Notes under the pieces: generated by a model
What the model was told of the DNA's origin: nothing
Databases searched by the model: none
Seen by the model: only the letters and a program-made list of their open reading frames with translations
Made by a program: the position numbers and the translations under genes
Assembly: GCF_011065485.1 (NCBI RefSeq)
Contig: NZ_JAADJS010000008.1
Location: forward strand, 98,560-122,559
Reading direction: 5' to 3'
Source: Rahnella contaminans
GTDB lineage: Bacteria > Pseudomonadota > Gammaproteobacteria > Enterobacterales > Enterobacteriaceae
Length of the DNA stretch: 24,000 nt
Part shown: positions 1-24,000 of the stretch, one piece after another
Layout of the letters: each line of letters begins with the position of its first letter
Numbering within the stretch: the first letter of the stretch is position 1

Positions 1-771
<771 letters not shown>

Positions 772-806
772 GTAAATAAGTAAACAATGTCCCGAATGCA
801 GAAAGC

Positions 807-837
807 AAAAAACCCGCGAATTCGCGGGTTTTTGTTT
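807..837. terminator. Bidirectional intrinsic terminator shared by convergent metF and ppc
   Basis: Stem cccgcg (813-818), loop aatt, stem cgcggg (823-828). It is flanked by an A-run (807-812) and a T-run (829-833), so it reads as hairpin plus U-tract on either strand. Confidence 0.85.
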
Positions 838-855
838 GGACGTTTTCAGCGATAA

Positions 856-3501
856 CTAGCCGGTATTTCGCATACCTGCTGCCACACCGGCAATCGTCAC
901 CATCAGTGCCTGTTCGACATTCGCATCCTGCTTGCCGTCTTTTTCCAACTCACGTGAACGGTGCAACAACTCAGCCTGAAGTACGTTAAGCGGGTCGGTG
1001 TAGACGTTACGCAATGCGATAGATTCAGCAATCCACGGCAAATCTTCCATCAGATGATCGTCGTTGGAAATCGCCAGCACCACTTTGATATCGCCTGCCA
1101 GCTGCTCACGCAGTTTCGCGCCCAGCGGCCACAGTTCTTTTTCGACCAGACGCTGATCGTAGTATTCCGCCAGCCACAGGTCGGCCTTGGCGAACACCAT
1201 TTCCAGCATACCGATACGCGTAGAGAAGAATGGCCAGTCGTGGCACATGGCTTCCAGCTCATCGCGTTTCCCGTCATCGACAACGGCCTGCAAACCAGCA
1301 CCTGCGCCCAGCCAGGCTGGCAGCATCAGACGGTTTTGCGTCCAGGCGAAGATCCACGGAATCGCGCGCAAGCTTTCCACGCCGCCGTTGGCTTTACGTT
1401 TCGCCGGGCGTGAACCCAGTGGCAGTTTCGCCAGTTCCTGCTCCGGCGTTGCAGCACGGAAATAAGGCACGAAGTCTTTATTCTCGCGAATATAACCACG
1501 ATACATTTTGCAGGAAACGTCAGACAGCTGTTCCATGATGTCCACCCAGGCTTTTTTCGGCTCAGGCGGTGGCAACAGATTGGCTTCCAGAATGGCGGAG
1601 GTATACAGCGCCAGACTGCTGATGGTGACTTCCGGCAGACCAAATTTGAAGCGGATCATTTCGCCCTGTTCGGTCACGCGCAGGCCACCTTTCAGGCTGC
1701 CCGGCGGCTGAGAGAGCAGCGCAGCTTGCGCTGGCGCACCGCCACGGCCGATAGAACCGCCGCGTCCGTGGAAGAGCGTCAGCGCGACACCGGCTTTCTC
1801 ACAGGTTTTGATCAATGCGTCTTGTGCGCGGTACTGCGCCCATGAAGCTGCCATCACGCCCGCGTCTTTCGCGGAGTCGGAATAGCCAATCATCACCATT
1901 TGTTTGCCCTGAATGAAGCCGCGATACCAGTCGATGCTCAGCAATTGCTTCATTACATCGTCGGCGTTATTGAGGTCATCCAGCGTTTCGAACAGCGGCG
2001 CAACCGGCATCGGGAACGGACAACCGGCTTCTTTAAGCAGCAAATGCACGGCCAGAACGTCAGACGGCGTACGCGCCATGGAAATGACATAAGCGGCGAT
2101 AGAGCCTTCCGGCGCTTCTGCAATCACCTGGCAGGTATCGAGCACTTCTTTGGTATCGGCGCTCGGTTCCCAGTGGCGTGGCACCAACGGGCGTTGTGAA
2201 TTCAGTTCGCGGATCAGGAATGCCTGTTTGTCGGATTCTGACCAGCTTTCGTAATCGCCCAGCCCCAGATAACGGGTAATTTCAGCGATCGCGTCGGTAT
2301 GACGGGTACTTTCCTGACGCACGTCGATACGCACCAGCGGCACGCCGAAACAGCGTACGCGGCGCAGGGTATCGAGCAACTGACCGTTCGCGATGATGCC
2401 CATATTGCAGGCCAGCAGCGACTGGTAACAGGCGTAAAGCGGTGCCCAGAGTTGTTCATTTTTCACCAGCAAATCATGAGGACGCGCAACGCGTTCGCCT
2501 TTCAGACGGGCTTCGAGATACACCTGCGTGGTGGTCAGCTGGGTACGCAGCTGTTTCATGATTTCGCGGTACGGCTCGAGGATATCCGCGCCACCGGCCC
2601 GCTCGCGAAGTTCCGGCGTACATTCGGTCATGGAGAGTTCGGAAACCAGCACAGCGACATCGCGCAGGAACAGATCGGTGGCTTTCCAGCGGCTCAGCAA
2701 CAGAACGTGGCGGGTAATATCGGCAGTCACGTTCGGGTTACCGTCGCGGTCGCCGCCCATCCAGGAAGTGAAACGCACCGGCACGGCTTCCACCGGCATT
2801 TTGTAATTCAGTGATGTCTCAAGCTGCTCATTCAGTTCACGCAGGAAAGCAGGAACGCCTTCCCACAGGCTGTTTTCGACCACCGCAAAACCCCATTTGG
2901 CTTCATCAACCGGAGAAGGGCGGTTCTTACGGATTTCGTCGGTGTGCCATGACTGCGCAATTAACTGACGCAGGCGGCGCATAATTTGTTTGCGCTCGTA
3001 ATCGGCCAGATCGTTATGGTCGAGTTGTTTGAGGCAATTATTCACTTCCACCAGTTTGTGGATAAGCGTGCGGCGGGCGATTTCCGTCGGGTGTGCGGTC
3101 AGCACCAGTTCGATAGAAAGCTGGTCAACGGCGTCACGCAATTGTTGTTCAGAGAGATTTTTGGATTTCAGACGATCGAACAATTGTGCCAGAGCTTCAG
3201 GGTTGCTGGCTGCCTCGCCGTGTGGCGAAATGCTGTGATATTGCTCGGCTACGTTGGCTAGATTAAGGAACTGGCTGAAAGCACGGGCAACGGGCAACAA
3301 CTCATCATTCGAGAGATTTTGCAGCGTTGACAGCAATTCCTGACGATCTGCATCATTTCCTGCACGTGAGGATTTGGACAACTTACGGATTTTTTCAACA
3401 CGATCCAGGATATGTTCTCCCAACGTATCTTTGATCGTGTCGCCCAGCAATTTACCTAACATACTGACATTACTTCGCATTGCGGAATATTGTTCGTTCA
3501 T
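856..3501 (-). CDS. ppc: Phosphoenolpyruvate carboxylase (881 aa)
   Basis: Full-length ORF. The N-terminus [24 protein letters not shown] and C-terminus ...[15 protein letters not shown] match E. coli Ppc as recalled. The conserved VLTAHPTE and [10 protein letters not shown] motifs are present. Confidence 0.98.
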
Positions 3502-3736
3502 ATCACCTCTGACCCGTTCTCTCGTTTGATTTTTATATTCTGTAAATAACTTTCACCCGTCAGGCATTCATGCCCCGTTCACCCGCCAACCTGGCCATAC
3601 TTTTTAAATACCGCACCTGTTTTAACCCAAAAACACCCGATCACTCACGTTAAAAATGGTCTTTTTGGCGATGTCGCTGAAATTTAATTACAACCGCGAC
3701 GATATCAGTTTGGCTAATCCATCATTTGTACAGTAT

Positions 3737-3762
3737 CAAAGGGCGCCCGGAAGCGCCCTGAT
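3737..3762 (-). terminator. Probable argE terminator hairpin
   Basis: Stem agggcgc (3740-3746) and gcgccct (3753-3759), loop ccggaa. It lies about 30 nt downstream of the argE stop on the minus strand. Only a short U-tract (TTTGAT) follows. Confidence 0.45.
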
Positions 3763-3789
3763 TGTTTCTTCATCAACCCTGATTCAGGA

Positions 3790-4941
3790 TCAGTGATAAC
3801 AGAAGTGATGAACGACCTGAGAAATCAGCTCACGTGTCGGTTTTATGAACGCGGTATCAATATATTCATCTGGCTGGTGCGCCTGATCGATAGAACCCGG
3901 CCCCAGAACCAGCGTCGGACACAGTTCCTGAATAAATGGCGCTTCGGTGCAGTAGTTAACGATTTCCGTTTCCACGCCCAGAAGCTTTTCGACCACCTGA
4001 ACCAGCGGGTGATCCGGCGGGCATTCATAGCCCGGGATCGGCGGATGCAGTTCTTCGATAGCTAGACGGCCCGGCCAGCGCTGGCTGACAGGCTCCAGCG
4101 CTTCGTTGAGCAGACCGTTGATATCAGCCAGTGTCAGGCCCGGCAGCGGACGAATATCCATGTGCATCTCGCAGCAGGCGCAAATACGGTTTGGCGCGTC
4201 GCCGCCGTTGATATAACCGAAGTTCATGGTCGGATACGGGATCACAAAACCACTGTGGTTGTAACGGGTTTTCAGCGTATTGCGCAGCGTCATCAGATGG
4301 GTAATCGACTCGTGCATCAGCTCGATGGCGTTCACGCCGCGCGACGGATCGCTGGAATGGCCGGACTGACCGGTGATGCGGATGGCATTCGACAAATGAC
4401 CTTTGTGCGCACGAACCGGTTTCAACGAGGTCGGTTCGCCGATGATTGCGCAGTCCGGACGAATTTTCGCATTTTTGGAAAAGTAGCTGGCACCGGCCAT
4501 CGTTGTTTCTTCATCCGCCGTCGCTAAAATATACAGCGGTTTAGTCAGTTTGGTCAGATCAACATCGCGCAGTGAATCGAGGATAAATGCGAAGAAACCT
4601 TTCATGTCGGCAGTCCCCAAACCATAGAGCTTATTTTCATGCTCGGTGAGGGTGAAAGGATCGCGTGTCCAGCGTCCGTCATCGAACGGAACGGTGTCGG
4701 TGTGACCAGCCAGCAGTAAGCCGCCGGCACCTTCGCCGGTACTGGCTAACATATTGAATTTATTGCGCGTACCTGGGACGGGCTGTACTTCAACTTTGAA
4801 GCCTAAATCACCGAACCAGCCTGCCAGTAAATGGATTAGCGTCTCATTGCTCTGGTCCAAAGCAGCGTCCGTTGCGCTGATGGAAGGGGTTGCGATTAAC
4901 GCCCGATAGAGCTCAATAAAAGGAGGTAATTTCATCTTCAC
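3790..4941 (-). CDS. argE: Acetylornithine deacetylase (M20 family, 383 aa)
   Basis: [24 protein letters not shown]...HHFCYH is colinear with E. coli ArgE as recalled, and the length is identical (383 aa). It is divergent from argC, as in the argECBH bipolar operon. Confidence 0.97.
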
Positions 4942-4966
4942 TGTTGACAGCCTTTAGTTAGGGTAG

Positions 4967-5005
4967 TATTCATATTCATGCAATAATTGTGAATAAAAAT
5001 ACAAT
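4967..5005. promoter_or_regulatory. Tandem ARG boxes (ArgR operator) in the divergent argE/argCBH control region
   Basis: There are two 18-bp elements separated by 3 bp: tattcatattcatgcaat (4967-4984) and tgtgaataaaaatacaat (4988-5005). The second matches wNTGAATwwwwATTCANw well and the first less well. The 18+3+18 geometry is the canonical ArgR operator layout. A TTGACA -35-like hexamer sits at 4944-4949. Confidence 0.7.
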
Positions 5006-5076
5006 AAGCCAGTGCGTAAGGAAACCAGAATAATTATCCGGCTCCTTACCCAAAATTGAGAAGGTGAACAGACCCT

Positions 5077-6081
5077 ATGTTGAATACGCTGATTGTTGGT
5101 GCCACAGGTTATGCCGGAGCCGAACTCGCGGCTTATCTGAACCGCCACCCACATATGAACATAACCGGTTTAACGGTTTCAGCGCAAAGTGCAGATGCAG
5201 GAAAATTGCTTTCCGATTTGCACCCTCAATTGAAAGGCATCGTCGATCTGCCTGTTTTGCCGCTCAAAGACGTGGCGGAAGCAGCGAAAGGTGTCGATGT
5301 GGTGTTTCTGGCAACCGCGCATGAAGTCAGCCATGACCTGGCCCCGCAGTTTCTGGCGGCGGGTTGCGTGGTGTTCGATCTCTCGGGAGCTTTCCGCGTC
5401 AGCAAACCTGAGTTTTACACCGAATTCTACGGTTTCGAGCATCAGCATCTCGATTTGCTCGATAAAGCCGTGTACGGCCTGGCCGAATGGCAGGCTGACA
5501 AATTAAAAGATGCGCAGCTGATTGCTGTGCCAGGTTGTTACCCGACCGCTTCTCAGCTGGCGCTGAAACCGCTTATCGAAAACGGTTTGCTCAATGACAG
5601 CCAGTGGCCGGTGATCAACGCCACCAGCGGCGTCAGCGGTGCAGGCCGCAAAGCCACGCTGGGCAACAGCTTCTGTGAAGTCAGCCTTCAGCCGTACAAA
5701 CTTTTTAGCCATCGCCATCAGCCGGAAATCGCCGAGCATCTTGGCGTGCCGGTCATTTTCACGCCGCATCTGGGTAACTTCCCGCGCGGTATTCTGGCGA
5801 CTATTACATGCCGTCTGAATGCAGGTGTGACGGAGGAGGATGTGGCAGAAGCTTTCCACAATGCGTATCACGACAAACCGCTGGTGCGTCTGTACACCAG
5901 GGGCGTTCCGGCGCTGAAAGACGTGGTCGGCCTGCCGTTCTGTGATATCGGCTTCGCGGTGAAAGGCGAACATCTGATTGTGGTGGCGACGGAGGATAAC
6001 GTGCTGAAAGGCGCTTCCGCGCAGGCTGTGCAGTGCATGAATATCCGCTTTGGCTTCCCGGAAACGCAATCCCTGCTTTAA
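5077..6081 (+). CDS. argC: N-acetyl-gamma-glutamyl-phosphate reductase (334 aa)
   Basis: [30 protein letters not shown]... is colinear with E. coli ArgC as recalled. The active-site region AVPGCYPTA is present, and the length matches (334 aa). Confidence 0.97.
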
Positions 6082-6116
6082 CAATCCTCAGATTGTCAGC
6101 AAACAGAAAACACGCG

Positions 6117-6146
6117 TCCCTGAGCGTTTATTCAGACGTTCAGGGA
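6117..6146 (+). other. Stem-loop inside the unusually long argC-argB spacer
   Basis: tccctgagcg (6117-6126) pairs with cgttcaggga (6137-6146), giving 10 bp with one G.U, and a 10-nt loop tttattcaga. No U-tract follows, so it is not a canonical terminator. Confidence 0.4.
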
Positions 6147-6211
6147 TGGTAGATTAAATTAAACGCATTGTTATTAATTAACATTCTCAACCGGTCGGGG
6201 CGCGAACAGCT

Positions 6212-6985
6212 ATGAATCCGTTAGTCATCAAGTTAGGTGGTGTGTTGCTGGATAATGAAGAAGCACTTGAGCGCCTGTTCATGGCGGTCGTGGCTTATCG
6301 TCAGGAATATCATCGCCCGCTGGTGATCGTTCACGGTGGCGGCTGCCTGGTTGATGAGCTGATGAAAAAGCTGAATCTTCCTGTCGTGAAAAAAGCCGGT
6401 CTGCGTGTGACGCCGGCCGATCAGATTGACATCATTACCGGCGCACTGGCGGGCAGCGCGAACAAAACCCTGCTGGCGTGGGCGGTGAAAAACCACATTA
6501 ATGCCGTTGGCCTGTCTCTGGCAGACGGCGGTACGGTCAGCGTAACCCAGCTGGATGAATCTCTGGGCTTCGTGGGTAAAGCCGAAGCGGGCAATCCGGC
6601 GCTGATTAACACTCTGCATGGTGCAGGTTATCTGCCGATTGTCAGCTCAATCGGTATTACCGCTGCGGGCGAGCTGATGAACGTTAACGCGGATCAGGCA
6701 GCGACGGCGCTGGCAGCCACGCTGGGTGCAGATCTGATCCTGCTATCTGATGTCAGCGGCATTCTCGATGGCAAAGGCCAGCGCATTCCGGAAATGAGTG
6801 CAGAGAAAGCCGAACAGCTTATCGAGCAGGGTATTATCACCGACGGAATGATCGTCAAAGTTCACGCCGCGCTGGACGCCGCACGTTCTCTAGGCCGTCC
6901 GGTGGATATCGCCAGCTGGCGCCACGCCGAACAATTACCGGCACTGTTTAACGGCGTTGCCATCGGCACACGTATTCTGGCGTAA
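6212..6985 (+). CDS. argB: Acetylglutamate kinase (257 aa)
   Basis: [23 protein letters not shown]...[11 protein letters not shown] is colinear with E. coli ArgB as recalled. Confidence 0.97.
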
Positions 6986-7017
6986 CGCAACGGCGGCGCA
7001 TTCGGTATACGCTTTTC

Positions 7018-7044
7018 AAGGGCGCAGCATAGTGCGCCCTTTTG
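7018..7044 (+). terminator. Intra-operon hairpin with short U-tract between argB and argH (possible partial terminator or attenuator)
   Basis: aagggcgca (7018-7026) pairs with tgcgccctt (7033-7041), loop gcatag, followed by tt(g). It lies 33 nt after the argB stop and 25 nt before the argH ATG. Confidence 0.4.
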
Positions 7045-7068
7045 CATAATTAATTCAGGAGCAGGAAA

Positions 7069-8445
7069 ATGGCACTTTGGGGCGGACGTTTTACTCAGGC
7101 AGCAGACCAGCGGTTTAAAGAACTCAATGACTCACTGCGTTTCGATTACCGGCTGGCAGAACAGGATATCGTGGGCTCGGTTGCCTGGTCCAAAGCGCTG
7201 GTGACCGTCAACGTATTAACTGCTGACGAGCAAATCCAGCTGGAAGAAGCCCTGACCGTTTTACTGGAAGAAGTCCGTGCCAATCCCCGCGCTATTTTAG
7301 CCAGCGACGCTGAAGATATTCACAGCTGGGTCGAAGGCAAACTTATCGATAAAGTCGGCAATCTTGGCAAAAAACTGCACACAGGCCGCAGCCGTAACGA
7401 TCAGGTCGCAACCGACATTAAACTGTGGTGTAAAGCGCAGGTCGTCGAACTGGGCGACGCGTTACATCATTTACAACAGGCGCTGGTCGCGACGGCCGAA
7501 GCCAATCAGGACGCCGTGATGCCGGGTTACACCCACCTGCAGCGCGCGCAGCCGGTGACTTTTGCGCACTGGTGTATGGCGTATGTGGAAATGCTGGCGC
7601 GTGATGAAAGCCGCCTGAAAGATACACTGACTCGTCTGGACGTCAGCCCGCTGGGTTGTGGCGCACTGGCCGGTACCGCTTATCCTATGGATCGCGAACA
7701 GCTGGCAGGCTGGCTGGGATTTGCCTCTGCGACCCGTAACAGCCTCGACAGCGTGTCTGACCGCGACCACGTGCTGGAACTGTTGTCCAACGCCGCCATC
7801 AGCATGGTTCACCTTTCCCGTTTCGCCGAAGATCTGATTTTCTTCAACACCGGCGAAGCGGCGTTTATTGATTTGTCCGACCGCGTGACGTCCGGCTCTT
7901 CCCTGATGCCGCAGAAGAAAAACCCGGATGCGCTGGAGCTGATCCGTGGCAAATGTGGTCGTGTGCAGGGCGCACTGACCGGCATGATGATGACCATGAA
8001 AGGCCTGCCGCTGGCGTACAACAAAGACATGCAGGAAGACAAAGAAGGGCTGTTCGACGCGCTCGATACCTGGCTGGATTGCCTGAACATGGCATCTCTG
8101 GTACTGGACGGGATTCAGGTGAAACGTCCGCGTGCAAAAGAAGCCGCGCAGCAGGGTTACGCGAATTCTACCGAACTGGCGGATTATCTGGTTGCCAAAG
8201 GCGTGCCGTTCCGTGAAGCGCACCATATTGTGGGTGAAGCGGTGGTCGAAGCGATTCATCAGGGCAAAGCGCTGGAAGAATTGCCGCTGGCGGATTTGCA
8301 GAAATTCAGCAGCGTGATTGGCAATGACGTTTACGCCATTCTCGAACTGCAATCCTGTCTTGATAAACGTGCGGCCAAAGGTGGTGTTTCTCCGCAGCAG
8401 GTGGCGCAGGCCATTGCGGACGCGAAAGCGCGTTTGGGTTTTTAA
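7069..8445 (+). CDS. argH: Argininosuccinate lyase (458 aa)
   Basis: [34 protein letters not shown]... contains the fumarate-lyase signature [14 protein letters not shown] aggagcagg lies upstream of the ATG. The ORF is colinear with E. coli ArgH as recalled. Confidence 0.97.
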
Positions 8446-8455
8446 GCCTTCCGGC

Positions 8456-8479
8456 TTCTCCCCCTGTGAAGGGGGAGAA
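8456..8479. terminator. Perfect 10-bp hairpin with GUGA tetraloop between convergent argH and the M24 peptidase gene
   Basis: ttctccccct (8456-8465), loop gtga, agggggagaa (8470-8479). It lies 10 nt after the argH stop and 7 nt after the peptidase stop. No U-tract on either strand, so the function (terminator versus RNA-stabilising element) is uncertain. Confidence 0.45.
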
Positions 8480-8486
8480 AATCACT

Positions 8487-9554
8487 TCAGAAACAGATGT
8501 CTTTCCACGCCCGGGGGCTGTGCGTCAGTACCTCGCTGCCCGTTTCCGTCACCAGCACGTCATCTTCAATTCTCACGCCGCCCAGACCCGGCACATAAAT
8601 TCCCGGCTCGATGGTGATGATCATTCCCGGTTCCAGCTGCTGCGCATTTTGCGGGCTGAGCGCCAGCGCTTCGTGGACATCCAGCCCTAAACCGTGCCCC
8701 AGATTGTGACTGAAGTACCCGCCAAAACCCGCCGCTGCAATAATATCTCGCGCCACGGCATCAAGTTCCTGACAACGAATTCCCGGCCTGACGGCGTCAC
8801 GTGCGGACTGCTGGGCGAGAAGTACCGTGTCATAAATTGCTTTCAGTTCCGCGCTGACGTTGCCCAGTGCGAAAGTGCGCGTCATATCCGAACAGTAATG
8901 CTGATACACCGCGCCGAAATCTATCGTCACCAGTTCACCGGTCATCAGCTTTTTATCGGTCGGACGCCCGTGTGGCAACGCGCCGCGCAGGCCAGAAACC
9001 ACCACGGTATCGAACGACGTTTTACTGCCGCCAGCTTGTCTCACCGCCATTTCGAGATGATCCGCCAGCGTTTTTTCGCTGATACCTGGCCTGATAAACG
9101 GGATAACCTTTTCCAGCGCGCGGTCAGCAATTGCCGCAGCCTCACGTATTTTGGCGATTTCATCGGGATATTTATGCACGCGCAAAAACGACATATCCCG
9201 GTGTTGCAGCGTCACGTTGCACTGTTTTTCCAGCGCCTGCCACGCAAGATGCGATAACTGGCTGGCATCTGCAAACAACGGTTTACCGGGGATCAGCCGT
9301 TTAATCACATCCGCGAGCGGGTTTTCGGCGGTCAGCGTCAGCACCTCAACGTCCGGGTTGTTCTGCCGGCATTCGGCGCTGTAGCGGCCATCGACCAAAA
9401 TCCACAGGTCGGCTGGCGTAACCAGCACATACCCCGACGCGCTGTACAGTTCTGTTACCGCGTACTTGCTGAACCTGTCGGTCAGAAGCACGGCGGGTAG
9501 GTGCTGTTCCTGCATAAGCTGGCGCAGAACGCCCAGACGTTGCTGACGACTCAT
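8487..9554 (-). CDS. M24-family aminopeptidase (Xaa-Pro aminopeptidase / YpdF-like, 355 aa)
   Basis: The pita-bread fold metal-ligand context is intact: VTIDFGAVYQHYCSDMTRT, HNLGHGLGLDVHE, ITIEPGIY, GVRIEDDVLVT. Overall it resembles E. coli YpdF as recalled. SD ggaga lies 5-6 nt before the ATG. No signal peptide is evident. Confidence 0.9.
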   Translation of the reverse strand: MSRQQRLGVLRQLMQEQHLPAVLLTDRFSKYAVTELYSASGYVLVTPADLWILVDGRYSAECRQNNPDVEVLTLTAENPLADVIKRLIPGKPLFADASQLSHLAWQALEKQCNVTLQHRDMSFLRVHKYPDEIAKIREAAAIADRALEKVIPFIRPGISEKTLADHLEMAVRQAGGSKTSFDTVVVSGLRGALPHGRPTDKKLMTGELVTIDFGAVYQHYCSDMTRTFALGNVSAELKAIYDTVLLAQQSARDAVRPGIRCQELDAVARDIIAAAGFGGYFSHNLGHGLGLDVHEALALSPQNAQQLEPGMIITIEPGIYVPGLGGVRIEDDVLVTETGSEVLTHSPRAWKDICF

Positions 9555-9568
9555 TATTTTCTCCGGGT

Positions 9569-10804
9569 TCAGGCGACGTCGAGCAGCCCTTTTTTGATTA
9601 AACGGTTACGGTAGAACACGCAGGTCACGGCGATAAACAGCGAACCGCCCGCCAGACCCATCAGGTAGGCCGGAATGTTGCTGACCAGCGGCCATGCCCA
9701 GATGGCGGATTCCGGGAACCATTGCACGGCACCCAGTGAAACCCCGAGCAGCGCGCCGATAATTGCCCCCACCACGTATACCGGAATGACAAACCCCGGA
9801 CGTTCCAGCGCAAACGGAATCGAGCCTTCGGAAATCCCCATAAAACCGAGGAAAATCGCGGTGCGGCCAATCTGATTGAACTGGCGATCGTAAACACGCC
9901 GCCCGACCAGCCATTTGTCGATCACCGTAGACAGCCCGAGGCCGAACGAAGGAATAACGACCGCCAGACAGCGCGCGGTTATCGGCAACACTTTTTCCGT
10001 CGTAAAGCCGAGCGCCACAAACCCGGCGGCTTTGTTCACCGGTCCGCCGAGATCAAACGCCGTCGCCGCTGCCAGTAAGGTGGCGTAGAAATATGTGCCC
10101 GCCGCGCCTGCGGCCTGTAACGCTTCACGGATGAGCGTGTTCAGCCAGCCGCCGATTGGGGTTATCAGGAAAACCATCAGTAACATCGCGACAATGGCGG
10201 AAATCAGCGGGATGAAAAATGTGGTTTTGAACGCCAGCCAGTTGTGCGGCAGTTTGATGGTGTTGTTCAGCCAGCGGACGAAATACCCGACCACAAACGC
10301 GATCACGATAGCACCCAGAAAGCCCGAAGCGACCGGCGCAGCGGCGGCCCATTCACCATTGATCAGAGCCGGAATGGCGACAGGTTTAATCGAGACATAA
10401 CCGCCGATAAACCCGGCCGCCAGCGCCGTTTTTCCGCCGATGGAGTTGGCGGTAAATGCTGAGAACATCGGAATGGCGAAGCCAAAAAGCGTGAAACCGA
10501 AGCTTTCCATGATGCTGGCGATTTGCAGCATCCAGACCGAACTGCCGCTGTATCGCCCGCTGTTGAGCGCACCCATAATGGATTCGTCCGGCGACATTCC
10601 CAGAAAAACATAAGGAATGATTTGCGACAGCGCGCCAATCAGACCGCCCATGATCAGCACCGGGATCATGTAGGAAATACCGGTCATGATGTGTTTGCTA
10701 AATTCTTTCCAGGCATGGCTCTGGCCTTTACCTGCAGGCCCCGCAGGCGGTGTGTCGGATGCCTGACTGTGACCGGTATTAATGACTCTTTTTCTTATCG
10801 CCAC
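9569..10804 (-). CDS. PTS fructose-family EIIC permease component (411 aa, GTG start)
   Basis: Polytopic membrane protein with the Fru-family EIIC opening KEFSKHIMTGISYMIPVLIMGGLIGAL. Resembles FryC/FrvB/FruA IIC domains as recalled. A GTG start at 10804 sits 6 nt after a strong SD GAGGAG. The N-terminal ~35 aa is a Pro/Ala/Gly-rich linker-like tail. Confidence 0.9.
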   Translation of the reverse strand: MAIRKRVINTGHSQASDTPPAGPAGKGQSHAWKEFSKHIMTGISYMIPVLIMGGLIGALSQIIPYVFLGMSPDESIMGALNSGRYSGSSVWMLQIASIMESFGFTLFGFAIPMFSAFTANSIGGKTALAAGFIGGYVSIKPVAIPALINGEWAAAAPVASGFLGAIVIAFVVGYFVRWLNNTIKLPHNWLAFKTTFFIPLISAIVAMLLMVFLITPIGGWLNTLIREALQAAGAAGTYFYATLLAAATAFDLGGPVNKAAGFVALGFTTEKVLPITARCLAVVIPSFGLGLSTVIDKWLVGRRVYDRQFNQIGRTAIFLGFMGISEGSIPFALERPGFVIPVYVVGAIIGALLGVSLGAVQWFPESAIWAWPLVSNIPAYLMGLAGGSLFIAVTCVFYRNRLIKKGLLDVA

Positions 10805-10840
10805 GGAAAACTCCTCGCGCTTAAAAAAGCAAAAGTGGGA

Positions 10841-11161
10841 TCACTGAGCCTGATCGGCCTCAATCTCATCAATCAGTCCGCCGGCATTTTTCACCGCATC
10901 TTTCAGTTCAACTTCATACACTTCGACGCCGTTAAAACGCTCGATATTTTGCGGCGTAATACCGGTGGCATGGATGATGACTGTGGCCTGCGCGATATCT
11001 TCTGCCGTCAGTTCGTTCTGAATACCGTCGGCACCCTGCGTTTCAATTTTCACGTCATAACCGCGCTGGCGGGCGGCGACTTCAATGGCTTCGGCTGCCA
11101 TAAAGGTATGAGCAAGACCCATCGGGCAGGCGCACAGCGCAATCAGTTTTTTTGCAGACAT
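10841..11161 (-). CDS. PTS fructose-family EIIB component (106 aa)
   Basis: KKLIALCACPMGLAHTFMAAEAIE carries the phosphorylatable Cys in the CP(x)G(x)AHT-type motif of EIIB(Fru). The size matches FryB-like proteins. The ATG lies 6 nt after the upstream M20 stop, with its SD inside that gene. Confidence 0.9.
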   Translation of the reverse strand: MSAKKLIALCACPMGLAHTFMAAEAIEVAARQRGYDVKIETQGADGIQNELTAEDIAQATVIIHATGITPQNIERFNGVEVYEVELKDAVKNAGGLIDEIEADQAQ

Positions 11162-11167
11162 CGTGAA

Positions 11168-12553
11168 TTACCTCGTGTTATCGGAAGGAGCGGCGGGCAG
11201 ATTTGCCAGCCGGTAAAGGGCTTCGGCGTAGATGCCGATGGCGCTGATAAAACGGCTCAGGCTGCCGTATTCGTCCGCACCGTGTGTATTGCCGGAAGAG
11301 CCGTCGGGAAATTCGCAGCCAAAAATCACCGCGTTTTGCATTGCGCTGGCGTAACTGCCTGCGCCGGTGGTGCGCGACGGGTGGTTTGTATCGCCGGTAT
11401 GACGGGTGTAAATCTCGTGCAACGTCTTCACCAGCGCGCTGTCCGGCGGATAAAGGCTCGGTGATTTGACCGGCTCAATGCTGATGCGGCTGTCGGGCCA
11501 GCTGAGATTCCAGAGCGTAAGCCGTTCAGCGATGTATTCCGGGGTCAGGTTTTCGGGATAACGGACGTTCAGCGTCAGCGACACCATCCCGTTTTTGATG
11601 TTCAGTACGACGGGAACCAGCAGGATCTGACCGCATTCTCCCGGCGTATCCAGCGCGAATTGCACGCCGCTCTGGCCGGTTTCCGGCGCGGTGATTTCGC
11701 AAAGTTGTTGTGTCCAGCGTGCGCTGAAACGTTGATGAAGTAGTTGCGCGGCACCGGCAATCGGATTAAGGCAGGCCTCCGGTTTTGAGGAGTGTCCGCC
11801 GCGACCATAAAGCTGCCAGTGATTAATTTGTCCCGGTTCGGCCAGCAACGTAAAACCGTCGGGTAACGTCCAGCCGCCAGAGGAGAGCGACAATCCGTTC
11901 AGCCGGGCGACGTCAGGGATGGTGTTCAGCACGCTGCCGCAGGACACGGTCAAACCAGGCTGTTCAACCGGGGACGTCAGCGTGACCAGCAAAGAGCCTT
12001 TTTCGCCGTAAATCACCGGGAATTTTCCGTCCGGCGTAAAAGCAAAAGCAGGTTGCGGCTGCGATTCAAAATAGCGGCGAATGCAGCGGAAACCACTCTC
12101 TTCGTTGCCGCCCGCCACCAGCCGGATGCGGCGTGAGAGAGGAAGATTCAGTTCACGCAGAATATCCAGCGCCAGCCAGGCGGCAATCATCGGGCCTTTG
12201 TCATCCACGACGCCGCGACCGATCAGATTGTCGCCCAGCCGCGAGAGCTGATACGGCGGAAAATGCCAGCCGTCACCGGCGGGAACCACGTCAGCGTGAC
12301 CAAAGACATACACGATTTCCTCGCCGCTGCCGTATTCAATATGCACGGCGTGGTTGTCGACATTGAGTGTGTTCAGCCCGGCGTCGTCGCCGAGTTTTTG
12401 CCACCAGCTGAGCGCGTCGGCAACGCCGCGGCCAAAAGGCGCATCCGGCTGTAGGCTGGCAGCGTCGAACGGCGAAGGGATCGCCACCCACTGGGCGAGT
12501 AAGGTGAGAAAATGCTGCGCCCGATCCCGGGCATGCGCTGCGAAGTCAGTCAT
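11168..12553 (-). CDS. M20-family dipeptidase (PepV/Sapep-like metallohydrolase, ~461 aa)
   Basis: M20 motifs are present: VFGHADVVPAG, GRGVVDDKGP, LVAGGNEESG. The ~460 aa length is typical of PepV-type dipeptidases with a lid domain. The ORF track starts at TTG 12577. I prefer ATG 12553 (MTDFAAHARD...) because the TTG lies inside a palindromic candidate operator. Confidence 0.85.
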   Translation of the reverse strand: MTDFAAHARDRAQHFLTLLAQWVAIPSPFDAASLQPDAPFGRGVADALSWWQKLGDDAGLNTLNVDNHAVHIEYGSGEEIVYVFGHADVVPAGDGWHFPPYQLSRLGDNLIGRGVVDDKGPMIAAWLALDILRELNLPLSRRIRLVAGGNEESGFRCIRRYFESQPQPAFAFTPDGKFPVIYGEKGSLLVTLTSPVEQPGLTVSCGSVLNTIPDVARLNGLSLSSGGWTLPDGFTLLAEPGQINHWQLYGRGGHSSKPEACLNPIAGAAQLLHQRFSARWTQQLCEITAPETGQSGVQFALDTPGECGQILLVPVVLNIKNGMVSLTLNVRYPENLTPEYIAERLTLWNLSWPDSRISIEPVKSPSLYPPDSALVKTLHEIYTRHTGDTNHPSRTTGAGSYASAMQNAVIFGCEFPDGSSGNTHGADEYGSLSRFISAIGIYAEALYRLANLPAAPSDNTR

Positions 12554-12574
12554 TGACGTTAACCATCCGAAAAA

Positions 12575-12613
12575 CAATGCTCACAGCATTGGGGCTGGCG
12601 GAAAAACCGTCAA
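12575..12613 (-). promoter_or_regulatory. Candidate promoter plus palindromic operator of the peptidase/PTS operon
   Basis: On the minus strand: TTGACG (12613-12608), a 17-nt spacer, then AATGCT (12590-12585). The perfect inverted repeat caatgct-cac-agcattg (12575-12591) overlaps the -10 and the predicted start site, the classic position for a repressor operator (the LacI-family protein encoded just upstream). Confidence 0.4.
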
Positions 12614-12667
12614 AAGGCAGGGTTCAGAATTGATAAATAAAACGGGTAAAATTTTTCGCCGGTTTTT

Positions 12668-13690
12668 TTAAGCAGAAGCGAGAAACGCCGGAGATACCTT
12701 CAGACGCGGGTCGTCAGGCAATAATGACTCTCCGGCCAGTTGCGCATGCAGGCATTCCACTGCCCGTGTCGCCATCTCGGTATGACGTGTGGCAACCAGA
12801 GGCAAAGCCAGTTTCAGGGAATGTTCGCACTCGCCGAAACCAGCCAGAGCGATGCGCCGCGAGAACAGCCGCCATCGGGAGGTTTGCAAACCTTCGGCCA
12901 GCGCGTGATGCGCGGCCAGTAATACCGTCGGGTTGTCGCAAAGGATCGCGGAAATTTTGGGGCTTTGTTTAATGAGCTGAGTGACTGCGCGGAAGCTGTC
13001 GTCAAATGTCGCTGCACAGGGCTGACTTAACGATGCGGAAAACGCCAGACCGGCTTTCCCGAGCGCGAGCGAAAGGCCGCCCAGCCGCTCGGCGCGAACC
13101 AGCGAATGATTTTCCCCGCCGAGATAACCAATATTCAGGTGCTGTTGTTGAAGTAACGCATCCGTTGCCATGTGTGCGCCCAGCGCATTGTCGGGATGAA
13201 TTGTCGCGAGCGGACCGGTATGGAAATGCGTGCCGACGCCGGTCAGCGCCACATGCCGCGCCGTCGCCCGCGCATGCAGGGCTTTCAGCGTATCAGGCTG
13301 CGCATTGAGTAATTTCCCGCAGACGAAAATCCCGCGCACGTCCTGCGCCAGAAGCTGCGCGGCGTGCTCCAGAAGCGTTGAGGTGTCTGCGTAGCCCGGT
13401 ATAAGTGTGAAGCCGGTTTGTTGCAGCGCGCAGGACAATTCGGGGAGTAAACCGGCGGCGAAAGCGCAATCTGGTGAAAGCAGAATGCCCGTTCGTGTGA
13501 AAGGTGCGACTGACGGTGTGGCCGGTAAACGGTAACCGAGCTGATCGATGGCCTGATAAATGCGCTCCACGCCTTCGGGGGATATCCGTCCTTTGCCGCC
13601 AAGCACCAGCGAAACCGCAGCAACGGAAACGCCTGCCAGACGCGCGACATCCTGCTGAGTGATTTTTGTGCGGGGCTTTTGCGCCGTCAT
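12668..13690 (-). CDS. LacI-family transcriptional regulator (~340 aa)
   Basis: N-terminal HTH ITQQDVARLAGVSVAAVSLVLGGKGRISPEGVERIYQAIDQLGYR, followed by a type-I periplasmic-binding-protein-like sugar-binding domain. I place the start at ATG 13690 (MTAQKPRTKITQQD...). The longer ORF to 13771 would run through the upstream terminator. Confidence 0.85.
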   Translation of the reverse strand: MTAQKPRTKITQQDVARLAGVSVAAVSLVLGGKGRISPEGVERIYQAIDQLGYRLPATPSVAPFTRTGILLSPDCAFAAGLLPELSCALQQTGFTLIPGYADTSTLLEHAAQLLAQDVRGIFVCGKLLNAQPDTLKALHARATARHVALTGVGTHFHTGPLATIHPDNALGAHMATDALLQQQHLNIGYLGGENHSLVRAERLGGLSLALGKAGLAFSASLSQPCAATFDDSFRAVTQLIKQSPKISAILCDNPTVLLAAHHALAEGLQTSRWRLFSRRIALAGFGECEHSLKLALPLVATRHTEMATRAVECLHAQLAGESLLPDDPRLKVSPAFLASA

Positions 13691-13764
13691 CGTCCTGCCA
13701 TACGGAATAAATTGACCGCAAAGTGTTGCAGGAGAAGGTCGGGAAAAAACGGGCTGAGATCGCA

Positions 13765-13797
13765 GAAACAAAAAATGGCGGGCACTAAGCCCGCCGA
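13765..13797 (-). terminator. Intrinsic terminator of the peroxiredoxin-glutaredoxin gene
   Basis: Read on the minus strand: ggcgggc (13795-13789), loop ttagt, gcccgcc (13783-13777), then ATTTTTTGTTT. Confidence 0.8.
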
Positions 13798-13879
13798 AAG
13801 TTCACGTAGTCTAACTTTGCTTTTTTGTTGGTAATGCAGGGATTATCGTCTTACTTCTTACAGCTGTTTCCGGTGAAGC

Positions 13880-14641
13880 TTATTGTGCAACTTCGCACAC
13901 TTCTTGTGTTTCTGAATGCAGGTAAACGTCCAGATCGTCGCTTCCGCCGATGTGGCGCCCACCAATAAAGACTTGCGGCACGGTCGCACGGCCGGTGACA
14001 GCGCGCAGGCTGACGGTGGTGGCGTCTTTGCCCAGTACGATTTCTTCATACTGAATACCGCGTTCCTGCAACATCTGTTTGGCTTTGGCACAGAACGGGC
14101 AGCCCGGTTTGGTGAATACGGAAACCGATTCCTGCACTTTGTATTCGGGTGCCAGGTATTTCAGCATTGTGTCTGCATCTGACACTTCAAACGGGTCGCC
14201 CGGCTTGTTTGGCTCAACGAACATTTTCTCGACCACGCCGTTACGTACCAGCATGGAATAACGCCATGAACGCGGGCCGAAACCTAAATCCGCTTTCTCG
14301 ACCAGCATGTCCATGCCTTTGGTGAATTCACCGTTGCCGTCCGGAATAAAGGTAATGTTCGATGCCTTCTGTTCTGATTTCCAGGCATTCATGACGAACG
14401 TGTCGTTAACAGAGACGCACAGAATGCTGTCGACGCCGTGTTGTCTGAACACCGGTGCAAGTTCGTTGTAACGCGGCAGATGGCTTGAAGAACAGGTCGG
14501 GGTAAATGCACCCGGCAGTGAAAAGACAATCACTGTTTTGTTTTTGAACAATTCATCGGTGCTGAGATCTACCCACTGATCGCCCTGGCGGGTGTGAAAA
14601 GTAACGTGCGGTACGTATTTCCCTTCCTGGCTTGCAAACAT
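13880..14641 (-). CDS. Hybrid peroxiredoxin (Prx5 type)-glutaredoxin fusion protein (253 aa)
   Basis: The N-terminal Prx5 domain has the peroxidatic Cys in [10 protein letters not shown]. The C-terminal Grx domain has the CPFC active site ([13 protein letters not shown]) and [14 protein letters not shown]. This architecture is that of H. influenzae PGdx and V. cholerae PrxA. SD aagagg lies before the ATG. Confidence 0.9.
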
Positions 14642-14735
14642 GAATAACCTCTTAATTAATCGATAGAATATGAATTATTTTCGGCATTGCCGTTTCGTTG
14701 GAAGGCATTATTCACGATAATGGTTGATAGATATA

Positions 14736-14772
14736 ATCGTTGATTGCTATCTTATCTATCGTTATCGGCTAT
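14736..14772. promoter_or_regulatory. OxyR operator (four-element site) in the oxyR / prx-grx divergent region
   Basis: ATCG-n7-CTAT-n7-ATCG-n7-CTAT (14736-39, 14747-50, 14758-61, 14769-72) fits the OxyR consensus ATAG-n7-CTAT-n7-ATAG-n7-CTAT with exact 11-bp phasing. A perfect TATAAT (14732-14737, + strand) overlaps the site, which fits autorepression of oxyR. An AATAAT -10 candidate for the divergent gene is at 14712-14707. Confidence 0.65.
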
Positions 14773-14801
14773 CGCATTGCCTTATAGGGACTGGAGGAAA
14801 A

Positions 14802-15725
14802 ATGAACATTCGTGATTTAGAGTATCTTGTGGCACTGGCAGAGTTCCGCCATTTTCGTCGTGCAGCAGATTCCTGCCATGTCAGCCAGCCGACGTTAAGC
14901 GGGCAAATCCGTAAGCTGGAAGATGAACTGGGCGTGATGCTGCTTGAAAGAACCAGTCGTAAGGTGCTGTTCACACAAGCCGGTTTACTGCTGGTGGATC
15001 AGGCGCGCACGGTCCTGCGTGAAGTGAAAGTCCTCAAAGAGATGGCCAGCCAGCAGGGCGAAGCGATGTCCGGGCCGATGCATATCGGGCTAATTCCTAC
15101 CGTCGGGCCTTATCTTTTGCCGCAAATCATTCCTTCACTGCATAAAACATTCCCTAAACTCGAAATGTATCTGCACGAAGCGCAAACCCATCAGTTGCTG
15201 GCTCAGCTCGACAGCGGGAAGCTCGATTGTGCGATTCTGGCGCTGGTCAAAGAGAGCGAAGCTTTTATTGAAGTGCCGCTGTTTGATGAGCCGATGAAAC
15301 TGGCGATCTACGACGATCATCCGTGGGCATCACGCGATCGCGTGGCGATGGCGGATCTGGCCGGTGAAAAGCTGCTGATGCTGGAAGACGGACATTGTCT
15401 GCGCGATCAGGCGCTCGGTTTTTGCTTCCAGGCAGGGGCGGACGAAGATACGCATTTCCGCGCAACCAGTCTGGAAACGCTGCGGAATATGGTAGCGGCG
15501 GGAAGTGGCATTACCTTGCTGCCTTCGCTGGCCGTGCCGAATGAGCGCAGCCGCGATGGCGTCACGTATCTGACGTGTGACAAACCGGAACCCCGTCGCA
15601 CGATCGCGCTGGTATATCGTCCCGGTTCGCCACTGCGTGGGCGCTATGAACAACTGGCTGAAGCCATCAAAGAGCACATGCAACCTTATATGGATAAAGC
15701 CGCGGGCTTAAAAAAGGCGGTTTAA
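14802..15725 (+). CDS. oxyR: Hydrogen-peroxide-sensing LysR-family regulator OxyR (307 aa)
   Basis: [61 protein letters not shown]... is nearly identical to E. coli OxyR as recalled. The redox Cys context [11 protein letters not shown] is present. SD ggagg is at 14793-14797. The ORF-track start at 14724 is an upstream in-frame extension. Confidence 0.97.
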
Positions 15726-17108
15726 TCCGTTCAGTGCCGCTACGCGATAAGCTTCTGCCATGGTCGGATAGTTGAAGGTGGTATTAACGAAATACTCGAT
15801 AGTATTCCCTTCACCTTTCTGTTCCATGATTGCCTGTCCGATGTGAATAATCTCGGCAGCGCGCTCTCCAAAGCAGTGAATACCCAGAATTTCTTTGGTA
15901 TCACGATGGAACAGCAGCTTGAGGCTCCCCACATTCATTCCGGCGATTTGCGCGCGTGCCAGATGCTTAAACTGCGCGCGGCCCACTTCGTAAGGTACCT
16001 TCATGGACGTCAGTTCCTGCTCGGTTTTGCCGACGGAGCTGATTTCAGGAATGGTATAAATGCCGGTCGGAATGTTTTCGATCAGATGCACTTTCGCTTC
16101 GCCCTGAATCATCGCCTGTGCGGCAATGCGGCCCTGATCGTAAGCCGCTGAAGCCAGGCTCGGATAGCCAATGACGTCGCCGACGGCATAAATATGCGAC
16201 AAAGCCGTCTGATACATGCTGTTTACTTTGAGCAAACCGCGGCTGTCGGCTTCAAGACCAATATTTTCCAGACCCAGTTTGTCAGTGTTACCGGTGCGTC
16301 CGTTAGCGTACAACAGCGCGTCAGCTTTCACTTTCTTACCGGATTTCAGGTGCATGATCACGCCGTCTTCCACGCCTTCAATCATCTCGAATTCTTCGTT
16401 GTGGCGGATAACTACACCGTTATTCCAGAAGTGATAAGACAACGCGTCTGACATTTCCTGATCGAGGAAAGACAGCAACCGGTCACGGGTGTTGATTAAG
16501 TCCACTTTTACGTTCAGACCGCGGAAGATAGAGGCATATTCGCAGCCGATAACGCCCGCGCCATAAATGATGACGTGGCGGGGTTCGTGGCTCAGTTCGA
16601 GGATCAGGTCGCTGTCATAAATGCGCGGATGACCAAAATCGACGTTGGCAGGACGGTAAGGGCGCGAACCACAGGCAATCACGATGTTGTCGGCGGTGAT
16701 TTGTTCGTGCGTGTTATCGGCGTAGCGGATGTTGATGGTATTGGCATCGACAAAACTGGCGTCGCCGGAGAACAGCTGGCATTGGTTTCTTTCATAGAAA
16801 CCTTGACGCATGCGGGTTTGCTGATTAATGACGGAATCTGCATGACGCAAAATATCCGGGAAACTGGAGCTTAGGGTGCGGGAGTTATCACTGTAGAGCG
16901 GGTTTTGGTTAAATTCGATGATTCTGCTGACGGCGTGACGCAATGCTTTGGAAGGGATGGTTCCCCAGTGAGTACATCCGCCACCGACGTTGTTATAGCG
17001 TTCGATGACAGCAACCCGGGCGCCTTGTTTAACCAGTCCCATCGCGGCGCCTTCTCCGCCAGGGCCTGAGCCAATGATGATGGCATCAAAATGTGAGTGC
17101 TGTGGCAT
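15708..17108 (-). CDS. sthA: Soluble pyridine nucleotide transhydrogenase (466 aa)
   Basis: [38 protein letters not shown]...ALNGLNRLF is colinear with E. coli SthA (466 aa) as recalled. The start is set at ATG 17108 rather than the ORF-track 17138. The 3' end overlaps oxyR by 18 bp. Confidence 0.97.
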
Positions 17109-17311
17109 AGTTCGAAACCTATTTTTATACAAAATCACAACGAGAAAGTAACATATTACACCTAATTACCCCACATGCAGTTGTCATTTAATGGTAATAC
17201 GGCAACATTCTGACCCACTTTATGCTGTGGTATCTATGGCTCCGCCCGGTAAAAATTTTGGTATAGTGAAGCTATAACGGGCGAATAATCAAAAAGAAGA
17301 ACATTATCCGG

Positions 17312-18001
17312 ATGAATGTTATGGGCGTAAGAGCACAACAAAAAGAGCGCACGCGTCGCTCACTGATTGAAGCGGCTTTTAGCCAGCTGAGTGCCGAGCG
17401 CAGCTTTGCCAGTCTGAGTTTGCGTGAAGTGTCCCGTGAAGCGGGTATTGCGCCGACGTCCTTTTACCGGCATTTCCGTGACGTGGATGAACTGGGTCTG
17501 ACGATGGTTGATGAAAGCGGTTTGATGCTGCGCCAGCTGATGCGCCAGGCGCGCCAGCGTATTGCCAAAGGCGGCAGCGTGATCCGCACGTCGGTTTCGA
17601 CTTTCATGGAGTTCATCGGAAATAACCCCAACGCCTTTCGTCTGCTGTTGCGCGAACGTTCCGGTACGTCTTCCGCGTTTCGTGCGGCTGTCGCCCGTGA
17701 AATTCAGCATTTTATTGCGGAACTTGCCGACTATCTGCAACTCGAAAACCACATGCCGCGCAGTTTTACCGAAGCGCAGGCCGAAGCGATGGTGATCATT
17801 GTTTTCAACGCCGGTGCGGAAGCGCTGGACGTGGATATCGCACAGCGCCGCCAGCTGGAAGAGCGTCTGGTGTTGCAACTGCGCATGATTTCTAAAGGTG
17901 CGTATTACTGGTATCGCCGGCAGCAGGAAAGAACGGCGGTGACTCCTATTCACAATAAGACCAGAGGTAAAGAAGATGACCGAACAAGCGAACCAGGATA
18001 A
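17312..18001 (+). CDS. fabR: TetR-family repressor of unsaturated fatty-acid synthesis FabR
   Basis: ...[67 protein letters not shown]... is nearly identical to E. coli FabR as recalled. An alternative ATG at 17321 cannot be excluded. Confidence 0.93.
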
Positions 18002-18335
18002 TGGCACTCTGGTTTTGGCTTTGATTGCCGGACTGTCGATTAATGGCACTTTCGATGCGTTATTCAGCTCCGTCGTCGCGTTTTCGATATTCCCGATAAT
18101 CGCCCTGGTGTTGTCGGTGTATTGCCTTCATGTTCGTTATCACAAAGGCGAAATGCCCACCGGTTTACCGGTGCTGGCTGCGGCCTCTTTCCTTCTCGGA
18201 TTGCTACTTTACAGTACGTTTGTCCGCGTGGAATATCCTGAATTAGGGTCGAATTCTCTGCCATTGCTGATCAGTGTCGTGCTTTTGTTCTGGATAGGAT
18301 TGAAGCTGAAAAAGCGTAAATCGACGACGCAGTAA
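17976..18335 (+). CDS. yijD: Inner-membrane protein YijD (119 aa)
   Basis: [32 protein letters not shown]...YCLH.RY... is colinear with E. coli YijD (119 aa) as recalled and has hydrophobic helices. SD agaggtaaag lies inside the fabR 3' end. Confidence 0.9.
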
Positions 18336-18351
18336 CTTCCTCATTCCTATG

Positions 18352-18383
18352 AAAAATCAGGCAACTTTCAGGTTGCCTTTTTT
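18352..18383. terminator. Bidirectional intrinsic terminator after yijD
   Basis: aggcaac (18359-18365), loop tttcag, gttgcct (18372-18378), then T6. An A5 run upstream (18352-18356) supplies a U-tract on the opposite strand. Confidence 0.8.
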
Positions 18384-18551
18384 ATGCCTTACGCCTGACC
18401 GCGACCTTTTGTGATCTTCTCCGACTGTCTTTTTATGAACTGTCATTTCATAAATATCAAACCTATGTTCAATATTTAGATATTGATCGTCCACTTCTTT
18501 ATTTCTTTGCCATAAAGTCTGTCTGAGTGGCAAAAACCAAAAGGTTTTCAT
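18357..18551 (-). CDS. Hypothetical small basic protein (64 aa), speculative
   Basis: The ATG at 18551 is preceded by a strong SD GAGGAG with 5-nt spacing. The stop codon falls at the foot of the bidirectional terminator. I recognise no family. The ORF lies in AT-rich DNA that also carries operator-like palindromes, so it may be non-coding. Confidence 0.25.
   Translation of the reverse strand: MKTFWFLPLRQTLWQRNKEVDDQYLNIEHRFDIYEMTVHKKTVGEDHKRSRSGVRHKKGNLKVA
18432..18454. promoter_or_regulatory. KdgR-like palindromic operator candidate upstream of the rhiT-like gene
   Basis: Perfect inverted repeat tttatgaa-n7-ttcataaa. The TGAA-n7-TTCA geometry equals that of the KdgR box consensus (AAATGAAACAnTGTTTCATTT as recalled). 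A second palindrome, tcaatat-ttag-atattga, is at 18469-18486. Confidence 0.35.
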
Positions 18552-18646
18552 CCGGGCTCCTCGCTAATTTGAATCATGGCCGGACGAAGTATTTTCGTTC
18601 GCATTCAGCCTACGCCTACAGGTGATTTAACAGAGGCCAGACGGCA

Positions 18647-20233
18647 ATGAAAACACGTAAGATAGGATTCTTTAATTACATCGCCTACGGTTCTGGCGAT
18701 TTTCTGGGGGCAGGCACCACAGCCCTGACCGCGGCGTGGCTGCTTTATTTCTACACCACGTTCTGCGGCCTTTCGCCCATCGAAGCGACCTTCATCTTTG
18801 CGACCGCGCGCGTCGCCGATGCGGTGTTAAGCCCGTTAATGGGTTATCTCACGGATAACTTTGGTAATACCTGGCTCGGCAAACGGTTCGGTCGCCGTAA
18901 GTTCTTTATTCTGCTTGGTATTCCCTGCGTGTTCAGCTACAGCTTCATGTGGGTGGGCGACATGGGATATGTCTATTACCTGCTGACATATCTGTTGTTC
19001 GATATCGTTTACACCATGATTCTGGTGCCGTATGAGACGCTGGTGCCGGAAATGACCGACGATTTCAAACAGAAAACCAAATTCTCTGGAGCCCGTATCG
19101 CGCTGGCGCAGCTTTCTGCCATTCTCGCCGCTTTCCTGCCGGGAATTCTGTTGCAGCATTTTGGCAAAGATAATGCCATTTCCTTCTTCTATTCGAGTCT
19201 GGTCTTTGCGGTGATCTGCGCCTTCGTACTGACGCTGGTGTACTTCTTTACCTGGGAACGGCCGGAAGAACTCAAATCCGAAGCCACGAAGAAAATTGAG
19301 CGCGAACGCCAGCAGCTGACGCTGGTGCAAAGCCTGAAACGCCTGAAAGTGGAACTGTCCTCGACGCTGCGTATCAAAATTTTCCGTCAGCATCTGGGTT
19401 TGTATCTCGGCGGGTATATTGCGCAGGACGTGTTTAATGCCGTCTTCACGTACTACGTGGTGTTTGTGCTGATGCAAAGTGCGGCGATTGCTTCCAACCT
19501 CATGGGCATGATGGCGATTCTGCAATTTGTGGCGGTTATCGGGATGATCCCGCTGTGCATCCGCTTCGGACCGGCACCGTCCTATCGTCTGGCCGTAACG
19601 TTATTCGGGTTGGCGGCGATTTCTTACGGCGTGCTCTATTACACCGGAATGAACGATTCAATGTCGTTACTGCTGCTGATTTCTGCGCTGGCAGGGCTCG
19701 GGCGCGGCGGGATCAACTACGTGCCGTGGAATATCTACACCTATATCGCCGATGTCGATGAAACCATTACCGGCCAGCGCCGCGAGGGGATTTTCGCCGG
19801 TGTGATGACGCTGACACGAAAAGCCTCGCAGGCCGGTGCCGTGATGCTGGTGGGGATTATCCTGCAACTCGCCGGATTTGTTTCCGGGCAGAGCCAGCAG
19901 GTTCCGGCTGTTGGCCACACCATTCTCGGCGTTCTGGTGATCGGCTCACTGCTGATGCTCAGCATGGGCTTCATCATTTCACTGTTCTTCCGCCTTAATC
20001 AGAAAACGCACGGCGTGCTGACCCGCGAAACGCAGAAAATGCGTGACGCGAACCGCATCGTGCCGGAGCAAATTACGCCGGAAGATCGGGCGATCGTCGA
20101 AATGCTGACAGGGATGAAATACGAATCGCTGTGGGGCAACAACAATATTGGTTATTTGCATCGCCACAATCCGCCACCTGAAAAGCTGACCCGTGAAAAT
20201 GCCGCCGAAATTCCGGCACAGGGACGTTTGTAA
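18647..20233 (+). CDS. rhiT: GPH-family (glycoside-pentoside-hexuronide:cation symporter) oligosaccharide transporter, RhiT-like (528 aa)
   Basis: GPH hallmarks are present: N-terminal YGSGDF..G and LGKRFGRRK after TM2. There are about 12 hydrophobic segments with a charged central loop. The pairing with a GH105-like hydrolase mirrors the Dickeya rhiT-rhiN operon. The symbol is assigned by synteny and family only. Confidence 0.8.
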   Translation: MKTRKIGFFNYIAYGSGDFLGAGTTALTAAWLLYFYTTFCGLSPIEATFIFATARVADAVLSPLMGYLTDNFGNTWLGKRFGRRKFFILLGIPCVFSYSFMWVGDMGYVYYLLTYLLFDIVYTMILVPYETLVPEMTDDFKQKTKFSGARIALAQLSAILAAFLPGILLQHFGKDNAISFFYSSLVFAVICAFVLTLVYFFTWERPEELKSEATKKIERERQQLTLVQSLKRLKVELSSTLRIKIFRQHLGLYLGGYIAQDVFNAVFTYYVVFVLMQSAAIASNLMGMMAILQFVAVIGMIPLCIRFGPAPSYRLAVTLFGLAAISYGVLYYTGMNDSMSLLLLISALAGLGRGGINYVPWNIYTYIADVDETITGQRREGIFAGVMTLTRKASQAGAVMLVGIILQLAGFVSGQSQQVPAVGHTILGVLVIGSLLMLSMGFIISLFFRLNQKTHGVLTRETQKMRDANRIVPEQITPEDRAIVEMLTGMKYESLWGNNNIGYLHRHNPPPEKLTRENAAEIPAQGRL

Positions 20234-20262
20234 ATTTGGTGAATATTTATCAGGAGAACACC

Positions 20263-21402
20263 ATGAAAGTTTTTGAAGTGAAACACAGTGCGCTTTTACG
20301 CCAGCCAGAACATTTCATTTCGCGCAATGAACTGAAAGCGCTGATCCACAATGTGACGGACAATCTGGTGAATATCGAAGATAAAACCGGTGAGTTCCTG
20401 TTGCGGCTCGACGATGGCCGCGTCATTGACACCAAAGGCTGGGCGGGTTGGGAATGGACGCACGGCATCGGGCTTTACGGTATTTATCAGTATTATCAGC
20501 ATACCGGTGACGAGAAAATGCGGGCGGTGATCGACGACTGGTTTAGCGCGCGTCTGGCGGAAGGCACGCCGACGAAAAACGTCAATACCATGAGCCCGTT
20601 CCTGACGCTGGCATATCGCTACGAGGAAACCGGTAATGCGGCGTGGCGTCCTTATCTGGAACGCTGGGCGGAATGGGTGATGTATGAAATGCCGCGCACT
20701 GATAAAGGTGCGATGCAGCACATCGTTTATAACAACGAAAATCATCAGCAGATGTGGGATGACACGCTAATGATGAGTGTGCTGCCGCTGGCGAAAATCG
20801 GCAAATTGCTGGATCGGCCTGAGTTTGTGGAAGAAGCAACTTACCAGTTTCTGGTTCACGTTCAGTACCTGATGGATCGCGAAACCGGCCTGTGGTTCCA
20901 CGGCTGGACGTTCGACGGTCATCATAATTTTGCTCAGGCCCGCTGGGCACGCGGTAACAGCTGGCTGACGATTGCTATTCCCGAGTTCCTCGAACTGGTG
21001 GATTTGCCAGAGAACAACGCCACCCGCCGCTATCTGTTACAGGTGCTGGAAAGCCAGGTCAGCGCGCTGGCGAAATGTCAGGATGACAGCGGTTTGTGGC
21101 ATACGCTGCTCGACGATCCACACTCTTACCTGGAAAGCTCAGCTACTGCCGGATTTGCTTACGGCATTCTGAAAGCAGTGCGTAAACGTTATATCGATGC
21201 GTCGTATGCGCCGGTGGCGGAGAAAGCCATTCAGGGCGTGATCAAACACATCAATCCGGCAGGCGAGCTGACGCAAACGTCATTCGGCACGGCGATGGGT
21301 AATGATCTCGATTTCTATCGCGAAATCGCGCTGACGTCGATGCCTTACGGACAGGCGATGGCGATTCTGTGTTTGTCAGAATATCTGCGGGTTTATTTGT
21401 AA
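20263..21402 (+). CDS. rhiN: Unsaturated rhamnogalacturonyl/glucuronyl hydrolase (GH105/GH88, YteR/RhiN-like, 379 aa)
   Basis: The alpha/alpha-barrel family signature region QMWDDTLMMSVLPLAK (catalytic Asp context) is present, together with WFHGW and ARGNSWL motifs typical of GH105/GH88. The ATG at 20263 lies 5 nt after SD aggaga. The ORF-track start at 20236 (TTG) is rejected. Confidence 0.85.
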   Translation: MKVFEVKHSALLRQPEHFISRNELKALIHNVTDNLVNIEDKTGEFLLRLDDGRVIDTKGWAGWEWTHGIGLYGIYQYYQHTGDEKMRAVIDDWFSARLAEGTPTKNVNTMSPFLTLAYRYEETGNAAWRPYLERWAEWVMYEMPRTDKGAMQHIVYNNENHQQMWDDTLMMSVLPLAKIGKLLDRPEFVEEATYQFLVHVQYLMDRETGLWFHGWTFDGHHNFAQARWARGNSWLTIAIPEFLELVDLPENNATRRYLLQVLESQVSALAKCQDDSGLWHTLLDDPHSYLESSATAGFAYGILKAVRKRYIDASYAPVAEKAIQGVIKHINPAGELTQTSFGTAMGNDLDFYREIALTSMPYGQAMAILCLSEYLRVYL

Positions 21403-21425
21403 TAGGGTGGATAACGGCCAGAAAT

Positions 21426-21457
21426 AAAAACGGGCACCTTCTGAGTGCCCGTTTTTT
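21426..21457. terminator. Bidirectional intrinsic terminator between the rhiN-like gene and trmA
   Basis: acgggcac (21430-21437), 7-nt loop, gtgcccgt (21445-21452). An A5 run precedes it and TTTTTTGTTTTTT follows. Confidence 0.85.
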
Positions 21458-21473
21458 GTTTTTTCATTCGCCG

Positions 21474-22574
21474 TCAGATTTTTTCCAGCAGCACGCCAGA
21501 TTCCATATGGTGCGTGTACGGGAACTGATCGAACAATGCCAGGCGCGTGACGCGGTGGGTCTTACTCAGTGTTTCCAGATTCGCGCACAGCGTTTCCGGA
21601 TTGCAGGAGATATAAAGAATACGGTCATAGCCAGCCACCATTTTCACGGTTTCGTCATCCAGCCCGCTGCGCGGCGGATCGACAAAAATCGTGTTGCATT
21701 CGTATCCGCTTAAATCAACATCCTGCAAACGACGGAATTCACGCACGCCGTTCAGCGCCTGGGTAAAATCCTCGGCTGCCATGCGGATAATCTGCACGTT
21801 ATCGATATGGTTCGCGGCAATGTTGTATTGCGCGGCGGCGACGGAAGGTTTGGCGATTTCCGTGGCCAGCACACGACGGAAGTTACGCGCCAGAGCCAGC
21901 GAGAAGTTGCCATTCCCGCAGTAAAGCTCCAGCAAATCGCCGGTAGAATTTTCCGTAGCCTTGAGTGCCCACTCCAGCATCTGAATATTCATTTCAGCGT
22001 TTGGCTGGGTGAAACTGTTTTCCACCTGACGGTAAATCATATCGCGACCCGCCACCGGCAAAACCTCATCGACATAATCCTGATCGAGCATGATTTTGGT
22101 TTTCGCAGCGCGGCCAATCAGCTGGATATCAAAACCGTCAGCACGCAACTGGTCGCGCAGAATTGTGGCGGCCTGCTGCCATTCATCATCAAGCTTACGA
22201 TGGTAAAGCAGTGAGGCGATGATTTTGCCGCTGCGGGTCGAGAGATAGTCGATCTGGAAGATCTTACGGCGCAACGCCGGATCTTGCTTGATGGCTGAGA
22301 TAAGCACCGGCATCAGGCGGTTAATCAGTTCGCTGGCGGTCGGGAACTGATCCACGCGCACGCGGGCTTTAGTCTGCTGATCAAACATGATGTGGTAAAG
22401 GTCGCCCTCATCGTGCCAGACGCGAAATTCCGCGCGCATCCGATAATGGCTGACGGGAGAACGGAAAACGTCAGGCTGCGGCGCATTAAATGGCGACATC
22501 ATCGCCGTGAGACGTGCGGTCTTTTCCGCCAGCTGGTCGTCGTACTTTTCAATGGGCAGGTTTTCAGGCGTCAT
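21474..22574 (-). CDS. trmA: tRNA (uracil54-C5)-methyltransferase (366 aa)
   Basis: [22 protein letters not shown]...[17 protein letters not shown]...FVDPPRSG...ISCNPETL is colinear with E. coli TrmA (366 aa) as recalled. Confidence 0.97.
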
Positions 22575-22734
22575 CGGTTATCTCGTCTAGCAGGGAATGA
22601 ATGGACAAACTTAGCGGGGGATTGTAGGGAATGTCTCCGTTAAGTCCACCATTGTTACATTTATATCGTGAAAGCTTACTTGCTATTACGGATGTCTGGA
22701 TTTCCAAATAGGTTGATCGTACGATTGCGTTTCG

Positions 22735-22975
22735 GCCTCATTGACTGAGTTAAAAGGGAATCCGGTGTGAATCCGGAACTGGCGCGCAGCGGTATGGGGA
22801 AATCACGGCGATAGCATTCTTTATTATGCAGACACTGTTTCCTGCTTCTCTCTCCTTATACAGGAAAGAAGAAAGAGGGGATGGGAAGTCATCGCCCGGT
22901 GCGGGTTATCTCAAATAATTACGACGTAATTAATGAGCCTGCAAATCCTAAGTCCGAAGACCTGCCGATGTTACG
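22735..22975 (+). promoter_or_regulatory. Cobalamin (adenosylcobalamin) riboswitch in the btuB leader
   Basis: The conserved core aaaagggaatccggtgtgaatccggaactggcgcgcagcggta (about 22751-22793), gggaagtcatc (22882-22892) and the B12 box agtccgaagacctgcc (22951-22966) align with the E. coli btuB leader as recalled. Confidence 0.9.
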
Positions 22976-23022
22976 TCGCATTAATCATCGTCGTCGCGAA
23001 TTATCGCCGGTGATCCTCTGCG

Positions 23023-23047
23023 GCATCCGCCAATTAAGTTTGGATGC
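23023..23047 (+). promoter_or_regulatory. RBS-sequestering hairpin of the btuB expression platform
   Basis: gcatcc (23023-23028) pairs with ggatgc (23042-23047). The 3' arm contains the SD-like GGA 8-12 nt before the btuB ATG. The equivalent GCATCC...GGATGC hairpin is present in the E. coli leader as recalled. Confidence 0.6.
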
Positions 23048-23054
23048 TCGATTC

Positions 23055-24000
23055 ATGACAATTAAAAAGCATGTGCTGCTGACGGCATTATCCGTCACGG
23101 CTTTTTCAGGGTGGGCGCAAGACAGTACTTCCACAAACAGCAGCGATAATATGGTGGTGACCGCTAACCGTTTTCCACAGCCCGTTTCTTCTGTATTAGC
23201 GCCAACGGATATCGTCACGCGCGAAGATATCGACCGGTGGCAGTCGAAATCCGTGGCCGATGTGCTGCGCCGTTTACCGGGTGTGGACATCAGCCAGAGC
23301 GGCGGAATGGGTCAGCTGACCTCTGTGTATGTTCGCGGCACCAGCTCAAGCCATACTTTGGTACTGATGGACGGTATTCGTCTTAATCAGGCGGGTATTT
23401 CCGGCTCCGTCGATGTCAGTCAAATTCCTCTTTCATTAGTTCAGCGCATTGAATTTATTCGCGGCCCGCGTTCGGCGGTTTATGGCTCCGATGCCATTGG
23501 CGGCGTCATCAACATTATTACGACGCGCGACAAAGACGGTACAACGCTCGGGGCGGGTGTCGGCTCGCACGGTTATCAGAACTACAATGGCTCAACGCAG
23601 CAGAAATTAGGTGAGAACACTACGCTGACTGCGGCAGGGGATTACACCTACACCCGTGGAATCGATGTGGTCGCGGATGGCAATAACGGCGGTGTTCCTC
23701 AGCCCGACCGTGACGGCTTCATGAGCAAGACACTGTATCTGGCGCTGCAGCATCAGTTCAATGAAGAGATCAGCGGCTTTGCACGTGCGTACGGATATGA
23801 CAACCGCACGGCTTATGATGCGTATTATTCGCCGGGCAGCGCGCTGATTGATACCCGTCAGCTTTACAGCCGGACATACGACACCGGTCTGCGTTATCAG
23901 AATGGCATTTACGCCACACAGTTAATTGGCAGCTACAGCCACGTCAAAGACTATAACTACGATCCTAAATACGGCCCGTATGACGCTTCCGCTTCTCTGG
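23055..24000 (+). CDS. btuB: TonB-dependent vitamin B12 outer-membrane transporter, N-terminal ~315 codons (runs off the window end)
   Basis: This CDS is not in the ORF track because no stop is reached. I translated it by hand: [22 protein letters not shown] (signal peptide), the TonB box DNMVVTANR, then [20 protein letters not shown]...[22 protein letters not shown]. It is colinear with E. coli BtuB as recalled, and the frame stays open to base 24000. Confidence 0.95.

Follow-up and report, generated by a model that had tools for sequence, protein, structure and literature searches.

Gene content and layout of the block

The minus strand of the 24-kb window (the whole stretch of Rahnella contaminans DNA that we analyzed) carries five genes at positions 8487 to 13690, encoding a LacI-family regulator, an M20 dipeptidase, the EIIB and EIIC components of a Fru-family PTS, and an M24 aminopeptidase (Table 1). 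The four genes downstream of the regulator are separated by 6, 36, and 14 bp, and each spaced gene is preceded by an SD sequence that can be read directly: GAGG within the last M20 codons, GAGGAG 6 nt ahead of the EIIC GTG, and GGAG 7 nt ahead of the M24 ATG. The regulator gene lies directly upstream and is co-directional. The original prediction of an operon-like unit beside a LacI-type gene is supported by this tight packing, and the spacing suggests that the genes are co-transcribed. The terminator of the upstream peroxiredoxin-glutaredoxin (PrxGrx) gene parts that gene from the cluster and is kept in relatives whether or not they have the cluster; terminator-like matches in the region were not above shuffle expectation.

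Table 1. Features of the PTS-peptidase block and its edges (window positions)
Feature	Position	Strand	Basis
Intrinsic terminator of the upstream PrxGrx gene, GGCGGGC-TTAGT-GCCCGCC plus T run	13777..13795	-	
Upstream region of the regulator gene, including conserved CCTGCnACACTTTGCGG; left boundary of the insertion	13691..13776	-	alignment
MalI-like regulator of the LacI family, 340 aa if started at the ATG at 13690	12668..13690	-	Pfam + NCBIfam
Conserved block AAAATTTTACCCGTTTTATTTATC, similar to the MalI operator region of E. coli; putative operator for the MalI-like regulator	12632..12655	-	
Candidate sigma-70 operon promoter: TTGACG (12613-12608), 17-nt spacer, AATGCT (12590-12585)	12585..12613	-	inference only
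M20 dipeptidase (Sapep/PepV subgroup), opening the operon; 461 aa	11168..12553	-	TIGR01887
PTS EIIB, Fru type, FryB-like, 106 aa, Cys motif CACPMGLAHT	10841..11161	-	TIGR00829
PTS EIIC, Fru family, FryC-like, 411 aa, GTG start	9569..10804	-	Pfam/NCBIfam + homology
YpdF-like M24 aminopeptidase, closing the operon; 355 aa	8487..9554	-	Pfam/NCBIfam + homology
GC-rich hairpin CTCCCCC-TTCACA-GGGGGAG, directly past the M24 stop; right boundary of the insertion	8458..8477	-	

Three start sites needed attention. The GTG start of EIIC gives an N terminus (MAIRKR) that matches that of FryC (MAIKKR). The ATG start of M20 is kept across 11 Rahnella-lineage sequences, whereas the open reading frame list extends the gene to a TTG at 12577. 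For the regulator gene, the list runs on to 13771, past the ATG.

Pfam and NCBIfam profiles placed all five proteins in the families originally named. The M24 protein matches Peptidase_M24 (5.9e-74) and Creatinase_N; among NCBIfam models, PRK09795 comes nearest (333 bits, under the 393 cutoff), and its best PDB match is YpdF (5cnx). EIIC matches PTS_EIIC, TIGR01427, and PRK10478, and EIIB matches PTS_IIB and, at 100.9 bits (cutoff, 76.85), TIGR00829. The M20 protein matches Peptidase_M20 and, at 304 bits (cutoff, 208), the Sapep model TIGR01887, with Sapep (3khx/3ki9) and PepV (1lfw) as PDB matches. The predicted metal-ligand and catalytic motifs proved intact in both peptidases: DFG, SDMTRT, HGLG, EPG, and RIED in M24 (aligned to 5cnx) and HADVVPAGDGW, DDKGP, NEES, TPDG, and HGADEY in M20 (aligned to 3khx). 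The EIIB cysteine motif, CACPMGLAHTFMAA, is the same as in FryB. Judged solely from the N termini by eye and from homology to cytosolic enzymes, neither peptidase has a signal peptide.

The regulator has the LacI helix-turn-helix and Peripla_BP_1 domains; its homologues of >50% identity are confined to the Rahnella lineage. It is most like E. coli MalI (34% identity), although its score against the MalI model (163 bits) falls under the subfamily cutoff of 310. The putative operator occurs once in the window and is conserved in 11 of 11 lineage sequences. Its alignment with the sequence between malI and malX in E. coli, AAAACGTTTTACC--TTTTATTTATC, scores 30, a value reached by 1 of 2,000 shuffles (mean, 16.7; standard deviation, 2.3). 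The putative operator is not a clean palindrome and lies upstream of the predicted -35, an odd position for a repressor. In the candidate promoter, GCCTTTTGAC and (A/G)ATGCT are likewise conserved in all 11 sequences; the -10 hexamer was too weak to register in a consensus scan. The malI-malX-malY system resembles the Rahnella locus in its regulator and in the operator-like block upstream of the operon, and, like the Firmicutes relatives of the block, it pairs a PTS permease with a PatB/MalY-family lyase. However, MalX is a glucose-family EIICB rather than a Fru-family permease, the Rahnella block has no lyase, and malI is divergent from malXY, whereas the Rahnella regulator is co-directional with its operon.

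Relatives in Escherichia coli and the Firmicutes

The E. coli K-12 fry locus (fryB-fryC-ypdF-ypdE-fryA, b2387-b2383) had been considered merely analogous to the Rahnella cluster, a view that needs correcting: the two are homologous. Rahnella EIIB is 70% identical to FryB, EIIC is 53% identical to FryC, and M24 is 45% identical to YpdF, and the three genes share order, orientation, and tight packing. A second cytoplasmic exopeptidase is part of both operons, but in fry it is the M42 enzyme YpdE, encoded after M24, whereas in Rahnella it is the M20 enzyme, encoded before EIIB. The fry locus also encodes its own EI-HPr-EIIA protein (FryA), lies next to glk, and has no adjacent LacI regulator. The Rahnella block is found at another locus with a LacI-type gene and, as had been noted, without EIIA, HPr, or EI; tblastn of the whole window found no homologue of these. 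The NCBIfam equivalog cutoffs are not reached, and in a neighbor-joining (NJ) tree the Rahnella EIIC is set apart from the enterobacterial Fry clade in 100 of 100 bootstraps. E. coli frv (frvABXR) and sgc (sgcX) also combine a PTS permease with a cytoplasmic aminopeptidase, but this is M42 only, with neither M24 nor M20. The sgc EIIC belongs to the galactitol family.

The nearest relatives of the block are instead clusters in Firmicutes, including Clostridioides difficile (CD2484-CD2490), Pelosinus, Lucifera, and Clostridium. In this form, which we call type A, the order is M20, PRD regulator, EIIA, EIIB, EIIC, M24, and PatB-family C-S lyase, so that the four structural genes of Rahnella are present in equal relative order. 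The presence of M20 in place of M42, originally listed as a difference from the E. coli clusters, is not peculiar to Rahnella but is the common form in many Firmicutes. Identities between Rahnella and type A are 65 to 74% for EIIC, 63 to 72% for EIIB, 39 to 48% for M20, and 39 to 44% for M24. M20 homologues with 71 to 100% identity are confined to the Rahnella lineage, and the next best (44 to 48%) are all from Firmicutes. Rahnella EIICs are monophyletic (100/100 bootstraps) with a sister group made up entirely of type A (89/100) in the NJ tree, and EIIB likewise nests with type A; M24 forms a long, unresolved branch. Type A differs from the Rahnella block in having a PRD/EIIA-domain regulator (78 bits against the FrvR model), a separate EIIA, and the lyase (343 bits against TIGR04350, with a cutoff of 340; PDB matches PatB and MalY), in place of which Rahnella has only the MalI-like regulator. 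The Rahnella block is a truncated derivative of the M20-bearing Firmicutes form, a stripped-down copy of a widespread cluster, so that it poses a genuine puzzle, but one that other bacteria share.

This EIIC subfamily was found in conserved clusters in about 80 genomes. M24 directly follows EIIC in 51 loci, and this pairing persists across orders of Firmicutes as well as in Enterobacteriaceae and Rahnella. Type A clusters have M20 as their second peptidase, whereas types B and C have the nonhomologous M42 in its stead, and a PatB-family lyase comes next in 36 loci. In 27 loci, M24 is replaced by a GH38 alpha-mannosidase, with no locus having both. EIICs from clusters with GH38 form the sister group to those of type A and Rahnella (56 to 66% identity), and a mannose-6-phosphate isomerase gene adjoins the cluster in 11 loci. 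Open reading frames resembling oligopeptide-ABC ATPases lie near several clusters.

Proposed function and alternatives

We favor, at somewhat better than even odds (roughly 55%), a Fry-type catabolic operon of Firmicutes origin in which a PTS imports a conjugate for two exopeptidases under MalI-like LacI control. The EIIB-EIIC permease would bring in a conjugate with a hydroxyl group and phosphorylate it, and the cytoplasmic M24 and M20 enzymes would strip off the amino-acid or peptide part, with the regulator acting as a repressor of the operon. As the cluster lacks EIIA, its activity would depend on a putative cross-talk partner, with EIIB probably phosphorylated through EIIA, HPr, and EI encoded elsewhere in the genome. 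None of the genes in the Rahnella block could cut the O or S linkage between an amino acid and a sugar phosphate; this step may be performed by the PatB beta-lyase in Firmicutes and in trans in Rahnella. A literature search found no published substrate for the block or its orthologues.

The substrate may be a hexosyl, most plausibly mannosyl-type, conjugate of an amino acid or peptide, since the sister EIICs are paired with GH38 and mannose-6-phosphate isomerase is often adjacent. GH38 in the slot of M24 mirrors the logic of E. coli MngA/MngB, in which PTS import is followed by cytosolic cleavage of a 6-phospho-mannoside (PMC2815779). Both mngA/mngB and the split IIA-IIB-IIC-GH38 clusters of Firmicutes and Fusobacteria resemble the proposed Rahnella pathway in importing and phosphorylating a conjugate by a Fru-family PTS, with the cytosolic hydrolase gene right after the permease. 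In Rahnella, the gene after EIIC encodes a metallopeptidase and not a glycosidase, hence another bond would be attacked, and EIIB and EIIC are separate genes, unlike the fused EIIABC of MngA. As originally stated, the block also lacks a deglycase, kinase, or aldolase. The putative sugar-peptide conjugate of the original prediction draws indirect backing from the PTS-peptidase linkage that persists over long evolutionary distances, from the interchange of M20 and M42, and from the alternation of M24 and GH38 directly after EIIC. An Amadori version of the conjugate is disfavored because a deglycase was absent from every variant examined.

Alternatively, the PTS could import an ordinary free sugar (fructose- or mannose-like), with the peptidases as housekeeping exopeptidases that share its regulation and couple carbon and nitrogen scavenging. 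YpdF and M42 enzymes cleave ordinary peptides in vitro. The components are labeled fructose-like in NCBIfam and in the literature (PMC3510511; PMC10305011), and C. difficile CD2485-CD2488, annotated simply as a fructose-like PTS, are reported to be glucose induced via CcpA alongside other Xaa-Pro peptidases (PMC3510511). Such induction is unusual for a scavenging pathway and counts against the conjugate-import reading. We nevertheless consider the free-sugar explanation unlikely, given the widely kept EIIC-M24 adjacency, the swapping of the second peptidase between unrelated folds, and the co-conserved C-S lyase. The GH38 enzyme of the sister clusters, which processes an imported phospho-glycoside, further argues that the enzyme encoded at this position works on whatever the PTS transports.

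A sugar-free substrate is a more doubtful proposal. Here, a peptide-like or amino-acid derivative (a Ser, Thr, or hydroxy-acid dipeptide or a cysteine S-conjugate) would be phosphorylated on its hydroxyl by the PTS and processed by the peptidases, with the PatB lyase finishing the job in Firmicutes. This would resemble the Cys-Gly-3M3SH pathway of Staphylococcus hominis, a characterized S-conjugate route in which an M20 enzyme (PepA) trims the conjugated dipeptide for a PatB lyase (PMC11742315, PMC7385124). The same enzyme pair (Sapep/PepV-type M20 plus PatB) occurs in the parent cluster of the Firmicutes, and the ABC ATPase-like genes mentioned above would also fit. The staphylococcal pathway has no M24, whereas Rahnella has M24 and no lyase; with the Cys-Gly-3M3SH dipeptidase model, the Rahnella M20 scored 180 bits, far under the 1025 cutoff. 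S. hominis takes up its conjugate through a proton-coupled peptide transporter rather than a PTS. To our knowledge, the characterized substrates of Fru-family PTSs are all sugars, polyols, or glycosides, and the GH38 and mannose-6-phosphate isomerase associations point to a hexose moiety.

Insertion site, history, and selection

About 10 Rahnella-lineage genomes carry the block at one shared site, with the PrxGrx gene on one side and argH on the other. The block had been described as a lineage-specific insertion between argH and oxyR; it is indeed lineage specific, but on the oxyR side the PrxGrx gene and not oxyR is its immediate neighbor. In outgroup Yersiniaceae-like contigs without the block, PrxGrx and argH lie about 100 to 140 bp apart, and the argH-oxyS-oxyR adjacency in E. 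coli K-12 was confirmed. The phylogenetic pattern indicates that the block came from the Firmicutes type and was inserted at PrxGrx/argH in an ancestor shared by part of the Rahnella lineage. The EIIA, PRD regulator, and C-S lyase genes have been lost, and the block carries a MalI-like regulator instead.

Since its acquisition, the block has been under purifying selection. The dN/dS ratios are 0.04 to 0.06 for EIIC, 0.13 to 0.16 for M24, 0.12 to 0.19 for M20, and 0.13 to 0.18 for the regulator, at dS values (0.5 to 1.6) similar to those of the flanking genes. EIIC is as constrained as housekeeping genes, whereas the peptidases and the regulator evolve several-fold faster than the flanking genes. 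That faster evolution, the lack of EIIA, HPr, and EI in the window, the frameshifts in M20 of R. woolbedingensis and in the regulator of R. bruchi, and a complete deletion in one close relative (contig L086) would fit a cryptic, eroding remnant that no longer transports anything after its move into a proteobacterium cost it EIIA, the lyase, and the PRD regulator. We regard this as improbable because the window and most of the 11 lineage genomes have all five open reading frames intact, the dN/dS values are far from neutrality, and the promoter and operator-like blocks are conserved. The deletion in L086 left a scar that keeps the M24-side hairpin, the regulator upstream region, and the first ~6 regulator codons, which implies that the block is dispensable.

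The foreign composition suggested by the original prediction was weakly borne out: GC content is higher in the cluster than in the rest of the window (57.3% versus 52.8%), but GC3 overlaps (0.53 to 0.68 in the cluster and 0.59 to 0.62 in flanking genes). The composition of the block is fully adapted to the host genome.

Gene content and kinship with the E. coli fry cluster

The five minus-strand genes of the block (Rahnella features table), with the gaps, Shine-Dalgarno (SD) sequences, family assignments and intact motifs of the original prediction, were all borne out, as was the absence of EIIA, HPr, and EI homologues from the 24-kb window (tblastn). The genes of the operon are separated by 6 bp (M20/EIIB), 36 bp (EIIB/EIIC), and 14 bp (EIIC/M24), and an SD sequence lies at each of the three junctions, inside or just past the preceding gene. 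Matches to internal terminators or promoters that would split the operon were no more numerous than expected from shuffled sequences.

Rahnella features: the block, its flanks, and predicted regulatory elements (window coordinates)
Feature	Position	Strand	Assignment or remark
argH	7069-8445	+	flank of block
M24 peptidase	8487-9554	-	Pfam Peptidase_M24; nearest NCBIfam model YpdF-type PRK09795
EIIC, Fru family	9569-10804	-	TIGR01427 and FryC-type PRK10478
EIIB, Fru type	10841-11161	-	TIGR00829, above cutoff
M20 peptidase, Sapep/PepV subgroup	11168-12553	-	TIGR01887, above cutoff
Predicted -10 (A/G)ATGCT	17 nt downstream of -35	-	conserved in 11/11
Predicted -35 TTGACG within GCCTTTTGAC	12613-12608	-	block conserved in 11/11
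Candidate operator block AAAATTTTACCCGTTTTATTTATC	12655-12632	-	conserved in 11/11
LacI-type regulator	12668-13690	-	LacI HTH and Peripla_BP_1; nearest NCBIfam model MalI, below cutoff
PrxGrx hybrid gene	13880-14641	-	Redoxin and Glutaredoxin domains; divergent from oxyR

The fry cluster of E. coli K-12 (fryB-fryC-ypdF-ypdE-fryA), which had been called analogous, proved to be homologous, with the EIIB-EIIC-M24 order common to both. The Rahnella EIIB is 70% identical to FryB and shares its Cys motif CACPMGLAHTFMAA, which holds the phosphorylatable Cys. The EIIC is 53% identical to FryC over the full length, and the M24 peptidase is 45% identical to YpdF, its best PDB match (5cnx), in alignment with which its metal-ligand and catalytic motifs are intact. 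All three proteins missed the NCBIfam equivalog cutoffs (EIIB, 113.7 versus 135 for PRK10474; EIIC, 131 versus 426 for PRK10478; M24, 333 versus 393 for PRK09795), which places them, judging by model scores, in a sister group and a different orthologous group, as homologues rather than orthologues of the Fry proteins. Two components of fry had no match in the window: the M42 aminopeptidase YpdE (Peptidase_M42; tblastn) and FryA, the dedicated EI-HPr-EIIA protein.

The M20 peptidase scored 304 bits on TIGR01887 (cutoff, 208), and its H-x-D, DDKG, EE, PD, and H-x-x-x-E-Y motifs align with those of Sapep (3khx); the PepV equivalog NF005591 was not reached (314 versus 435). Identity within Rahnella ranged from 71 to 100%, with Rahnella sp. 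ChDrAdgB13 at 100%. The best relatives beyond the genus were all Firmicutes (Lucifera, Acetonema, Selenomonadales, Clostridium, and C. difficile; 44 to 48% identity), and in C. difficile, Lucifera, and Pelosinus a gene at this level of identity occupies the same position at the head of the cluster.

Related clusters and a possible substrate

To our knowledge, decades of annotation have assigned no substrate to the E. coli PTS-peptidase loci fry, frv, and sgc. A full-text search of open-access papers and preprints likewise found no published substrate for this cluster type, only annotations and expression data. In papers on C. difficile, CD2486-88 are called a "fructose-like PTS" and CD2485 a "putative Xaa-Pro aminopeptidase" (PMC3510511; bioRxiv 10.1101/598045). 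Glucose/CcpA-dependent induction of the genes is reported in PMC3510511, and up-regulation of the operon during infection is cited in bioRxiv 10.1101/598045; neither names a substrate.

We searched one genome per species with the EIIC as the query and annotated the resulting 80 loci by tblastn and ORF clustering. The Firmicutes that carry the best M20 relatives also have EIICs 69 to 74% identical to that of Rahnella. The clusters of C. difficile (genes CD2484-CD2490) and Lucifera are ordered M20, a PRD/Mga regulator with an EIIA domain, EIIA, EIIB, EIIC, M24, and a class-I/II aminotransferase-like gene. The last of these encodes a PatB/MalY-family C-S beta-lyase (TIGR04350, 343 bits; cutoff, 340), which in the PDB best matches PatB, cystalysin, and MalY.

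Gene arrangements among the related loci
Arrangement	Genes	Occurrence or remark
Type A	M20, PRD regulator, IIA, IIB, IIC, M24, PatB	Pelosinus, Lucifera, Clostridium, C. difficile, Romboutsia, Caloramator, Anaerosolibacter, and others
Type B	PRD regulator, IIA, IIB, IIC, M24, M42, PatB	Lachnospiraceae, Caproiciproducens, Erysipelotrichaceae, Thermoanaerobacterales
Type C	IIB, IIC, M24, M42, FryA	E. coli, Citrobacter, Buttiauxella
Type D	IIA, IIB, IIC, GH38 alpha-mannosidase (Pfam)	27 loci; Anaerococcus, Leptotrichia, Granulicatella, Hungatella, and others
Streptobacillus	IIA, IIB, IIC, PatB	no peptidase

Across types A to C the second peptidase is either M20 or M42 and is therefore exchangeable between unrelated folds. 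M24 directly follows EIIC in 51 of the 80 loci and GH38 is present in 27 (none of them in Rahnella). The two never occur together, and the slot after EIIC holds either a peptidase or a glycosidase. A mannose-6-phosphate isomerase gene adjoins 11 loci (C. difficile, Romboutsia, Caproiciproducens, and Geosporobacter).

The Rahnella block lacks several components of type A. Neither the window nor any Rahnella-lineage locus has the PRD/Mga-type regulator with its EIIA domain or the separate EIIA(Fru), and the PatB-family lyase that follows M24 in type A had no match in the window or in ~21 kb around any block of the lineage. Annotated clusters of this type exist in E. coli and C. difficile. The Rahnella form does not represent a new kind, and its gene content alone would not surprise a PTS specialist. 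What is new is that a type-A gene set lacking EIIA, PRD regulator, and lyase is combined with a MalI-like regulator. The comparison joins the block to one large conserved family that includes the C. difficile operon reported to be up-regulated in infection.

The characterised model for this permease family is MngA/MngB, in which a Fru-family PTS imports mannosylglycerate as a 6-phospho-mannoside and the adjacent GH38 enzyme splits the product into mannose-6-P and glycerate (PMC2815779). Type-D clusters follow the same plan with separately encoded subunits, and the type-D EIICs form the sister group of those of type A and Rahnella; the Rahnella block has no GH38 gene next to the permease. The replacement of GH38 by exopeptidases (plus a beta-lyase in Firmicutes) suggests, by analogy, that the substrate is a conjugate in which a hexose is joined to an amino acid or short peptide, and the recurrence of mannose-6-P isomerase suggests that the hexose is mannose-like.

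These elements can be arranged in a four-step scheme, which is coherent but unproven and is put forward as a proposal only. The PTS would phosphorylate the sugar on import, and M24 (a YpdF-type aminopeptidase) together with M20 or M42 would trim the peptide, in a wider reading down to glycosyl-Ser/Thr/Cys. A PatB/MalY-type PLP lyase would then free the sugar phosphate from the beta-substituted Ser/Cys by elimination (in the wider reading, release of hexose-6-phosphate, giving pyruvate and ammonia), and mannose-6-P isomerase would channel the product to glycolysis. Firmicutes would supply the lyase in cis and Rahnella would do so in trans, with EIIA likewise coming from elsewhere in the Rahnella genome. 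In the wider reading, a single pathway for amino acids or peptides bearing an O- or S-linked hexosyl (mannosyl) group, built from PTS, peptidases, and a PatB/MalY-type lyase, would be encoded by the Rahnella block, E. coli fry, C. difficile CD2484-2490, and perhaps malXY; we put the probability of this at roughly 15%. If true, it would mean glycosidase-free catabolism of glycopeptides and would account for several E. coli PTS-peptidase loci that have long been cryptic.

The rivals to the conjugate pathway are a PTS for a plain sugar with peptidases that are co-regulated with it, a cryptic remnant, and a non-sugar substrate. The alternation of M24 and GH38, the replacement of M20 by M42, the linkage to PatB and the isomerase, and the connection to MalI make the PTS-peptidase question directly testable, and the comparative pattern yields a short list of candidate substrates and enzyme assays. 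Rahnella has the minimal four-gene form under a simple LacI-type switch in a tractable enterobacterium and could be a convenient experimental handle. An Amadori (glycated-dipeptide) substrate, one version of the conjugate idea in the original prediction, is disfavoured and was rejected as the leading idea because no variant has a deglycase or kinase. No SIS/FrlB-type deglycase or fructosamine kinase domain was found in the five proteins or in the recurrent neighbours of the 80 loci, a feature by which the block differs from the frl, gfr, and fra Amadori/fructosamine systems.

In two Streptobacillus loci (L041 and L052), a PatB-like lyase 46 to 47% identical to that of C. difficile directly follows IIA-IIB-IIC, an arrangement which suggests a core of permease and lyase to which the peptidases are accessory. 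A Mycoplasmatales metagenome-assembled genome (L043) has a weaker lyase match (28%) after EIIC. ORFs that by eye resemble oligopeptide-ABC ATPases (cluster c15) lie a few kilobases from EIIC in about 10 related loci (L010, L011, L023, L026, L029, L036, L041, L077, L083, and L084).

Regulator and candidate operator

The regulator consists of an N-terminal LacI HTH (PF00356, 8.1e-13) and a periplasmic-binding-protein-like effector domain (PF00532, 1.1e-11). Relatives with more than 50% identity were found in the Rahnella lineage only; next came MalI at ~35% (34 to 35% in E. coli and Shimwellia), and the MalI subfamily model NF007449 was not reached (163.5 bits; cutoff, 310). In E. coli, MalI controls malX (a PTS permease) and malY (a PatB-family lyase), functions that are also linked in the Firmicutes parent cluster. 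A strong terminator follows the PrxGrx gene (13795-13777), indicating that the regulator has its own transcription unit.

The 114-bp spacer upstream of M20 holds blocks kept in all 11 sequences of the Rahnella-lineage comparison set. One of these, AAAATTTTACCCGTTTTATTTATC, aligns to AAAACGTTTTACC--TTTTATTTATC of the E. coli malI-malX intergenic sequence with a score reached by 1 of 2,000 shuffles, and both point the same way with respect to the PTS genes downstream. The E. coli sequence holds a MalI operator. We regard AAAATTTTACCCGTTTTATTTATC as a candidate operator of the MalI-like regulator, in an unusual position upstream of the predicted -35 element. Its alignment to the E. coli region (L166, 5182-5355) comprises 22 identical bases, with the central CG displaced, and the block itself has repeated GGTAAAA/ATAAAAC-like half-sites and no clean palindrome. 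Neither regulatory region contains an inverted repeat of at least 10 bp. A 7-3-7 palindrome, CAATGCTGTGAGCATTG (12591-12575), was rejected as an operator owing to its lack of conservation in other Rahnella species, where the CRP-like TGTGA of the same region is not conserved either.

Acquisition, inheritance, and loss of the block

In neighbor-joining trees, the Rahnella EIIC and EIIB both grouped with type A, apart from the enterobacterial Fry clade. Rahnella EIICs were monophyletic in 100/100 bootstraps and had a purely type-A sister group in 89/100; the smallest clade of Rahnella plus type A was free of the Fry clade and type B in 100/100. In the neighbor-joining tree of M24, the Rahnella protein fell outside types A, B, and C on a long branch, being 39 to 48% identical to all three.

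The order oxyR, PrxGrx, LacI, M20, IIB, IIC, M24, argH recurs at the same site in eight named or provisional Rahnella species, and the block occupies this site in two more distant "Enterobacterales" assemblies as well (EIIC, 88% identical). Gene order in E. coli K-12 is argH-oxyS-oxyR. We surveyed the spacer by scanning metagenomes with the PrxGrx protein as the query. PrxGrx and argH lie only ~100 to 140 bp apart in at least nine Yersiniaceae-like contigs (OxyR, 85 to 92% identical), and other contigs have unrelated inserts of 1.4 to 3.3 kb at this spot. With these short-spacer outgroup contigs and an E. coli that lacks the block, the claim of a lineage-specific insertion stands. Foreign composition had also been suspected; GC content is indeed higher in the cluster (57.3%, versus 52.8% in the rest of the window), but the hint is weak, and an excess of only 4.5 points was rejected as evidence of recent transfer.

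Within the Rahnella lineage, dS of the cluster genes was 0.5 to 1.6, similar to that of the flanking genes, and dN/dS was 0.04 to 0.06 for EIIC and 0.12 to 0.19 for M20, M24, and the regulator (flanking genes, 0.01 to 0.07). From phylogeny and distribution, not composition, we conclude that the block was in all likelihood acquired long ago from a type-A Firmicutes-like source, entering the PrxGrx/argH spacer, and was then inherited vertically under purifying selection with occasional loss. It would document a transfer from Firmicutes to Enterobacterales with replacement of the regulatory system. Loss is seen in metagenome contig Ga0302174_10000022 (L086; OxyR, 98%; ArgH, 97%), a Rahnella-level relative which lacks the whole cluster. 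The sequence left at L086 9760-10051 retains the upstream region of the regulator, its first ~6 codons, and the hairpin after M24; it is a clean deletion scar that marks a secondary loss.

The PrxGrx-argH spacer is an insertion hot spot (L090-L093, L098, L101, L104, L105, L107, and L111). Among the contigs with ORFs listed, four (L091, L093, L104, and L107) have a 482- to 521-aa ORF whose N terminus resembles, by look only, an FAD/NAD(P)-binding motif (MKQLNVDVAVIGGGTAGLG...); the L093 spacer has two further small ORFs. Two genes of the block, M20 in R. woolbedingensis DSM 27399 (L006, 8300-9629) and the regulator in R. bruchi DSM 27398 (L071, 7095-8103), each gave a pair of tblastn segments that lie in different reading frames, owing to either a frameshift in a pseudogene or an error in the assembly.

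From oxyR to EIIC, the window is nearly identical to R. laticis SAP-17 (L005) and Rahnella sp. AA (L014), with a dS of 0.06 to 0.24. From M24 through argH it diverges sharply (dS, 0.81 and 0.50; M24, only 82% identical), and this jump after EIIC implies a probable recombination breakpoint between EIIC and M24. R. laticis also has ~5 kb of extra sequence between M24 and argH (L005, 12592-17215) with ORFs of 1,393 and 151 aa; our guess, from N-terminal sequence only, is a PAAR/Rhs-type toxin and its immunity protein.

The PrxGrx gene occupies the spot divergent from oxyR where E. coli has oxyS. Rfam gave no match of any kind between PrxGrx and oxyR, and the window as a whole yielded none to OxyS. 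Dozens of metagenome contigs (among L086-L165) share the oxyR-PrxGrx pairing, with OxyR identity down to ~63 to 70%. The oxyR and sthA genes converge with an 18-bp overlap (15708-15725), exactly as annotated in E. coli K-12. A cobalamin riboswitch (RF00174, 72 bits) at 22716-22983 on the plus strand probably forms the leader of btuB, judging from E. coli synteny.
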